A DNA stretch of 64,000 bases, taken from contig JBKAGP010000001.1 of NCBI GenBank assembly GCA_046290465.1, positions 2,144,001-2,208,000 of the forward strand, in the 5' to 3' direction. The translations under genes and the position numbers were made by a program. A model generated the notes under the pieces. The model was not told where the DNA came from. It was given only the letters and a program-made list of their open reading frames with translations, and made no database searches. The stretch is from Planctomycetota bacterium. Its GTDB lineage: Bacteria > Planctomycetota > UBA1135 > UBA2386. Numbering within the stretch: the first letter of the stretch is position 1; each line of letters begins with the position of its first letter. Shown here in pieces: positions 1 to 64,000 of this stretch.

Positions 1-2808
1 CTCCTGCGAGAAGGTCTCGAAGCGCTGCTGCCACTCGCTCTTGTCGGCGACGACGCGGGCGACCTGCACGGCGGTGACCTTGTACTCGGGGCAGTTGGTC
101 GCCCAGTCGCTGTTCTCGGTGGTGACGACGTTGGCGCCGCTCTCCGGATGGTGGAACGTCGTGTAGACGACGCCGGGCTGCATGCGGTCGCTGACGATCG
201 CGCGCATCGTGGTCTCGCCCTTTCGACTCTGCATCGACACCAGGTCGCCGTGCTCGATGCCGCGGGTCTCGGCGTCGTGCGCGTGGATCTCGAGCACGTC
301 CTCGTCGTGCCACTCCTGGTTGTGCGTGCGCCGCGTCTGCGCGCCGACGTTGTATTGGCTCAGGATGCGGCCGGTGGTCAGGATCAGCGGGAACTTCTTG
401 TTGGTGCGCTCCGGCGTCGCCAGGAACTCCGTCAGGAAGAACTTGCCCTTGCCGCGCACGAACTCCTTCTCGTGCATGTAGGGCGTGCCCTCGGGCGCCT
501 TGTCGTTGCACGGCCACTGGATGCTGCCGTGCTTGTCGAGCTTGCCGTAGCTGACGCCGGTGAACGTCGGGGTCAGCGCCGCGATCTCGTCCATGATCTG
601 GCTCGGGTGGTCGTAGCGCATCTCGAAGCCGAGCGCCTCGGCGAAGCGCACGGTGACCTCCCAGTCGGCCAGACCCGCCAGCGGCGGCATCACCTTGCGC
701 ACGCGGCTGATGCGCCGCTCGGCGTTGGTGAACGTGCCGTCTTTCTCCAAGAACGAGCTGCCCGGAAAGATCACGTGCGCGTACTTGGCGGTCTCGTTCA
801 AGAAGATGTCCTGCACGATCAGGCACTCGAGCGATTCCAGCGCCTGCTGCACGTGCTGCGTGTCCGGGTCGGACTGCGCGATGTCCTCGCCCTGCACGTA
901 CATCGCCTTGAACGAACCGTCGACCGCGGCATCGAACATGTTGGGGATGCGCAGGCCCGGCTCGGGCTGAATCTCGACCCCCCACCTGGCTTCGAACAGC
1001 GCGCGCACGTCCGGGTCCGACACGTGGCGGTAGCCCGGCAGTTCGTGCGGGAAGCTGCCCATGTCGCACGAGCCCTGCACGTTGTTCTGGCCGCGCAGCG
1101 GGTTCACGCCGACGCCGGGGCGGCCGATGTTGCCGGTGACCATCGCGAGGTTGGCGATGGTCATCACGCCGGTCGAGCCCTGGTGGTGCTCGGTGACGCC
1201 GAGGCCGTAGTAGATCGCGCCGTTGCGCGCCTTGGCGAACAGGCGCGCCGCACCGCGGATCTGCTCCGGCGGCACGCCGGTGTGCTCCTCGAGCGCCTCG
1301 GGCGAGTTGCGCTGGTCGCCGACGAAGGCCTTCCACTTCTGGTAGGCCTCCGGCTCGCAGCGCTCGGCGATGTAGTCCTTGGCCTCGAGGCCCTCGGTCA
1401 CGACCACGTGCGCGATCGCGTTCATCACCGCGACGTTGGCGCCGGGGCGCAGCTGCAGGTGGTAGTCGGCCTCGACGTGCGGCGTGCGCACCAGGTCGAT
1501 GCGGCGGGGGTCGATGACGATCAGGCCGGCACCTTCGCGCAGGCGCTGCTTCATGCGCGACGCGAACACCGGGTGGCCGTCGGTCGGGTTGGCGCCGATG
1601 ACGATCACGCAGTCGGTGTGCTCGACGCTGTCGAAGTCCTGCGTGCCGGCCGACTCGCCCAGCGTCGACTTGAGGCCGTAACCGGTCGGCGAGTGGCAGA
1701 CGCGCGCGCAGGTGTCGACGTTGTTGTTGCCGAAGCCGCCGCGGATCAGCTTCTGCACCAGGAAGGTCTCCTCGTTGGTGCAGCGCGAGCTGGTGATGCC
1801 GCCGACCGAGCCCTTGCCGTACTTGGCCTGGATCCGCTGGATCTCGCTGGCGGCGTATTCGAACGCCTCCTCCCAGCTGACCTCGCGCCATGGATCCTGG
1901 ATCGACTTGCGGATCATCGGCTGCTTGACGCGATCCGGGTGCGTCGCGTAGCCCCACGCGAAGCGCCCCTTGACGCAGCTGTGGCCGTGGTTCGCCTTGC
2001 CGTCCTTGTGCGGCACCATGCGCACGACCTCGCTACCCTGCATCTCGGCGCGGAACGAGCAGCCGACGCCGCAGTAGGCGCAGGTCGTGGTCACGGCGTG
2101 GTCGGGCTGGCCGGCGTCGACGATCGACTTCTCCATCAGCGTCGACGTCGGGCAGGCCTGCACGCAGGCGCCGCACGACACGCACTCGGAGTTCATGAAG
2201 TCGGTCGGGCCCGACGCGATCTTGCTGTCGAAGCCGCGGCCCTCGACGGTCAGCGCGAACGTGCCCTGGATCTCGTCGCAGGCGCGCACGCAGCGCGAGC
2301 AGACGATGCACTTGGTCGGATCGAAGGTGAAGTACGGGTTCGACTCGTCCTTGTCCTGGACCAGGTGGTTCTCGCCCTGGTAGCCGTAGCGCACGTCGCG
2401 CAGGCCGACCGCGCCGGCCATGTCCTGCAGTTCGCAGTTGCCGTTGGCCGGACAGGTCAGGCAGTCGAGCGGGTGGTCGCTGATGTAGAGCTCCATCACA
2501 CCGCGGCGCAGGTCGGCGAGCTTCTTGCTCTGCGTCGTGACCTGCATGCCGTCCTCGCACGGCGTCGTGCACGACGCCGGCGTGCCGCGCCGACCGTCGA
2601 TCTCGACCAGGCACAAACGGCAGCTCCCGAACGACTCGAGCGAGTCCGTCGCACACAGCTTGGGAACGTTGACGCCGGCCTCGGTGGCGGCGCGCATCAC
2701 CGACGTGCCGGCGGGCACGCAGACGGGCTTGCCGTCGATGTGGACGGTGACGGTTTGCTCGGACTGCCGCTTGGGAGTCCCGTAGTCGACGACCTTGTTG
2801 GAGTACAT
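1..2808 (-). CDS. fdsA: NAD-dependent formate dehydrogenase alpha subunit (FdsA/FdhF-type molybdopterin protein); 3' end runs off the window
   Basis: Not in the ORF track; translated by hand from the ATG at 2808: MYSNKVVDYGTP...IDGKPVCVPAGTSVMRAA...KLCATDSLESFGSCRLCLVEIDG (2Fe-2S), HPLDCLTCPANGNCELQD, CIVCSRCVRAC, CVSCGACVQACP, TTCAYCGVGC, CARVCHSPT, RGQNNVQG. Downstream of fdsG/fdsB. Confidence 0.95.
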   Translation of the reverse strand, partial: MYSNKVVDYGTPKRQSEQTVTVHIDGKPVCVPAGTSVMRAATEAGVNVPKLCATDSLESFGSCRLCLVEIDGRRGTPASCTTPCEDGMQVTTQSKKLADLRRGVMELYISDHPLDCLTCPANGNCELQDMAGAVGLRDVRYGYQGENHLVQDKDESNPYFTFDPTKCIVCSRCVRACDEIQGTFALTVEGRGFDSKIASGPTDFMNSECVSCGACVQACPTSTLMEKSIVDAGQPDHAVTTTCAYCGVGCSFRAEMQGSEVVRMVPHKDGKANHGHSCVKGRFAWGYATHPDRVKQPMIRKSIQDPWREVSWEEAFEYAASEIQRIQAKYGKGSVGGITSSRCTNEETFLVQKLIRGGFGNNNVDTCARVCHSPTGYGLKSTLGESAGTQDFDSVEHTDCVIVIGANPTDGHPVFASRMKQRLREGAGLIVIDPRRIDLVRTPHVEADYHLQLRPGANVAVMNAIAHVVVTEGLEAKDYIAERCEPEAYQKWKAFVGDQRNSPEALEEHTGVPPEQIRGAARLFAKARNGAIYYGLGVTEHHQGSTGVMTIANLAMVTGNIGRPGVGVNPLRGQNNVQGSCDMGSFPHELPGYRHVSDPDVRALFEARWGVEIQPEPGLRIPNMFDAAVDGSFKAMYVQGEDIAQSDPDTQHVQQALESLECLIVQDIFLNETAKYAHVIFPGSSFLEKDGTFTNAERRISRVRKVMPPLAGLADWEVTVRFAEALGFEMRYDHPSQIMDEIAALTPTFTGVSYGKLDKHGSIQWPCNDKAPEGTPYMHEKEFVRGKGKFFLTEFLATPERTNKKFPLILTTGRILSQYNVGAQTRRTHNQEWHDEDVLEIHAHDAETRGIEHGDLVSMQSRKGETTMRAIVSDRMQPGVVYTTFHHPESGANVVTTENSDWATNCPEYKVTAVQVARVVADKSEWQQRFETFSQE

Positions 2809-2881
2809 GGTGTGGGGTCCCGCGCCGCGCGCGGGCCTACCAGTGCATCCAGGTTGGCCATGCCCGTCAAGTCGCGACGGG

Positions 2882-5536
2882 TCAGTTCCCGACGCGGAGC
2901 GAGAGCAGGTTGCTCTGGGTGTATTGCGCCGGCGCCGCCGGGTCCGGAACGAACGCCTGCAGGTGGAACGTCCAGCCGGCCGTGCCGGGGAAGATCGGCA
3001 GCGTCGCGGTCGCCATCGCGGCGGCACGCCCCTGGCCGTTCTGCGTGATCGGCAGCGCGCCGACCAGCATCCAGTTGGGATCGAGGTAGAGCGTCAGCCC
3101 CGGCAGCGGCGCGTCGACCAGGAACGCGTCGCCGATCGAGATGCCGAGCAACGCGACGGTCGGACCGGGCACGCCGGTCAGGTGGATCGCGTGCGAGCCG
3201 CCGGCGCGGTACGGGCCGGTGCCGCCGAGCACCGGCGCGGCGCCGCCCTCGCCGACGACCGCGTCGTGGCGCTGGGTGCGGCGGCCGCCGTCGACGCGCG
3301 CCACCGTGCGGTTGCGGATCGCGTTGGTGCCGAGCAGGTCGACGTCGCCATCCCCGTCGAGATCGGCCGCGTAGCCGTCGCGGATCGCGAACCGCCGTTC
3401 GTGGTAGAGGTGCACGTTGGGGTCACTGCCGTCGCGCAGCAGCACCGCGTAGACGTTGGGCTGGCCGACCAGGCGCGACAGGCCGAAGTCGAGGTCGCCG
3501 TCGCCGTCGAAGTCGGCGCAGGTGACCTTGGGGCGTTCGGCGGTCGTCACGCCGTACGACAGCCACAGCGGCGTCGACGGCAGCACCTGCACGACGAACG
3601 CGAGCGCGCCGTTGGGCGGGGTCTGGTTGATCAGCAGCCGCAGCTTGCCGTCGGCGTGCGGGCACACCACGTCGTCGCGGCCGTCGCCGTTGACGTCCGT
3701 CACCAGCGACGCGCTCGGCTCGAACGGCAGCACCTGCGCAAACGTCTGGCTCCACCCCGGCACGAACGCCGCGCCCGGCTGGCCGGTGCCGAGCAGGATC
3801 TTCTGCTCGATGCCCGACGACATCGCGATGTCGGGCAGGCCGTCGCCGTCGAAGTCGCCCACTCCCTGCAGGTAGCCGGCCGGCAGCGGCTCGGGAGTCG
3901 TCGCGAAGGTGCCGCTCTGGTTCCAGAACAGTTCGCCGGTGTTGTGCACCGCGAGGTCCTCGTCGCCGTCGCCGTCGAAGTCGGCGACGAACCAGGTGTC
4001 GAGCGTGATCTGCGAGGCCGAACCGAGGAACACGCCCGCCTGGGCACACAGGCCGGCGTGCTCGAAGTGGCCGCCGCCATTGTTGCGATGCCAGACCATG
4101 CCGACGTCCTGGCCCGACTGCATGCGCACCCGGTCGCGCGCGCCGTCACCGTCGACGTCGCACCAGATCGGGTAGCCCGAGTAGTAGTTGTTGGCCGTCG
4201 CCAGCGGCTCGGTCGGTGCCGGAGCGAAGTTGCCGTCGCCGTCGTTGACGACGTCGCGATAGTCCGGATCGCCGTCCCGGTCGACGTCGTGCAGGTCGCG
4301 CGGGCGGGCGAGCCCCCACGCGGACGCGCCAGCGGCCACGGGCATCGGCGCCTCGGCCCACGGGCCTTCGCCGTAGAAGATGCAGCGGCCGGCAACCAGT
4401 TCGAGGTCGCCGTCGCCGTCGAGGTCGGCCGCGCCGGCCAGGCTCTCGGAGCCGGCACCGGGGAACTGCCACGCGGTCGCAAACGCGCCGGTGCCGTCGT
4501 TGGGTGCGATCTCGAACGTCGACGCGAAGTCGAGTTCGGGCCATTGGTAGTTGGGGCCGCCGCCACCGCCACCGCAGCAGACGCCGTCGAGGTCGCCGTC
4601 GCCGTCGACGTCCTGCAGGTATTCGGCGGGGCCGCCGACCGCCTGCGCCTCGGGCGAGAACGCCGCCGGGCCGACCCGCCGGAACACCTCGTACTTGGCC
4701 TGCTGCGAGCTCGTGTAGGCCGGCTTGAACACGACCAGGTCGTCGTCGCCGTCGCCGTCGACGTCGCCGCCGGTCCACAGCCACGGCGTCGGGCTGACCA
4801 GCGTCAGCGTGCTGAAGAACTGCTGCTGGTGCGCGAGCTGGCCGCCGACGACGTGGTAGGCGTTGGCCGCGGCGCTGGCGTGCTCGAACAGCAGCAGGTC
4901 GTCGCCGGGCTGGCCGTCGAGGTCCTGCACCAGCAGGCGCACGGCCGACTGCGCCGACTGCGGCGCGGCCACCACCGTGCTGGTCCACGCGCCCGTTGCG
5001 AAGAACACGTAGAGCTGGTCGACCCCGTTGCTCGGCGCCGCCACCGCCAGGTCGACCAGGCCGTCGGCGTCGAAGTCGCCGGCGGCGGCTGCGCGGCTGC
5101 CGGGCTGCGCGCCGACCAGCCACAGCGGCTGCACCGTGAACTGCAGGTTGGGCTGCGCGAGGTAGCGGTCGACGCGGTCGCGCATCGCTACGGCGAAGTC
5201 GTCGAGCCCGTCGCCGTTGAAGTCGGCGACCACCACCGCCAGGCTGCGGGTGCCGTAGGCCTGGCCGGCTCCCTGGAACGTCGACGTGACCAGCACCGGC
5301 GTCAGCACACCGCCGTCGTTGCGCCAGACGTAGACCTGCCCGCTGGTGCCACTCTGGTGCTGCCGCGTGCCGACCACGTCGAGGTCGCCGTCCCCGTCGA
5401 AGTCACCGAGCTTCTGGAACGGCGCCGAGTCGACCGGCAGCACCACGCGCGGCGCGTGGAAGAGCGACTCCGACTCCTGGGCAGGTGCGGTGGACGCGAC
5501 GACGAGACAAGCGAGGGCGGTGGCGCGGACGTTCAT
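2882..5536 (-). CDS. Secreted FG-GAP/VCBS-repeat protein with C-terminal ~125-aa beta-rich domain
   Basis: Signal peptide MNVRATALACLVVASTAPA|Q; more than 10 D(F/L/V)DGDGDxD repeats; AGGAG upstream of the ATG at 5536. Confidence 0.88.
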   Translation of the reverse strand: MNVRATALACLVVASTAPAQESESLFHAPRVVLPVDSAPFQKLGDFDGDGDLDVVGTRQHQSGTSGQVYVWRNDGGVLTPVLVTSTFQGAGQAYGTRSLAVVVADFNGDGLDDFAVAMRDRVDRYLAQPNLQFTVQPLWLVGAQPGSRAAAAGDFDADGLVDLAVAAPSNGVDQLYVFFATGAWTSTVVAAPQSAQSAVRLLVQDLDGQPGDDLLLFEHASAAANAYHVVGGQLAHQQQFFSTLTLVSPTPWLWTGGDVDGDGDDDLVVFKPAYTSSQQAKYEVFRRVGPAAFSPEAQAVGGPAEYLQDVDGDGDLDGVCCGGGGGGPNYQWPELDFASTFEIAPNDGTGAFATAWQFPGAGSESLAGAADLDGDGDLELVAGRCIFYGEGPWAEAPMPVAAGASAWGLARPRDLHDVDRDGDPDYRDVVNDGDGNFAPAPTEPLATANNYYSGYPIWCDVDGDGARDRVRMQSGQDVGMVWHRNNGGGHFEHAGLCAQAGVFLGSASQITLDTWFVADFDGDGDEDLAVHNTGELFWNQSGTFATTPEPLPAGYLQGVGDFDGDGLPDIAMSSGIEQKILLGTGQPGAAFVPGWSQTFAQVLPFEPSASLVTDVNGDGRDDVVCPHADGKLRLLINQTPPNGALAFVVQVLPSTPLWLSYGVTTAERPKVTCADFDGDGDLDFGLSRLVGQPNVYAVLLRDGSDPNVHLYHERRFAIRDGYAADLDGDGDVDLLGTNAIRNRTVARVDGGRRTQRHDAVVGEGGAAPVLGGTGPYRAGGSHAIHLTGVPGPTVALLGISIGDAFLVDAPLPGLTLYLDPNWMLVGALPITQNGQGRAAAMATATLPIFPGTAGWTFHLQAFVPDPAAPAQYTQSNLLSLRVGN

Positions 5537-5740
5537 GGACAGACTCCTCCGGGACGAGATCGTAGCGCCCCGCCCGTGCAACTGCCGGACCACATCGCTC
5601 CCCCCGCAGAAACCCCAGAACCCGAGCACCGACCGCCGGCCCGCCGACAGCCGCCATCGGCCACCCGTTACCCAGCCCCACCCCCGAGGCCGCAAGCCCG
5701 ATTCCGCAAGTCCGGTTCCGGAACCAGACTCGCGGACCGG

Positions 5741-7270
5741 TCAGGCGAAGTCCTGGGGCCAGTGGTCGATCGCGCTGAGCACGGGGAGCGGGGTCAGGCC
5801 GCCCATGGCGCAGAGCGACGCGCTCGTCATCGTGCTGCAGAGGTCACGCAGCAGCTGTTCCTGCTTTGTGCGGTCGTCGCCGGCGGTCAGGCGGTCGAGG
5901 ACCTCGACGCCGCGGGTGCTGCCGATGCGGCACGGGGTGCACTTGCCGCACGACTCGATCGCGCAGAACTCCATCGCGTAGCGCGCCAGCTTGCTCATGT
6001 CGGCCGTATCGTCGAAGACCACGATGCCGCCGTGGCCGAGCAGGCCACCGGCACCGGCCAGCGCCTCGTAGTCGGCCGGCGTGTCGAACTTGCTCTCGGG
6101 CAGGTAGGCGCCGAGCGGGCCGCCGACCTGGATCGCCTTGATCGGACGACCGCTCGCCGAGCCACCGCCGAACTCGTAGAGCAGTTCGCGGATGGTCACG
6201 CCGAACGGCACCTCGACCAGCCCGCCCTGCTTGATGTTGCCGGCCAGCTGGAACGGCAGCGTGCCCTTGCTGCGACCGACCCCGTGGGCCGCGTAGGCCG
6301 CACCGCCGTGGTCGAGGATCCACGGGACCGCCGCCAGCGTCATCACGTTGTTGACGACCGTCGGCTTGCCCCACAGCCCCTCGAGCGCCGGCAGCGGCGG
6401 CTTGGCGCGCACGATGCCGCGCTTGCCCTCGAGGCTCTCGAGCATCGCGGTCTCCTCGCCGCACACGTAGCTGCCGGCACCGAGGCGAACGTGCAGCTCG
6501 AACGCCTTGCCACTGCCGAACACGTCGCCGCCGAGCATGCCGGCCGCGCGCGCCCGTTCGATCGCGGTCGTCAGCACGACGCGCGCGTCCGGATACTCGC
6601 TGCGCAGGTAGACGTAGCCCTCGGTCGCGCCGACCGCCAGGCCGGCGATCACCATGCCCTCGATCAGCAGGTAGGGATCGCCCTCCATGATCATGCGATC
6701 GGAGAACGTGCCGCTGTCGCCCTCGTCGGCGTTGCAGGCGATGTACTTCTGGTCGGCTTCGGCGCCGTGCACCGTCTGCCACTTGATGCCCGCCGGGAAG
6801 CCCGCGCCACCGCGGCCGCGCAGACCCGAGTCGACCACCTGCTGCACGATCGCCGCGCCGTCCATCGCCAGCGCCTTCTTCAGCCCGCGGGTGCCGCCGT
6901 GCTCGACGTAGGCGTCGTAGTCGAGCGGGTCGGTGATGCCGACGCGCTCGAACGTCAACCGCGTCTGCTTCTGCATCCACGGCAGCTCGTCGGTCCTGCC
7001 CAGCGCCAGCGCGTGGGAGCCGCCGCTCGCGAACGACGCGTCGAACAGGCCCGGCACGTCGGCCGCGGTGACCGGCCCGTAGGCAACCCGGCCGGCATCG
7101 GTGGCGACCTCGACCAGCGTCTCGAGCCACAGCATGCCGCGGGAGCCGTTGCGAACCAGCTGCACGTCGACGCCGCGGCTGCCCGCCTCGCGCACGATCG
7201 CGTCGGCGACCTCGTCGGCGCCCAGCGACAACGCCGCGCTGTCGCGCGGCACGAACACCTGGACGCTCAC
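5741..7270 (-). CDS. fdsB: Formate dehydrogenase beta subunit (NuoF-like, FMN/NADH-binding, 4Fe-4S)
   Basis: GLRGRGGAGFPAGIKW, CNADEGDSGTFSDR, GAGSYVCGEETA, ESCGKCTPCRIG. GTG start overlaps the fdsG stop (GTGA). Confidence 0.95.
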   Translation of the reverse strand: MSVQVFVPRDSAALSLGADEVADAIVREAGSRGVDVQLVRNGSRGMLWLETLVEVATDAGRVAYGPVTAADVPGLFDASFASGGSHALALGRTDELPWMQKQTRLTFERVGITDPLDYDAYVEHGGTRGLKKALAMDGAAIVQQVVDSGLRGRGGAGFPAGIKWQTVHGAEADQKYIACNADEGDSGTFSDRMIMEGDPYLLIEGMVIAGLAVGATEGYVYLRSEYPDARVVLTTAIERARAAGMLGGDVFGSGKAFELHVRLGAGSYVCGEETAMLESLEGKRGIVRAKPPLPALEGLWGKPTVVNNVMTLAAVPWILDHGGAAYAAHGVGRSKGTLPFQLAGNIKQGGLVEVPFGVTIRELLYEFGGGSASGRPIKAIQVGGPLGAYLPESKFDTPADYEALAGAGGLLGHGGIVVFDDTADMSKLARYAMEFCAIESCGKCTPCRIGSTRGVEVLDRLTAGDDRTKQEQLLRDLCSTMTSASLCAMGGLTPLPVLSAIDHWPQDFA

Positions 7271-7770
7271 CGGCCCGTCTCCTTCGCCTGCTGCAGCAAC
7301 GCGTCGAGGCGGGCGACCGAGACGCGGCCGTGCACCTTGTCGTCGATCATCACCGCCGGCGACAGCGCGCAGTTGCCGAGGCAGTAGACCGGCTCGACCG
7401 TGACCGCGCCGTCGGCAGTGGTCTCGCCCATCGCGACGCCGTGCCGTTCGAGCAGGTGGTCCTCGAGCTGCTCGCACCCCATCGCCTGGCACGACTCGGC
7501 GCGACAGACCTTGAGCACGTGGCGGCCCGGCTTGCTGGTGCGGAAGTCGTGGTAGTAGGTCAGCACACCGTGCACGTCGGCGCGCGACAGGTTCAGCGCG
7601 TCGGCGATCCGCTGGATCGCCTCGTGCGGCACGAAGCCGAGCTCTTCCTGGATCGCGTGCAGCATCGGCAGGCACGCGCCGCGCATGGTGGCGAGGCGGG
7701 AGATCGCCGCGTCGACCGCGGCGAGTTGTTCGGGCGTGGCAGGCTCGGCTGCCGAAGAGCTGGATTGCAT
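7267..7770 (-). CDS. fdsG: Formate dehydrogenase gamma subunit (NuoE-like 2Fe-2S)
   Basis: LHAIQEELGFVP, NLSRADVHGVLTYYHDF, VCRAESCQAMG, VYCLGNCALSP. Confidence 0.93.
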   Translation of the reverse strand: MQSSSSAAEPATPEQLAAVDAAISRLATMRGACLPMLHAIQEELGFVPHEAIQRIADALNLSRADVHGVLTYYHDFRTSKPGRHVLKVCRAESCQAMGCEQLEDHLLERHGVAMGETTADGAVTVEPVYCLGNCALSPAVMIDDKVHGRVSVARLDALLQQAKETGR

Positions 7771-7858
7771 GCGAGGGTCTGGAGGAACGTCGCGAAGTTT
7801 GTAGCAGAAACCGGCTATTGCACGCCACGGCCGGCCGGGCTTCCGCCATGCTGCGTAG

Positions 7859-8656
7859 ATGGACGCGCGGGCGCAACGCAAGGCACGCAAGGAGGCGGTC
7901 GACAAGATGTCCGCCGACCGGGAAGCCCGCGGTCGCAACAAGAAGCACGTCTCCGCGTTCCGCAAGTTCCGCCGCAAGGTCGGCGCTGCGCTGATCGAAT
8001 CGCTGGCGCCGCTGGTGCTGCGGGCGATCGCGCGCACCTGGCGGGTCGAGCGCACCGGCGAATCCGGCCAGGAGCTGATGAAGAGCGACCGGCCGTGGAT
8101 CTGCACGATGTGGCACGGGCGCATGCTGACGATGATGCCGATCCGGCTGCACTGCCGACGCGGGCTGTCGGTGCTGGTGTCCCCGAGCGACGACGGCGGC
8201 CTCGCCAAGCGGGCGCTCGACAAGTTCGGCTACCGGGTCGTGCGCGGCTCGCTGAGCAAGCGCGGCGCCCGCGCGATGCGCGAGATGCACGAGGTGCTCG
8301 AGCAGGGCGGCCAGCTGGTGATCACGCCGGACGGACCGCGCGGCCCGCGCCACAGCATCAACAGCGGCGCCGCGTGGCTGGCGCGCGCGACCGGCGCGCC
8401 GATCCTGCCGTGCTCGGTCGCGATGAGCCGGGCGTGGCGGTTCAACAGCTGGGACCGCATGACCATCCCCAAGCCGTTTGCGCGGGTGGTCGTGCACTAC
8501 GGCGACCCGGTGCACGTCGACCAGGGCTGCACCGACGAGCAGCTCGAGGAGCTGTCGGCGAAGCTGCGCGACGGCATGATCCGCGCCGAACAGGACGCGT
8601 TCGCGCAGCTCGAGGTCGGCTGCGACCTCGGCGAGCACGCCCGCCAGCAGGCGTGA
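7859..8656 (+). CDS. DUF374 / lysophospholipid acyltransferase family protein
   Basis: WHGR, LVSPSDDG, VVRGS..RGARA, ITPDGPRGPR, SWDR..IPKPF motifs. Confidence 0.85.
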   Translation: MDARAQRKARKEAVDKMSADREARGRNKKHVSAFRKFRRKVGAALIESLAPLVLRAIARTWRVERTGESGQELMKSDRPWICTMWHGRMLTMMPIRLHCRRGLSVLVSPSDDGGLAKRALDKFGYRVVRGSLSKRGARAMREMHEVLEQGGQLVITPDGPRGPRHSINSGAAWLARATGAPILPCSVAMSRAWRFNSWDRMTIPKPFARVVVHYGDPVHVDQGCTDEQLEELSAKLRDGMIRAEQDAFAQLEVGCDLGEHARQQA

Positions 8657-8868
8657 GTCGCGGGTCGGCCCGAGAGTCGGTCCGACGCGGCCGAAACCGG
8701 CCCTGAGGGGCTCCGCAGGGCATTCCGCGAGGGCACTTCGCGCGGGCACTTCGCGCGGCCCGGAACGAACGCGACCCGAACACTCCAGGGGAGCATCCGG
8801 GTCGTCGGCGAGCCAGCTGACCGAGGGGCGCGGAGGCATCCGCTCCCCCACCGGCTCGTAGGTGGTGC

Positions 8869-8947
8869 GTCCCTGGGACTGCGAGGTCCGGGACCAGATG
8901 TCCAGGACTGCAGGTCGGGACGAGAGGTCCTGGACTAGAGGTCCTGG
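8869..8947. repeat. Degenerate ~14-bp tandem repeat (about 6 units, GTCCNGGAC-like palindromic core) overlapping the histone gene stop codon
   Basis: Minus strand: ccaggacctcTAGt / ccaggacctctcgt / cccgacctgcagt / cctggacatctggt / cccggacctcgcagt / cccagggacgc. Confidence 0.65.
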
Positions 8948-9159
8948 GGACGGAGCGTCTTGCGACCGTTGGCCATCGCGCGGCTCTCGGCCTCGGCGAT
9001 CTTCTGACGGACGGCCTTGTCGAGAGCACCGTAGAACTCCGACGAGACGTTCGACTTCTTGACCGCGGCCTTGGTGCGCGACTTCGAGATGATCAGCTCC
9101 ACCGGGCCGGCGGCGCGGGCCTTCGAGGCCTTCTTCTTGGTCTTCTTCTTGGCAGCCAT
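8935..9159 (-). CDS. Bacterial histone-fold protein (short-alpha3 type) with Lys-rich N-terminal tail
   Basis: 74 aa; core ELIISKSRTKAAVKKSNVSSEFYGALDKAVRQKIAEAESRAMANGRKTLRPQDL ends in the histone-fold RKTxxxxD signature; tail MAAKKKTKKKASKARAAG. Confidence 0.85.
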   Translation of the reverse strand: MAAKKKTKKKASKARAAGPVELIISKSRTKAAVKKSNVSSEFYGALDKAVRQKIAEAESRAMANGRKTLRPQDL

Positions 9160-9330
9160 TGGATTCTCTGCTGTTAGAGGTTCTTCGTTCGCCCGGCCAC
9201 GACACAGTTGTCGTGCCCCCCGCGAACGGCGCGCAGTTTGACCGGGTCGCGAGATCTGTCAACAACAAAAACTGGACGGAAACCCCACCTGCGCGCCCGT
9301 TCTCGGCATTTGCGAACCGACACGGCTGCG

Positions 9331-9347
9331 CTGGCACAGCATTCGCT
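9331..9347 (+). promoter_or_regulatory. Candidate sigma54 (-24/-12) promoter upstream of the AsmA-like gene
   Basis: CTGGCACAGCATTCGCT: GG-N10-GC spacing and TGGCAC match the sigma54 consensus; about 170 bp upstream of the ATG at 9518. Confidence 0.4.
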
Positions 9348-9517
9348 GACACGGCGCGCCGCCGCCAAACGGCCGAATTCGAGGGGCTAGCAGGGGTTTC
9401 GCGGCGGTTCTGCCAAACCCCTCCGAAACGGCGTTAAACGGCCGAATTCAAGGGTTTCGGGATCCGTGCAGTCGGTGTGCGCGGGAACGGTTCGCATCGG
9501 ATAGAGTGCGCAGCCGC

Positions 9518-12500
9518 ATGAGCTGGCGCCGCATCCTGCTGTTGTCGATCGCGCTCGTTTCCGTGTTGGCCGTGGCCACATGGGCGTTGCTACAAAACTC
9601 CGACGTCGCGACGGAATTCGTGCGCCGCGAGGTGCAGAACGTGTTCGCGACGCGTGCCGAGGTCGCTTCGACGGCGATCGGACTCGAAGCCGGTCGGCTG
9701 CAGATCGAGGGCTTCGAGCTCGCCGATCCGACGCAGCCCGAGCGCGCCCTGGTGCGCATCGCCAAGGGCCGGCTCGATGCCCAGCTCGACCCGTTCGGCG
9801 CCGGCATCGCGCCGCGCCACGTGGTCGTCGAGGGCCTCGAGATCGAGGCCGGCCCGACGTTCCCGACCGCTGCGCAGCTGCTGAAGCCGCGCGAAGCGAG
9901 CACCGATGGCGGCGTCGACCTGGACCTGCCGGTGGTCGAGGTGCGCTCGGGCAAGGCCACCCTGCACCTGTGCGAGGACGAACGGCCGCTGGTGCTCGAC
10001 GGCCTCGACGTCACCGTCGTGCCCCACCACACCGATCGTCGCAAGCTGCAGATCACCGGCTCGCTCGCCCTGACCGAGCCCGCCGCGGCGCTGCAGCTGC
10101 GCGGCGAGGTCGACCTGGAGTCGGGTGCAGCCAGGCTGAGCATCTCGACCGAGGCGGTGACCTGCAGCCAGCAGGTGGTCGCCTACCTGGCGCGGCTGGC
10201 GCAGGTCGACCAGCAGGCGCTCGACGTCGGCGGCGAGATCGAGTCGCTGCGCGTGACCTGCCTGATTCCGCCTCACACCGCGGCCGTGCGCACGCCGACC
10301 TTCGAGGTCGAGGCCCGCTGCAGCGACGTGCACGTCAACGCGCCGGACCTGCCGGCGATCGTGCGGCACGCCGACGTGCAGCTGCTGGTCAGCACCGCGC
10401 AGGGCGGCGTCGTGCAGGCGACGATCTCGCAGCACAACGAGACCGGCGCCATCGACGTGCGCGCGCGGATCACCGAGCTGGACGCCAGCGGCGACGACCT
10501 GCCCAAGCTCGAGCTCGACGCCAAGGGCCGCGACGTCGTCGTCGATGGCAACGTGCTCGCCGCCCTGCGCACGTTCCCGATCGGCAAGCGGGTGGTCGAA
10601 GCGCTGCGGCCGACCGCCGGCCGTGCCGACATCGACCTCTACCTCCACAATCCGCACATCCCGGGCGGCGACGCCGAGATCGACCTGCAGCTGCGCGACG
10701 TCGCGATGTCGTTCCACGGCTTCGGGGACGGCGAGCAGCGCATCGGCTTCCCGATGCCGCTCGAGCACGCCAGCGGCCGCGTGCGCCTGCGCAACGACAT
10801 CCTGCTGCTGCGCGACATGAAGGCGTCGATCCCGGCGAGCGCCGGCGGCGGCGAGGTGACGCTGCGCGGCCGCATCGAGGTCCGCCGAGGCCGCGGGGAC
10901 GACACCAGCCTCGACATCGAGGGCACCGGGGTGGCGTTCCGCGACGACCTGCGCACGGCGCTGGCCACGCTGCTGCGCGACGACGGCGAACTCTACGACC
11001 GCCTGGCGCCCGAGGGGCGCGCCGACGTGCACGTCGTGGTGCGGCCGCGCAGCGAACTGGCCGGCGGCTTCGGCGTCGAGGTCACTCCGCAGGGTGCGTC
11101 GATGCGCTGGGCGGGCTTTCCGTACGAGCTGAAGGACCTGCGCGGCAGCATCCGCGTGCGCATGGCCGATGCGCGCTTCGACCTGACCGGTCGGCACGGC
11201 GACGGCGGCCTGACGATGCGCGGCCGCATCCCGCTCGACAAGCAGCACGGCCCCGAGGACGGCTTCGAGGCGGTGATCGACCTCGACCAGCTGGCCGTCG
11301 ACGACGACCTGCGCCAGGGCGTCGCGGTGGTCGTGCGCGAACTCGACGCCCAGTGGCAGAAGGCGATGCCGAGCGGCCGGCTGTCCGGCAAGGTCAAGGT
11401 CTGGCGGCCGCTGCACGACGACCCGTTGTTCCACGACGTGCGCCTGCAGCTCGACGACGTCGATCTCGATCTGCCGCTGGCCCCGTGGCGCGCGACCGGC
11501 CTGCGCGGCCAGGTGCTGGTGCAGGGGTCCGGCCCGACCGCGCGCATCGACTTCGACGCGCTGCGCGGCAGCCTCACCAACGGCGTCGCCGAACCGGCCC
11601 GACTGGCCCTGCTCGGCCACCTCGAGTCGGGCCCCGACGTGGTGCGCGACCTCGCGTTCGTGGTGCGGGACCTGGAGCTGTGCGAACAGCTCGGCAAGAG
11701 CCTCGACGACCTCGGCGCGCTCGGCTTCGAGACCTGGGACTCGCTGCAGCCGTCCGGACGCGTCGACCTGGTCGTGCGCGAACGCTTGCAGCCCGAGTCC
11801 GACCCGGACCTGCAGGTCGTCGTGCAGCTGGTCGACGTGCGTTCCGACGCGCGCATGCTGCCCAAGCCGGCCGAGCACATGACCGGCGAACTGCACATCG
11901 AGGGCGGTGAGCTGACGTTCCGCGACGTGCGCGGCGAACTCGGCGGCGCCACCGTGCGCTGCTACAACGGCCGCGTGCGGCAGGTCGGCGCCGACGACGA
12001 CCGCACCGAGATCGCGTTCGACGTGCACGCCAAGGACTTCCCGGTCGACGACGGCCTCGCCAACCTGTTCACCGGCCCGCTGCGCAAGGCGGTGCTCGAC
12101 CGGCACCTGCGCGGCAAGGCCGACGTCGACGGCCTGCGGCTGCGGTTCCGCGTGCCGGGCCCCGACAGCGGCAAGCCGTTCACGACCACGATCGGCGGCG
12201 CGATCGGGCTCGACGGCGTCGACATGCAGCTCGGCACCGGCCGCGACGGCATCCGCGTGCTCAACCTGCACGGCATGGTGTCGCTCGCCGACAGCACCGT
12301 CACCGAGACCGGCGGCCAGCTGGTCGGCACGCTGTCGCGCGGCTCGCTGTCGCTGTTCGGACACCCGTTCGAGGCGGTCGAGACGACCTTCACGGCGGAC
12401 GCCAGGAAGTTGACGATCCACACCCTCAAGACCCGCATCCACGACGGCGAGCTGCGCCACGCCAAGACCGACGCGCCGGCGCTCAGCTACCTGCTGCCGG

Positions 12501-13108
12501 CGGCGAACGTGCCGGAGGGCCGGCTGTCGGCGGACCTGCAGTTCGACCGGGTCGACGTGTTCACGCTGCTGTCGACGTCGGGCTGGCGCAACCCGCCCTA
12601 CACCGGCCTGGCCAGCGGTCGCATGACGCTGAGCCGACTCGACGGCAACAACGTGGTCGGCGCCGAGGCGGCCGGCACGCTGCAGATCGAACGCGCCGAC
12701 CTCGGCAAGGTGCCGCTGTTCACCGCGATCTACGCGCAGCTGCCGCCGGCCAACCAGCCGCGCTTCAACCAGCTCGACATGACGTTCCGGCTGACGGACC
12801 ACCTGATGAGCTTCGACCGCCTCGAGGTGCGCTCGGAGATCCTCGCGGCCAAGGGCAGCGGCAAGCTCAACCTCGACGGCTACCTCGACGTCGAGATGGA
12901 GCTCGACAACCTGCTCGGCCAGTCGGCGGATCCGCTGGTCATGCCGCTGATCGACTACCTCGCCAAGAACCTGGTCAGCTTCCGCCTCTACGGCCACCTG
13001 CGCGACCTGCATGCGTCGACCGAGTTCCTCGGTTCGCGCACGCCGGATCGGCCGCCGGTGCTGCCGATGCCGCCGAAGCGGCCGAAGAGCAGTTCGCCCG
13101 GATATTGA
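9518..13108 (+). CDS. AsmA-like/YhdP-like large beta-repeat envelope protein
   Basis: N-terminal membrane anchor, ~1190 aa of repeating beta segments (LRGSIRV, MTGELHIEGGELTFRDVRG), C-terminal AsmA-like region (F.QLDMTFRL...GSGKLNLDGYLD). Confidence 0.75.
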   Translation: MSWRRILLLSIALVSVLAVATWALLQNSDVATEFVRREVQNVFATRAEVASTAIGLEAGRLQIEGFELADPTQPERALVRIAKGRLDAQLDPFGAGIAPRHVVVEGLEIEAGPTFPTAAQLLKPREASTDGGVDLDLPVVEVRSGKATLHLCEDERPLVLDGLDVTVVPHHTDRRKLQITGSLALTEPAAALQLRGEVDLESGAARLSISTEAVTCSQQVVAYLARLAQVDQQALDVGGEIESLRVTCLIPPHTAAVRTPTFEVEARCSDVHVNAPDLPAIVRHADVQLLVSTAQGGVVQATISQHNETGAIDVRARITELDASGDDLPKLELDAKGRDVVVDGNVLAALRTFPIGKRVVEALRPTAGRADIDLYLHNPHIPGGDAEIDLQLRDVAMSFHGFGDGEQRIGFPMPLEHASGRVRLRNDILLLRDMKASIPASAGGGEVTLRGRIEVRRGRGDDTSLDIEGTGVAFRDDLRTALATLLRDDGELYDRLAPEGRADVHVVVRPRSELAGGFGVEVTPQGASMRWAGFPYELKDLRGSIRVRMADARFDLTGRHGDGGLTMRGRIPLDKQHGPEDGFEAVIDLDQLAVDDDLRQGVAVVVRELDAQWQKAMPSGRLSGKVKVWRPLHDDPLFHDVRLQLDDVDLDLPLAPWRATGLRGQVLVQGSGPTARIDFDALRGSLTNGVAEPARLALLGHLESGPDVVRDLAFVVRDLELCEQLGKSLDDLGALGFETWDSLQPSGRVDLVVRERLQPESDPDLQVVVQLVDVRSDARMLPKPAEHMTGELHIEGGELTFRDVRGELGGATVRCYNGRVRQVGADDDRTEIAFDVHAKDFPVDDGLANLFTGPLRKAVLDRHLRGKADVDGLRLRFRVPGPDSGKPFTTTIGGAIGLDGVDMQLGTGRDGIRVLNLHGMVSLADSTVTETGGQLVGTLSRGSLSLFGHPFEAVETTFTADARKLTIHTLKTRIHDGELRHAKTDAPALSYLLPAANVPEGRLSADLQFDRVDVFTLLSTSGWRNPPYTGLASGRMTLSRLDGNNVVGAEAAGTLQIERADLGKVPLFTAIYAQLPPANQPRFNQLDMTFRLTDHLMSFDRLEVRSEILAAKGSGKLNLDGYLDVEMELDNLLGQSADPLVMPLIDYLAKNLVSFRLYGHLRDLHASTEFLGSRTPDRPPVLPMPPKRPKSSSPGY

Positions 13109-13139
13109 GCCGGCGCGCCGCTGGCCCGATGCTCTGGCG

Positions 13140-14228
13140 ATGGCATCGGTGCACGCAGTGATCATGGCCGGCGGATCCGGCACGCGGTTCTGGCCGGCGA
13201 GCCGGCAGGTCCGGCCCAAGCAGCTGCTGCCGCTCAGCGGCGGCAAGCCGATGATCCGCGCCGCCGTCGAACGCGTCGCGACGACCTGCCCGCCCGAGCG
13301 GATCTGGATCGTCACCAACGGTGCGCAGAGGGACGCGATCCTGGCCCTGATGCCGGACTTCGCGCCCGAGCAGGTGATCGTCGAACCCGCGGCGCGCGAC
13401 ACCGCGCCGTGCGTCGGCCTGGCGGTCGCGACGATCGCCGCGCGCGACCCGGACGCGACCGTGGTGATCCTGCCCGCCGACCAGACGATCGAGCCGGTCG
13501 CCGAGTTCGAGCGCATGCTCGCCCGCGGCACCGGGCTGGCGGCCGACGGCGAGACGCTGGTGACGTTCGGCATCCCGCCGAGCTACCCCGCGACCGGCTA
13601 CGGCTACATCGCGCTGGGCAGGCCGCGCGATGAGGCCCAGCCGCGCGCGTTCGTCGCCGACGGCTTCCGCGAGAAGCCGGACCTCGCGACCGCACGGCGG
13701 TTCGTCGACGAAGGTCGGTTCTGGTGGAACAGCGGCATCGTCGCGTTCGCGGTGCGCGCGATGCGCACGCAGATGCAGCGGCACTGCGAGCCGCTCGCGG
13801 CGGCGACCGACGCGATGCAGGCCGCCCGCGAGGCCGGCGACGACGCGGCGCTGCGGCGCGCGTTCACGTCGGCGCCACAGACGTCGATCGACTTCGCCGT
13901 GATGGAGAAGGCCGACGAGCTGACCGTGGTCGAGTGCACCGCGACCTGGGACGACGTCGGCAGCTTCCCGGCGCTGGCGCGCGTGCTCGACGGCGATGCG
14001 CACGACAACCACGCCTCGCTGCACGACGGCGCCGACGCGCTGCTGCTCGACAGCAAGGACAACGTCGTCTACGCCGAAGGCACGCGCACCGTCGCGATGT
14101 TCGGCGTCGAGGGCCTGGTGGTCGCCGCGGTCGGCGACGCCGTGCTGGTCTGCCCAAAGGACCGCGCCGACGAACTCAAGAAGGTCGTCGCCGAACTGAA
14201 GGCCCGCGGCCGCGAGGACCTGCTGTGA
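13140..14228 (+). CDS. manC: Mannose-1-phosphate guanylyltransferase
   Basis: VIMAGGSGTRFWPASR..PKQLL, EPAARDTAP, PATGYGYI, FREKP, WNSG, SIDFAVMEK, WDDVGS. Confidence 0.93.
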   Translation: MASVHAVIMAGGSGTRFWPASRQVRPKQLLPLSGGKPMIRAAVERVATTCPPERIWIVTNGAQRDAILALMPDFAPEQVIVEPAARDTAPCVGLAVATIAARDPDATVVILPADQTIEPVAEFERMLARGTGLAADGETLVTFGIPPSYPATGYGYIALGRPRDEAQPRAFVADGFREKPDLATARRFVDEGRFWWNSGIVAFAVRAMRTQMQRHCEPLAAATDAMQAAREAGDDAALRRAFTSAPQTSIDFAVMEKADELTVVECTATWDDVGSFPALARVLDGDAHDNHASLHDGADALLLDSKDNVVYAEGTRTVAMFGVEGLVVAAVGDAVLVCPKDRADELKKVVAELKARGREDLL

Positions 14229-14659
14229 GCCTGACGCCGAAGTCCCGCATCCTCGCCGTCGACTACGGCGACTCGCGCACCGGTCTGGCTGCGACCGACT
14301 GGACCGGCTCGATCGTCGTGCCGCTGCCGCGCATCGACAGCCGCGACCAGAAGGACGTCGTGCGGCAGGTCGTCGAACTGTGCGCCGAGCGCGACACGCA
14401 GGGCCTGGTGGTCGGCATGCCGCTGACGCTCGACGGCACCCCCGGCGAACGCGCCCAGCGCACCGACGAGTTCGTGAAGCTGCTGCAGGCGGCGACGCCG
14501 CTGCCGGTGGCGACGATCGACGAGAGCCACACCACCGACGAGGCCCACGAGCGCCTCAAGATGGGCGGCATGAAGGCCAAGAAGCGCAAGGAGTTCGCCG
14601 ACAGCGTCGCGGCGCTGGTGATCCTCGAGCGCTACCGCCACCAGCTCGCTCGCCCCTGA
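14225..14659 (+). CDS. ruvX: RuvX/YqgF RNase H-fold nuclease
   Basis: RILAVDYGDSRTGLA, LVVGMPL, IDESHTT, DSVAALVIL; GTG start overlaps the manC stop. Confidence 0.9.
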   Translation: MSLTPKSRILAVDYGDSRTGLAATDWTGSIVVPLPRIDSRDQKDVVRQVVELCAERDTQGLVVGMPLTLDGTPGERAQRTDEFVKLLQAATPLPVATIDESHTTDEAHERLKMGGMKAKKRKEFADSVAALVILERYRHQLARP

Positions 14660-14703
14660 GGCGAGGCGGCCGGCGGCCCGGCCGGCAACCGCCGGGGAAA
14701 GAT

Positions 14704-15077
14704 GTGCCTGGTCCCCGTAAGCCGGGTTCTGGTGCCGCCCGAAGGCGGTGACGGCCATTTCTCTAGGGCCAGCCTCGCGGCTGGTCGCCAACGACCTACC
14801 CGAGGACCTGAGCGCGGGCCGCGCGATCCTCCTACTCGGTCTTCCTCCAGGTGGGGTTTGCCGTGCCACCCCGCTCGTGCGGGGCGCGGTGGGCTCTTAC
14901 CCCACCGTTTCACCCTTGCCGTCCCTCCGAGGAATCCCGAAGGCGTCCGGCGGTCTGATCTCTGTGGCACTTTCCCTGTTCTTGCGAACGGTGGGCGTTA
15001 CCCACCACCTTGCCCTGAGGAGCCCGGACTTTCCTCCCGCGGCAAGCGCCGCCGGCGGCCGTCCAGGGACCAGGCGC
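14704..15077 (-). ncRNA. rnpB: RNase P RNA (type A)
   Basis: Minus strand has GAGGAAAGTCCGGGCT near the 5' end, AAGTGCCACAGA, GGGTGAAACGGTGGGGTAAGAGCCCAC, GGCAAACC and 3' CAGAACCCGGCTTAC. The ends pair (GCCTGGTCCC/GGGACCAGGC). Confidence 0.96.
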
Positions 15078-15256
15078 GGCGCACCTTACGGGCGCTTGAA
15101 CTCGACCGCAAACGGCCAGAATAGGATCTGGCAAAATCGATGGCCGCAGCTTGTCGGATGCGCGTAGCGAGCTAGCCTTGATGGGACTCGCCGGGCGGTC
15201 CCTCTCTCCCGCCCTTCGCCTCGACACCTCGGTCCTGCAACCTGTGAGGTCGCATC

Positions 15257-15565
15257 GTGCGACTCGCCACCAGCCTCGCCTCCATCCTGCTCTGTCTGGC
15301 GCCCTGCCTGGGCCAGACGCACTCGCCCGACGGCAGCCATCCGGCATCCCGGAACGAGTCCGCCCGCGCGCGCACCGGGACCGCCGTCTCCCTGCGTGCC
15401 GACCGGCCGAACGGCCCGTCGCCTTCGACGCCGTCGAACCCGGAGCCCGATTCGGCCCAACCGGTCCCCGAGCCCAGCACGTTCCTGCTGGTCGGCACCG
15501 GCCTGGTCGGCGTCGCACTGACGGCCCGCCGCCGTCGCCGCCGGGAGTCGCCGTCGCCTTCCTGA
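15257..15565 (+). CDS. Small PEP-CTERM sorting-domain protein
   Basis: Signal peptide, short Pro/Ser-rich segment, then VPEPSTFLLVGTGLVGVALTARRRRRR (PEP + TM helix + basic cluster). Confidence 0.85.
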   Translation: MRLATSLASILLCLAPCLGQTHSPDGSHPASRNESARARTGTAVSLRADRPNGPSPSTPSNPEPDSAQPVPEPSTFLLVGTGLVGVALTARRRRRRESPSPS

Positions 15566-15601
15566 TCGGATCGCCTTCCTGATCGGATCGCCTTCCTGAT
15601 C
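15554..15601. repeat. 17-bp tandem repeat (2.8 copies) containing the PEP-CTERM gene stop codon
   Basis: tcgccttccTGAtcgga at 15554 and 15571, partial copy at 15588. Confidence 0.9.
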
Positions 15602-15646
15602 TGTCCGCCTCCGTCCGGATCGGCCGTTCCGCCCGGCGCGATCCCG

Positions 15647-16381
15647 CTAGCCGAAGCGAGGACGATGCCCCTCGATGCGCGCGACCTTGCGCGCCACCGC
15701 CGCGAACAGCGCGCGACGCTCGCCCACCGACAGCCCCCCCGCGTAGCCACGCAGGAACCGCGCCCGGATCGACACCGGCACCGGCACCGGAGACGACGCG
15801 AGCAGCGACGCCAGCTCCTTGACGACCCAGCGGCGCCACCGCCACCGCGGCCGGAACATGCGCTCGACGTCGATCACCGCCGGGCGGCCGCCCTCGCGCG
15901 GGTCCCGCGCGAACAGGTGCGCCAGATTGAGATCGCGGTGGATCCAGCGGCGGTCGTGCAAGCGGCGGGCCAACGGCGCGACTTCTCGCACGCAATACGC
16001 GAACCACCGATCCAGCCAGCCTTCGTCGGCTGCGGTCACCGCCCACGCATCGAGCGAACGCCCGGGCACCGCCCCGAACACGACCATGCTGCCGCGCCGC
16101 GAACGGACCCGCGCGACCGGTTCGGCCGCGACCTCGCCGGCCTGCCGCAGCCGGTGCAGCCACCGCCACTCGGCGTCGGCGCCGCCGGCCGCGCGGTAGC
16201 GCTTGGCGTACAGCCAGCTGCCGCCGTCCGCGGCCATCAGCGTACGGCGGGACGGCACGCACCGAACCGTGCGACCGAGGCTGCCGCGCCACAGCTCCCG
16301 GACCGCCGCGGCGTGCCGTTCGACAACTATCGTCAGATCGTCGCCATCTGCTGTCGCAGCTTGGTTGCCGTCGTGGTTCAC
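15647..16381 (-). CDS. LPS kinase, WaaP/RfaP-Kdo kinase family
   Basis: LYAKRY, AEWRWL..L, RRLHDRRWIHRDLNLAHLF, VIDVER, RWVVKELASL. Start uncertain (GTG at 16381 chosen). Confidence 0.75.
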   Translation of the reverse strand: MNHDGNQAATADGDDLTIVVERHAAAVRELWRGSLGRTVRCVPSRRTLMAADGGSWLYAKRYRAAGGADAEWRWLHRLRQAGEVAAEPVARVRSRRGSMVVFGAVPGRSLDAWAVTAADEGWLDRWFAYCVREVAPLARRLHDRRWIHRDLNLAHLFARDPREGGRPAVIDVERMFRPRWRWRRWVVKELASLLASSPVPVPVSIRARFLRGYAGGLSVGERRALFAAVARKVARIEGHRPRFG

Positions 16382-16432
16382 TACGTCTACGGTCCTCCAC
16401 GTCGCATTGCCAAGCAAGCGCCCTCTCACGGC

Positions 16433-17698
<1,266 letters not shown>

Positions 17699-17748
17699 CG
17701 CGGGCGGCGTCGCCGCAACCGCGGGCTGCCGGACCTGGCCGGTGCCGG

Positions 17749-17799
17749 TTGCCCACCAGGCCTGTTTGCCCAGCAGGCCTACTTGCGCAGCAGGCCTAC
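17749..17799. repeat. 17-bp degenerate tandem repeat (3 copies) containing the DinB gene stop codon
   Basis: ttgcccaccaggcctgt / ttgcccagcaggcctac / ttgcgcagcaggcctac. Confidence 0.8.
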
Positions 17800-18344
17800 T
17801 TCCTCAGGGCCTCCACCACCTCGCGCGCCTGCTCGGTGTGCCTTCGTTCGTGGAAGCCGGCGAAGGCGACCCACTGGTAGAAGGTGAGTTCACCGAAGAC
17901 GAAGTGGCGTTCGCGGATCGCGGCGACGTCCTTGCCGTCCGCGGCGAGCACGACCTGCTGCAGGCGCTGGCGGGCGCGGTCGAGCTGCGACCTGGCCTCG
18001 GCGAACGGCATCGCAAGGTCCGGCGCGGCGAAGTCCGGAGCCTCGATGCGCTGGCTGCGGTCGAGCACGGTCGCGGCGTCGAAGCTCGCGACTGCCGACG
18101 CCGCGCCGGGCGGCAGCTCCGGCAGGTCGCCGTCCGACAGCGCCTGCCGCAGGCGCCGCTGCAAGAACGCGCCGATCTGCCCCTCGGTGCGCGCCAGGTG
18201 CGACAGCAGGTTGGCGAGCGACCAGCGTCCGGCGGCGGGTGCGCGGGCACGGTCGCTCTCGGGCACCGCGTCGACGACGGCGAGCAGGTCGGTGCGTCCG
18301 TCGTCCAGGTGCGCGAGCAGTTCGGTCGTCTGGGCGTGCATCAC
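17796..18344 (-). CDS. DinB family four-helix protein
   Basis: PAAGRWSLANLLSHLARTE, HFVFGELTFYQW, HERRHTEQ. Confidence 0.85.
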   Translation of the reverse strand: MMHAQTTELLAHLDDGRTDLLAVVDAVPESDRARAPAAGRWSLANLLSHLARTEGQIGAFLQRRLRQALSDGDLPELPPGAASAVASFDAATVLDRSQRIEAPDFAAPDLAMPFAEARSQLDRARQRLQQVVLAADGKDVAAIRERHFVFGELTFYQWVAFAGFHERRHTEQAREVVEALRK

Positions 18345-18381
18345 CGACCAGGATAGGCCGCGCGAGCCGGCTCCAAAGACG

Positions 18382-18819
18382 TCAGTCGTGATCGGGCCGC
18401 GAACGTCGGGACTTCTTCAAGTCACCGCGACGTTTCTTCGCGTCGAGGCGACGGCGCTGGCTGCCGCGCGTCGGCCTGGTCGCGATGCGCCGCTTCTGCC
18501 GCACCAGGGCCTGCGCGATCCACGCGGCCATGCGCTCCTGCGCGGCCCGGTAGTTCATGAACTGGCTCTTGTGCTCGCTCGAGATCGCGACGAGCCGGCC
18601 GTCGGCGTCGAGGCGGTTCTGCAGCGCGGTGCGGATGCGCGCGACGTCGCGATCGCCGAGCACCTCGCGCGCCGCCTCGAGGTCGAGGCGGAGGTCGACC
18701 TTGGTCTCGGTCTTGTTGACGTGCTGGCCGCCCGCGCCGCCGCTGCGGGAGAACGACACGGCGAAGCACTCCTTCGGGACGACGCGGCCGTCCTTGAGCA
18801 CCAGGTCAGAGCGCGACAT
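18382..18819 (-). CDS. arfB: Alternative ribosome rescue peptidyl-tRNA hydrolase ArfB
   Basis: FSRSGGAGGQHVNKTETKV (GGQ motif) and basic C-terminal tail RIATRPTRGSQRRRLDAKKRRG. Confidence 0.92.
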   Translation of the reverse strand: MSRSDLVLKDGRVVPKECFAVSFSRSGGAGGQHVNKTETKVDLRLDLEAAREVLGDRDVARIRTALQNRLDADGRLVAISSEHKSQFMNYRAAQERMAAWIAQALVRQKRRIATRPTRGSQRRRLDAKKRRGDLKKSRRSRPDHD

Positions 18820-19744
18820 CGTCCACCCACTGCTGCTGGGGTCGTTGCCCCGCGTGCCAGCCGGCCGCGAGCCAGGCGGCGCCGACAGCCGCATCGTCGG
18901 GGCCGACGCGATGCGCGTCGACCTCGTGGCCGAACGCCGCCTGCATCACCCGCACGAGGCCATCGCGCAGCAGGTCCGAGTGCATCACGCCGCCGCCGAG
19001 CGCGACGTGCTGGCCTTCGCTCGGCGGCAGTTGGACGCGGCGCAGCGCCGCCTCGCCGAGTTCGACCAGCTGCCGCATGCCGACCATCAGCACGTCGGCC
19101 GCCAGCCAGTCGTCCTGCTCGAACGCGTCGAGCACGACCGGCAGGCGGGCGGCGACTTCACCTGGCGACAGCCGCTGCGCGACCGCGCCGAGCCGTTCGG
19201 GCGACGGTGCGTCGAAGGCGCGGGTCAAGGCGTCGGTCAGCGCCGTCGTGCGGCCGCGACCGTCGACCGCGCGCAGCACCGCGACGATCGCGCGGCGGAC
19301 AAGATCGTAGCCGCTGCCCTCGTCGCCAAAGGCGTAGCCGCGACCGCCGACGCGCGCGAGCCGGCCGTCCGGGCCGCGCGCGACCGCGAACGAACCGGTG
19401 CCGGACCACAGCAGCAGCCCGGGACCTTCGCGCAAGCCAGCCGCCGCGGCGGCAAGCACGTCGCCGACGACGGCGACCGGAATGCCGGTCCGGGCCCGCA
19501 GCGATGTCGCGATCGCAGCCGCGATCGCCGCATCGCCACCGCCGGCGACCGCGCAGACCACGGCCTCGGGGCGCCGGTGCGCCGCGACCGCCCGTTCGAT
19601 CGCAACCGCGAGCGCTGCCGAAGCCGCGTCGACGCCGTCGACGGCCGGCTGCGACGTCGGCGCGTCGCCACCCGGCGCCGAGCCGCGCGGCCACCACTCG
19701 AAGCGGCACTTGCTGCCGCCGACGTCCAGGCCGAGGAAGCTCAT
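18806..19744 (-). CDS. BadF/BadG/BcrA/BcrD ATPase family (N-acetylglucosamine kinase-like)
   Basis: LGLDVGGSK, SGTGS, RVGGRGYAFGDEGSGYDL, LGGGV. Confidence 0.85.
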   Translation of the reverse strand: MSFLGLDVGGSKCRFEWWPRGSAPGGDAPTSQPAVDGVDAASAALAVAIERAVAAHRRPEAVVCAVAGGGDAAIAAAIATSLRARTGIPVAVVGDVLAAAAAGLREGPGLLLWSGTGSFAVARGPDGRLARVGGRGYAFGDEGSGYDLVRRAIVAVLRAVDGRGRTTALTDALTRAFDAPSPERLGAVAQRLSPGEVAARLPVVLDAFEQDDWLAADVLMVGMRQLVELGEAALRRVQLPPSEGQHVALGGGVMHSDLLRDGLVRVMQAAFGHEVDAHRVGPDDAAVGAAWLAAGWHAGQRPQQQWVDDVAL

Positions 19745-19809
19745 GTCACCGCCCGCCGTGATCGCCTACCCTCGGGGCGACGACCGTTTCGCCGAAGAAG
19801 GAGGAAGGC

Positions 19810-20913
19810 ATGCTGTTGGTCACGAATCGCAGCGTCCCAGAGGACGCGAACGAGCACAAGGGCGGGCCCGGCCTGCTCGGCAAGCACCCGAACCACAACG
19901 GCCCGAACGAGCTGCGGCTCGTCGAGGCCACCAAACGCGCCGGCAGGTGGACGCTCGAGGTCCTGCCCGACGAGGTCACGCCGGCGATGAAGCGCGCGGT
20001 CGGCCGCCGCGCCGACGCGCCGCTCAGCGTGGTCGACTGGGCCGCCGAGAAGATCCTGAAGGCGATCCAGCCGCGGCCGCGGCCGAGCGGCGGCAAGACC
20101 AAGGGCAAGAACGTGCTGCTCTACGTGCACGGCTACAACAACGACGTCGAGGACGTGCTTGAGCGTTCGCTGGTGATGTCGCGCAAGTTCGGCGTCGAGG
20201 TGATGCCGTTCACGTGGCCGGCCAACGGCGGCGGCATCGTCGGCGGCACGCTGAGCTACAAGAGCGACAAGCGCGACGCCAAGGTTTCGATCGGCGCGTT
20301 CGACCGCACGTTGGCGTTCGTCGGCGACCAGCTGCGGCGCGTCAACGAGCTGCGCATCGAGCAGATCCGGCGCAAGGCTGCCGAACGGCACCCCGACAAC
20401 CTCGAGTCGCAGCGGCGGCTGGTGTCGGAGCTGCTCGACAAGCAGTGCCCGTTCTCGATCAACCTGCTGCTGCACAGCATGGGCAACTACCTCTACAAGC
20501 ACCTGCTGCTGTCGTCGGCGTCGGAGGGCACCGGGCTGGTGTTCGACAACGTGGTGCTGTGTGCCGCCGACGCCAACAACAAGGACCACGCGCGCTGGGT
20601 CGACCGGATCCGCTGCCGCCACCGCGTCTATGTGACGATCAACGAGGACGACATCGCCCTGCGCGCCTCGCGGCTCAAGTCGGGCAGCGACCAGCTGGCA
20701 CGGCTCGGGCACTACCCGTTCAACCTGACTTCGGAGCACGCCGCCTACGTGCAGTTCACCAGCGCCCGCCACGTCGGCCGCAGCCACGCCTACTTCGCCG
20801 ACGACGCACTGAAGAACGCCAGCATCCGCACGTTCTTCCGCAAGGTCCTCAACGGCGAACGCGCCGACCAGCAACTCGACTACGACCCCGGCTCCAACAC
20901 CTACCGCTTCTGA
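19810..20913 (+). CDS. DUF900-type alpha/beta hydrolase
   Basis: LLYVHGYN, FTWP, HSMG nucleophile elbow, VLCAAD, DIAL..S, RLG, HAYF. Confidence 0.8.
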   Translation: MLLVTNRSVPEDANEHKGGPGLLGKHPNHNGPNELRLVEATKRAGRWTLEVLPDEVTPAMKRAVGRRADAPLSVVDWAAEKILKAIQPRPRPSGGKTKGKNVLLYVHGYNNDVEDVLERSLVMSRKFGVEVMPFTWPANGGGIVGGTLSYKSDKRDAKVSIGAFDRTLAFVGDQLRRVNELRIEQIRRKAAERHPDNLESQRRLVSELLDKQCPFSINLLLHSMGNYLYKHLLLSSASEGTGLVFDNVVLCAADANNKDHARWVDRIRCRHRVYVTINEDDIALRASRLKSGSDQLARLGHYPFNLTSEHAAYVQFTSARHVGRSHAYFADDALKNASIRTFFRKVLNGERADQQLDYDPGSNTYRF

Positions 20914-20988
20914 CCATTACCGCACCGCACGACCGAACCGCGGTCAGCCTGCGCGCAGGATGAACCCGGTTCGGTATGCGGTGTCTGG

Positions 20989-22119
20989 TCAGGATAGCCA
21001 GTGCTGTACCGCTTCGAAGACCGTGCGGGGCTCGATGGCGGCCTGGCAGTGCGGCACCTTGTCGCATCTGGGCAGGTAGCAGCACAGGCAGTCGAAGCCC
21101 GGCGGGGTGATCTTGGTGCCGCGGCCGTAGAGCTCGATCTCGGCCGACGACGTCGGACCGAACAGGACCACCGCCGGCTTCTTGCGCGCAGCGGTGCAGT
21201 GCACGGCGAGCGAGTCGCTGGTGACGACAACGTCGCAGCGATCGATCAGCGCCGCGAAGCGACCGTAGGAGTTGCGGTTGCCGCCGTCGAACACCTGCAT
21301 GCCCGCAGCGAACCCGAGCAGTTCGCGGTGGCGCTGCACCTCCTCGGGCCCGCCCAGCAACAGCACCGCGATCCCGTGGTCGTGGCAGAGCTGCAAGAAC
21401 GTGCGCTGGTGCTCGTGGGTCCACTGCTTGTAGAGCCAGCGGCCACCGGCACCGGTGTTGAGGCCGACCAGCCGCGTGCCGGCGTCGAGGCCGAGGCCGT
21501 CGACGAACGCATCGGCGTCGGCCCGTTCCTCCGCCGACGGCTCGAGGATCGGCTCGCGCACGGCGTCCGGCGCGAATCCGAGCACCTGCGCGACCAGGCT
21601 CTGGTAGGTCTCGGTGTTGGCCTTCTTGTTGTCGTCGCTGAGGCCCATCTGCAGCCACCGCTGCGCGCCCTCGCCAAGCGCCACGATCCGCCCCTGTTCG
21701 TCGCGAACGTAGCCGCGCCGCTCCGTGCCGCGCGCCATCGCCGCCAGCACGGCGGCGTCCGGATCGGCGTCGGGACACAGCACCACGTCGAACTGCTCGG
21801 TCTGCAGGCGCGCCGCGGTGACCGCGTCGTCGGTGACCAGCACGTCGTGCACCAGCGGGTTGTGGTCGAACAGCCCCTTCGCCGACGGCCGCGTCAGCCA
21901 GGTGACGCGCGCGCCCGGCCAGGTCGCGTGGATCGCCGCCAGGAACGAGGTCGTGCGCAGCACGTCGCCGGTGGCCGCCAGCTTGACCATCAGGATGCGA
22001 TGCTGCACCGGCTCGTACTCGTCGCAGCTCTGGCACACCTTGCCACGGACCTTGTGGGGCCGGCACGGGCGATCCCAGTGCACGTGGCGGCAGTCGGTCT
22101 TCAGCTCGAATTCGGTCAC
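20989..22119 (-). CDS. Glycosyltransferase family 9 (heptosyltransferase-like)
   Basis: KLAATGDVLRTT, GLNTGAGGRW..KQW, VVTSDSLAVH, LFGPTS; Cys clusters at both ends. Confidence 0.88.
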   Translation of the reverse strand: MTEFELKTDCRHVHWDRPCRPHKVRGKVCQSCDEYEPVQHRILMVKLAATGDVLRTTSFLAAIHATWPGARVTWLTRPSAKGLFDHNPLVHDVLVTDDAVTAARLQTEQFDVVLCPDADPDAAVLAAMARGTERRGYVRDEQGRIVALGEGAQRWLQMGLSDDNKKANTETYQSLVAQVLGFAPDAVREPILEPSAEERADADAFVDGLGLDAGTRLVGLNTGAGGRWLYKQWTHEHQRTFLQLCHDHGIAVLLLGGPEEVQRHRELLGFAAGMQVFDGGNRNSYGRFAALIDRCDVVVTSDSLAVHCTAARKKPAVVLFGPTSSAEIELYGRGTKITPPGFDCLCCYLPRCDKVPHCQAAIEPRTVFEAVQHWLS

Positions 22120-22202
22120 TTCAGGGCACTATCGGCACGCAGGGCACCCCCGCGACAGCCGGAACGCTACCGATCCCAGGCCCGCGAGACTACCTTTCGC
22201 TG

Positions 22203-22769
22203 ATGACCACGCTCGCCATGCTGTGGCTGCCGATCCTGCTGTCGGCGGTGTTCGTGTTCGTCGCCTCCTCGATCGTGCACATGGTCCTGCCGATCCATGC
22301 CGGCGACTACAAGAAGATGCCGGACGAGGACCGGGTCCGTCAGGCGCTGCGCGACGCGAAGGTCCCGCCGGGCCAGTACATGTATCCCGGCTGCGACTCG
22401 ATGAAGGAATACGGCTCCGAGGAGCTGCAGAAGAAGTTCGCCGAGGGCCCCGTCGGCGTGATGGTCGTGCGCCCGGACGGCATGCCCAACATGGGCAAGT
22501 CGCTGCTGCAATGGTTCGCCCTGTGCCTGCTGATCAGCGCGCTGGTCGCCCACCTGACCGGCTTCTCGCTGGCACCCGGCGCCGACGGCGGCAAGGTGTT
22601 CCACCTGTCGGCGCTGCTGGCGCTGCTCGGCTACGCGTTCAGCAGCGTCCACGACTCGATCTGGAAGGGCGTCAGCTGGACCGTGACGTGCAAGTTCGTG
22701 TTCGACGGCGTGCTCTACGCAGCGGTGACGGGCGCGACCTTCCTGTGGCTGTGGCCGGCGGCGGCGTGA
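22203..22769 (+). CDS. Hypothetical multi-pass membrane protein
   Basis: 188 aa, about four hydrophobic helices, strong GC3 codon bias. Confidence 0.75.
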   Translation: MTTLAMLWLPILLSAVFVFVASSIVHMVLPIHAGDYKKMPDEDRVRQALRDAKVPPGQYMYPGCDSMKEYGSEELQKKFAEGPVGVMVVRPDGMPNMGKSLLQWFALCLLISALVAHLTGFSLAPGADGGKVFHLSALLALLGYAFSSVHDSIWKGVSWTVTCKFVFDGVLYAAVTGATFLWLWPAAA

Positions 22770-22951
22770 TCCGCACGCGCGCCCGCTCGCGAACGCGCCG
22801 ATCGTGACCACCGGCGCGTTGCTCGACGGCAGCGCGACGATGCGCCGTCGGGTGCCCCAGTTTGCACGGTTGGGTCCGTCAGGTTCGCTCCGGGGGCAGA
22901 GGCCGTGGATCGCGCCGGATCGGTGTGGTCCGCAGGAGCGGAGCGGAAGGA

Positions 22952-23539
22952 TCAGGTTCCGTGCGGACCGCGCCAACACAGCTGCGACGGACACTCGGGG
23001 CACCACGCGTACTCCGCGCCATCGACGACGTCGAACACCTCGCGGCACGCCGGGCACTGCCAGGTGACCTCGTCGAGCAAGTCGGCGGCGACGGCGGTCG
23101 GCGACGGCACCTCGGCGCCGAAGCGAGCGCGCGCACCGGTCCACTCCGGGCGCTCGGCGACGAACAACCGGCAACAGGCGATGCAGTCACGGTCGATCTC
23201 GACCGTGATCCGCCGCTCCTCCGACGTCGACTTGAACGGTTCGACCCGGATCTCGCCGCTCCAGCTCGTGTCGTCGAACGCGTAGGCGTCCTGGTCGTCG
23301 CGACGCAGTTCGACCGACAGCACGCCGACGCAGAGCAGCTCGCACGCGACCAGGTCCCACTGGCTCTGCACCAACACGCGCAGGTCGCGCCCCGGCGTGC
23401 TGAGCATCGACCGATCGCCGTCGATGCGCGAACGCGTGACGTAGTGCAGCTCCTTGACGAGCGCGTCGTGGAAGCCGGCCATGCGCCTGGTGAACGCGTC
23501 GGCCTGCTGCTGGTCGACGATCTCGCCGTAGCCGTTCAT
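22952..23539 (-). CDS. Hypothetical protein with C-terminal zinc ribbon
   Basis: ATG overlaps the GT4 stop (ATGA); MNGYGEIVD...FHDALVKELHY...WQCPAC...WCPEC. Confidence 0.65.
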   Translation of the reverse strand: MNGYGEIVDQQQADAFTRRMAGFHDALVKELHYVTRSRIDGDRSMLSTPGRDLRVLVQSQWDLVACELLCVGVLSVELRRDDQDAYAFDDTSWSGEIRVEPFKSTSEERRITVEIDRDCIACCRLFVAERPEWTGARARFGAEVPSPTAVAADLLDEVTWQCPACREVFDVVDGAEYAWCPECPSQLCWRGPHGT

Positions 23540-24630
23540 GGCGCGAGCAGCTTGTCGACGACCGCCTGCACCTCGGGACCGAGATGCGCGTCGGTGAACA
23601 TCTGCATGCTGCGCGCGAAGCCCGCCTTGCCGTGCGCGACCGCCATCGCCGGATCCTCGAGGTAGCGACGCAGCGCCGCGGCCAGCGCGTTGGCGTCGCC
23701 CTTCGGCACGACGAACCCGGTCTCGCCGTCGACCACGATCTCGCCGTTGCCGCCGGCCGTGCTGACGACCTGCGGCAGCTCGGCGAAGCTCGCTTCGAGG
23801 CACGCGTTGCACAGCCCCTCGTGGAACGACGGCATCGTGAACACGTCCGAAGCCGCGTAGACGTCGTGCACGGGACTGATGCGCCCTGGCAGCCGCACGC
23901 GATCCTCGAGCGCGAGGCGCTGCACCTGCTGCCGCAGCTGGTCCATCTCGCTGCCGTCGCCGGCCAGCAACAGCAGGGCATGCGGGAACTCGGCGGCAAG
24001 TTGCGCGAAGGCATCGATCAGCACGTGCTGGCCCTTGCGCGGGCGCAGCACGCCGGCGAGCGAGATCACGAACGCGTCGGGCGCGATGCCGAGCCGTTCG
24101 CGCGCCGCGTCGCGCCCCGTCCGCAGCCCCGTCCACGGCGTCGGATCGAGGCCGTCGTAGACCAGCGTGATGCGGTCGTCGGGCACATCGGCCGCCAGCA
24201 GCCGCTGCCGGATCGCGTCGCAGATCGCGATCGTGTGGTCGACCAGCCGCGTGTAGCGGAAGCCCCCCATCAGCCCCTTGCGGATCGGGTAGTCGATCCG
24301 GCGGATGGTGAACTTCTTGCTGCGGTGGCCGCGCGCGGCGAGGCCGGCCAGGTAGTGCGAACGCCCGTCGGCGAACTGGATCACGTCCGGGTCGAACTCG
24401 CGGTAGGCGCGGCGGATCTTCGGCCGCAGGTCCGGCCGCCACCAGCGTCGCATCGGCGCCTCCCACACCGGCAGCCCGAGTTCTTCGGCGGCGGTGCGGA
24501 ACTTCGCGCCCGGCGTCAGCAGGACGCCCTGCTGGTAGCCGTTCTGCGCGAAGTGTTCGATCAGCATGCGCAGCTGCACCTCACCACCGGAATAACCCTT
24601 CTCGGCGAGGCAGTGCAGCAGGCGAGGCAT
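23536..24630 (-). CDS. Glycosyltransferase family 4
   Basis: GGEVQ, RKGQHVLIDA, PSFHEGLCNACLEA, GGNGEIVVDGETG. Confidence 0.9.
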   Translation of the reverse strand: MPRLLHCLAEKGYSGGEVQLRMLIEHFAQNGYQQGVLLTPGAKFRTAAEELGLPVWEAPMRRWWRPDLRPKIRRAYREFDPDVIQFADGRSHYLAGLAARGHRSKKFTIRRIDYPIRKGLMGGFRYTRLVDHTIAICDAIRQRLLAADVPDDRITLVYDGLDPTPWTGLRTGRDAARERLGIAPDAFVISLAGVLRPRKGQHVLIDAFAQLAAEFPHALLLLAGDGSEMDQLRQQVQRLALEDRVRLPGRISPVHDVYAASDVFTMPSFHEGLCNACLEASFAELPQVVSTAGGNGEIVVDGETGFVVPKGDANALAAALRRYLEDPAMAVAHGKAGFARSMQMFTDAHLGPEVQAVVDKLLAP

Positions 24631-24810
24631 CGCGGAGTTCTAACGTTCGGGCAGGCCGATGTCATCCCGGCGGCGTGGCGCGCCATCCCACCGCTGGCGC
24701 CGGGCTCGCGAAGCGAACTTGCCCGGCCTGTCGAGGATCGTGTTGCGGACGCCGAGCTTGTCGAGGCTGCGGGCGCCGCCGCCGAGCGGCGCGACAGGAT
24801 CGCACGGCGC

Positions 24811-25980
24811 CTACATGATCGCGTCGAGGCCCGTCAGCTGACGGCCGATGATCAGCGTGTGGATGTCGTGCGTGCCTTCGTAGGTGATCACCGACTCCAG
24901 GTTGCACATGTGGCGCATCATCTGGTACTCGTCGGTGATGCCGTTGGCGCCGAGCACGTCGCGGCCGAGGCGGCAGCACTCGAGCGCCATCCAGCACGAG
25001 TTGCGCTTGGCCATCGACACGTGGTAGTGCTGCATGGTGCCTGCCTCCTTCATCTTGCCGAGCTTCCAGCACATCAGCTGCGCCTTGGTGATCTCGTTCG
25101 CCATCCAGACCAGCTTGTTCTGCACCAGCTGGTAGCGGCCGATCGGCTTGTCGAACATGATCCGCATCTGGCTGTAGCGGGTCGCCTCGTCGTAGGCCGC
25201 CTGCGCCGCGCCGACCGCGCCGAACGCGATGCCGTAGCGCGCCTGCGTCAGGCAGCTGAGCGGGCCCTTGAGGCCTTCGACGCCGGGCAGCAGGTTGGAC
25301 TTCGGGATGCGCACGTCCTCGAGCACCAGCTCCGACGTGTCGGAGGCGCGCAGCGAAAACTTGTTCTTGATGCCCTTGCCGGTGAAGCCGGGCGTGTCGG
25401 TGTCGACCAGGAAGCCGCGCACGACGCCGTCGAGCTTGGCCCAGACGATCGCGACGTGCGCCTGGCTGCCGTTGGTGATCCAGTACTTGCTGCCGTTGAG
25501 CACGTAGTGGTCGCCGTCCTCGACCGCCTTGGTCAGCATGCCGCCCGGGTTGCTGCCGAAGTCGGCCTCGGTCAGACCGAAGCAGCCGATCAGCTCACCG
25601 GTCGCCATCTTCGGCAGGTACTTCTGCTTCTGCTCCTCGGTGCCGAACGCGTGGATCGGATACATGCAGAGCGAGCCCTGCACGGACACGAACGAACGCA
25701 GGCCCGAGTCGCCGCGCTCCAGCTCCTGGCAGATCAGGCCGCTGGCGACCGGCGACAGGCCGGCGCAGCCGTAGCCTTCGAGGCTGGCGCCGTAGACGCC
25801 GAGCTCGCCGAGCTCCGGGATCAGCTCGGTCGGGAACGTGCCGGCGCGGTTGTGCTCCTCGATCACCGGCATGAACCGGTCGGAGACCCATGACCGGACC
25901 GTGTCGCGGATCATGCGTTCCTCTTCGGAGTAGAGTTCGTCTACGTTGTAGAAGTCGAGGGCCTTGTACGGATCACTCAT
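24811..25980 (-). CDS. Acyl-CoA dehydrogenase (glutaryl-CoA dehydrogenase-like)
   Basis: ELERGDSGLRSFVSVQGSL, CFGLTEADFGSNPGGM, GSKYWITNG, NLESVITYEGTHDIH. Confidence 0.92.
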   Translation of the reverse strand: MSDPYKALDFYNVDELYSEEERMIRDTVRSWVSDRFMPVIEEHNRAGTFPTELIPELGELGVYGASLEGYGCAGLSPVASGLICQELERGDSGLRSFVSVQGSLCMYPIHAFGTEEQKQKYLPKMATGELIGCFGLTEADFGSNPGGMLTKAVEDGDHYVLNGSKYWITNGSQAHVAIVWAKLDGVVRGFLVDTDTPGFTGKGIKNKFSLRASDTSELVLEDVRIPKSNLLPGVEGLKGPLSCLTQARYGIAFGAVGAAQAAYDEATRYSQMRIMFDKPIGRYQLVQNKLVWMANEITKAQLMCWKLGKMKEAGTMQHYHVSMAKRNSCWMALECCRLGRDVLGANGITDEYQMMRHMCNLESVITYEGTHDIHTLIIGRQLTGLDAIM

Positions 25981-26034
25981 GTCGGGTGCGTTCGGAGGGG
26001 CGAGCAGAATAGAGGCAGCGAGCCGCCGAAGAAA

Positions 26035-26907
26035 GTGAGCACGACCGACTCCGACGGAATGTGTCCGGTGTGCGGCTACGCCCGCCCGACCGCACCGTGC
26101 GCCGTCTGCGCCGGCGAGGGCGTCATGCTCGGCAAGCGCAACGAACTGGTCGTCGGCGCGCGCAACCCGGTGCTCGACGGCCTGCGCGGCATCGACGACG
26201 TGCGGCGCGCCGTGTTCGCGCTGCTGTTCGAACGCGAGTTCGTCGGCGTGCTGCGCGGACCGATCGCGGCCAACGTGTTGGCCACCGCCGTGCTGGTGGT
26301 GGTCGGCTGGATGTGGCTGCTGCCGGCGTTCGAACAGCACTTCCGGAGCCAGGGCGAGACCGGCGCGCACCTGTGGCTGTTCGCCATCTGGCTGGGCGCC
26401 GGGCCGTCGCTGCTCGACCTCATGGCGGGCTGGGCGCAGGACCCGATCCGCCGCGCGACCGAACAGCACATGCTCGGCGCCACGCCGACCCACCCCGCCC
26501 GCGTGCGGCCGAGCCTGGTCGACACCGTGCAGATGCTGATGCTCGCGGTCGTCGCGGTGCTGCTGATGCTCGGCCTGGTGCTGATCCCCTGGGTCGGCCT
26601 GCCGCTGTGCTTCCTGCTCGGCGCGGTCGTCGCCGCGATCGTGTTCGCGCAGACGCCGCTGGCGGTGCGCGGAAGGACGTTGAAGCAGCGCATGCAGGCG
26701 CTGCGTCGACAACCGTGGCGCGTGCTCGGCGTGGGCTTCGGCATCCAGCTGGCGGCGGCGGTGCCGTTCCTCAACGTGATCGCGCTGCTGCCGGTCGCGA
26801 CGATCGCCGCGACCAGCACCTACCTGCACACGCAGAAGGGCACGACGCGGGCGGGCGGAGCCGCGCCGACGGCTGCGGGCGAGCCCGACGTCAGGGCTGG
26901 ATCGTGA
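26035..26907 (+). CDS. EI24/CysZ-like membrane protein with N-terminal CxxC..CxxC
   Basis: Hydrophobic helices, LIPWVG, VPFLNVIALLPVATIAAT; N-terminal CPVC/CAVC. Confidence 0.6.
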   Translation: MSTTDSDGMCPVCGYARPTAPCAVCAGEGVMLGKRNELVVGARNPVLDGLRGIDDVRRAVFALLFEREFVGVLRGPIAANVLATAVLVVVGWMWLLPAFEQHFRSQGETGAHLWLFAIWLGAGPSLLDLMAGWAQDPIRRATEQHMLGATPTHPARVRPSLVDTVQMLMLAVVAVLLMLGLVLIPWVGLPLCFLLGAVVAAIVFAQTPLAVRGRTLKQRMQALRRQPWRVLGVGFGIQLAAAVPFLNVIALLPVATIAATSTYLHTQKGTTRAGGAAPTAAGEPDVRAGS

Positions 26908-28504
26908 ACGACAGGCCGGCCGACGACGACCAGCCGATCGCCGACGGCGTGCACTGCGCCGGGCTCCAGCCCCAGATGGCCTGGGCGTGCAGTTGCATGC
27001 CCGCCAGCGCCGCGGTCGGCGGGATCGGCAGCGCGTAGCGACCGACGCCGCCGGCGCCCGATGCCATCGCCTCGATCACGAAGAAGCCGGCGAACGGATC
27101 CACGTGCACCAGCAGGCCGACGCCGAGCAGGTCGCTGCCGGCGACGTCGGCGCCGTTGGCGAAGGCCAGCAGACCGAGCGCCGACGGCGGCGCGTTGCTG
27201 CTGCGCAGGCCGAAGGCCAGATCGCCGACCACCGGCGTGCAGTCCGCGGCCAGCGCGTGCGGCCCGTTGCAGCCCGACGTGCCGACGCCGAACGGCGTGA
27301 CCCCGACCAGCGTCGGCGTCGCCGGCACGATCCGGAACACCTGCCCGCTCAGGTTGCAGATGTACAGCTCGCCGCGCCCGTCCTCGCCGAACCCGCACGG
27401 CGAGTCGAGCGACCACGGCTGCGGCGCGGTCAGTTCGGCGGTCCGGTCGAGCACCTGCGTGACCGTCTGGCCGTTGTGCTGCAGCGACCAGACGTTGCCG
27501 AACACGTAGTCCGCGAACAGGTAGCTGCCGCGCAGGTCCGGCACCGCGCAGCCGCGGTAGACGTAGCCGCCGATGATCGCGCGGCCGCCGGACGGCGGAA
27601 AGTACTCGTGCAGCGGTGCGGTCAGGTCGACGCCGTTGCACACGCAGTTGCCGTTGCCGTTGCAGAACGTGCCGGACATGCACGACCAGCCGTAGTTGCG
27701 GCCGCCGAGAGAGCCCGCGGGCTCGAAGTCCACCTCCTCCCGCCGGCCGCCGACGTCGGCGATCCAGTAGTCGCCGGTCAGGCGGTCGAACGTGCAGCGA
27801 TACGGGTTGCGCAGCCCGAAGTCCCAGATCTCGTCGTGCCAGTTGGCGACGCCGACGAACGGGTTGCCGGGCGGGATGCCGTAGGCGTTGCCGTTCTGCG
27901 GGTTGTCGACGTCGAGACGCAGGATCTTGCCGAGGAACGAGTCGCCGCGCTGCGCGTGGTTGAACGGGTCGGTCGGCCACAGCGGACCAGTGCTGCCGCC
28001 ATCCCCGATGGGCACGTAGAGGTAGCCGTCCGGGCCGAACGCGATGCCGCCGGCGTTGTGGTTGCCGAACACCATCGACGTCGTGAAGACCTCGACGCGC
28101 GACGCCGGGTCACAGACGTCAGGGTTGCCCGCGGACACCGTGTAGCGCTCGACCGCGACCTGGATCGACGGCTGCCGACAGCAGTAGACGAACAGCTGGC
28201 CGTTCTGGTCGAACTGTGGGTGGAACGCGAGGCCGAGCAGGCCGCACTCGCCGTTCTGCAAGAACCCGGGGCCCGGCGTCTGGGTCGCGTCGAGGAACGG
28301 CTGCGGCAGCAGCTGGCCGTCGCGCACGATCCGGATCTGGCCCGTCTGCTGCACGACGAACAGCCGGTCGAGGTCGCCGGGCGGTGCAGCGACCTGCACC
28401 GGTCGCGGCAGGCCGGTGACAACGACCTCGAGTGCGAGCGGCGTCTGGGCGGACGAGGTCGGCGCGAGGCCGGCAGCGGCGACGAGGAGGGCGAGCATGC
28501 GCAT
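26891..28504 (-). CDS. Secreted PQQ-dependent sugar (glucose/sorbosone) dehydrogenase family protein with C-terminal beta-rich domain
   Basis: GECGLLGLAFHP, NHNAGGIAFGPDGYLY..GDGG, GKILRLDVD, GLRNPYR, IIGGYVYRG, FGEDGRGELY; signal peptide ending SSA|Q. Confidence 0.88.
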   Translation of the reverse strand: MRMLALLVAAAGLAPTSSAQTPLALEVVVTGLPRPVQVAAPPGDLDRLFVVQQTGQIRIVRDGQLLPQPFLDATQTPGPGFLQNGECGLLGLAFHPQFDQNGQLFVYCCRQPSIQVAVERYTVSAGNPDVCDPASRVEVFTTSMVFGNHNAGGIAFGPDGYLYVPIGDGGSTGPLWPTDPFNHAQRGDSFLGKILRLDVDNPQNGNAYGIPPGNPFVGVANWHDEIWDFGLRNPYRCTFDRLTGDYWIADVGGRREEVDFEPAGSLGGRNYGWSCMSGTFCNGNGNCVCNGVDLTAPLHEYFPPSGGRAIIGGYVYRGCAVPDLRGSYLFADYVFGNVWSLQHNGQTVTQVLDRTAELTAPQPWSLDSPCGFGEDGRGELYICNLSGQVFRIVPATPTLVGVTPFGVGTSGCNGPHALAADCTPVVGDLAFGLRSSNAPPSALGLLAFANGADVAGSDLLGVGLLVHVDPFAGFFVIEAMASGAGGVGRYALPIPPTAALAGMQLHAQAIWGWSPAQCTPSAIGWSSSAGLSFTIQP

Positions 28505-28622
28505 GGGTGTGCATGGTAACGCGGCCACCGCCGGCTTGCCCGACGCCCGGTGCCGCGCTTACAACCGGCAGCGCCCCATCCACTTGCGCACGACTTGAGC
28601 GGCTACAACCAGCAAACACGAC

Positions 28623-29288
28623 GTGCTGTTCGTGCACGTTCCGAAGACCGCCGGCTCGAGCATCGAGCACGCGCCGTTCGTCAGCGGCATGGGTCACGAG
28701 CCGTACTGGGCGCTGCCGCAAGAGCATCGCGAACGCGCCGGGTTCTCGTTCGCGTTCGTGCGCAACCCCTACAGCCGCTTCGTGTCGATCGTGACCGAAG
28801 GCTTCTACACGGTGATGCGGCAGCAGGGCGACGAGCCGAAGACGCCCGCCGACGAGCGGCGGGTTTTCGAGCGCGCGCAGCAGCTGGTGCTCTACGCCGC
28901 GTCGCAGGCCCCCGCAGAAGGGCCGCTCGAGCTCGGCACGACCGAGCGCTGGCACATCCTCGGCAAGCAGGACGACCCGCTGCCGCACCTCGAGGGCTTT
29001 GCGTGGCCGATCCACTACGTGCCGCAGCACTACTTCGTGTCGGAGCCGGGCATGACCGGGATCGGGGTCGCGTTCGTCGGCCGCTTCGAGCGACTGCAGC
29101 AGGACTGGCAGCAGGTCTGCGACCGGGTCGGGGTGCCGTTCGCGCTGCCGCACGAGCGCAACGCGCAGAAGCACCGGCGGCGCCACTACTCGGAGTTCTA
29201 CACGCCCGAGATCCAGGACGTGGTCCGGCGCTGCTACCGGCGCGACTTCGAGGTGTTCGGCTACGATCCGGACGATCTGGGGGCCTGA
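28623..29288 (+). CDS. Sulfotransferase family 2 protein
   Basis: [11 protein letters not shown] (PAPS loop), [27 protein letters not shown]. Confidence 0.85.
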
Positions 29289-29349
29289 GCCGGCCCGGAG
29301 CCGGCCGAAGGTGGAACGCCGGCGGCGGACGGGTACACCAGTTCGCCCA

Positions 29350-31347
29350 ATGACGCGCCAGATCCTGGTCACCAGCGCCCTCCCCTACGCCAACGGGCAC
29401 ATCCACCTCGGCCACCTGGTCGAGTACATCCAGACGGACATCTTCGTCCGGTTCCAGCGCCTGCGCGGTCACCGGGTCGCCTACATGTGCGCCGACGACA
29501 CCCACGGCACGGCGATCATGATCCGGGCCGAGAAGGAAGGTCGCACGCCGGAGCAGCTGATCGCCGAGATGTCGGAGGCGCACCAGCGCGACTTCGCCGC
29601 GTTCGGGATCTCGTTCGACCACTACGGCTCGACCAACAGCGAGGCGAACCGGCAGGTGGCGAACGGCATCTGGGCGGAACTGCGGAAGCAGAACCTGGTC
29701 GTCGAGCGGTCGGTTCCGCGGCTGTTCGACGAGCAGAAGCAGATGTTCCTCGCCGACCGCTTCGTCAAGGGCACCTGCCCGAAGTGCAAGACGCCCGACC
29801 AGTATGGCGACGCCTGCGAGTCGTGCGGCAGCACCTATGCAGCGACCGAACTGATCGAGCCGAAGTCGGCGTTCACCGGCTCGACGCCGGTGCTCAAGGA
29901 CTCGCAGCAGTCGTTCGTCACGCTCGAGCCGCTGCAGGACACGCTGACCGAGTGGACGCAGAACAGCGGCGCGCTCCAGGAAGAGGTCGCCAACTACCTG
30001 CAGGGACACTTCCTCAACAAGCCGCTGCAGGACTGGGACGTCTCGCGCCCGGCGCCGTACTTCGGCTTCGAGATCCCCGGCCAGCCCGGCAACTACTGGT
30101 ACGTCTGGTTCGACGCGCCGATCGGCTACATCGCCAGCACCGTCGAGTGGTGCAACCAGAACGGCGGCAACGCCGACGACTGGTGGCGCAACGACGACGC
30201 CGAGATCGTGCACTTCCTCGGCAAGGACATCACCTACTTCCACACGCTGTTCTGGCCGGCGATGCTGCACTCGGCCGGCTACAACCTGCCGAAGCGCGTG
30301 CACATCCACGGCTTCCTGAAGGTCAACGGCGAGAAGATGTCGAAGTCGCGCGGCACGTTCGTGAACGCGTCGCGATACCTCGAGTTCTTGGAGCCGGGCT
30401 GGCTGCGCTACTACTACGCGTCGAAGCTCGGCCCGAAGATCGACGACCTCGACTTCCAGTCCGACGAGTTCGTCGGCAAGGTCAACAGCGACCTGGTCGG
30501 CCGCGTCGTCAACCTCGCGAGCCGCTCGGCGAAGTTCGTGCAGGACGTCGGCCTGTCGGCGGAGTACCCGGACGACGGCGGCCTGTTCACGAAGGCCGCG
30601 GCGATGTCCGACGAGATCGCCGCCGCCTACGAGGCCTGTGACTACCGTGAAGCGACGCGGTTGATCATGACCCTGGCGGACGCGGCCAACGAGTTCGTCG
30701 AACAGGCGGCGCCCTGGAAGCTCAGGAAGGATCCGGACAAGGCGCAGGAGCTGCAGGACTGCTGCACCGTCGTGCTCAACCTGTTCCACCAGATCATGGT
30801 CTACCTGACGCCGGTGCTGCCCGAGCTGAGCGCGAAGGCCGGCGCGCTGCTCGGCAGCGCGATGGACCAGTGGTCGCTCGCGCAGACGCCGCTGGTCGGT
30901 CGCGGCATCGAGACGTTCACGCACATGATGGCGCGCGTCGAAGCGGCCAAGGTCGAAGAGATGTTCACGCCCGAACAGCCCGAACCGCAGAGCCCCACCC
31001 TCGACAAGGAACCGCTCGCCGACGAGATCACGATCGACGACTTCCTGAAGGTCGACCTGCGGGTCGCCGAAGTGCTCGCAGCCAACCACGTCGAGGGCGC
31101 GCAGAAGCTGCTGCAGCTGACGCTCGGCCTCGGCGGCGACGTGCGGCGCAACGTGTTCGCTGGCATCAAGAGCAAGTACGAGCCGGACCAACTGGTCGGC
31201 CGCCTCGTGCTCTACGTCGCCAACCTCAAGCCCCGCAAGATGAAGTTCGGCGTCAGCGAGGGCATGGTCGCCGCCGCCGGCACCGACGGCGAGATCTACC
31301 TGATGTCGCCCGACAGCGGCGCCCAGGCCGGCCAACGCCTGCACTGA
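29350..31347 (+). CDS. metG: Methionine--tRNA ligase with C-terminal tRNA-binding domain
   Basis: [21 protein letters not shown] zinc knuckle, [26 protein letters not shown]. Confidence 0.97.
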
Positions 31348-31472
31348 TCGCCCGGTCTCAGAGGTCGGTTCGGTCGGAGAGGTTGGTTCCGGGAGCAGAA
31401 CCTGCGGACCCGTTGGACGTGGGCGCTCGGGCAGGCTGCGCACGGCCGAACCGGTCGACCGTACATGAAACA

Positions 31473-31494
31473 GGGTCCGACGATCGTCGGACCC
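31473..31494 (-). terminator. 22-bp perfect palindrome between convergent metG and the H1-like gene; probable terminator
   Basis: gggtccgacgatcgtcggaccc followed by TGTTTC on the minus strand; second hairpin at about 31513-31536. Confidence 0.55.
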
Positions 31495-31549
31495 CGCTTC
31501 CTGCTAGCGGAGCGTTGCTACCAGGCAGTAGCGACGCCCCTCAAGAAGA

Positions 31550-31702
31550 TCACTTCTTGGCGGCCTTCTTGGCCGGCGCCTTCTTGGCCTTCTTCTTGGT
31601 GGCCTTCTTCTTCGTGGCCTTCTTCTTGGTGGCCTTCTTCTTCGCGGTCTTCTTGGCGGTCTTCTTGACCGTCTTCTTCTTAGCCTTCTTCTTGGCAGCC
31701 AT
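31550..31702 (-). CDS. Histone H1-like Lys/Ala-rich DNA-binding protein (50 aa)
   Basis: MAAKKKAKKKTVKKTAKKTAKKKATKKKATKKKATKKKAKKAPAKKAAKK; AAGGA RBS upstream. Confidence 0.8.
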   Translation of the reverse strand: MAAKKKAKKKTVKKTAKKTAKKKATKKKATKKKATKKKAKKAPAKKAAKK

Positions 31703-32125
31703 TGCTTGGTCCTTGTTAGGGTTTTGTGGGGGAGACCGGCACGAGGCCCGCGGTTGCGAACCCACCAAACTCCGGCCGGAGGTAGTGATCGGCAAACGGC
31801 GAATCGGAATTCACCGGAACTCCCCATGCCACCAAGAGATAGTGACAAAACGGCGCGGCGAATCCATTTGCGAAGAAGTAGGAATCGCCACAAAAGTGGC
31901 CGCGCGTCGCAGCTTTAACCTGCTTGGAGGCATTCTTGCCGGGCCGCGTTTTTTTCTGATTTTGGTTGCGCGCCGGGCCCCCCGAACAGCGGCAAGACCC
32001 GTGGAAACGTCTCCACAACGACCACCCAGAACGCCCCGGTCAACGCAACGAGCCACGTGCAGCAGCAGGCTGCACGTGGCTCGTCGTCGCGGCTCGCGGA
32101 CCGTCGTCCGCAGCACGTCGCGAAG

Positions 32126-32644
32126 CTAGTCGAACAGGTTGTCGAGCTTGTTCTTCGCGTCCGAACCAAACTCCTCGTCGAGGCCTTCGTCGATCGGCTC
32201 GCGGTTCAACGCGTCGCGGTAGATGTCGGCGAGCTTCTTGGCGGTCTCACCCGCGTAGAGGCGCACCATGCCGACCGTCGTGCGGTCGTCGAACAGGATC
32301 GTCAGCAGCGTGCGGTCCCCCACCAGCGAGAGCTGGATGTTGTCGCGCTCACCCTGGTGGAACATCGCGGTGAACTCCTCTTCGCCGAGCAGCCGCGCCA
32401 TCTCCTTGGTCGCCGCGAACGAACCGGCGACCAGCGCCGAGATCGTGTCGATGTCGATCGTGCGCAGCTCGCCGCGCTTGGTCACCAGGTGACCTTCCTT
32501 GTCGATCAACAGCGCGCACTTGGCGCCACTGAGTCGCAGGAACTCGGCAAGCAGCTTGTCGATGCGATCGATGTCCTCCTTGTAGAAGGTCAGCCGATCG
32601 TGTCGCAGGCGTTGGTTCTGCGACATCGCTTTGGAATCAGACAT
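32126..32644 (-). CDS. mglB: MglB-like roadblock/LC7 GTPase-activating protein
   Basis: ALLIDKEGHLV, ISALVAGSFAA, LGEEEF..FHQG, FDDRTTVGMVRL and C-terminal ..DNLF helix, as in MglB. Confidence 0.88.
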   Translation of the reverse strand: MSDSKAMSQNQRLRHDRLTFYKEDIDRIDKLLAEFLRLSGAKCALLIDKEGHLVTKRGELRTIDIDTISALVAGSFAATKEMARLLGEEEFTAMFHQGERDNIQLSLVGDRTLLTILFDDRTTVGMVRLYAGETAKKLADIYRDALNREPIDEGLDEEFGSDAKNKLDNLFD

Positions 32645-32650
32645 GTGCGA

Positions 32651-33610
32651 TCAGAACTGGGGGTTGCCGAAGACGAAGTAGGCGACACCGGCAGCCGCCA
32701 CGAGCAGCGTGACGGTCAGCCCGACGACCAGTCCGACGCCACCCTTCTTCGGCGCGGGGCTGTTCGCAGCGGGCCGCGCCGCGTTGCGGCGGCCGTTGTT
32801 GGCCGGGCGCGCGCCCTTCTGGGCGCCGGCCGGCGGAGCCCCCGCCTTGCGCTTGCGCGGCGCGCCCTTCGGGCCACCGGCAGCGGGTCGGGCGGCAGCG
32901 CGCTTCTGCGGCGCGCGCGCCTTCGGAGCGGCAGCCGGAGCGGCGGCAGGCGCCGCAGCGGGCGCGGCAGCGACCGGCGCAGCGGCCGGCTCGGCGGCCG
33001 GCGCCGGCTTGCGCGGGCTGCGGCCGTCGATCTTCTCGATGCTCTCCAGCACCATCGCGGCCAGCGTCTTCAGCGTGGGGAACACGCCTTCCCCGGTGTA
33101 GGCGACCGCCTCGAAGGTCGGCACGCCGAACTTGTTCATGATCTTGTCGATCTCGGCGACCGGCAGCGCGTTCGGCAGGTCGCGCTTGTTGTACTGGATG
33201 ACGTGCGGCAGCTCGCGGATGTCCTTGCCGTACTCGGCGAGGTTCTCGATCAGGTTCGCGTAGCTCTCGACGTTCTCGTCCATCTTGTCCGGATCGGAGT
33301 CCGCGACGAAGATGACGCCGTCGACGCCCTGCAGCACCAGCTTGCGGGTCGAGTTGTAGTAGACCTGACCAGGCACCGTGTAGAGCTGGAACTTGGTCCG
33401 CATGCCCGCGACGTTGCCGAGGTCGAGCGGCATGAAGTCGAAGAACAGCGTGCGGTCGCCGTCGGTCGAGATCGACGTCAGCTCCCCCTTGTTCTCTTCA
33501 GGGGCCTTTTGATGCACGATCTCGAGGTTGGTGGTCTTGCCACTCATACCCGGACCGTAGAACACGACCTTGCAGTTGACTTCCTTGAGCGCGAAGTTGA
33601 TCTGGACCAT
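32651..33610 (-). CDS. mglA: MglA-family small GTPase with Ala/Pro/Lys-rich linker and C-terminal transmembrane helix
   Basis: KVVFYGPGMSGKTTNL, DRTLFFDF, LYTVPGQVYY, YNKRD, EAVA; then a ~100-aa low-complexity linker and VGLVVGLTVTLLVAAAGVAYFVF. Confidence 0.92.
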   Translation of the reverse strand: MVQINFALKEVNCKVVFYGPGMSGKTTNLEIVHQKAPEENKGELTSISTDGDRTLFFDFMPLDLGNVAGMRTKFQLYTVPGQVYYNSTRKLVLQGVDGVIFVADSDPDKMDENVESYANLIENLAEYGKDIRELPHVIQYNKRDLPNALPVAEIDKIMNKFGVPTFEAVAYTGEGVFPTLKTLAAMVLESIEKIDGRSPRKPAPAAEPAAAPVAAAPAAAPAAAPAAAPKARAPQKRAAARPAAGGPKGAPRKRKAGAPPAGAQKGARPANNGRRNAARPAANSPAPKKGGVGLVVGLTVTLLVAAAGVAYFVFGNPQF

Positions 33611-33811
33611 GGTTGGCGCGTCCGCGTGGTGTTGCCTTCGTGTCGACGAACTCGACACTTCTCAGGTGCCTGTTCATCGGACGAACGACGGGCCAGGCTT
33701 GAGTCTGCGGCGCAAATCGTCGCAACCTGAACCGTCGTTCCGGGACACCCCGAAGTCGTCGGCACGGCGGTGCCGGTGCGGCCGTTCGCGCAGGGCGCGA
33801 TGGCAACGCGA

Positions 33812-34171
33812 TCAGGCGAGCCGCGACGCGCGGCGGATGCGGGTGACCGCCTCGTCAACCTCGCGGTCGGCCTGGTCGATCTCCGCGAACTGGTCGAACA
33901 ACACGACCAGGTAGCTGTCGTCGAGCTGGACCAGCACGGCCTTGCCGTGGGTCGCGTTGAGCAGCAGCTTGGTGCAGACGCCGTAGCCGCCCTCGTCGAG
34001 GCTGCGGTTGGTCGTCATCATCAGGTAGGACGACAGGCCCGAGATCACGTCCGGGTCCAACCCGGTCGCCAGCGACGACGCCGCGACCAGACCGTCCCTG
34101 GTCACGACGGCGGCGCCGCGCACGCCGGGGGCGTGCCGCAGCTCGGCGATGGCATCCTGGATCTTGCTCAT
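33812..34171 (-). CDS. Roadblock/LC7 domain protein
   Basis: LRHAPGVRGAAVVTRDGLVAAS, ATHGKAVL; GGAG RBS. Confidence 0.85.
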   Translation of the reverse strand: MSKIQDAIAELRHAPGVRGAAVVTRDGLVAASSLATGLDPDVISGLSSYLMMTTNRSLDEGGYGVCTKLLLNATHGKAVLVQLDDSYLVVLFDQFAEIDQADREVDEAVTRIRRASRLA

Positions 34172-34173
34172 GG

Positions 34174-35271
34174 CTACTCCTCCACCGCGTGCAGTGCGCC
34201 CGCGACGATCTCCTGCAGCTCGGCCAGCACCGCTTCGACGTCGGCGCCGGCGGTGACCTGCGCGGCGGCGAGGGCCTCGCCGTAGACGCAGATGCAGATG
34301 CGACCGTAGTCCCCTTCGATGATGGTCTTGGCGGCGCTACCGATGTCGAGGCGACGGGCGAACCGGTGGGCCGCCTTGGCCGACACGCGCACGATGCGCA
34401 AGAACGGGTCGCGCCCGTCCTTGATCGCGCCCTTGACCATCGCCTTCGAACCGCGGATGAACGTCGCCTTCTGCACCCCTTCGAGCTCGGCGACGCTGGC
34501 GAGGCCAGCGCGCACCGAGGCCACCGACTGGCCGCTGCTGGCGGCCTTCGGCTCGACCTTCAGCGAAGGATGCAGCAGCGAGCCGTGCGACTCGACCTCG
34601 TCGAGCAGCGAGTCGAGGTTGCCGCCCTTGTCGGCAAGGCTCGCGACGTGCGTCAGCAGCTGGTCGAGTTCGGGGTCGTCCGGTTCGAGTTCGTGCAGCG
34701 CCTGCAGGTGCTTCTGGGCCTCGCCGACGGCGCCGACGCGGTAGAGCACCTCGCTCAACAGACGACGCGACTGCGCCTCGTCCGGATCCATGCCGACGGC
34801 ACGCTCGAGACACTGCACGGCCTCCATGCCCTCGCGCGCGGCGAGGTCGCGGTAGAAGCTGGTCAGGCGCGCCTGGCCGAGCACGAGCCAGCAGCCCGCG
34901 TCGTCGGGGAACCGCAGGCTCCACTCCTGGCACAGCTGGTGCAGCGCGTTGTTGTCGCCGAGCTCGACGTGGATCATCGCCAGCTCGCGGAACAGCTTGG
35001 GGTTCGGCGAACGGGTCAGCTTGGCGCGCAGTTCGTTGGCGCGGCGGTTGCGGAGCCCGCGACGAGCGCAGTCCAGCAGCTGCCGCAGCTCGATCGACTT
35101 CGGGAACAGCGCGATGCCGTCCTCGGCCATGTGCTCGGCCTTGTCGTGCAGGTCGAGGTTGATGTAGACCTGGCCGAGGTCGACGAACGTCGACGGCGAC
35201 GGCTGCTCCTTGGCCCGCTGCTCGAGGCGGCGCAGCTCCTTCCAGATCTTCATTCGCTGGATCAGGTGCAT
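34174..35271 (-). CDS. TPR-repeat protein with C-terminal roadblock-like domain
   Basis: TPR-like helices (FVDLGQVY, AVQCLERAV..DP, LSEVLYRVG); C-terminal LASVAELEGVQKATFI..LDIG..IIEGDYG. Confidence 0.72.
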   Translation of the reverse strand: MHLIQRMKIWKELRRLEQRAKEQPSPSTFVDLGQVYINLDLHDKAEHMAEDGIALFPKSIELRQLLDCARRGLRNRRANELRAKLTRSPNPKLFRELAMIHVELGDNNALHQLCQEWSLRFPDDAGCWLVLGQARLTSFYRDLAAREGMEAVQCLERAVGMDPDEAQSRRLLSEVLYRVGAVGEAQKHLQALHELEPDDPELDQLLTHVASLADKGGNLDSLLDEVESHGSLLHPSLKVEPKAASSGQSVASVRAGLASVAELEGVQKATFIRGSKAMVKGAIKDGRDPFLRIVRVSAKAAHRFARRLDIGSAAKTIIEGDYGRICICVYGEALAAAQVTAGADVEAVLAELQEIVAGALHAVEE

Positions 35272-35279
35272 CGCATCTC

Positions 35280-38200
35280 CTAGCGGAACAGGACCACCTG
35301 GCCCTCGGGTGTCGGCATCGCGACGGACATGCCGTCGACGCCGAGCGGGCCCGGGCCGTTGTCGGAAAGGGCGAACTCCCACAGCACGCTGGCGGTCGCC
35401 GCGTCGATCGCGACCAGCGCTTCGTGCACCGGCTTGTCGGTCGAACGCGGTCGGCGCACGCGCGCGAACGCGCGACCGCCCTGGGTGGCGAGGCCCATCA
35501 CCAGGTCGTCCATCGCGACCGCACCGACCTCGTTCCCGCTGGCGCGGTCGAACGAGACGATCCGGCCCTCGGCGACGACCACGACCCGGTCCGAGGTCAT
35601 CGCCAGGTCGCGGTCGCTCGGCGTGCGGCCGATCGACTGCGTCCACAGCACCTTGCCCGCTTCGAAGTCGACCGCCCGGACCGCGCCGTCGGCGCAGCCG
35701 AACACGATCAGCTTGCCGTCGACGTGGATGCGCGTGGTCACGCCCGCCGGACTGCGCAGCACGCCGAGGCTCTTGCCGTCCGACACGTCGAACACCATCA
35801 CCCGGCCGTCCAGCGTGCCGACGTAGGCCTTGCGGCGCACGATGGTCGGCGGCCCCGACGGCGCGTCGCCGAGCGACACGCCCCAGAGGCGGCGCCCGCT
35901 CGACTGCTCCCAGCAGTGCAGCACGTTGCCGTTGTCGATCAGCGCGACGCGGCCGTCGCCGAGCACCAGCGAGGTCTGCGCATCGGCCTCGAGCTTGACC
36001 GGCCAGTTGCCGGCACGCACGCTCGGGTCGACCGGCACGCACTCGATCGTGCCCTCGTTGCTGAGGAAGAAGATCCTGCCGTTGGCGACTGCCGGGGTCG
36101 CGTCGACCGCCTTGAGGCCGGTCAGCTCGCGCACCTGGCGGTTGGTGCCGTCAGTGCGGGCGAAGCCGACGCGGCCGCCGCGCAGGCCGAGCGCGACCCA
36201 GCCGTCGCCGACGCCGACGCCGGTCTGCGCCGGCGTGCCGAACTCGACGACGTGCTCGGGCACGACCGCCATCACCACTTCGACCTCGGCCGACTCACGG
36301 CCGTTGACGACGATCTCCTGCTCCTCGAAACCCTCGAGCTTCGCGGTCAGCCGCACCGGCTGGTCGGCCTGGCAGAGCACCAGACCGGGCGTCAGCACCG
36401 GCTCCTGACGGCCGTCCACGACGCGCATCAATGGCTTGCCGTCGTGCATCAGCTGGGCACCCGGCGGCCGGGTCGTGACCGTGACCGGGACCCGCACGCG
36501 GCGGCCATCGGCGGTCCGTTCGAAGTCGGTCTGCAGCTGCAGCGCGACCTTCCGCGCCTTGCCGAAGTCCCCGGTCGCGACCGCGGCGTCGTAGGCGGCA
36601 CCGAGCTCCTTCGCCTTGGCGAGGAACTCGCTGAGGTTCTTCCAGGTCAGCTGCACCTTCTGCTCGTGCGCCCACTCGACGTCGACGGCACTGCCGGCCT
36701 CCTTGACCAGCTCGCGGACCTGCTCGATCGAAGCCAGCGCCTGCTCGGGGTTGCCGCCGAGGAACTGCTCGCGGTGGCGGTTCCAGGCCGTCTTGTACTT
36801 CTTGCGCAGGCCGTTGAGGTGCGCGTCGCGCGCCGCCTTCTCGGACGCGAGCCGCGCCTCGAACATCTCCTGCGCGGAGGTGATCTTCTGCAGCTCCGCC
36901 TCGGCCTTCGAGATCGAGGTCGTCAGCGGGTGCTGCGCGATGAAGTCGGCGTAGCGCGCCTTGGCGCCGGCGAAGTCCTCGGTCGCGACCAGCTCGGTGA
37001 CGTCGATCGCGGCGAAGTCCTCCTGCGCGCGCTCGTTGTAGAACCAGTAGCCCGAGCCGAGCACCAGCAGCAGGCAGAACATCACCGCCAGCACGCTCAG
37101 CGCGCGGCTGCGCTTGCGCGACCGCTCGTCGAACTCGTAGAGGCGCCGGACCCGCTCCGAGATGTCGGTGCGGCTGCGATCCAGCAGCAGGATCTTCTGC
37201 AGGTAGCTGACCGCTTCGAGCGGCTTGTTGCGACGCACCAGGTCGTCGGCGATCGACTCGTAGAGCTGCACGACCCGCTTCTGGTCGCCGGCGCGCACGT
37301 GCACGTTGACCAGCGCCTTCTTGAGGTCCGGGTCGTTGGGCTCGACCAGCAGCAGTCGCTCGAGCAGCGCGCGCACGCGCTGGATGTCGCCGAACTCGGT
37401 CAGCAGGTCGACCAGCTCCTTGCCCTCGGCCAGCGCGTCGAAGCCGTCCAGGCGCACGCCGTCGGGGCCGACGCACAGCTCGACCAGGCGTTCGCGCGCC
37501 CCGAGGTTGGTCGGCACCAGCTGGCGCACCTCGCTGAGGCAGCGCGCCGCGCCGTCGAAGTCCTGTTGGCCGATGCGATGCTCCGCCTCGGACTCGAGAT
37601 GGTAGATGGCCAGTTCGTACTGCTCGGCGGCCTGGTAGGCGCGCGCGGCCAGCGCGTGGCTGTCGGGAAGGCCGACGCCGACCTCGATGGCGCGCTCGTA
37701 GAGCGCGATCGCGTCCTGCAGGCGGCCCTCGCCCATGCACTCGTCCCCGAGCGCGATCAGGTCCTCCTCGGCGATCGGCGCGACCACGCCGGCGTCGAGG
37801 AACTGGCTGAGCGTCTTGCAGACCAGGAAGTTGGTCAGGCCGGTCAGCTCGCAGACGCGGGCGACGTTGCGGCGACCGTCGAGCAGTTCGAAGATCGCAG
37901 GGCCGTCGGTGCCGTATTCCTCACCCTCGATGTAGTCCGCGGTCGCGACCAGGATCTCCGCCGTGCTCGGGATCCGCTCGGTGATGTAGGCCCACTCGTC
38001 GATGCGACGGGCGGCCTCCATGATGATGCTGTCGCAGTTGAAGAAGAACCGCTCGTCGATCGCCCCGTCGCGGCCTTCCAGTTCGGTGGTGTTCTCGTGG
38101 AACTCGAACTTGGCGTCGCTGTTGAAGAAGAGGTCGTAGATCTCCTCCTCGAGCTCGATGCGGTACTGGTATTCGAGTTCGCTCTGCTCGAGATACCCGC

Positions 38201-38483
38201 CGGCGAGCAGGCTGTCGGCCAGCGACTGCCCCATGCGAACGGCATGATCACGGACTTCGTCGACCGACTCCTCGAGCAGGCGGCCGGAGCGCACGCTGGC
38301 GGCGACGACCTTGTCGAGCAGCCGGTGCACGTTGTGGTGCACGGTGACACCACGCTGATCGAAGTACAGAACCTTCCACAGCTTGGCAGAATGGATGCTC
38401 AGCAGGCCGACCTTCTTGTTGAGGGCCAGCATCTGGAACACCTGGGCCAGATCTACACTGGCAAGATCCCCTCGTAGTGCCAT
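35280..38483 (-). CDS. DUF4388 - TPR - TM - PEGA - PQQ-like beta-propeller multidomain membrane protein
   Basis: N-terminal MALRGDLASVDLAQVFQMLALNKKVGLL...MEAARRIDEW (DUF4388); TPRs; TM LSVLAVMFCLLLVLGSGYWFY; TTRPPGA...TP...LEGF (PEGA); G..LW propeller repeats. Confidence 0.85.
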   Translation of the reverse strand: MALRGDLASVDLAQVFQMLALNKKVGLLSIHSAKLWKVLYFDQRGVTVHHNVHRLLDKVVAASVRSGRLLEESVDEVRDHAVRMGQSLADSLLAGGYLEQSELEYQYRIELEEEIYDLFFNSDAKFEFHENTTELEGRDGAIDERFFFNCDSIIMEAARRIDEWAYITERIPSTAEILVATADYIEGEEYGTDGPAIFELLDGRRNVARVCELTGLTNFLVCKTLSQFLDAGVVAPIAEEDLIALGDECMGEGRLQDAIALYERAIEVGVGLPDSHALAARAYQAAEQYELAIYHLESEAEHRIGQQDFDGAARCLSEVRQLVPTNLGARERLVELCVGPDGVRLDGFDALAEGKELVDLLTEFGDIQRVRALLERLLLVEPNDPDLKKALVNVHVRAGDQKRVVQLYESIADDLVRRNKPLEAVSYLQKILLLDRSRTDISERVRRLYEFDERSRKRSRALSVLAVMFCLLLVLGSGYWFYNERAQEDFAAIDVTELVATEDFAGAKARYADFIAQHPLTTSISKAEAELQKITSAQEMFEARLASEKAARDAHLNGLRKKYKTAWNRHREQFLGGNPEQALASIEQVRELVKEAGSAVDVEWAHEQKVQLTWKNLSEFLAKAKELGAAYDAAVATGDFGKARKVALQLQTDFERTADGRRVRVPVTVTTRPPGAQLMHDGKPLMRVVDGRQEPVLTPGLVLCQADQPVRLTAKLEGFEEQEIVVNGRESAEVEVVMAVVPEHVVEFGTPAQTGVGVGDGWVALGLRGGRVGFARTDGTNRQVRELTGLKAVDATPAVANGRIFFLSNEGTIECVPVDPSVRAGNWPVKLEADAQTSLVLGDGRVALIDNGNVLHCWEQSSGRRLWGVSLGDAPSGPPTIVRRKAYVGTLDGRVMVFDVSDGKSLGVLRSPAGVTTRIHVDGKLIVFGCADGAVRAVDFEAGKVLWTQSIGRTPSDRDLAMTSDRVVVVAEGRIVSFDRASGNEVGAVAMDDLVMGLATQGGRAFARVRRPRSTDKPVHEALVAIDAATASVLWEFALSDNGPGPLGVDGMSVAMPTPEGQVVLFR

Positions 38484-38639
38484 GGGCGGTGCGTCGGTGC
38501 GAGTAGCGGTCAGTCCCGGCTTCCCCTATCGACCAGCGCGCTTACGACCCTGAGCCAGGGTCGGACCGGCTCGGGATTTCTTCGGAGCCAGACGCGACGG
38601 CTTGCCGTCCGGTCGTGCCTGACATAGTCTCTTCGCCCA

Positions 38640-39476
38640 ATGCCCTCCCTGAGCCGAGTGTTCGCCATCGCCCGCGCCAGCGCGCATTCCGCGCTCGGCT
38701 GGGTCGCGTACCGATTCGGCTGGCTGGGACCCGCGAGGCGGCAGTACGAACGCGTGCTGCTGCTGCGAGGCGCCGACTTCCAGGCCTACGTCCACCTCGG
38801 ACGGATCGCGTTCGACCAGGGCGACTACGCCGGCTGGCGGCGCGAGTTCGAACACGCGCGGCGCACCGACCCGATCCGCTTCGCCCGCCTGCGCCACCCG
38901 CTGGAGTTGTTCGAGCCCCGTCTGGCCGGCACCCAGTTCGACCCGCACGGCCTGGTCGACCCGACCGCGCCCGACGACGGCGACGGCTTTCAGGCCACCG
39001 ACGCCCGGGCGACCTGGCGCAGCCTGCACCCGTTCGGGCAGCGGCCGCGCGACGCCAGTGCCGGTGAGGGCTTCGGCCGCGGCATCGACCTGCCGCTGGC
39101 GCCGGGCTACGACCCGATGATGCCGGGCCAGCAGCTCGACGACCGCGACCCTGCCCATCCCCTGGGGGACGATCCGATCGGGGACGACCTCTCGAGGGAC
39201 GATCCCAATCGCAGCGACCGGGATCGTGCTGGCCGCAAGCATTCGGGTCCGGAGCGACACGACGACGTTCCCGCCGACGACCTGCAGGAGAGCGCGGATC
39301 CGTTCGCGCAGGAGCGACAGCATCCGCTGCCGCCGCCGCCGCCGGACGCGTCGCTGACCCGCGACGACTTCTCGTCGCCGTCGGAGCGACGCCGCTTCCA
39401 GCTGCGCCGACCGATCGACCGCCAGGAGATCGCGCGTTGCGACCTCAACGATCTGGCGCGCCGGCTGTCGGGCTGA
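38640..39476 (+). CDS. Hypothetical protein, N-terminal TPR-like helices and acidic disordered C-terminal half
   Basis: AHSALGWVAYRFG, AYVHLGRIAF; Asp/Pro-rich tail; divergent from the Mgl cluster. Confidence 0.6.
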   Translation: MPSLSRVFAIARASAHSALGWVAYRFGWLGPARRQYERVLLLRGADFQAYVHLGRIAFDQGDYAGWRREFEHARRTDPIRFARLRHPLELFEPRLAGTQFDPHGLVDPTAPDDGDGFQATDARATWRSLHPFGQRPRDASAGEGFGRGIDLPLAPGYDPMMPGQQLDDRDPAHPLGDDPIGDDLSRDDPNRSDRDRAGRKHSGPERHDDVPADDLQESADPFAQERQHPLPPPPPDASLTRDDFSSPSERRRFQLRRPIDRQEIARCDLNDLARRLSG

Positions 39477-39537
39477 GTCGGGTCGACGCGCCCCAGGCTT
39501 GTAGTCCCACCCGCTCCGCGGGAGAGTTGCGCCGCGC

Positions 39538-42162
39538 ATGCCCGACCAGAACCCGCTGCTGACGATCGCGCTGCTGCTTGGCGCCGGCGCCGCCATGCAG
39601 TGGCTGGCGTGGCGCCTGCGGGTGCCGGCGATCCTGTTCCTGCTGCTCGCCGGCTTCGCCGCCGGACCGATGCTGGGCTGGTTCCGGCCCGAGGACACCT
39701 TCGGCGAACTGTTCCGCCCGCTGGTCTCGCTGGCGGTCGGCATCATCCTGTTCGAGGGCGGACTGACGCTGCGCTTCCACGAACTGGGCGGGGCCGGCAG
39801 CGTCGTCACCCGGCTCTGCTCGATCGGCGCCGCGGTCAGCTGGATCCTGACGACGCTGGCGGCGCAGTGGATCGTCGGGGTCAGCTTCGAGGTTGCGCTG
39901 CTGGTCGGCGCGATCCTGGTGCTGACCGGCCCGACCGTGGTGATCCCGCTGGTCCGGCACGTCCGGCCGCGCAAGCCGCTCGGCCCGATCCTGCGCTGGG
40001 AGGGCATCCTGATCGACCCGATCGGCGCGGTGCTGGCGCTGCTGGTGCTGGAGGCGCTGACCGGCCACGACAGCGCCGGCGACATCACGCTCGGCATCGC
40101 CAAGACGCTGATCTACGGCGGCGGCCTCGGCGCGCTCGCCGGCTGGCTGCTGGCGCTGGCGCTCGAACGATTCGCGATCCCCGACCGCCTGCACGTGCCG
40201 GTGACGTTCGGCACGGTCGGCATGTCGTTCGCGCTCGCCAACACGATGCAGCCCGAGGCCGGCCTGCTGGCGGTCACCGTGATGGGCATCGTGCTCGGCA
40301 ACCGCAAGAAGCTCGACGTCGACCACGTGCTCGAATGGCACGAACCGCTGGTCACGATGCTGCTGGCGCTGTTGTTCGTGACCATCGCCGCGCGCCTCGA
40401 GCTCGAGACGCTGACCAGCCTCGGCCTGCTCGCCGTGCTGTTCACCGTCGTGCTGATCGTCGTCGTGCGGCCGGTCGCGGTCGCGCTGAGCACGGTCGGC
40501 ACGTCGTTGAAGTGGGGCGACCGCGCGTTCCTGATGGCGATGGCGCCGCGCGGCATCGTGGTCGCGGCGGTCAGCTCCGAGTTCTCGCTGCACCTCGACC
40601 ACTACGGCGTGGCCGGCGGCCAGGAGGTGATCGCGCTGGTGTTCCCGGCGATCGTGCTGACCGTGGTCGTCTACGGCTTCGGCGCGCGGCCGTTCGCGCG
40701 CGCGATCGGAGCGGCGCAGGCCGACCCGCAGGGCGTGCTGCTGGTCGGCGCCGGCCTGCTCGGCCGCGAGCTCGGCCATGCGCTGCAGAAGCAGGGCTAC
40801 GACGTGCTGCTGGTCGACACCAACGCCTCGCACACGACGACCGCACGCACCTCGGGCCTGCCGACGTTCCACGGCAGCGCGCTGTCGCAGCGCTTCACCG
40901 AGGAGGCGAGCCTCGACGGCATCGGCAACCTGATGACGCTGACCTCGAGCGACGAGATCAACCGGCTGGCGATCGAGCAGTTCCTGCCGACGTTCGGCCG
41001 CCCGCACCTGTTCCGGGTCGCGTCGTCGAGCACCCACCGCAAGGAGGAGGGCCACGACGGCCGCACGCTGTTCGCGCACGACCTCGACGTGCACACGCTG
41101 CGCTCGATGCTGCAGCGCGGCGACCGGATCCGCGCGACCAAGCTGACCGAACAGTTCGGGCCCGACGCCTACCGCGAACGCCACGGGGAACACGCGCGGC
41201 CGTTGTTCGTGATCTCCGCCGACCGCGAACTGCAGATCGTCACCGCCGACGCGCCGCCGACGCTGAAGGTCGGCCAGACCGTGCTCGCGATCGTGCCGAG
41301 CGAAGAGCCGACCGACGCGCCGGCCGAGGCACCTTCGAAGGAGGCGCCGTCGAAGCCGCAGGCCGGCAAGCAGGATGGCGACAAGCAGGGAGCATCGAAG
41401 CCGGTGCCGTCCACGCAGGAACCTACCACGCAGGAACCTCCGCCGCAGCAACCTTCGAAGCAGGCACCGCCCACGAAGGCCCCGCCCTCGCAGGCGGACG
41501 CATGGCGGCAGCTCCCACTCAGGTGCGTCGCATCGCCTCGACCGCCTTGGCGAGCCGCGCCAGGGCTCGCTGCGTGCGCATGCGCACGGCGTCGGCCTGC
41601 AGGCCGAGGCGCTCGGCGATCGCCGGGTAGTCGAGGCCCTGCCAGACGCGCAGTTCGAGCACCTCGCGATCGGAGGCCGGCAGCCGCTCCATCGCCGCGC
41701 GGATCCACTCGACGCGTTCGCGCTTGTCCGCCGACTCGCTCGGCCGGGTCACCGAGTGCTGCGGACGGCCGCCGACCCACGAGCTGTCGGCGTGCAGCGA
41801 CTGCTCGCGGTTGCGGTTGCGACGCTCCCGCATGGTCCAGCGCACCCGGTCGAGCAGGTCCTTCTCGAGCACGTGCACCAGCAGCGCGCGCAGGTGCTCG
41901 AGGTCCTTGGCCTGCCGGACCGCCGGCGCCTTCAGCAGCCGCACGACCACGTCCTGCAGGAAGTCCTCGCTGTCGAACTCGCGGCGCAGCTCCGGCCGCA
42001 GCCGCCGGCGCACCCGCTCGCGCAGCCACGGCAGGTTGCGCGTCACCAGCGCGTGCAGCGCCGCGTCGTCGCCGCCGCGCGCGCGCTGCAGGAGCTCGGT
42101 GTCATTGCGGTCGTCGGGCACGTCGCGCACCCCTCCAGGATCTGCCGACATCCTCGCGCTGA
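39538..42162 (+). CDS. CPA1/NhaP-type cation:proton antiporter with TrkA-N-like domain; reading frame runs on through the convergent sigma gene
   Basis: ILFEGG, TGPTVV.P, LRWEGILIDPIG, APRGIV.AAVS, LLVGAG. The recognisable protein ends near 41300, followed by a pentapeptide-periodic tail to about 41500; no stop until 42162, so the 3' end is doubtful. Confidence 0.8.
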   Translation: MPDQNPLLTIALLLGAGAAMQWLAWRLRVPAILFLLLAGFAAGPMLGWFRPEDTFGELFRPLVSLAVGIILFEGGLTLRFHELGGAGSVVTRLCSIGAAVSWILTTLAAQWIVGVSFEVALLVGAILVLTGPTVVIPLVRHVRPRKPLGPILRWEGILIDPIGAVLALLVLEALTGHDSAGDITLGIAKTLIYGGGLGALAGWLLALALERFAIPDRLHVPVTFGTVGMSFALANTMQPEAGLLAVTVMGIVLGNRKKLDVDHVLEWHEPLVTMLLALLFVTIAARLELETLTSLGLLAVLFTVVLIVVVRPVAVALSTVGTSLKWGDRAFLMAMAPRGIVVAAVSSEFSLHLDHYGVAGGQEVIALVFPAIVLTVVVYGFGARPFARAIGAAQADPQGVLLVGAGLLGRELGHALQKQGYDVLLVDTNASHTTTARTSGLPTFHGSALSQRFTEEASLDGIGNLMTLTSSDEINRLAIEQFLPTFGRPHLFRVASSSTHRKEEGHDGRTLFAHDLDVHTLRSMLQRGDRIRATKLTEQFGPDAYRERHGEHARPLFVISADRELQIVTADAPPTLKVGQTVLAIVPSEEPTDAPAEAPSKEAPSKPQAGKQDGDKQGASKPVPSTQEPTTQEPPPQQPSKQAPPTKAPPSQADAWRQLPLRCVASPRPPWRAAPGLAACACARRRPAGRGARRSPGSRGPARRAVRAPRDRRPAAAPSPRGSTRRVRACPPTRSAGSPSAADGRRPTSCRRAATARGCGCDAPAWSSAPGRAGPSRARAPAARAGARGPWPAGPPAPSAAARPRPAGSPRCRTRGAAPAAAAGAPARAATAGCASPARAAPRRRRRARAAGARCHCGRRARRAPLQDLPTSSR
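41519..42151 (-). CDS. ECF sigma-70 family RNA polymerase sigma factor
   Basis: LLQRARGGD..AL, DSEDFLQDV, AMERLPASDREVLELR..GLDY..IAERLG..AVRMR..RAL. Alternative start at GTG 42121. Confidence 0.88.
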   Translation of the reverse strand: MSADPGGVRDVPDDRNDTELLQRARGGDDAALHALVTRNLPWLRERVRRRLRPELRREFDSEDFLQDVVVRLLKAPAVRQAKDLEHLRALLVHVLEKDLLDRVRWTMRERRNRNREQSLHADSSWVGGRPQHSVTRPSESADKRERVEWIRAAMERLPASDREVLELRVWQGLDYPAIAERLGLQADAVRMRTQRALARLAKAVEAMRRT

Positions 42163-42258
42163 CAAGCCGCGCCGGTGCACGACGGGATTTTTCTGTTCGC
42201 CTCGGCGCGCCGACGGCGAGTCCTCGGGTGGCGCCACCTCCGGCGCGTGAGGATTCCA

Positions 42259-44553
42259 ATGCAAGACCAACCGACCGCATGTGCAAACCCGGCAACCCAG
42301 GCACCGCTTGGGCTGCTGATGTCCCTGTCCCTCAGCGGCCTGCTCGCCGCGCAGGCCCCCGCTACCACCGACGCTCCGATCCCGCTCGAGGGCGCCTTCC
42401 GCGCGCCGCTGCACCGCGAGGACGGCGGCGGCATCGCGCTGTGGGGTTCGCATGATGCCTACAAGGTCCGCGTCGACGCGGACGGCGCGACGTTCACTCC
42501 CGCGCTCGGCATGCAGCGCCCCCAAAACCTCCCGGTGCACTGGCGCACGACCGCGCTCGGCGGCCAGCCGACCGGCGCAGCGACCGCGGTCGGGCACACC
42601 GACTGGCGCGCCGAACTGCAGCACGACGGCGTCGTCGAGGCCTACGACCTGCGCGCCGACGGCCTCGAACAGACGTTCGTGTTCGCCGCGCAGCCGCAGC
42701 TGCCGGGCGGCGACGACTATCGCATCGAAGGCGTGATCAGTTCGCCGCTGCACGCGGCCGCGCGCCGCCCGGCGCACGCGCCGATCACCTTCACCGACGC
42801 GGCCGGCGACGCGGTCGTCCGCTACGGCGCCGCGATCGCGATCGACGCCCATGACCGCCACCTGCCCCTGGCGACGTCGTTCGACGGCGAACGGCTGAGC
42901 ATCCACGTGCCGACCGACTGGCTGCGGCAGGCCGCCTACCCGGTCGTGGTCGACCCGCTGCTGTCGCGCGTCACCGTCGTCGCCGGCTCGTCGGGTTCGG
43001 TGCTGACGGTGCAGACCGCCGTCGACGACGACAACGACCGCATGGTGGTCGCGTACTCGCGCGCCATCTCGGCCAGCGACCTCGACGCGTTCGCCCGCCG
43101 CACGTCGCTGAACTTCGGCCTGACCTCGCTGATCTACGTCGAGAACGGCACCACCTCGACCAAGGACGTCTCGGTCGCCTGGTCGGACTCCGACGACCAA
43201 TGGCTGCTCGCGTTCGGCATGCAGAACGCCAACTCGAGCTGGGTGCGCATCCACCTGCACCCGACCGCCAGCTCCAGCACGCAGGGCGGCTCCAACCTGA
43301 CCGTGCCGCAGCCGGGCGGCTACGAGTACCAGCGCCCGGTCGTCTCCGGCCACACCACCCGGCCGCTCGGCTATGTCGTGTTCGAACGCGATGCCGGCGT
43401 CGGCCAGCCGGACACCAACTCGACCGAGGTCTACGGCGCGCGCATCGACACCAGCAACGCGCAGATCGGCGTACCGGTGCGGATCTCCGACGTCGGCACG
43501 CTCGATGCGCAGCGGCCGTCGATCTGCCAGCGCGCCGTGTCCAACGACCTGTGGTTCGTGGCCTGGCAGGAACGCAACCCGCAGCTGCCCAACGACGACT
43601 GGGACATCCGGGTCTGCCGCATCGACGACCAGAACAACGTCGAGCCGCCGCAGTCGCTGCCGATCGACAACAGCAACGGCCTGCACTCGTTCCAGCCCAA
43701 GGTCGACAGCGACATCTCGGACTACGGTGTCGCGTTCCTGACGCGCCCCGTCGACAACAACCCGGTGACGATGGTCGGCACCCGCCTGCGCCTGCAGCGG
43801 TTCTACATCCCGGCTTCGGGCGTGCCGTCGTCGGTGTCGGCGACCGACATCGAGGTCGCAGCCGAGGCCACCGCGCGCGTCGAACTGCACGACGCCTCGC
43901 GCAGCTTCGCGATGAACGAGGAGGCCGAGGACCACGGCGTCGTCGTCTGGCGCCGCCTCGGCAGCTGGTCCAACGGCGTGCCGACCAGGCTGATGGCCGC
44001 GCGCTTCGGCTACGAGAGCAACCCGCTCGAGGTCGTCGAGCTCGAGTCGTCGACCAGCCTGGTGTCACCCTACGGTTCGGTCTCGGCGACCTACGACCGT
44101 AACGACGACGGCTTCCCGCTCAGCTACGGCGGCACAGGCCTGTCGAGCAACGCGGTCTGGGGCCGCCGCTTCGACATGCCGGACGCCCAGTCGATCGCCT
44201 ACGGCGGCTCGTGCGCCGGCACGCTGGTGACGTCGGTGCGGCCGTGGGCCGGCACGCAGTCGTACCGGTTCCGCCTGCAGGCCTCCAACCCCAACGCCGC
44301 CAGCTGGCTGTGGGCGTCGCTGGCCCCGGCCAACCTGCCGCTGCCCGGACTGACGCAGTGCCCGGTGTTGCTCGACCCGACCGCCGCGCCGGTCATCGTC
44401 GACCAGGACTTCTCGACCAACCTCGGCACGGCGTTCTTCTACTTCGACCTGCCGGCGGTCGCCGCCGGCATGGACATCTACTGGCAGGCGATGCAGCTGA
44501 ACCTCGGCAACCTGTTCGCGATGTCGAACGGGCTGAAGACCGAGATCCGCTGA
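42259..44553 (+). CDS. Secreted hypothetical protein with C-terminal ~120-aa beta-rich domain
   Basis: Signal-like N-terminus ending LLAA|Q; beta-rich body; C-terminal YGGSC...DIYWQAM...SNGLKTEIR. Confidence 0.75.
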   Translation: MQDQPTACANPATQAPLGLLMSLSLSGLLAAQAPATTDAPIPLEGAFRAPLHREDGGGIALWGSHDAYKVRVDADGATFTPALGMQRPQNLPVHWRTTALGGQPTGAATAVGHTDWRAELQHDGVVEAYDLRADGLEQTFVFAAQPQLPGGDDYRIEGVISSPLHAAARRPAHAPITFTDAAGDAVVRYGAAIAIDAHDRHLPLATSFDGERLSIHVPTDWLRQAAYPVVVDPLLSRVTVVAGSSGSVLTVQTAVDDDNDRMVVAYSRAISASDLDAFARRTSLNFGLTSLIYVENGTTSTKDVSVAWSDSDDQWLLAFGMQNANSSWVRIHLHPTASSSTQGGSNLTVPQPGGYEYQRPVVSGHTTRPLGYVVFERDAGVGQPDTNSTEVYGARIDTSNAQIGVPVRISDVGTLDAQRPSICQRAVSNDLWFVAWQERNPQLPNDDWDIRVCRIDDQNNVEPPQSLPIDNSNGLHSFQPKVDSDISDYGVAFLTRPVDNNPVTMVGTRLRLQRFYIPASGVPSSVSATDIEVAAEATARVELHDASRSFAMNEEAEDHGVVVWRRLGSWSNGVPTRLMAARFGYESNPLEVVELESSTSLVSPYGSVSATYDRNDDGFPLSYGGTGLSSNAVWGRRFDMPDAQSIAYGGSCAGTLVTSVRPWAGTQSYRFRLQASNPNAASWLWASLAPANLPLPGLTQCPVLLDPTAAPVIVDQDFSTNLGTAFFYFDLPAVAAGMDIYWQAMQLNLGNLFAMSNGLKTEIR

Positions 44554-47466
44554 TCAGCGCAGCAGCGCGCGGAAGCGCGGGTGCTCGTGCACCAACGCGA
44601 ACCGCGCGTCCGTGGCCAGCTGCTCGACCAGCTGTGGATCGACCGCGGCGGCGGCCTCGAGGGCGCCCAGGGCGACCTCGAGCGCGCGCTCGCGCCGCGC
44701 CGGATCGACCAGGCCGCGCAGCAGGCCACAGATTGCGCCCGCGACCTGACGCAGCCGTGCCGGCTCGCCGCTGGCGAGCGGAGCCGCCTCCTCGAATGCG
44801 GCGATCGCACCGTCGCGGTCGCCGAGCAGGAAGCGGTTCGGCCCGAGCATCGTCAGGTGGTTGAACAGGTAGACGCGGTAGAGCCGCACGCCCGGATTGG
44901 CGGCGAACGCGACGCGCTGCAGTTCGACCGCCTGCTCGAGCAGCGCGACGGCGCGTTCGCGATCTTTCGGCGCACGCCGGACGTAGCGCATCGCCTGGTT
45001 GTTGAGCGTGCCGCCGAGCGTGCCACGGATCGCGGTGCTGTCCGGCTCGTGCGCGATCAGCTCGCGCTGCAGCGCGACCGAACGTTCGAACCAGTCGTCG
45101 ATCACCTCGACGTCCTCGCGATCGGTGAACGTCGCCGCGGTGGCGGCCGACGACAGCACGTTGGCGATGACGCGGCGATGCAGCGGCCCGATCTCACCGT
45201 TCTGCAGCAGCCACTCGGCGTCGTCGACGCCGAGCCGGGCGACGTCGAGCGACTCGTCGAACCGGCCCCGCGCGGCCAGGCTGCGCGCCAGCATGTCGTA
45301 GGTCTGGGCGCGGTCGTAGCGGGTGCCGACCGCATCGGGCTGCCAGCGCAGCGTCTCGGTCAGGCGGTCGATCGCACGCCGGTAGAGCCGTTCGGCCTGG
45401 GCGCGGTCGCCGGAGCGCTCCGCGAGCTGCGCCTGCACCCGCTCGATCGTGCCCTCGAGGCCGCGCGTGCGCGGCAGGTCCGGGTTGTCGCGGCGCAGCT
45501 CCCGGGCCCGCTGCAGCGACGCACGCGCCTCGTCGAGCTGGCCGCGCCGCAGCAGCAGCGACGCGCGGTAGGTCTCCGCCGCACATTCGTCGAGCGCCAT
45601 CATCACCGTCTCGACGCCGGCGGCGCGCAGCGACGTGATCGAGGCCAGCGCCGCCTCGAGCTGCGCCAGCGCCTCGTCGGGGTCGGTCAGCCGCAGGCGG
45701 TTGGCGCGCCCGACGCGCAGCCGCACCAGGCGCACGCCGGCGCGCTGCCGGCCGGCCGGCTCGCGCACCAGGGCCCACAGGCGCTCGGCCCGCTCGAAGT
45801 CCTGCTTCGCCTCGTCGTCGCGGCCGAGCAGCTCCAGCGCCTGGCCGCGGCTGGCTACGAACTCGGCCAGCTCCAGCGAATCGTCGGGATCGGCGCCGCG
45901 GCGTTCGAGCTGCTCGATCGCGGCCGTGAAGCCCTGCGCTGCCTCCTGGTAGCGCGCCAGCTCGTAGTCGACGACCGCGATGCGACCGGTGGCGAGCGCG
46001 ACCTCCTCGCGCAGGCCGTCGGCGACGTCGCCCTCGACCAGCGCCAGGAACTCGAGGTAGAAGCGCCGCGCGTCCTCGAGCAGGCCGCGGCGGAAGCGCT
46101 GCAGCCGCACGTCGCCGACCATCGGGCTGTCGGCGATGCGCACGAACAGCTGGTCGACCGCGCGGTTGGCCGCGGCGAAGTTGCGGCGCGCGGCGTCGCG
46201 TTCGCGTTCGAGCCGGGCCCCCTCCCGCTCGAGCACGACCGCCGCGGTGATCGGCGTCACCACGAACAACAAGAACGCCAGCAGCAGCGCGAACGCCGCC
46301 CACGGCCGCCGCCGTGCCCAGCGCAGCGCGCGGCTGCAGACCCCGCGCGGCCGGCTGCGGATCGGCTCGCCGTCGAGGAACCGCCGCAGGTCCTCGCGCA
46401 GGTCGGCCGCGGTCTGGTAGCGGCGCGCCGGTTCCTTCTCGAGCGCGCGCGCGATGATCGTCTGAAGGTCGCGCGGCACCGCGGCGTCGATCGCCGTCAG
46501 CGCGCGCGGTTCGACGGTCAGCACCGCATGCAGGATCGACTCGGTCGAGCCACCGTCGAACGGCCGCCGCATCGCGACCATCTCGTAGAGCACGCAGCCG
46601 ACCGCGAACAGATCGGCGCGGCCGTCGACGTCCTGGTCGGGCCGCCGGTCCGCCATCTCCGGCGCGCAGTAGTGCGGCGTGCCCATGAAGTCGCCGGTGC
46701 CGGTCAGGCTGTGTTCGCCGAGGTCCTTGGCCAGCCCGAAGTCGACCAGCCGCACCTTGCCGGCGTCGTCGAGCAGCACGTTCTGCGGCTTGACGTCGCG
46801 GTGCACGAGTCCGTGCGCGTGCGCGTGCTCGAGCGCGTCGGCCAGCTGCCGACCGACCTCGGCGGCGTCCTCGTAGCGCGACTCGCAGCCCTCGATCCAC
46901 AGCCGCGCCTCGGACGGGTGCACGCGCGCCATCTCGGCGGCCTTGCGCAGGCGTTCGCCGAGGGTCTCGCCCTCGACCAGTTCCATCGCGAACCACCAGG
47001 TGCCGGAGACCTCCCCGACCTCGAGCACCCGCGCCAGACCCGGGTGCTCGAGTCGCGCCGCCGACTTGGCCTCGCGCAGGAACCGCCGGATCCGCCGCGG
47101 CGACAGCGACAGCAGCTCCGGCAGCACCTTCAGCGCCGCGCGCCGCGCCAGCTGCTCGTGCTCGGCCTCGTAGACGATACCCATGCCGCCCCTGCCGATC
47201 TCGCGCAGGATCCGGTAGGGACCGATCCGCGCCGGCGCCGCAGTCGCCGGGATCGCCGCCTCGTCGGCGTCCGCTTCGAGCATCGGCTCGAGGAACTCGC
47301 GCAGGTGCGGATGCTGCTCGAGGTAGGCGCTGGCCGCGACGGTATCCTCCGACGGCGTCCGGGCCAGGTAGGCATCGATCGCGTCCGCCAGGCGGTCGAT
47401 CTGGTCCGACGGATCGGCCTTGTCGGATGGATCGGCTGGATCGGATGGGTCGAATGGCTCGGACAT
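44554..47466 (-). CDS. Hanks-type Ser/Thr protein kinase with TM helix and TPR repeats
   Basis: IGRGGMGIVY, AALKVL, HRDVKPQN, DFGLAK, GTPHYCAPE, D.FAVG; TM AAFALLLAFLLFVVTPI; TPR C-terminus. Confidence 0.92.
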   Translation of the reverse strand: MSEPFDPSDPADPSDKADPSDQIDRLADAIDAYLARTPSEDTVAASAYLEQHPHLREFLEPMLEADADEAAIPATAAPARIGPYRILREIGRGGMGIVYEAEHEQLARRAALKVLPELLSLSPRRIRRFLREAKSAARLEHPGLARVLEVGEVSGTWWFAMELVEGETLGERLRKAAEMARVHPSEARLWIEGCESRYEDAAEVGRQLADALEHAHAHGLVHRDVKPQNVLLDDAGKVRLVDFGLAKDLGEHSLTGTGDFMGTPHYCAPEMADRRPDQDVDGRADLFAVGCVLYEMVAMRRPFDGGSTESILHAVLTVEPRALTAIDAAVPRDLQTIIARALEKEPARRYQTAADLREDLRRFLDGEPIRSRPRGVCSRALRWARRRPWAAFALLLAFLLFVVTPITAAVVLEREGARLERERDAARRNFAAANRAVDQLFVRIADSPMVGDVRLQRFRRGLLEDARRFYLEFLALVEGDVADGLREEVALATGRIAVVDYELARYQEAAQGFTAAIEQLERRGADPDDSLELAEFVASRGQALELLGRDDEAKQDFERAERLWALVREPAGRQRAGVRLVRLRVGRANRLRLTDPDEALAQLEAALASITSLRAAGVETVMMALDECAAETYRASLLLRRGQLDEARASLQRARELRRDNPDLPRTRGLEGTIERVQAQLAERSGDRAQAERLYRRAIDRLTETLRWQPDAVGTRYDRAQTYDMLARSLAARGRFDESLDVARLGVDDAEWLLQNGEIGPLHRRVIANVLSSAATAATFTDREDVEVIDDWFERSVALQRELIAHEPDSTAIRGTLGGTLNNQAMRYVRRAPKDRERAVALLEQAVELQRVAFAANPGVRLYRVYLFNHLTMLGPNRFLLGDRDGAIAAFEEAAPLASGEPARLRQVAGAICGLLRGLVDPARRERALEVALGALEAAAAVDPQLVEQLATDARFALVHEHPRFRALLR

Positions 47467-47580
47467 GGCCCGGCATCCTCGTCGTGCGCCGCCAGACCGA
47501 ACACGGAATTCGGGAGCGGGCTGCACATGCCCCGGAATCCTTGTGTTCGGACGGCCGCGGAACCTCGACTTCCCGCCCCG

Positions 47581-48711
<1,131 letters not shown>

Positions 48712-48775
48712 CCCGGCGCGCATCGTTCCCTCCCCCATCCCCTCTCCCTCTCCCGCACCGTCCGAGCAGATTTCC

Positions 48776-49153
48776 ATGCGTCCCGACGACCTCAAGTTCC
48801 AGCAGTCCCACGAGTGGGTGAAGATCGAAGGCGACACGGCCACCATCGGCATCACCGACCACGCCGTCTCGCACCTCAGCGATCTTGTCTTCCTCGACCT
48901 GCCCGCCAAGGGCGCGTCGGTCACGATCGGTGAGAGCTTCGGCGAGATCGAGTCGGTCAAGGCCGTCAGCCCGCTGGTCGCTCCGGTCACCGGCGAGGTC
49001 ATCGACAGCAACGAAGAGCTCTCCGACAACCTCGAGTGGCTCTCGGAGGAGCCGTTCGGCAAGGCGTGGATGATCAAGGTCAAGCTGACCGACACGTCGG
49101 GCGACCTGATGGACGGCGCGGCCTACGACGCGCACTGCAAGGCCGAGGGCTAG
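48776..49153 (+). CDS. gcvH: Glycine cleavage system H protein
   Basis: SHEWV, IGITDHA, IESVKAVS (lipoyl Lys), PFGKAWMIK. Confidence 0.95.
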   Translation: MRPDDLKFQQSHEWVKIEGDTATIGITDHAVSHLSDLVFLDLPAKGASVTIGESFGEIESVKAVSPLVAPVTGEVIDSNEELSDNLEWLSEEPFGKAWMIKVKLTDTSGDLMDGAAYDAHCKAEG

Positions 49154-49198
49154 TCGCACCTGCAGCCCCCTTGCAGCAGAGCCACCCCGCCACTGCGC

Positions 49199-49918
49199 GT
49201 GCTCGTCGACGGCCCGGGCGACCCCGCCTGGAACATGGCTGTCGACGGCGCGCTGCTCGCGCTCGCCGAGGCGCCGACCCTGCGCTTCTACGGCTGGCGT
49301 CCCCACGCGGTCTCGCTCGGCTACTTCCAGCGGCTCGCCGACTTCGCCGATCTGCCGGCGGCGACCCCGATGGTGCGCCGCACGACCGGTGGCGGCGCGA
49401 TCCACCACGGCGACGAACTGACGTTCTCTCTGGCGCTCGACGCGGCGCTGCTGCCGGGCGCGATCGCCGCCAGCTACGTGCTGCTGCACGACGCGCTGGT
49501 GCGCGCGCTCGATCGGCTTGGCGTTCGCTGTCGCCGCTCGACCGAGGGCGCGATGTCGGCGCGACCCGAGGACCGTTGGTGCTTTGGGCACCCGGTGCAG
49601 GGCGACCTGCTGGTCGATGGCCGCAAGCTGTGCGGCTCGGCACAGCGCCGCGTGCCCGGTCGACGGCCGCGCGTGCTGCACCACGGCTCGCTGGTGATCC
49701 GCCGACCGGAACACACCCCGTTCGTCGCCGCGATCGAGGATCAGATCGAACCTACCGATGATGTTCGTAGGGGCTTGCACGAACTGGTCCGCGACGAAGT
49801 CGCAAATCTGTTCGACCTCGAATCGACGGCCTCGCAACTGACCGCGCAAGAACGCGCGATGGCAGCGCGGCTGCGTGACGAACGGTTCGGCAACGCCGCG
49901 CACCTGCAAAAACGGTAG
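49199..49918 (+). CDS. Lipoate/octanoyl-protein ligase family (LplA/LipM-like)
   Basis: NMAVDGALL, PTLRFYGW, SLGYFQ, VRRTTGGGAIHH, GRKLCGSAQRR, HHGSL. Confidence 0.88.
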   Translation: MLVDGPGDPAWNMAVDGALLALAEAPTLRFYGWRPHAVSLGYFQRLADFADLPAATPMVRRTTGGGAIHHGDELTFSLALDAALLPGAIAASYVLLHDALVRALDRLGVRCRRSTEGAMSARPEDRWCFGHPVQGDLLVDGRKLCGSAQRRVPGRRPRVLHHGSLVIRRPEHTPFVAAIEDQIEPTDDVRRGLHELVRDEVANLFDLESTASQLTAQERAMAARLRDERFGNAAHLQKR

Positions 49919-50008
49919 CCGTTCGGCCGTCAATTTGACCCCGGACGCGCGACGAAGAACCCGGTGCCGCACGAGGAGAGGAGGCCTCGTCGCGCGCCCA
50001 GGTTCATC

Positions 50009-50848
50009 ATGATCACGACATCCGCGGAGCTCGAAGACCTGATCGACGGAACCGTCAGCATCCCGACGATTCCGACCGTGCTGACCGAGATCACCGCGAT
50101 CTTCGACTCGCCCGACGGCTCGGCGAAGGACGCCGCCAAGGTCATCGAGAAGGACCCCGCGATCGCGACCCGCGCGCTGCGGCTCGTCAACAGCTCCTTC
50201 TACGGCCTCAAGAACCCGGTCTCGAACATCAACCTCGCGTGTTCGATCCTCGGCCTCAAGGTCATCAAGAACCTGGTCGTGCAGGCGACGGTGCTGCAGA
50301 CGTTCGGCACCGAGCAGCGCGAGGGCTTCGACGCCGACTGGCTGTGGGACCACAGCTTCAAGACCGCGGTCGCCTGCCGCCTGCTGGCCGAGCAGTCGCC
50401 GGTCGCCGAGGACTTCTCCAAGGACGACGCCTACACCTGCGGCCTGATCCACGACATCGGCAAGCTGATCCTGCTCGACTCGCAGGAGGACCGCTTCACC
50501 GAAGCGCTGCAGCTGTCGCGCGCCAACGACATGCCGCTCGCCAAGGCCGAGGGCGAGGTGTTCGGCTTCAACCACGCGCACGTCGGCGGCCTGCTCGCCA
50601 ACCGTTGGAAGCTCGCGCCGAGCGTGCAGGCGGCGGTGATGTACCACCACAGCCCGGCGACCAACCCCGAGGACTGGGCGCGTGGCTTCCTGGTCAAGGC
50701 CGCCAACAGCTACGCCCACCTGGCCGCCTCCGGCGACGGCGGCTGGATCGGGGACGTGCTCGACGAGGACGCGCGCGCAGCTCTCGGCCTGAGTGACGAG
50801 CAGCACCAGGAGATCCTGCAGATGACCTCCGAAGCACGCATGGAGTAG
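50009..50848 (+). CDS. HDOD domain protein
   Basis: IPTIP, DPAIATRALRLVNS, LWDHS, GLIHDIGK, HAHVG, W.L...HH. Confidence 0.9.
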   Translation: MITTSAELEDLIDGTVSIPTIPTVLTEITAIFDSPDGSAKDAAKVIEKDPAIATRALRLVNSSFYGLKNPVSNINLACSILGLKVIKNLVVQATVLQTFGTEQREGFDADWLWDHSFKTAVACRLLAEQSPVAEDFSKDDAYTCGLIHDIGKLILLDSQEDRFTEALQLSRANDMPLAKAEGEVFGFNHAHVGGLLANRWKLAPSVQAAVMYHHSPATNPEDWARGFLVKAANSYAHLAASGDGGWIGDVLDEDARAALGLSDEQHQEILQMTSEARME

Positions 50849-50887
50849 GCGTGTCGCCGGCGCGCGGAGCACGGTAGCTTCGTCGCC

Positions 50888-51505
50888 ATGCAGATCGACC
50901 GCCAGCTCGACCGCGACGGCCTGGCGCCGCGGACGCGCGCGCTGGTCGGCGCCGCCACTGCCGTCTGGCGCGCCGACTGGCCGCAGTTCCGGGCCTGGAT
51001 CGAGGCCGCCCGAGCACGCGACCACCGACGCACCGATGTCGACGAGACGCTGCTGATGTGCGTGCTGTTCTGCGGGTTCCCGCGGGTCATCACCGCCTGG
51101 GAGCACTTCGCCGACGCGTGGCCCATCGGCGCCGCACCGACCGGCGGCGCCCTGCCGCTCGACGAGCAGTTGCCCGCAGGTCGCGAGCTGTTCGCGTCGA
51201 TCTACGGCCGCAACGACGCGCCCGTGCGCGAGATGCTGCGCGGCTACCACCAGGAGCTGCACGACTTCGTGCTCGAGTCGGCCTACGGCCGCATCCTGGC
51301 GCGGCCCGGCCTCGCTGCGGTCACCCGCGAACTGGTCGCCGTCGGGGTACTCGCGGCGCAGCAGCAGAAGCGGCAGTTCGCCGGCCATGCGCGCGGGGCG
51401 CAGCACCTGGGCGCGAGCCGCGACGAACTGCGCGAGGTGCTGGTGACGACGTTCGACGGCGACGAGGATCGCGTCGGCGAGTGGTTCGGACGGGTGCGCA
51501 CGTAG
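50888..51505 (+). CDS. Carboxymuconolactone decarboxylase family protein
   Basis: ETLL..LFCGFPR, YGRILARPGL...RELVAV, HARGA..LGAS..EL.E. Confidence 0.82.
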   Translation: MQIDRQLDRDGLAPRTRALVGAATAVWRADWPQFRAWIEAARARDHRRTDVDETLLMCVLFCGFPRVITAWEHFADAWPIGAAPTGGALPLDEQLPAGRELFASIYGRNDAPVREMLRGYHQELHDFVLESAYGRILARPGLAAVTRELVAVGVLAAQQQKRQFAGHARGAQHLGASRDELREVLVTTFDGDEDRVGEWFGRVRT

Positions 51506-51597
51506 CGCGCGTCATCGGCAAGCCGGTGGCTGGTGTCGCGGTCCGGCTCGGACGGGCGGGCGTTCGCGCCGCGCGGGCTCGGCCGCGCGGGCGTCGG

Positions 51598-51736
51598 TGC
51601 GAGATGCCGTCCGTACAGAAAGGAAGACTCTCCACCTCGCCCCCGGAAACCAGAGCAACGTGCCCGAGTTTCCTCGGTGGAGAGTCTCGTTGGTTGCCCA
51701 TGATCAAGGCTCACACCAAGGCCACGGACACTCGCA
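51598..51736 (-). ncRNA. Putative structured ncRNA (6S RNA-like closing stem)
   Basis: Ends pair (TGCGAG-TGTCCGT with ACGGACGGCATCTCGCA); inner 12-bp stem AGACTCTCCACC/GGTGGAGAGTCT capped by GGAAAC/GTTTCC; lies in a ~360-bp intergenic gap. Confidence 0.35.
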
Positions 51737-51863
51737 ACTACCCTGGCGCCCCGACGCGGTTTCGGTTCGTGTCCAAAAAAAGTCCAACCCGCGTCGAGCC
51801 CAGGCGCCGTTGCCACCGGGATCGGGCCGACCGCACGCCACGGGGTATCATTCGGCCGCCCAG

Positions 51864-52487
51864 ATGACCTCGTCCGAAGCCCCCGAACCCAGACATCCAC
51901 ACCGCGACGCCACCGAATGGGGACGTCTCGTGGAGAGTCTGGACGTGGCGAGCATCTTCGTCGTCATCGGCAGCTGGCTGTCGCCGCGCCTGCGTGCCGA
52001 GGTGACCGCCGAGGACATCTGGCAGGAGACGTTGTGGGGTTCGTGGCGCGACCGCGACCAGCACGAGTGGCGCAACCTCGCTGCCTGGCGCGCCTGGCTG
52101 CTGTCGATCGCCAAGAACCGGGTCCGGGACGCGGGTCGGCTGATCGGACGGACCAAGCGCGGCGGCGACCACCAGATCGCGCCGTTCTCGATGCTCGGCC
52201 CCGACTCGGTTTCGTCGCTGCTGCCGCCGGGCTCGACCACGCCGAGCCGGGTCGCCGGCTTCCGCGAACGGGCGCGGGCGATGGAGACCGCGCTGCAGGG
52301 CCTCGACGAGGACCTGCGTGCGATCGTGCAGCTGCGGTTGTTCGAGGAGATCCCGATGCGCGAGATCGCGACGCAGCTCGGGCTGCCGCTGTCGACCGCG
52401 AAGGAACGGCTGCTGCGCGGCGTCACCCGCTACCGCAACCGCCTGCGCCAGCTGCTCGGCAGCGACGGCTCGGAGTCGACGTCGTGA
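51864..52487 (+). CDS. ECF sigma-70 family sigma factor
   Basis: AEDIWQET, AWLLSIAKNRVRD, STTPSR linker, LRLFEE..MREIA..LGLPLSTAK.RL.RG. Confidence 0.88.
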   Translation: MTSSEAPEPRHPHRDATEWGRLVESLDVASIFVVIGSWLSPRLRAEVTAEDIWQETLWGSWRDRDQHEWRNLAAWRAWLLSIAKNRVRDAGRLIGRTKRGGDHQIAPFSMLGPDSVSSLLPPGSTTPSRVAGFRERARAMETALQGLDEDLRAIVQLRLFEEIPMREIATQLGLPLSTAKERLLRGVTRYRNRLRQLLGSDGSESTS

Positions 52488-55400
52488 CCGCCGCGCCGCG
52501 CGAGCCCGACACGCAGGACGAAGAACTGCTGGCCGACCTGTTCGACTCCCTGCTCCAGGAGATCCTCGAAGGGCGCACCCCGGACCTCGACCAGCTGCAC
52601 CCTGACCGCCCGGACCTTCGCGAGCGGATCGCCAAGACCTGGAGCCTGGCGTGCTCGGTCGCCGGCCGCCGCGAGCCGAGTCGGCCGGTGTTCGGTGGCT
52701 ACGAGATCCTGCGCGAACTCGGCCACGGCGGCATGGGCACCGTCTACCTGGCCCGCCACCAGACGCTGCAGCGCGACGTCGCGGTCAAGGTGTTGCCGCA
52801 GTCGCTGGCGATGTCGCCGCACGCCAAGCAGCGGTTCGTCGACGAGGCGCGCGCCCTGGCCCAGATCCGGCACGACCACGTGGTGCACCTGCACCGCATC
52901 GTCGACCACGCCGAGATGCTGGCGTTCGAGATGGAGTACATCGACGGGCCGAGCCTGTCGCAGCTGTTGGCGAAGCTGCGCAAGCACGACCGCCCGCACT
53001 CCATCGACGCGTTGGCCGATGCGCTGTCGCTGCCGGCCGACGCGTTCGGGACCCGCAGTTCGGTCGAGTGGCTGGTGAGGCTGACCATCGAGATCGCGCG
53101 CGCGCTCGGCGAGGTCCACCGACACGGCCTCGTGCACCGCGACGTCAAGCCCGCCAACATCCTGCTGCGCACCGACGGCACGCCGGTGCTCGCCGACTTC
53201 GGCCTGGCCCTGCCGAGTGACCTCGACCCGCGCAGCCGCAAGTTCGCCGGCACCCCGGTCTACGCGGCGCCCGAACGGCTGCGCGGCGACGACCTCGACG
53301 CCAGCCCGGTCAGCGACGTCTATTCGCTGGGCGTCACGCTCTACGAGGCGCTGTCGCTGACCCCGCCGTACCAGGGCAACACCACCGACGAGGTGCTGCG
53401 CGGCATCGAAGGCGGCAAGGCGACGCCGCTGCGTCGGCTCGCCCCGCACATCTCGCAGGACCTGGCGACGATCGTGCAGAAGGCGATCGAACCCGACCCG
53501 CGCCACCGCTTCGCGAGCGCCGACGACCTCGCCGACGACCTCGAACGGCTGCTCGACCTGCAGCCGATCCGGGCGCGCCCGGCCGGTCCGCTGCGGCGGG
53601 CGGTCAAGTTCGTGCGCCGGCACCAGAAGGCGTTCCTGGCGGCGTCGATGAGCGCCGTGGTGGTCGCCGCGGTCGCGTGGCCGATGGCCGCGATGGCGCG
53701 CGAGCGCGACCAACGCGCGCAGGCGGCGGCCGCGGCGAGGCACCGCGGGCGCACGGCGTTACTGCACCAGGAGAGCCTGCCGTCGTGGTGGCGCAGCGTG
53801 CGCACCGCCGACCGCACCGTGCATCTCGGCGAACGCGACGAGGTCCGACTCGAAGCGCTGGCAGCCGCGCTCGGCCACTACGACGAGGCGCTGGCGGCGA
53901 CCCCCGACGACGCCCCGCTGCGGCTCGAGGCCGCCGCGGTCCGCGCCGCACACGACCGTCTGGCGGCGACTCCCACCGACACCGTCGACCTGACCCCGCT
54001 CGCCGACGACCCGTTCGCGCTCGGGCTGTACGCGTTCCTGCTCGGCGACCGGACCGGCCAGCGCCAGCGCTGGGACGACCTGCCGGCCGCCCAGCGCGAC
54101 GATCCGTTCGTCGACGCGTGCACGGCGCTGCGACTGTCGGCCGAGGGCACGGCCTCGCTCGCCTACCCACGGGTGTTCCACGCCGCGCGCGCGTTCCCCG
54201 AGGCGACCGCGCTGATCGTGGCGATGGCCGACGGCGCGCTCGCGGCCGGCGACGTCGACGACGCCCGCCGCTGGTCCGAACAGCTCCCCCACCGCGACGA
54301 CCTGGTGCTCGACACGCCGCGGCGCCTGCTCGCGGCCGACCTGCTCGCCGCCGACGGCGACGTCGAGGCGGCCAGGCGCCAGCTCCGCGAACTCGCGATC
54401 CAGCTGCGCTCCGACCCGCGACCGCAGCTGCGCCTGGTCGAGCTGGCGCTACGCGAGAACGACCTGAAGACCGTCGCGCGCCTGTGCCGGCAGCTGCTCC
54501 GGCAGTGGCCGGACCTGTGGCAGGCGCGGCGCCACCTGGCCCGCCTCGAACTGCAGCGCCGCGACCTGCCGGCCTACCTCGCGCACGTTCGCCACGCGCA
54601 GCGCAGCGACCCCGCGCACTACGAAGCGCTGCTGAACCTGGCCGGCCTGCGCCACCAGGGCCGGCCGCTGCGCGAACCCCCGGTGGTGCCGATCCAGACG
54701 CTGTGCGACCAGCGGCAGCGACGCGGCATCGTGCAGGCGCTCGACGTGCTGCCCGAGTTCGACCGGCTGACCGAGCTCGCCGCGCACCTCGATCCGACGC
54801 CGACCGGCAGCGCGATGCTGACCGCTTCGCTGTGCGCGCTGCGCTTCCCCGACGTGACCGCGCGGCTACCGGACCTCGGCAAGGGCACGCTGGCGATCCT
54901 GCCGCTGCTGCGCGGCGAACTCGCGCGCTGGCTCAATCCGGTGCTGCTGCCGTACCGGACCGCGCTCGGCGCGCACTTCCGACTGATCGAGGACCGCATC
55001 TTCGTCCGCTACGCCAACCCGGACTACGAGCAGTTCTACGGCAACCAGGTGCTCGATGTCGGCGACCTCGACGGCGACTCGCTGCCGGACGTACTGATCT
55101 CGGCGCCGCCGGGCAACGGCAACGTCGGCAGCGGCTTCGTCGAACTGCGCAGCCGCGTCGACGGCACGCTGCTGTCGACGTGGCGCAGCGACGACCGCTT
55201 CAACCTGTTCGGCCAGGCGATCGCCAACCTGCGCGACGTCGACGGCGACGTCTGCAACGACATCCTCGTCAGCAGTCCGTGCGGGCCGGGCGGCATCGAC
55301 GAACCGGCCCACGTCGAGCTGCGCTCCGGACGCACCGGCGACGTGCTGTGGCGGGTCTCGGCCGACAAGCCTTCGTTCGGGGCCGTGCTGGCGGTGATCG

Positions 55401-56191
55401 ACGACATCGACCGCGACGAGGTGCGCGACTTCGCGGTCGGCATCCCGCCGCTCCGCATCGGCGAACCGGGCCGCGTCCGGATCTGCTCGGGGCGCGACGG
55501 CCGCGCGCTGCGCGAACTCGATCCGCCGCGCCAGGACACCTGGTTCGGCGGCGCGCTGGCGCACCTCGGCGACCTCAACGGCGACGGCTACGGCGAACTG
55601 CTGGTCAGCGGCCAGTACGGGCGCGCGCCCGGCCTCGCGGTCGTGTTCGACCCGCGCACCGGCGCCCGCCTGCTGACGCTCAACGACGAACGCACCCACA
55701 CTGCGTTCGGCTACGCGGTCGCGGCGCTCAAAGACGTCGACGGCGACGGCTTCGCGGACTTCGCGATCGGCTCGCCGGGCGACGGCGCCGGCACGGTCGC
55801 GGTGCTCAGCGGCCGCAGCGGCGAACCGATCTACGAGGTGCACGGCGAACGGCGCGGCGAGGAGTTCGGCAGCCGGCTGTGCGCGATGCCCGACTGGCGC
55901 GGCGACGGCCAGCCGGCGCTGGCGGTCGGCAGCCTGCGCGGCGGGCCGCACGGCGGCGGCTCGATCCGCGTGTTCGACGCGCGCAGCGGCGCGCCGCTGC
56001 AGACGTTCGCATCCACCGGCGGCCTGTTCGGCTACTCGTTCAGCGACCTCGGCGACCTCGACGGCGACGGCCTGCGCGACCTCGGCATCATGTCGGTGCG
56101 CGGCGCCGGCGACGTGCACATGATGGTGATGAGCTTCGCCGACCTGCTGGCCGGCCGCTGGCCCGGCGAAGCCCCCACAAAGGGGCGCTGA
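52484..56191 (+). CDS. Ser/Thr protein kinase fused to helical repeats and C-terminal FG-GAP/integrin-alpha propeller
   Basis: LGHGGMGTVY, VAVKVL, HRDVKPAN, DFGLA, GTPVYAAPE; hydrophobic segment; about 7 FG..GDxDGDG repeats. GTG start overlaps the sigma stop (GTGA). Confidence 0.9.
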   Translation: MTAAPREPDTQDEELLADLFDSLLQEILEGRTPDLDQLHPDRPDLRERIAKTWSLACSVAGRREPSRPVFGGYEILRELGHGGMGTVYLARHQTLQRDVAVKVLPQSLAMSPHAKQRFVDEARALAQIRHDHVVHLHRIVDHAEMLAFEMEYIDGPSLSQLLAKLRKHDRPHSIDALADALSLPADAFGTRSSVEWLVRLTIEIARALGEVHRHGLVHRDVKPANILLRTDGTPVLADFGLALPSDLDPRSRKFAGTPVYAAPERLRGDDLDASPVSDVYSLGVTLYEALSLTPPYQGNTTDEVLRGIEGGKATPLRRLAPHISQDLATIVQKAIEPDPRHRFASADDLADDLERLLDLQPIRARPAGPLRRAVKFVRRHQKAFLAASMSAVVVAAVAWPMAAMARERDQRAQAAAAARHRGRTALLHQESLPSWWRSVRTADRTVHLGERDEVRLEALAAALGHYDEALAATPDDAPLRLEAAAVRAAHDRLAATPTDTVDLTPLADDPFALGLYAFLLGDRTGQRQRWDDLPAAQRDDPFVDACTALRLSAEGTASLAYPRVFHAARAFPEATALIVAMADGALAAGDVDDARRWSEQLPHRDDLVLDTPRRLLAADLLAADGDVEAARRQLRELAIQLRSDPRPQLRLVELALRENDLKTVARLCRQLLRQWPDLWQARRHLARLELQRRDLPAYLAHVRHAQRSDPAHYEALLNLAGLRHQGRPLREPPVVPIQTLCDQRQRRGIVQALDVLPEFDRLTELAAHLDPTPTGSAMLTASLCALRFPDVTARLPDLGKGTLAILPLLRGELARWLNPVLLPYRTALGAHFRLIEDRIFVRYANPDYEQFYGNQVLDVGDLDGDSLPDVLISAPPGNGNVGSGFVELRSRVDGTLLSTWRSDDRFNLFGQAIANLRDVDGDVCNDILVSSPCGPGGIDEPAHVELRSGRTGDVLWRVSADKPSFGAVLAVIDDIDRDEVRDFAVGIPPLRIGEPGRVRICSGRDGRALRELDPPRQDTWFGGALAHLGDLNGDGYGELLVSGQYGRAPGLAVVFDPRTGARLLTLNDERTHTAFGYAVAALKDVDGDGFADFAIGSPGDGAGTVAVLSGRSGEPIYEVHGERRGEEFGSRLCAMPDWRGDGQPALAVGSLRGGPHGGGSIRVFDARSGAPLQTFASTGGLFGYSFSDLGDLDGDGLRDLGIMSVRGAGDVHMMVMSFADLLAGRWPGEAPTKGR

Positions 56192-56194
56192 CGC

Positions 56195-56995
56195 CTACTT
56201 GCCGAGCCAGCGACGCCGCCGCATCGCGCGCTCGACGCGAGCATGCAGCGACCGCCAGCAGGCGTGCCGCGCGGCGCGGTCGAGGCCGAGCCCGCGCAGG
56301 AAGCGCATCGTCTCGGCACGGCTCGGCACCGCGGCGAGCCGGCTGCGGTGCTTGACGACGTAGCGCTGCATGCGCGCCAGCATGTCGTCGCGCGCGCGGT
56401 CGCCGACCGGCACTTCGATGCGCGCCCGGTCGAGGTCGACCAACACCGCGCGGACCTTGTCGCCGCTCGGCCAGCACAGCACGTTGTCGAAGTGCAGGTC
56501 CGGGTGGCGCAGGCCCGCCGCGAACGCCAGCTGCACCACCGTGCCGACCGCCTCGGCCGCGGCGCGACGCCGTTCCGGGAACTCGGCGAGGAACTGCGGC
56601 ACCGTGCGCGCCTCCGGCAACCACTCGGTGCACAACCGCAGCCGCCAGAACGCGCCGTGGCGGCGGGCCACCGCCGCGACCGGCGCGACCACGGGCACCC
56701 CTTCCTGCTGCAGCCGATGCAGCACCTCGAGCTCGTCGCGCGCCCGGGCCGGCTTCGGATAACGGTCGGCGAGCAGCGAGCCGAGCGCACCGCCCCGTCG
56801 ATACGGACGGACGACCAGCTGCCGGTCGCCGACGTCGAGCCGGCCGATGCCGCCGCGCCCCTTGGCGCCCGGCATCGGCTCGAGCCGTTCCCAGAAGACG
56901 TCGAGGTCGAGGTCGGCGAGGTCCTCGCGAACCCAGCCGACCTTCTGCCGCTCCCGCGTCTCGACGAACGAACCGAACCCAGCCACGCCGGGCAT
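56195..56995 (-). CDS. Kdo kinase (KdkA)/LPS kinase family protein
   Basis: GRGG, VVRPYRRGG, R...EL..L..L...GVPV..P, HPDLHFDNVL, LVDLDRA. Confidence 0.82.
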   Translation of the reverse strand: MPGVAGFGSFVETRERQKVGWVREDLADLDLDVFWERLEPMPGAKGRGGIGRLDVGDRQLVVRPYRRGGALGSLLADRYPKPARARDELEVLHRLQQEGVPVVAPVAAVARRHGAFWRLRLCTEWLPEARTVPQFLAEFPERRRAAAEAVGTVVQLAFAAGLRHPDLHFDNVLCWPSGDKVRAVLVDLDRARIEVPVGDRARDDMLARMQRYVVKHRSRLAAVPSRAETMRFLRGLGLDRAARHACWRSLHARVERAMRRRRWLGK

Positions 56996-57067
56996 GGTAG
57001 CGCCGGCGGGACGACCCGCGCCACGAACCGCTGGAAGTCCGACGCGGGATGGCGAATGCTGCACGCG

Positions 57068-58135
57068 ATGGACCACGCGACCGCGCCGATGGACGCCGAC
57101 ACGCTGCCGGGCGAACGCCTGCTGCCGCGCGGCGGTCGCGTGCTCGTGATCCGGCTGTCGGCGCTCGGCGACGTGCTGTTCGCGCTCGAGACCGTCGCGG
57201 CACTGCGCCGTGACCGCCCCGACGTGGCGATCGACTTCCTGGTCGAGGACCGCTTCGCGAAGCTGCTCGACGGCCACCCACAGATCGACCGCGTGCTGGT
57301 CTACCCGCGCAAGCACCGACTGCGCATTCCGGGCTCGCTGTGGTCGCTCCGCCGCACGGCCTACGACGTCGCGCTGGACCTGCACGGCATCCAGAAGAGC
57401 GCGATGCACATGTTCGCTTGCCGAGCGCGCACCAAGGTCGGCCCGGCCGCGCCCGCTTCGCGGGAAGGTGCGACGATCAGCTACGGCCTGACGGTGCCGA
57501 TGACGACGCCGCCGCCGCACCGGGCTGCGATCGGTCACATGCTGCTCGCGGCCATCGGGCTCTCGGGCGAGCCGTGCGCACCGACGATCGCGACCGACGC
57601 GCCGCCGCCCGAACTGCTCGAAGGCCTGCCGCGACCGCGCGTGCTGCTGCACCCGGGCACGTCGGCGTTCGCCGCGTTCAAGCGCTGGCCGGGCGACCGC
57701 TTCGCCGAGCTCGCGCGGCGGCTCGACGGCCGCGGCGTCGGCGTCGTCGTCGGCTACGGTCCGGGCGAGCAGGAGCTCGCGGCTCCCGCGCTGGCCGCAG
57801 CGGGGCGCAGCCGGGCCGCCGACGGCAGCCAGCTCGGCCTTGCCGGCCTCGCCGGCGTCATGCAGCAGTGCGACGTCGTGGTCGCCGCCGACACCGGGCC
57901 GCTACACCTCGGTGCCACCGTCGGCGCGCGCTGCGTCGCGATCTTCGGCCCGAAGAACCCCGACCGCTACGGGCCGCGCGCGCACGGCGACGTGCGCCAC
58001 GAACTCGTCTACCACGACGTGCCGTGCCGACCGTGCAAGCGACGCACCTGCGCCACGCCACAATGCGTGCTCGGCATCGACGTCGACACCGTCGAACGTG
58101 CCGTGCTGCGCCAACTCGAGAGCCTGCCAACGTGA
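57068..58135 (+). CDS. Glycosyltransferase family 9 (LPS heptosyltransferase-like)
   Basis: RLSALGDV, DLHGIQKS, HPGTS...KRWP, AADTGPLHL, IFGP, PCRPC. Confidence 0.9.
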   Translation: MDHATAPMDADTLPGERLLPRGGRVLVIRLSALGDVLFALETVAALRRDRPDVAIDFLVEDRFAKLLDGHPQIDRVLVYPRKHRLRIPGSLWSLRRTAYDVALDLHGIQKSAMHMFACRARTKVGPAAPASREGATISYGLTVPMTTPPPHRAAIGHMLLAAIGLSGEPCAPTIATDAPPPELLEGLPRPRVLLHPGTSAFAAFKRWPGDRFAELARRLDGRGVGVVVGYGPGEQELAAPALAAAGRSRAADGSQLGLAGLAGVMQQCDVVVAADTGPLHLGATVGARCVAIFGPKNPDRYGPRAHGDVRHELVYHDVPCRPCKRRTCATPQCVLGIDVDTVERAVLRQLESLPT

Positions 58136-58590
58136 CCCCTGTCCCGACCACCGTCATCCGGCACCCCAAGGAACGCATCAGCAAGTGCTCGCTGCGGTTC
58201 CTGCACGACCGCCCGGAGATGACGTTCTTGCGCGGCAAGCCGGAGCTGCAGTTCGACGCGACCGGCTTCCTGCTGCTCGCCGTCGACGCGCCGCCGCTGT
58301 CGCTCGACGACGCCGGCCACCCGTTGCTGCTGCTGGACTCGACCTGGAGGTGGCTGCCGCAGCTCGAGGCGTGCGTCGTCGGCAATCCGATCCGCCGCTC
58401 GATCCCGGGCGGCTTGCGCACCGCCTACCCGCGCGTCAGCAAGGTCTTCGACGACCCGGCCGCCGGCCTGGCTTCGATCGAAGCGCTCTACGTCGCGCGC
58501 AAGCTGCTCGGCGACGACGACCCCGCCCTGCTCGAGGGCTACCACTGGCAGCAGGACTTCCTCGCGATCGTCGCGAACGCCGGGCTCTGA
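58132..58590 (+). CDS. Tsr3/DTW (TDD superfamily) aminocarboxypropyltransferase-like protein
   Basis: RHPKERISKCS, LS..D, LLDSTW, RSIP, AYP, LASIEAL, YHW...FL; GTG overlaps the GT9 stop. Confidence 0.72.
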   Translation: MTPVPTTVIRHPKERISKCSLRFLHDRPEMTFLRGKPELQFDATGFLLLAVDAPPLSLDDAGHPLLLLDSTWRWLPQLEACVVGNPIRRSIPGGLRTAYPRVSKVFDDPAAGLASIEALYVARKLLGDDDPALLEGYHWQQDFLAIVANAGL

Positions 58591-58701
58591 CGGCGGCCCG
58601 GTCCGCGGACGCTGCACCCTAGTGGGCAAAGCCCCGTCCGCACGCGTACACGCCGCTTCCGCGATCACGGTCGGCAGCGCGTCCACTACATGGACGCGCT
58701 C

Positions 58702-59082
58702 CTAGCGCTGCGGTCGCGCGATCGTCACCGCGAGGCGCGGCTCACCGTCGCCCTGCCGGACCAGCACCGCGGCGGCGCGCGCATCGCCGAGCGCCGCGGC
58801 CGGCACGGTGACCGACAGCTCGGTCAGCACCTGCGCGAACAGGTCGCCCGGCAGCGGCGCGTAGTGCAGCCGCACCTCGGCCAGTCCGTCGCGCAGCGCG
58901 ACGTCGTCGAGGGCCAGTCGGTAGCCGGCCGTCGGTGCCGTCATCTCGAGGCGAAGGTCGCCGCCGCCCAGCGGGCGGGCGACCACGGCGGGACCGTCGT
59001 GATCGGGCATGCGGATCGGCGGTGCGCCGCCGGCGCAAGCCGGCAGCGCGATCAGCGATGCGAGGGCGAGGCGCCCGCGCAT
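58702..59082 (-). CDS. Lipoprotein with PrcB C-terminal-like domain
   Basis: Lipobox-like LPA|C; PTAGY and AQVLT motifs; coupled to the S8 gene (TGATG overlap). Confidence 0.6.
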   Translation of the reverse strand: MRGRLALASLIALPACAGGAPPIRMPDHDGPAVVARPLGGGDLRLEMTAPTAGYRLALDDVALRDGLAEVRLHYAPLPGDLFAQVLTELSVTVPAAALGDARAAAVLVRQGDGEPRLAVTIARPQR

Positions 59083-61184
59083 CAGTCCTTCCTCCGGAAC
59101 GTCTGGCGCGGCGCGACGCCGGTGCCGAGCGTCTGCACGGTCGCCAGCTCCTGCAGCCCGAACTCGACCGTCGACAGGGTCTCCCCGGTCAGCAGTTCGA
59201 CCGCGATCGGCGTGTCGATGTTGGGGTAGGCGCCGAACAGCTCGCCCTCGTCGCCGAGGAAGTCGTCGTTGTCGCGGTCGGTGCCGGCGACGAGCAGGTA
59301 GATGCCCGGCTCGATCTCCGGGAACGCGAAGCCGAAGTTCGACGAGCTGTCCGTCTGCGTCTGGTACTTCGTCTCGAGCGTGACCGGGTCGACCAGCAGC
59401 ACGAACACCGTGTCGGCCGACACGGTCGACTGGCCGACCTGCAGCCGCACCGTGATCTGGATGCTGACCGGGTTGTTGCCGTCGGTGTAGTTGAGCGTCG
59501 CCGTGGTCTGTTCGACGCCGTTGCCGAGGCCGGTCCGGTCGGCGACCAATTCGAGCCGATCGCCGTCGATGCCGTTGTTGGCGACCTGTTCGAAGACCTG
59601 GCCGTCGAGCCACGCAGCCGGCGGATCGAAGAAGCCGTCGACGAACGTCAGGTTGCCGGTGCCGAGGTTCTCGAGTGAGACCGCCAGCTGGTCACCGTCC
59701 GGGCCGAGGTCGACCGCGGTCTGGTCGGCGGCGAGCACCGGCGCGCTCGGCGGAGCACCACCGCCGGTCGAGGCGGCCTGCACCGCGGCGAGCGCGTCGA
59801 CCAGGCGGCCGCCGTTGGGCAGGCCGAGGCCGCCGTCGGCGTTGCCGATCAGGATCTGCCGCAGGTCGGCGGCCGACAGGTTGGGGTTGGCGGCCAGCAC
59901 CAGCGCGGCGACCCCGGCGACGTGCGGGCTCGCCATCGACGTGCCGTTCTCGAACTTGAAGAACAGGTTGCCCTGGTCGTCGGCCATCGTCGACAGCACG
60001 CCGTCCGGGAAGCCGTCGGCGTTGCGGTCGGCGCTCATGTCGCCGCCCGGCGCCCAGATGTCGATCGTCGGGCTGAAGTTGGAGTACGGCGCGCGCTGCC
60101 GCACCAGGTCGACGGCGCCGACCGACAGCACCGAGTCGAACGAGGCGGGCGACATCGGCATGTCGCTGTTGTCGTTGCCGGCGGCGGCGACCAGCAGCAC
60201 ACCGGCGGCGGCAGCCTGGTTGCACGCCTGCTCCATGACCGGGCTCAGGCCCGGACCGCCGAGACTCATGTTGATGATGTCGGCGCGCTGCGGCGGCACG
60301 GCACCGCTGGCGTTGGGCAGTCCGGCGGCGTAGAGGATGCCGTTGGCGATGTCGTCGATGGTGCCGCCGCCGGCGCCGAGCACGCGCACGGTCATCAGCT
60401 TGCAGTTCCAGTCGACTCCGGCGACCCCCTGGCCGTCGTTGCCGTTGGCGCCGATCGTGCCCGCGACGTGCGTGCCGTGGAAGCTCGACCCCTGCGGCGT
60501 GATCAGGTCGCCGACGTCCTCCGGGTCGGGGTCCCGGCCATCGCCGTCGCGGGCGATCTGCGGGTTGCTGATCATGTCGTAGCCGCCGATCAGGCGCCCC
60601 GAGAACTCCGGATGCGAAGACACGATGCCGGTGTCGAGCACGGCGACGATCACGTTCGACGAGCCCTGCGAGACGTCCCAGGCCTGCGGCAGGTTGATCT
60701 GCGGGTAGTGCCACTGCTTGTCGTAGAACGTGTCGTTCGGGTTGGTGAACGCCTGCATCACGTAGTTGGGACTCGCACAGCGAACGCCCGGCATCGCCGC
60801 CATCGCGTCGGCCGCGTCGCAGGTCGCCTTCTCGACGCTGTCCTCGACGCGCGCGCCATCGGCGAGCGAGGAGCGGCCGTCGGCCTGGTGCGCGTGGTAG
60901 ACGGCCATCGGTCCGGCTCCGCGGACGAAGTCGTAGCCGGGCGTCTCGAAGTCGAGCGGCGCGCTGCCCTGCTCGAACCAGACGACGACCTCGCCCGGGA
61001 TCATCGGCGTGTTGAGGTTGGCGACGGTCGGCGCGACCTGCGGCATGCGCAGCGAGCCACCGAGCGTGGCGTTGTTGGTGGTGGTCGGCGGCGTCGCGCC
61101 GCCGCCGCCGCCGCCGCCGCAGGCAGCGGCGAACAGGGCGACGGCGGGCAGGAGCAGGGAAGGGTGGAGTTGCGTTTGCTTCAT
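59082..61184 (-). CDS. S8 (subtilisin-like) serine peptidase lipoprotein
   Basis: Lipobox FAAA|C plus poly-Gly; VAVLDTG, HGTHVAG, AAAGN, GTSMASPHVAG catalytic triad; C-terminal Ig-like extensions. Confidence 0.93.
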   Translation of the reverse strand: MKQTQLHPSLLLPAVALFAAACGGGGGGGATPPTTTNNATLGGSLRMPQVAPTVANLNTPMIPGEVVVWFEQGSAPLDFETPGYDFVRGAGPMAVYHAHQADGRSSLADGARVEDSVEKATCDAADAMAAMPGVRCASPNYVMQAFTNPNDTFYDKQWHYPQINLPQAWDVSQGSSNVIVAVLDTGIVSSHPEFSGRLIGGYDMISNPQIARDGDGRDPDPEDVGDLITPQGSSFHGTHVAGTIGANGNDGQGVAGVDWNCKLMTVRVLGAGGGTIDDIANGILYAAGLPNASGAVPPQRADIINMSLGGPGLSPVMEQACNQAAAAGVLLVAAAGNDNSDMPMSPASFDSVLSVGAVDLVRQRAPYSNFSPTIDIWAPGGDMSADRNADGFPDGVLSTMADDQGNLFFKFENGTSMASPHVAGVAALVLAANPNLSAADLRQILIGNADGGLGLPNGGRLVDALAAVQAASTGGGAPPSAPVLAADQTAVDLGPDGDQLAVSLENLGTGNLTFVDGFFDPPAAWLDGQVFEQVANNGIDGDRLELVADRTGLGNGVEQTTATLNYTDGNNPVSIQITVRLQVGQSTVSADTVFVLLVDPVTLETKYQTQTDSSSNFGFAFPEIEPGIYLLVAGTDRDNDDFLGDEGELFGAYPNIDTPIAVELLTGETLSTVEFGLQELATVQTLGTGVAPRQTFRRKD

Positions 61185-61434
61185 GTCTGCCGACACACAA
61201 CGGCGTGCTGTGCCGGACGTGGCGACGGGTTGTCAATCCCCCTGAACGGCGCGCCCCGCTACGACCCGGGTCGGACGCCTGCATTGCTCCCGTCCGCCAT
61301 GCCACGGGGCGGGTTTGCGACAAATCGCGTTGGCACAGGCGTCCCCACTACAACTACTCTCCTGTCGGTCGGGGCTTGTGGACACGTCACACCTCGCAGC
61401 CTCGTCCCTGTCCATCACCACTTAGGAGAACTCC

Positions 61435-63087
61435 ATGCGTATCAAGCTCTCGCTTGCTGTCGTCGCCTTGGCCGCAGGCCTGCAGGCCCAGGTCGTGCTT
61501 CCGCTCGGCCAACCGCTGACGAGCGCCAACCAGGGCAACCCTGGCGGCGCCGTCTACCTCAACATGACCTGCAACACGGTCGTCACCTGGGACCAGCTCG
61601 AGTACGTCAGCTCGGACGCCTCGCCGGCCGGCAACTCGTCGTTCGAGATCTACTTCGGCCCCTCGCAGTGGCAAGGCAACGTCGCCAACCAGGGCCCGTG
61701 GATCCTGATCGGCCAGTCCGCTCCGGTCGCCATCGCCGGCGGTGTCGACGAAACCGTCGTCGGCGTCATCTCGGGCGCAGGCGCCAACACCGGCACCGTC
61801 ACGTTCGCGCCGGGCACCTACGGCATCGCGCTGGTCGCGACCGGCCACAGCTGGGGCTACCAGAACGGCACGTTCAACTTCAGTGATCCGAACGTCTCGA
61901 TCACGACCGGCGGCGCGTCGAACGCTCCGTTCACGCTGCCGACGTTCCAGCCGCGCTCGGTCAACGGCAACCTGACCTACACGGTCGGCGGCACCCCGAT
62001 CGCGCTGGCCTCGCAGCAGGTCTTCGGCCAGGGCTGCTACGCCAACTACACCTCGTTCTACGAGGTCTTCGCCAACACCGCCTCGGGTCAGGACCTGAGC
62101 AACACGTCGATCCTGATGGCCTTCAACTCGGCCACGGGCGCCTACGACGTCTCGGCCGGCACGACCGCTCCGGTCCCGGCTGGCGCGGGTGCCGCGGTGC
62201 AGACGTTCACCGGTAACGACGACTCGGTCCAGATCGCGCTCGGCGGCCTGCCGATCTCGTACGTGACCCCGAACGGCATCCAGATCTCGCCGGTCGACCC
62301 GGTGCTCAACGATTTCGTGGCGCAGTTCGGCGCGGACGGCTGGGTCGGTCTCGACGACGTCGTCAACACCAGCGGCAACCCGTCGGTCGCCAACTTCCTC
62401 AGTGGCGGCGCCCGCGTCGGCAACTGGCAGGACATGGACCCGCTGACGGCGGGCACGGCGTGGTACGAGTTCGATGCGGCCAACGCGGCCCACATCTTCA
62501 CGTGGGATGGCATCCCGAGCCGCGGCCTGACCGACCCGAACACGATCCAGGTCGTGTTCTTCCCCAACCTGGACATCGAGATCCGCCTCGGCGTGCTCAA
62601 CCTCCAGGGTGGCGGTGGCTGGCCGACCCTGACCGGCTACACGCCGGGCAACGGCGCCCTCGACCCGGGCTCGACCGACCTGTCGGCTTCGCTGCCGTTC
62701 TCGACGCAGGCGACCGACTCGGATCCGCTGCGCCTCGAAGCCGATGCGACGCCGGTCCTCGGCCAAACGGTCAACCTGATCACCTCGAACGAGACGACCA
62801 ACCCGGGCGTCGGCATCACGATCTTCTCGACCACGCCGCTGACGGGCAACCCGCTGCCGCCGATCGACCTGATCATCCTCAACGCCCCGGGCTGCTTCGC
62901 CAACGTCGGCACCCTCGACGTCACGCTCCCGATCATCACGGGCGCGATGTCGAGCCCGTTCCCGATCCCGAACGCCCCGGCGTTCATCGGCTTCGAGATC
63001 GGCGTGCAGAGCGCCTGGCTCGACGCCGCCGCGAACGGCTTCGGCCTGATCACGTCGAACGGCGTGCTGCTCAAGCTCGGCGTCTAG
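61435..63087 (+). CDS. Secreted hypothetical protein with C-terminal ~120-aa beta-rich domain
   Basis: AGGAG RBS; signal peptide MRIKLSLAVVALAAGLQA|Q; Gly/Thr/Asn-rich beta body; ends FPIPNAPAFIGFEIGVQSAWLD...TSNGVLLKLGV. Confidence 0.85.
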   Translation: MRIKLSLAVVALAAGLQAQVVLPLGQPLTSANQGNPGGAVYLNMTCNTVVTWDQLEYVSSDASPAGNSSFEIYFGPSQWQGNVANQGPWILIGQSAPVAIAGGVDETVVGVISGAGANTGTVTFAPGTYGIALVATGHSWGYQNGTFNFSDPNVSITTGGASNAPFTLPTFQPRSVNGNLTYTVGGTPIALASQQVFGQGCYANYTSFYEVFANTASGQDLSNTSILMAFNSATGAYDVSAGTTAPVPAGAGAAVQTFTGNDDSVQIALGGLPISYVTPNGIQISPVDPVLNDFVAQFGADGWVGLDDVVNTSGNPSVANFLSGGARVGNWQDMDPLTAGTAWYEFDAANAAHIFTWDGIPSRGLTDPNTIQVVFFPNLDIEIRLGVLNLQGGGGWPTLTGYTPGNGALDPGSTDLSASLPFSTQATDSDPLRLEADATPVLGQTVNLITSNETTNPGVGITIFSTTPLTGNPLPPIDLIILNAPGCFANVGTLDVTLPIITGAMSSPFPIPNAPAFIGFEIGVQSAWLDAAANGFGLITSNGVLLKLGV

Positions 63088-63107
63088 GCTGAGTTTGTTG
63101 TGGTTGG

Positions 63108-63150
63108 ACAACGGCCGCTGCCCACCGGGCAGCGGCCGTTGTTCGGTTTT
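63108..63150 (+). terminator. Rho-independent terminator
   Basis: 16-bp stem acaacggccgctgccc/gggcagcggccgttgt, 3-nt loop, then tcggtttt; 20 bp after the stop. Confidence 0.8.
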
Positions 63151-63295
63151 GGGGGCGGGGCTGGGTTGGTTGGAAGGGTTGGTTGATGGGTTGGGTTGGT
63201 TGATGGGTTGGGTTTCGTTGGGCGGCGAGGGTCGGTTGATCGACTGGGGTTGGTTGTGGGGCTGGGTTGGTTGTGGGGCTGGGTTGGTTGATCGC
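63150..63295 (+). repeat. G/T-rich low-complexity tract with 17-bp tandem units
   Basis: gggttggttgatgggtt x2 (63176-63209) and gggttggttgtggggct x2.6 (63247-63290). Confidence 0.8.
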
Positions 63296-63440
63296 CTGAG
63301 CCTGGTCGTCCAGCCCCGTCGGTTGCTCGGCTGGTTCGTCGTGCGGCCACCCTTGCCCGTCGGGTTGAGGTTGCGGCAGCGAATGCGCAAACCTCCCCGG
63401 TCGACCGCGCCTCGACCTCGGGATCGAGAACCGGCGAGGG

Positions 63441-63535
63441 CGTTCCCCCGCGGCTCCGTCCCCCTCGGCGTCGGCTCAAGGCGAGGCGCCAGAGGGCGCA
63501 GCCGACGCCGAGGGGGACGGAGCCGCGGGGGAACG
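63441..63535. repeat. Perfect 36-bp inverted repeat with 23-nt spacer (REP/REPIN-like)
   Basis: cgttcccccgcggctccgtccccctcggcgtcggct (63441-63476) is the exact reverse complement of 63500-63535. Confidence 0.9.
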
Positions 63536-63692
63536 GGGGCGGGTGTGGGTTTGGGATTGGGGCGGTGTGAGGTAGGTGGCGGCGGTCTGGGGCGTGCCGG
63601 AAGTTGGAGGATGAACCGCGTACCGTACGGCAAGTTTGGGGGTGGTGGGTTGATTGGGTTGGGGGCTTGGGGTAGATTAGTGCGCAATCAAG

Positions 63693-64000
63693 ATGGTGAA
63701 GAACGGTCAGATGACGGGGAAGGGCAGGGGCAAGCGGGGTGCCGGTGAGGGGCGGCAGCTGGGGTTGCCGTTTCGGGGGCATGGCGGGGTGCGGAAGGGT
63801 GCGGGGCGCAAGCCGAACGGGAGCAAGGCGCTGGTCGACCACCGGCCGCGGGCGGCGCTGGCGTCGCGGTTTCCCGTGCACGTGACGTGTCGGGTGGCGC
63901 GGGGGCTGCCGCGGTTGCGAAGGCGGAGGGAGCGGGCGGTGCTGTTGCAGGCGTTCGCCAAGGGGTGCGATCGGTTCGGGATGCGGCTGACGCATTGGGT
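63693..64000 (+). mobile_element. Y1/HUH transposase (IS200-like or REP-associated RAYT), 5' part only
   Basis: Translated by hand: ...GHGGVRKGAGRKP...DHRPR...RFPVHVTCRV.RGLP.LR...DRFGMRLTHW. This matches the N-terminal half of Y1 transposases; the HUH motif would fall just beyond the window. Confidence 0.7.

Follow-up and report, generated by a model that had tools for sequence, protein, structure and literature searches.

The 64,000-nucleotide stretch of Planctomycetota DNA analyzed here (hereafter, the window) contains, on its minus strand, a gene for a very small and highly basic protein. The initial annotation had read this protein as a bacterial histone carrying a eukaryote-like, lysine-rich N-terminal tail. 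The locus therefore raises the questions of which kind of histone it encodes, whether the tail is really translated, and what the tail does. The gene and its two parts were located as follows.

8935-9159, minus strand: histone gene of 74 codons plus a TAG stop, with an ATG start, monocistronic.
9100-9159, minus strand: N-terminal tail, codons 1-20, Lys/Ala-rich (7 Lys and 1 Arg), net charge +8, predicted disordered.
8938-9099, minus strand: predicted histone-fold core, codons 21-74, with helices α1 (26-32) and α2 (40-63) and a one-turn α3 (71-73).

The encoded protein has 74 amino acids, a mass of 8.0 kDa, and a pI of 10.7. Its charge is divided between residues 1-20, which carry a net +8, and core residues 21-74, which carry a net +6. 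The ORF reading at 8935-9159 bore out what had been noted of the sequence: residues 1-18 hold 7 Lys and 1 Arg, and the 54-residue core ends in ...RAMANGRKTLRPQDL. The ATG at 9159 is the earliest ATG, GTG, or TTG within the open frame, and the sole other in-frame start ahead of the core is the GTG of Val20. The host genome is a single closed contig of 6.59 Mb, 94% complete, in which the histone gene occurs once. This is a genuine gene rather than an open frame arising by chance in GC-rich DNA, as it has 1396 homologues at E ≤ 1e-3 in a word-index search, is single-copy in the genome, and persists across the genus and the family.

Searches of the protein against Pfam and NCBIfam yielded zero matches at E ≤ 10, so the family assignment stands without confirmation from curated models. 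Genome-wide, a search with PF09123 (DUF1931) found nothing, and PF00808 (CBFD_NFYB_HMF) gave just a 13-bit match elsewhere in the genome, the histone itself lying below the Pfam cut-off. Some NCBI records title close relatives 'DUF1931 domain-containing protein'. Comparison with proteins of solved structure was more informative. Using the single sequence, phmmer ranked the archaeal face-to-face histone HTkC (9f2c) first in the PDB at 1.6e-4, followed by HBb/Bd0055 at 0.017-0.02. A profile built from an alignment of 109 homologue rows (A1) matched HTkC at 2.5e-16, the bacterial face-to-face histone HLp (9qt0) at 1.7e-11, HBb at 1.1e-8, and HmvA at 2.4e-4, with further weak matches to HMfA, NF-Y, and H2B.

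The AlphaFold2 model calculated with A1 had a mean pLDDT of 80.9. Core blocks scored 88-95 and were predicted to form helices at residues 26-32 and 40-63 and a single turn at 71-73, while residues 1-20 were disordered, with a pLDDT of approximately 50 (block means of 53 and 48). When this model was compared with the PDB using Foldseek, ranks 1-9 were all chains of HBb, HTkC, or HLp, at rmsd values of 1.1-2.2 Å over 55-57 columns and target-normalised TM scores of 0.76-0.87; eukaryotic histone-fold proteins came next. The E-values of these nine ranks were no better than 4e-3 to 3.5e-2, which reflects the shortness of the domain. In the complex model described below, handshake contacts extended across residues 21-74. 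The helices, the Foldseek ranks, and the profile matches thus upheld the proposed histone fold, and the models confirm a core predicted to have a truncated α3. The protein has a three-residue α3 (71-73), within the 3-4 residues described for the α3-truncated class, and the RxTxxxxD motif of that class, with R66, T68, and D73 invariant in A1.

We next considered the subfamily to which the protein belongs. As described by Schwab et al. 2024 (PMC11390915), face-to-face (FtF) histones are defined by a predicted tetramer together with conserved R48, N52, R54, T56, and D61 of the HMM logo; in that account, R48 and N52 form dimer-dimer contacts and are absent from the Bd0055/HBb 'bacterial dimer' group. 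The FtF tetramer is held together by α3 and approximately the last 8 residues of α2, whereas bacterial dimers yield no confident multimer beyond the dimer. The core studied here carries R60, N64, R66, T68, and D73, at a spacing identical to that of the FtF logo. This pattern, R60-x3-N64-x-R66-x-T68-x4-D73, was present in 120 of the 120 nearest clusters and in 101 of 132 representatives at 50% identity, occurring once in 84 and twice, as doublets, in 17. The invariant columns of A1 are just those five, an observation that is partly circular as the motif was used to choose 52 of the 109 rows.

A multimer check, as had been suggested for this protein, supported a tetramer. The four-copy model reached an ipSAE of 0.86 in each of 3 runs as compared to 0.00 for the best of 3 controls, a score to be read against a calibration in which the mark was reached by 20 of 30 solved homo-pairs and 1 of 23 single chains and which, having been made with two copies and the tool's own alignments, is valid just roughly for four copies. 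The runs had at least 94% of contacts in common, with a partner pLDDT of at least 78. Part of the score may be owed to the model having learnt from similar tetramers already solved, those of HTkC and HLp (9F2C, 9QT0), and the output fits a closed torus and an open tetramer alike. Inter-dimer contacts in the model involved residues 59-60, 62-64, 66, and 70-73, corresponding to the FtF interface. The tail made zero contacts in the tetramer model.

The distribution of the family was evaluated at several depths. The best 120 of the 1396 homologues are mostly 66-77 amino acids long, and an exhaustive search matched 132 representatives at 50% identity, 41 of them at ≤1e-10. A match was present in all 14 of the same-genus genomes searched. 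At family level the figure was 23 of 24; for the order's other families it was 10 of 16, and a phylum-wide sample gave 38 of 151 genomes. In a collection of 80 genome loci based on a single-protein query, the nearest loci were labelled mostly as Planctomycetota MAGs and the remoter ones as Eisenbacteria, Myxococcota, Deltaproteobacteria, Gemmatimonadota, or Spirochaetales. Planctomycetota are listed among the main phyla with FtF histones by Schwab et al. 2024 (PMC11390915), and Hocher et al. 2023 remarked on the persistence of histone genes in this phylum (PMC10627809). The genome also holds 4 HU/IHF-family (PF00216) matches. Thus, the histone is one of several nucleoid proteins and does not necessarily have the principal role that has been proposed for the Leptospira histone.

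Two genes flank the histone gene in the window.

7859-8656, plus strand: DUF374 acyltransferase gene, convergent with the histone gene.
9506-13108, plus strand: AsmA/YhdP-like gene for an envelope-type protein of approximately 1200 residues, divergent from the histone gene and identified by the features search only.

NuoF-like and NuoE-like genes are also neighbours. Across the 80 loci, the gene for the 1200-residue protein was retained in 31, DUF374 in 20, and NuoE/F in 9. We considered a functional link between the histone and these neighbours and rejected it, reading the retention as lineage synteny and not as a link to chromatin.

Whether the lysine-rich tail is a feature of the family was assessed at three levels. 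Among the 120 nearest clusters, 118 have basic tails: 105 of the MA(A/K/R)(K/R/P) type, 10 with the same tail behind an over-extended gene call, and 3 of other types; the remaining 2 are annotated as beginning at MIISK. Two of the 80 genome loci were cut by a contig end, leaving 78 evaluable. In 74 of these, under several phylum labels, the ATG leads into a basic tail of the MA(A/K)K type. The 4 loci without a basic tail comprise two that are tailless (L041, beginning MAD, and L054, beginning MAE), one with a short acidic segment (L043), and one with a short neutral segment (L086). In the wider family, the segment preceding the core is clearly basic in 34 of 80 evaluable single-domain representatives at 50% identity; 15 carry five or fewer residues there, and 31 are of other kinds, including over-extended gene calls. 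The existence of natural relatives with no basic tail (4 of 78 loci) or with five or fewer residues ahead of the core (15 of 80 representatives) indicates that the tail is dispensable for the fold.

Across the 74 loci, tail length spans 6-40 residues. The median is 17 and the composition 30.5% K, 25.7% A, and 9.6% G, these latter figures including a few over-extended start picks such as that of L022. Of the 78 loci, 63 open with MAAK, MAAR, or MAKK. What is conserved in the tail is thus its composition and its start; past the first 4-5 residues, sequence and length both vary. Together with the pLDDT of approximately 50, these counts substantiated the proposed Lys-rich tail as conserved and predicted to be disordered. 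The accompanying statement that most such histones lack tails proved wrong for bacterial FtF histones, among which basic tails are reported as common by Schwab et al. 2024 (PMC11390915); on the basis of that report, a tail is usual rather than exceptional for bacterial members of the family. Most bacterial singlet histones are described as being without long tails by Hocher et al. 2023 (PMC10627809). A tailed FtF histone is therefore of a known kind, its tail is a known trait of that kind, and the picture of the family is unchanged.

Translation of the tail was evaluated using the region upstream of its ATG. A Shine-Dalgarno core occurred at positions -18 to -4 in 39 of the 74 loci as compared to 5 of 74 in a control window. 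In a separate upstream alignment of 12 sequences, which is not a subset of the 74 loci, near relatives keep a AGCAGAGAA-like block just before the ATG. In most of the 74 loci, the tail ATG is the final in-frame start before the core. Based on these comparisons, the tail is, as judged from sequence conservation, a translated feature of the clade to which this histone belongs.

Evidence of transcription came from metatranscriptomes. In 4 runs from 4 studies, RNA contigs covered just positions 8810-9213 of a 2001-base query. This span comprises the histone gene, a leader of 54 nt or more, and the 3' region; neither flanking gene received any cover. Over 9043-9213, which takes in the tail codons and 54 nt of the leader, the match of one contig was free of mismatches. 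The emptiness of the flanks argues against DNA carry-over, the zero cover outside 8810-9213 serving as an internal control only and giving no measure of neighbour expression. The contigs derive from environmental relatives and speak to presence in RNA libraries rather than to levels, strand, or transcript ends. The histone gene is probably well expressed.

Upstream of the gene, two elements were recognised.

9235-9262, minus strand: promoter-like element, a candidate read from the sequence, with TTGACA (9262-9257), a 16-nt spacer, and CAAACT (9240-9235).
9187-9227, minus strand: leader stem-loop, 28-68 nt upstream of the ATG, whose outer stem (GTTCGC/GCGAAC) is invariant and whose inner stem covaries.

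The TTGAC and CAAACT block was conserved among 12 aligned upstream regions. A consensus promoter scan returned 0 sites, missing the promoter-like element on account of its weak -10 hexamer. Terminator-like sites numbered 2, in line with a shuffled expectation of 0.9.

The stem-loop begins approximately 8 nt downstream of CAAACT, and a transcript initiated at the site implied by the promoter-like element would carry it at its extreme 5' end. Using 22 sequences, RNAalifold predicted 14 pairs, 5 of them with compensatory changes. Of the hairpin cells, 97.3% were paired, as compared to 28-52% when the partners were slid; similarly, 5 pairs were changed on both sides versus 0-2 in the slid controls, and none of 500 shuffles reached the observed values. 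The leader itself had a minimum free energy of -30.8 kcal/mol (z = -2.57), and 3 of 200 shuffles folded as well. A search of Rfam gave no match to the leader above the gathering score. An Actinomyces-1 hit at 22.5 bits (gathering score 39.1), on the opposite strand, was judged to be due to chance. The covariation points to a conserved 5' leader hairpin that appears to be a new element here, with a possible stabilising or autoregulatory role. It provides a small new lead on the expression of such highly basic proteins.

Taken together, these data make it very probable that the protein is a tetrameric, α3-truncated bacterial histone of the FtF type that functions as a nucleoid-associated protein in DNA packaging and whose translated tail acts electrostatically. 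A histone like HBb/Bd0055, which would stay dimeric and bend or coat DNA without wrapping it around a tetramer, is quite improbable. The two groups have in common the RKT motif, the truncated α3, and the Ser-Lys motif; HBb chains were the top two Foldseek matches (9ezz_B at 4.4e-3 and 8fvx at 5.0e-3), the sequence also matched HBb at 0.017-0.02, and 'bacterial dimers' are reported in Planctomycetota too (PMC11390915). However, R60 and N64 occur in the protein and in all 120 nearest clusters, whereas bacterial dimers are described in the same source as being without R48 and N52. In addition, the A1 profile favours FtF structures over HBb by 3 to 8 orders of magnitude, and the four-copy model makes its dimer-dimer interface from exactly the residues of the R60/N64 region. 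The initial comparison with Bd0055 was thus right as to the superfamily and wrong as to the subfamily, for R60 and N64 are present and the FtF profile scores better. Still more improbable is initiation at the GTG of Val20, which would leave the tail untranslated and yield a tailless histone of 55 residues. Such a GTG is present at codon 20, a canonical Shine-Dalgarno core is absent before the ATG in the genome's own clade, 2 of the 120 nearest clusters are annotated from MIISK, and tailless relatives occur. Against this, the frame, the Lys-rich make-up, and the MA(A/K)K start are retained in 74 of 78 loci, and in most of them no further in-frame start intervenes before the core; a Shine-Dalgarno core is properly placed ahead of the tail ATG in 39 of the 74, near relatives keep the AGCAGAGAA-like block upstream of it, and the tail codons and leader lie inside RNA contigs. 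As for the downstream start that would have undone the proposal, the comparison of loci favours the ATG of the tail.

A further reading concerns the function of the tail and is compatible with the tailed FtF histone favoured above: the tail could be a eukaryote-like regulatory platform whose lysines are reversibly acetylated or methylated. We consider this unlikely. The tail is indeed disordered, Lys-rich, and N-terminal, and 63 of the 78 loci share a MAAK/MAAR/MAKK start. One SET-domain ORF in the genome passes the Pfam cut-off, such an ORF being present in just 1 of 14 control genomes, and in an order-level sample SET domains occurred in 21 of 34 histone-bearing genomes versus 1 of 7 histone-less ones. 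In the phylum sample, however, the association was gone, with SET domains in 9 of 38 histone-bearing genomes versus 22 of 113 others; both cross-tabulations draw on genomes that are related and incomplete. As the association vanishes in the phylum sample, the order-level pattern probably reflects shared ancestry, and a SET-domain methyltransferase was dropped as the writer of the tail on the same 9/38 versus 22/113 counts. The SET-domain ORF of this genome is small. Moreover, beyond the first 4-5 residues composition is kept but sequence is not, at lengths of 6-40 residues, and such a composition-only pattern fits an electrostatic role better than a site-specific one. No modifying enzyme adjoins the gene, whose neighbours are NuoE/F-like, DUF374, and AsmA/YhdP-like. 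The description of the tail as 'potentially modifiable' is thus unsupported, given its variable sequence and length and the lack of phylum-wide SET co-occurrence. 'Eukaryote-like' holds insofar as the tail is disordered, basic, and N-terminal, and fails as regards position-specific modifiable residues with linked writer and eraser enzymes. In the literature searched, we found no study in which the role of a histone tail from bacteria had been put to the test. A broader proposal joins tail and hairpin into a regulated chromatin module, in which the lysines would be reversibly modified or drive compaction of a higher order than that of the HLp-type tetramer. Through the hairpin, the histone or another factor would then govern how the histone mRNA is made or how stable it is. 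This, too, seems doubtful; if true, it would constitute a histone-dosage circuit in a bacterium.

For the FtF histone with an electrostatic tail, we infer the following mechanism in the cell. Two chains would form a histone-fold handshake dimer, and two dimers would join into a tetramer via the last turns of α2 and the short α3 (R60, N64, R66, D73). DNA would wrap this tetramer non-specifically, by analogy with HLp, for which the wrapped length is approximately 60 bp, and with HTkC. The likely DNA contacts are a Ser/Lys ridge of α1 (S27, R28, K30) and the L2 loop (R66, K67, T68). In the four-copy model, residues 21-25 of both chains of a dimer pair with each other; because of this pairing, the two tails of a dimer are expected to exit side by side from the α1 face. 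The tails may then lie on or between DNA, four of them adding approximately +32 per tetramer (4 × +8). This charge would raise non-specific affinity for DNA, clamp or neutralise the wrapped DNA, and possibly bridge neighbouring duplexes. An electrostatic role is thus the most likely one for the tail, which resembles the Lys/Ala-rich extensions of other nucleoid proteins. Bacterial histones have been recognised only recently, and this protein is a clean, single-copy, tailed example with natural relatives that are either tailless or very long-tailed, and this makes it a convenient subject for studying the contribution of a basic tail to a prokaryotic histone.

Comparison with characterized histones placed the protein more precisely. 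HLp of Leptospira perolatii, as reported by Hu et al. 2025 (PMC12701072), forms a tetramer, wraps approximately 60 bp, and changes how the E. coli nucleoid is organised. It is presented as the only functionally characterised FtF histone before the HTkC preprint (10.64898/2025.12.06.692711). The protein studied here resembles HLp (9QT0/9QT1/9QT2) in being a bacterial, single-domain, α3-truncated histone with the R...N.R.T....D signature and a tetrameric state, predicted in the present case. The resemblance extends to a profile E-value of 1.7e-11 and an rmsd of 1.1-1.2 Å over 56 columns, and both kinds bear the NCBI name 'DUF1931 domain-containing protein'. Identity, however, is just 28%, and what precedes the HLp core in the alignment is a short stretch of low charge with one Lys, whereas here the stretch comprises 20 residues of net +8. 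The genomic settings also differ: Leptospira is described as being without HU and Dps (PMC12701072), as compared to the 4 HU/IHF-family matches here, and the neighbours in Leptospira are SMC, MAP, and DUF350 rather than AsmA/YhdP-like and DUF374.

HTkC of Thermococcus kodakarensis (9F2C) was the best PDB sequence match, at 35-39% identity and an rmsd of 1.1 Å for chain B. Its reported DNA contacts, S8, K9, K11, R51, K52, and T53, align with S27, R28, K30, R66, K67, and T68, respectively, and its R45 aligns with R60. According to the preprint (10.64898/2025.12.06.692711), the R45A substitution altered the DNA-binding mode, and loss of R45 is discussed there as a possible origin of the bacterial dimers. 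HTkC differs in being archaeal and tailless, in having Glu at the position of N64, and in its minor-groove R22, which aligns with N37.

HBb/Bd0055 of Bdellovibrio bacteriovorus (8CMP, 8FVX, 9EZZ; PMC10627809, PMC11317129) shares with the protein the truncated α3, the RKT...D residues, and the Ser-Lys motif of α1, at 31-32% identity and an rmsd of 1.3-1.4 Å. It differs in having Ser in place of R60 and Asp in place of N64, in being dimeric and bending DNA, and in being without a Lys-rich tail.

Lys/Ala-rich extensions also occur on unrelated DNA-binding folds. Mycobacterial MDP1/HupB has a disordered extension of this composition at its C-terminus, Deinococcus HU has one at its N-terminus, and eukaryotic H1 has a Lys/Ala-rich C-terminal domain. 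In each case, as here, a low-complexity, K/A-rich, disordered segment is attached to a small DNA-binding fold, plausibly adding electrostatic affinity or compaction. The fold is that of HU or a winged helix rather than a histone, and these extensions are analogous, not homologous, to the tail described here.

RNA structures were predicted on either side of the histone coding sequence, as follows.

9187-9227, minus strand: conserved, covarying stem-loop in the leader of the histone mRNA (upstream alignment and covariation).
8886-8935, minus strand: stable stem-loop directly after the histone stop codon (RNA folding against shuffled sequences).

In loci L007-L037, the leader stem-loop lies about -70 to -25 relative to the histone ATG. 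It comprises 14 pairs, five of which have compensatory changes, and 97.3% of the cells were paired, compared with 28-52% in controls in which the pairing partners were slid. A search of the leader against Rfam returned no family. A conserved promoter-like element, TTGACA-N16-CAAACT, precedes the stem-loop by ~8 nt; based on this spacing, the stem-loop may lie at the 5′ end of the transcript. In another clade (L014, L033, L039, and L045-L047), visual inspection suggests that the equivalent place is taken by a distinct hairpin.

The stem-loop following the stop codon had a predicted energy of -23.4 kcal/mol (z = -2.45), which was equalled by 2 of 200 shuffles. No U-tract follows it, and it may serve as a non-canonical terminator or a stabiliser. 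In the metatranscriptome contigs of environmental relatives, 66 other letters replace the 68 nt (8863-8932) around this structure.

The genes surrounding that of the histone were assigned as follows.

5741-7800, minus strand: NuoF-like (Complex1_51K and NADH_4Fe-4S) and NuoE-like (2Fe-2S thioredoxin-like) genes.
7859-8656, plus strand: DUF374 acyltransferase gene.
9506-13108, plus strand: AsmA/YhdP/DUF748-like gene, 1200 aa (language-model look-alikes).

The 1200-aa protein has a hydrophobic N-terminal segment and no Pfam match; its language-model look-alikes are envelope proteins of the AsmA/YhdP/DUF748 type. Its gene and that of the histone are divergently transcribed. Of 80 related loci, 31 retain this arrangement, with identities as low as ~26%. 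Because the sequence is GC-rich, long spurious ORFs are numerous on both strands, including one of 1203 aa across the histone gene region.

Elsewhere on the genome's single contig (G000:C1), the following genes were identified.

465824-466096: HU/IHF-family (PF00216) match.
2030679-2030945: HU/IHF-family match.
2497627-2497881: HU/IHF-family match.
4029574-4029798: HU/IHF-family match.
3591047-3591184 (locus L087, ORF 1339-1881), minus strand: small SET-domain protein, 180 aa.

Based on the four PF00216 matches, the histone occurs alongside classical nucleoid proteins. This differs from Leptospira, which is reported to lack HU and Dps (PMC12701072). The SET match, at 32.8 bits, exceeded the Pfam cut-off (22.4). 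SET genes occurred in 31 of the 151 genomes of a phylum-wide sample versus only 1 of 14 control genomes, and no SET-histone association was detected across the 151.

Among the histone's relatives, N-terminal tails of 30 to ~50 residues, rich in Lys, Ala, and Thr with KKA/KKT-type repeats, occur in proteins P0126, P0140, P0148, P0167, P0234, and P0247 and at loci L031 and L059. These very long tails are reminiscent of those of linker histones. The tail is absent in P0136, P0162, L041, and L054. Together, the long-tailed and tailless relatives provide a natural series with which to probe tail function. Finally, P0183, P0214, and P0244 (148-175 aa) are tandem doublets of the histone domain, and doublets carrying two face-to-face signatures accounted for 17 of the 132 cluster representatives. 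In these three proteins, a hydrophobic, signal-peptide-like N-terminal segment precedes the histone domains, an odd feature for a DNA-binding protein.

Follow-up and report, generated by a model that had tools for sequence, protein, structure and literature searches.

The five genes analysed here encode a polarity switch of a known kind, MglA/MglB, of which a membrane-tied variant is newly recognised. They lie in what we call the window, that is, the whole 64,000-nucleotide stretch of Planctomycetota DNA under study (table 1). We favour, with modest confidence, a reading in which this membrane-confined MglA/MglB switch positions or activates surface-motility machinery, type IV pili being the most likely case. 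The five-gene set most likely controls the site at which that machinery assembles, because mglAB have a promoter motif in common with type IV pilus genes.

Table 1. Features of the mglAB locus (positions in the window).
Feature	Position	Strand	Description
g1	35280-38483	minus	1067 aa; PATAN(DUF4388)-wHTH-TPR-TM-helical stalk-PEGA-like-beta-propeller membrane protein
g1 PATAN/DUF4388 domain	37989..38474	minus	aa 4-165; MshEN-like helical insert at ~aa 52-110, degenerate in this genome
g1 cytoplasmic TPR array	37128..37772	minus	aa 238-452
g1 single transmembrane helix	37038..37103	minus	~aa 461-482; N-terminus inside (predicted)
g1 extracytoplasmic part	35283..36497	minus	PEGA-like sandwich (aa 663-737) and BamB/PQQ-type beta-propeller (aa 738-1067)
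g2	34174-35271	minus	365 aa; TPR array (aa 2-229) and degenerate Roadblock domain (aa 246-364)
g3	33812-34171	minus	119 aa; stand-alone Roadblock/LC7 protein
Sigma-28-like promoter motif	33674..33703	minus	CTCAAG-N17-CCGATGA, in the 201-bp gap before mglAB
mglA	32651-33610	minus	319 aa from ATG
mglB	32126-32644	minus	172 aa; Roadblock GAP (predicted) with acidic C-terminal helix

As originally predicted, the five genes are co-oriented, all on the minus strand, with the expected domains and with gaps of 8, 2, 201 and 6 bp in the order g1-g2-g3-mglA-mglB; in close loci the start of g3 usually overlaps the stop of g2 (median gap -4 bp, n=78). The gene-neighbourhood survey proposed as a check was run within Planctomycetota and revealed a conserved cluster. 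Indeed, the gene order was identical in 52/52 close loci of sufficient length, so that the five-gene cluster is not due to chance. mglB lies at most four genes from mglA in all 60 close loci with adequate DNA and in 37 of 40 distant ones, and in this distant sample (40 loci from 39 families) most of the genes recur: g2 in 38 loci, g3 in 38, mglB in 37 and the PATAN-propeller gene in 26.

MglA is composed of a group-1 G domain (aa 1-195), an Ala/Pro/Arg-rich linker of 98 aa (196-293) and a C-terminal membrane helix (~294-313), and matches Myxococcus xanthus MglA with 249 bits. The group-1 signature includes an intrinsic arginine finger and a TVPGQ G3 motif (PMC4316618); both the R53 finger and TVPGQ are present in 71/71 aligned MglAs, in which G21, K25, T26, R53, T54, T78, P80, Q82, N141, K142 and D144 are invariant and residue 181 is always K or R. 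The identity of the G domain reaches 86-99% in the best 80 loci and 59-78% across families. The membrane helix was found in 62/64 close and 34/37 evaluable distant MglAs, the remaining three distant proteins having basic, amphipathic-type C-terminal tails (net +3 to +7). The part of the proposal that sees a conserved module built on a membrane-tethered Ras-like GTPase is supported. With its linker and helix, this 319-aa protein falls outside the 150-240 aa single-domain range of the reference survey of MglA-type GTPases, which left out proteins longer than 240 aa (PMC4316618). MglB consists of a Roadblock core and an acidic C-terminal helix; it matches M. xanthus MglB with 99 bits in an alignment that extends to the C-terminus and includes this helix, and scores 109 bits, below the cut-off of 200, against the Thermus-specific NCBIfam model NF052242. 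As judged from these alignments, MglA carries the full group-1 catalytic set and a predicted tail anchor, and MglB retains the predicted GAP core and C-terminal helix.

g3 and MglB both match Pfam Robl_LC7; the Roadblock region of g2 has no Pfam match, the evidence for it being a profile-profile match to g3 (97.9%, E 6e-13) and a Foldseek match to the Roadblock protein 7yh1 (rmsd 2.6). The FDI motif of MglC, F25-D26-I28 (PMC7949163), is replaced in g3 by R25-D26-G27-L28 (compared by residue number), of which D26 and G27 are conserved. No chain named MglC was found among the matches of g3, the best being generic Roadblock proteins such as 7yh1, and its profile weakly matches LAMTOR2 (E 4e-4).

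In g1, the PATAN domain matches Pfam DUF4388 (PF14332) with 62.2 bits against a cut-off of 25 (Atlas 0.91), and further Pfam matches cover the TPRs and a PQQ_2 propeller. The transmembrane helix is preceded by an Arg/Lys cluster, K/R being richer before than after it in 85 of 86 aligned proteins, and its hydropathy exceeds 1.8 in 67 of these 86. Pfam PEGA does not match g1 itself, so this part of the original prediction was not directly borne out; ‘PEGA-like’ nevertheless seems a fair term, as the model matches the equivalent region of a g1 paralogue in the same genome, which a profile of the g1 region also retrieves. The MshEN c-di-GMP motif RLGxxL...G...Q is absent from this g1 and from all 71 close homologues; the corresponding model NF053729 does not match this g1, and its 14 matches among 38 family members are all in distant families.

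The link to motility comes from the promoter motif. CTCAAG-N17-CCGATGA was detected upstream of mglA in 67/80 close loci, versus 0.3 expected from shuffles; the control positions gave 0/68 for g1, 1/78 for g2, 0/63 for mglB, 0/48 for metG and 0/56 for the divergent neighbour. Among family relatives, the motif also precedes the secretin gene downstream of pilM (13/27 versus 0.18 expected) and a MshEN/PilT-like ATPase operon (18/19 versus 0.04 expected), these two tests having been picked once the motif had been spotted there in this genome, and related genomes not being independent. In this genome, the pilM promoter and one pilT promoter score 12.3 bits, versus a 99th percentile of 9.3 for 600 random windows; the motif is missing before one pilT and two pilB candidates (the pilB starts being approximate). 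In this lineage, mglAB and pilus genes thus carry a common predicted sigma-28-type promoter motif. It was also found upstream of cheA, cheX, four of the seven flagellin genes and several unrelated genes, and hence is the mark of a motility regulon in general, not of pili in particular. It is limited to this lineage: in the distant loci it occurs before mglA in 0/40 and before the first gene in 4/40; a pilin motif was found in only one of these 40 loci.

Sigma-28 (FliA) boxes are described as TCTAAAG (-35) and GCCGATAA (-10) (PMC12784957); CTCAAG and CCGATGA each differ from them by about one mismatch, with a spacer 2 bp longer than that of the Pseudomonas aeruginosa fliC promoter. The genome encodes three FliA-like sigmas, two FliA/WhiG sigma factors scoring above cut-off; the third has matches in only 3/301 genomes at a strict E<=1e-55. 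A sigma-70 promoter scan returned 0 sites. Since mglAB apparently possess a separate promoter, a transcript of all five genes is probably not the only one. Two raw RNA runs yielded 0 reads on the locus; contigs of one metatranscriptome touch 27/30 bins but come from mixed relatives, and show neither transcription nor a single transcript.

MglA was found in 173 of the 301 sampled Planctomycetota genomes. Its presence largely coincides with that of a g1-type PATAN profile (both 162, MglA alone 11, PATAN alone 17, neither 111), which, with the topology described above, supports the membrane-spanning PATAN-TPR-propeller partner of the original prediction. Among the 128 genomes in which MglA was not found are entire families with near-complete genomes (f7, 0/16; f34, a carrier of hydrazine synthase). 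PilT (294/301) and MreB (288/301) are near-universal and thus non-discriminating when profiled against MglA; pili accordingly exist without the MglA module. For the gliding machinery, the search for GltE gave only a weak TPR-type match, below cut-off.

The closest known systems are those of M. xanthus and Thermus thermophilus, in which MglA/MglB work with MglC, RomR/RomX, RomY and SgmX: the catalytic signature and the adjacent mglB with a C-terminal helix are the same, and an extra Roadblock protein, a TPR partner and a link to type IV pili are likewise shared. However, MglA is here tail-anchored and 319 aa long instead of ~195, the gene order is mglA-mglB, and the cluster also encodes two further Roadblocks and a membrane-spanning PATAN protein, whereas the Myxococcus partners are encoded elsewhere. 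A fixed membrane anchor is hard to reconcile with Myxococcus-style pole-to-pole oscillation. PATAN-associated group-1/5 MglA loci are known (PMC4316618, which cites Makarova 2006), as are PatA-type regulators; here, by comparison, PATAN belongs to a TPR-stalk-propeller protein that crosses the membrane once and lacks a receiver domain. A PATAN gene beside mglAB has already been recorded as occasional, in a survey whose text and searched supplements contain no planctomycete names (PMC4316618).

The actinobacterial conservon (AGPS, CvnABCD), which PMC13343842 defines as including the histidine kinase-like sensor CvnA, likewise unites a membrane protein, a Roadblock protein and a small GTPase in one operon. 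Yet none of the five proteins here matches a histidine kinase-like sensor or the CvnC family, and the conservon GTPase belongs to group 2 (GTPGQ, no arginine finger) while MglA belongs to group 1 (R53, TVPGQ), so the analogy with conservons drawn earlier fails. Eukaryotic Rag-Ragulator and Roadblock/longin GEFs also combine a membrane-held small GTPase with several Roadblock domains. This is an analogy, no orthology being shown: here the GTPase carries its own anchor, and the eukaryotic systems have nothing that corresponds to the TPR and PATAN parts. In Bdellovibrio, MglA again has a TPR partner near the envelope, in the MglA-Bd2492-TamAB hub, but this bacterium has no mglB, and Bd2492, encoded in a tamAB-like operon, lacks a predicted signal sequence (PMC3983030). 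The architecture had been put forward as undescribed, and our literature search, which covered papers available without subscription, likewise turned up no account of the five-gene operon or of an MglA with a tail anchor; these genes could be listed in supplement file 1 of PMC4316618 or in bioRxiv supplements. A single query on the promoter link to pilus genes returned nothing either.

In the membrane-confined switch that we favour, the GTP/GDP cycle of MglA would be governed by MglB as in Myxococcus, and MglA, held by a leash of ~100 aa, would be restricted to lateral movement within the membrane. g2 and g3 would pair as a TPR-borne Roadblock heterodimer and bring in or sort MglB and MglA, a task that falls to MglC, RomR and SgmX in Myxococcus. 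g1 would act as a scaffold or landmark in the membrane: the outer propeller would be retained in the envelope, and the cytoplasmic PATAN-TPR part would dock the switch, the pilus ATPases or both. The MshEN-like insert may allow g1 to sense c-di-GMP in some lineages. MglA-binding TPR proteins are known (SgmX; Bd2492, PMC3983030), the pilus motor interacts with PATAN regulators in cyanobacteria, and social motility of M. xanthus requires SgnC (10.1101/2021.06.11.447907). Weighing against this reading are the existence of pili without the module, the near absence of a pilin motif from the distant loci, and the distribution of the promoter motif, which is narrow and not specific to pili.

Alternatively, g1 could be a trans-envelope receptor: its propeller would bind an outside ligand, and g1 would act on the tethered MglA as a regulated GEF or GAP by way of PATAN/TPR and the g2-g3 Roadblocks. 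The topology of g1 fits such a role, g1 heads the operon in all 67 close loci with adequate upstream sequence, conservation is strong in PATAN columns such as E156-W164, Roadblock-fold GEFs are known in eukaryotes (PMC6785124), and variable ligands could suit a variable propeller. The outside part is nevertheless the least conserved (majority fraction 0.29-0.35, versus 0.55 in the PATAN core), its conserved columns are mainly structural W/G/P, column conservation displays no pocket or catalytic set, and g1 has no enzymatic output domain. Moreover, the PATAN-propeller gene is not beside mglA in 14/40 distant loci (one of which ends at a contig end), and is reduced to PATAN-TM or TPR-TM in three. 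Families f49 and f61 retain a full-length g1-type copy although MglA was not found in them, which also counts against the membrane-confined switch; in a quick g1 tree, with long-branch warnings, the f49 copies fall among mglA-linked g1 proteins (only 91% SH-aLRT). The dedicated receptor of the original prediction is weakened by these three observations (the outside part, the 26/40 linkage and the MglA-less copies), and we consider it unlikely. Pilin-like genes lie ~4 kb from the MglA-less g1 copy of f49.

The module might instead define the axis of the cell as a whole, serving FtsZ-independent division, budding, changes of shape or the engulfment of prey, with pili as just one client downstream; this seems still harder to sustain. 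Such a role would suit the high conservation of the G domain, the presence of MglA in three of five tested genomes without detected flagellin (85-89% complete), the MglA-like matches of some low-GC genomes (9-10 at most) and the description of crawling, shape-changing planctomycetes whose cells pull apart to divide (PMC11481906, 10.1101/817700). Against it, the genomes in which MglA was not found exclude a phylum-wide division factor, the promoter motif ties MglA to a motility regulon, and the recurrent neighbour clusters listed include no division gene. Highly improbable, finally, is a function in envelope biogenesis, in which a BamB-like propeller would dock on BamA/TamA and the GTPase would determine where outer-membrane proteins are assembled, as has been suggested for the Bdellovibrio hub (PMC3983030). 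BamB-type propellers are the best structural matches of the g1 AlphaFold2 model (pLDDT 88.7; Z 30.4, rmsd 3.1, 318 aligned), in whole-model searches whose matches are all taken up by the propeller, and the genome has a bamA gene; but the identity to BamB is just 12-18%, and WD40 and designed propellers follow within 1-2 Z units. The BamB and BamA cut-offs are not reached (69 bits versus 285 for BamB), the propeller shares the BamB fold but is fused to an inner-membrane protein, BamB being a stand-alone lipoprotein, and neither bamA nor tamAB is among the recurrent neighbour clusters listed.

The MglA proteins of the literature that we found are small and single-domain, and move between cell poles; the same switch is here tied to the membrane, in a module found in 173 of the 301 sampled Planctomycetota genomes. 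The module may have been overlooked because it is absent from several families of near-complete genomes. How direction is controlled is unexplained in the Planctomycetota cells that crawl, shift shape and engulf prey, and a term search in the main texts of some of the papers on such cells returned no ‘Mgl’. A bolder and very doubtful version would have the g1 propeller sense contact with a surface or prey, and PATAN-TPR with the Roadblock heterodimer, as a regulated GEF, make a local patch of tail-anchored MglA-GTP that defines the leading side of planctomycetes as they crawl, shift shape or engulf prey. If true, this Ras-like signalling platform in a bacterial membrane would parallel, in function, the receptor-activated and membrane-anchored Ras/Rho polarity of eukaryotes, and would supply the controller that the unexplained amoeboid movement of planctomycetes lacks. 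The finding raises the question of how a polarity switch works when it is unable to leave the membrane, and the operon offers five concrete genes and one promoter for testing.

The five-gene operon is real and conserved. The original prediction's open reading frames, with their strand, sizes and gaps (8, 2, 201 and 6 bp), were all confirmed, as were the DUF4388 domain, TPRs, transmembrane helix and propeller claimed for its first gene, g1 (by Pfam, hydropathy and an AlphaFold2 model). Among 473 relatives of the MglA G domain in a scan of species genomes, the best 80 (86–99% identity, mostly labelled Planctomycetota MAGs) define our close loci. Where the contig was long enough, these contained g1 in 67/67, the TPR-Roadblock gene g2 in 77/77, the stand-alone Roadblock gene g3 in 79/79 and mglB in 60/60 cases; the neighbourhood survey originally called for, run here within Planctomycetota, thus finds the cluster conserved, with all five genes in the same order in 52/52. 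The host genome has 70% GC, a value that agrees, in GC alone, with the one given for the ‘Saltatorellus’ clade.

Across the phylum, evenly sampled, MglA was matched in 173 of 301 genomes; three of these matches are weak and may represent a different MglA type. From MglA-positive genomes, 40 distant loci (39 families) were picked by length of contig available: 38 contained g2, 38 g3, 37 mglB and 26 the PATAN (DUF4388)-propeller gene, several misses being contig ends or masked DNA. These counts indicate that the conserved core is g2-g3-mglA-mglB; g1 varies in place, lying on either side of the core or away from it. In two loci (families f26 and f63), g1-type genes sit at both ends of the core, one upstream and the other downstream of mglB; downstream copies from f26, f51 and f63 group in a clade of their own. 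Genome-wide, the g1-type PATAN profile and MglA occurred together in 162 genomes, MglA alone in 11, PATAN alone in 17 (9 being weak matches in f34) and neither in 111, counts in which kin are not independent and paralogs are also picked up. No MglA was found in f7 (0/16 genomes), in f34, the family with hydrazine synthase, or in re-tested f49 and f61 genomes (97% and 91% complete); the last two families keep a full-length g1-like gene, which counts against strict g1-MglA coupling.

Features located in this study (G000, genome of the window; C1, its contig; G049, genome of f49)
Feature	Location	Strand	Observation
Shared motif, 201-bp gap	window 33674-33703		CTCAAG-N17-[C/T]CGATGA
Divergent small TPR gene	window 38640-39476	+	Acidic low-complexity middle; adjoins g1 in most close and 5 distant loci
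Short Lys/Ala-rich repeat ORF	window 31504-31893 region	-	Histone-like ‘KKAAKKK’ type, between mglB and metG; similar ORF in L132
Second MglA-like G domain	L002:1495-3369 = G000:C1 about 6585626-6587500	+	43% identity; acidic linker to apparent histidine kinase; weak motif copy upstream (11 bits)
Mixed pilus/flagellin locus	L140:914-3312 = G000:C1:4753914-4756312	+	MshEN-bearing PilT-like ATPase, second PilT-like gene, flagellin; preceded by the shared motif (18/19 relatives)
Flagellin genes and FliA-like sigma factors	G000:C1:4657406-4661254, 4756497, 5529650, 2841083		At least 7 strong flagellin genes, alongside three such sigma factors, in this one genome
g1 paralog	L123:10684-14301 = G000:C1:850684-854301	+	About 1206 aa; DUF4388, PEGA, propeller; two canonical-looking MshEN repeats; N-terminal segment presumably resembling the FliM CheY-binding motif; not beside mglA
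g1-like gene, full length	L127:8201-17079 (G049)		No MglA found in the genome; two pilin-like genes about 4 kb away

MglA and MglB match Myxococcus and Thermus structures, and the MglA group-1 signature (R53, TVPGQ, Q82) and nucleotide motifs are invariant in 71/71 sequences. MglB retains the C-terminal helix that has been tied to nucleotide exchange (PMC6785124), the roles of MglB and RomRX being under revision (PMC13408092). Unlike known MglA, the GTPase ends in a 98-aa Ala/Pro/Arg linker and a hydrophobic helix. This tail is present in 62/64 complete close ORFs (the exceptions being one apparent frameshift and one early stop) and in 34/37 evaluable distant ORFs, after two contig-cut rows and one masked row were dropped. 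The three remaining distant proteins come from loci of 34–35% GC and have basic, aromatic, amphipathic-looking ends. As nearly all these MglAs carry the transmembrane tail and the three distant exceptions such basic ends, membrane attachment itself appears to be under selection. The low-GC lineages with a basic amphipathic tail in place of the helix (f11, f46 and f22) resemble, in GC alone, published predatory planctomycete classes; genomes contain 3–9 MglA-like matches in f11 and f46, and 10 in f40.

Alignment of the 201-bp gap revealed a motif lying within 300 bp of mglA in 67/80 close loci (shuffles predict 0.3), with a spacer of 17 in 64 and of 16 in 3. It was found before g1 in 0/68, g2 in 1/78, mglB in 0/63, metG in 0/48 and the divergent neighbour in 0/56 close loci. 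Its boxes resemble sigma-28 elements described in PMC12784957, with a spacer 2 bp longer here; of three FliA-like sigma factors in the genome, two (FliA/WhiG) score above cut-off. High-scoring sites in this genome were intergenic in 10/12 cases for spacer 17 and 10/17 for spacer 16 (other spacers, 0–4). Nine further intergenic spacer-17 sites precede a secretin downstream of pilM (motif in 13/27 family relatives versus 0.18 expected, one short locus dropped), an MshEN/PilT-like ATPase operon (18/19 versus 0.04), a GspE-N1E/MshEN-like protein, cheA, and otherwise regulators or unknowns. Relative to the 99th percentile of random windows, pilM, one pilT and 4/7 flagellin genes (spacers 15–17) score above, and one pilT and two pilB (starts approximate) below. 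Since mglA shares the motif with pilus, cheA and flagellin genes, membership of mglAB in a motility regulon is the most likely reading for this lineage; across the 40 distant loci, the motif precedes the first gene in 4 and mglA in none.

Pfam places DUF4388/PATAN at residues 4–165 of the 1067-aa g1, ahead of TPRs and a PQQ/BamB-type propeller. The AlphaFold2 model (86 homologues, pLDDT 88.7) predicts a PATAN core with a helical insert, a winged-helix-like unit, TPRs to residue 452, a long helical stalk, a small beta-sandwich and the propeller. The single hydrophobic helix (about residues 461–482) follows an Arg/Lys cluster, and K/R are commoner before than after it in 85/86 aligned proteins, hence a PATAN-TPR part inside and a propeller outside. 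Such a topology could suit a ligand receptor relaying through g1, which we consider unlikely: among 22 diverse rows conservation peaks in the PATAN core (0.55) and is lowest outside (0.29–0.35), where W, G or P account for 11 of the 16 columns with at least 80% conservation, and g1 survives without MglA. Known partners of MglA include TPR proteins in Myxococcus and Bdellovibrio (the latter, PMC3983030), and Synechocystis PATAN regulators interact with the pilus motor (10.1101/2021.06.11.447907). With these precedents, a dedicated GEF-type receptor explains g1 less well than a landmark or scaffold does. The helical insert resembles MshEN; a c-di-GMP motif model matches 14/38 family members and not the g1 of the window, and the RLG motif occurs in 0/71 close homologues.

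The g2 Roadblock, missed by Pfam, was recognised through profile comparison with g3 (97.9%) and fold similarity to 7yh1 (rmsd 2.6); g3 is a Roadblock protein and at most a candidate MglC. The operon would work like the Myxococcus polarity module, from which its tailed MglA departs. The conservon reading, originally drawn as an analogy, was rejected, as the operon has no kinase and its MglA is of another group. The original view that the architecture was undescribed held in the literature searched, where no account of the operon was found. The reference survey of MglA (PMC4316618) noted occasional PATAN neighbours at mglA loci of groups 1 and 5 and left out GTPases above 240 aa, which probably explains why the tailed MglA went unnoticed.

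As to output, nearly every genome in the phylum sample has PilT and MreB, so profiling cannot separate the candidates. That the module sets a general axis for dividing, changing shape or engulfing seems rather improbable, slightly more so than the receptor relay. Least probable is a role in BAM-linked envelope assembly. The propeller shares its fold with BamB (alignment at Z 30.4, rmsd 3.1, 318 residues); its identity as BamB proper was rejected. We somewhat favour a membrane-confined MglA/MglB switch, for which anatomy, conservation, catalytic residues, tether and common motif are read from the sequence, and all contacts and the output are what we infer. The switch would work confined to the membrane, would be sorted there by the g2-g3 Roadblock pair together with a g1 landmark, and would thereby position type IV pili and related motility machinery.
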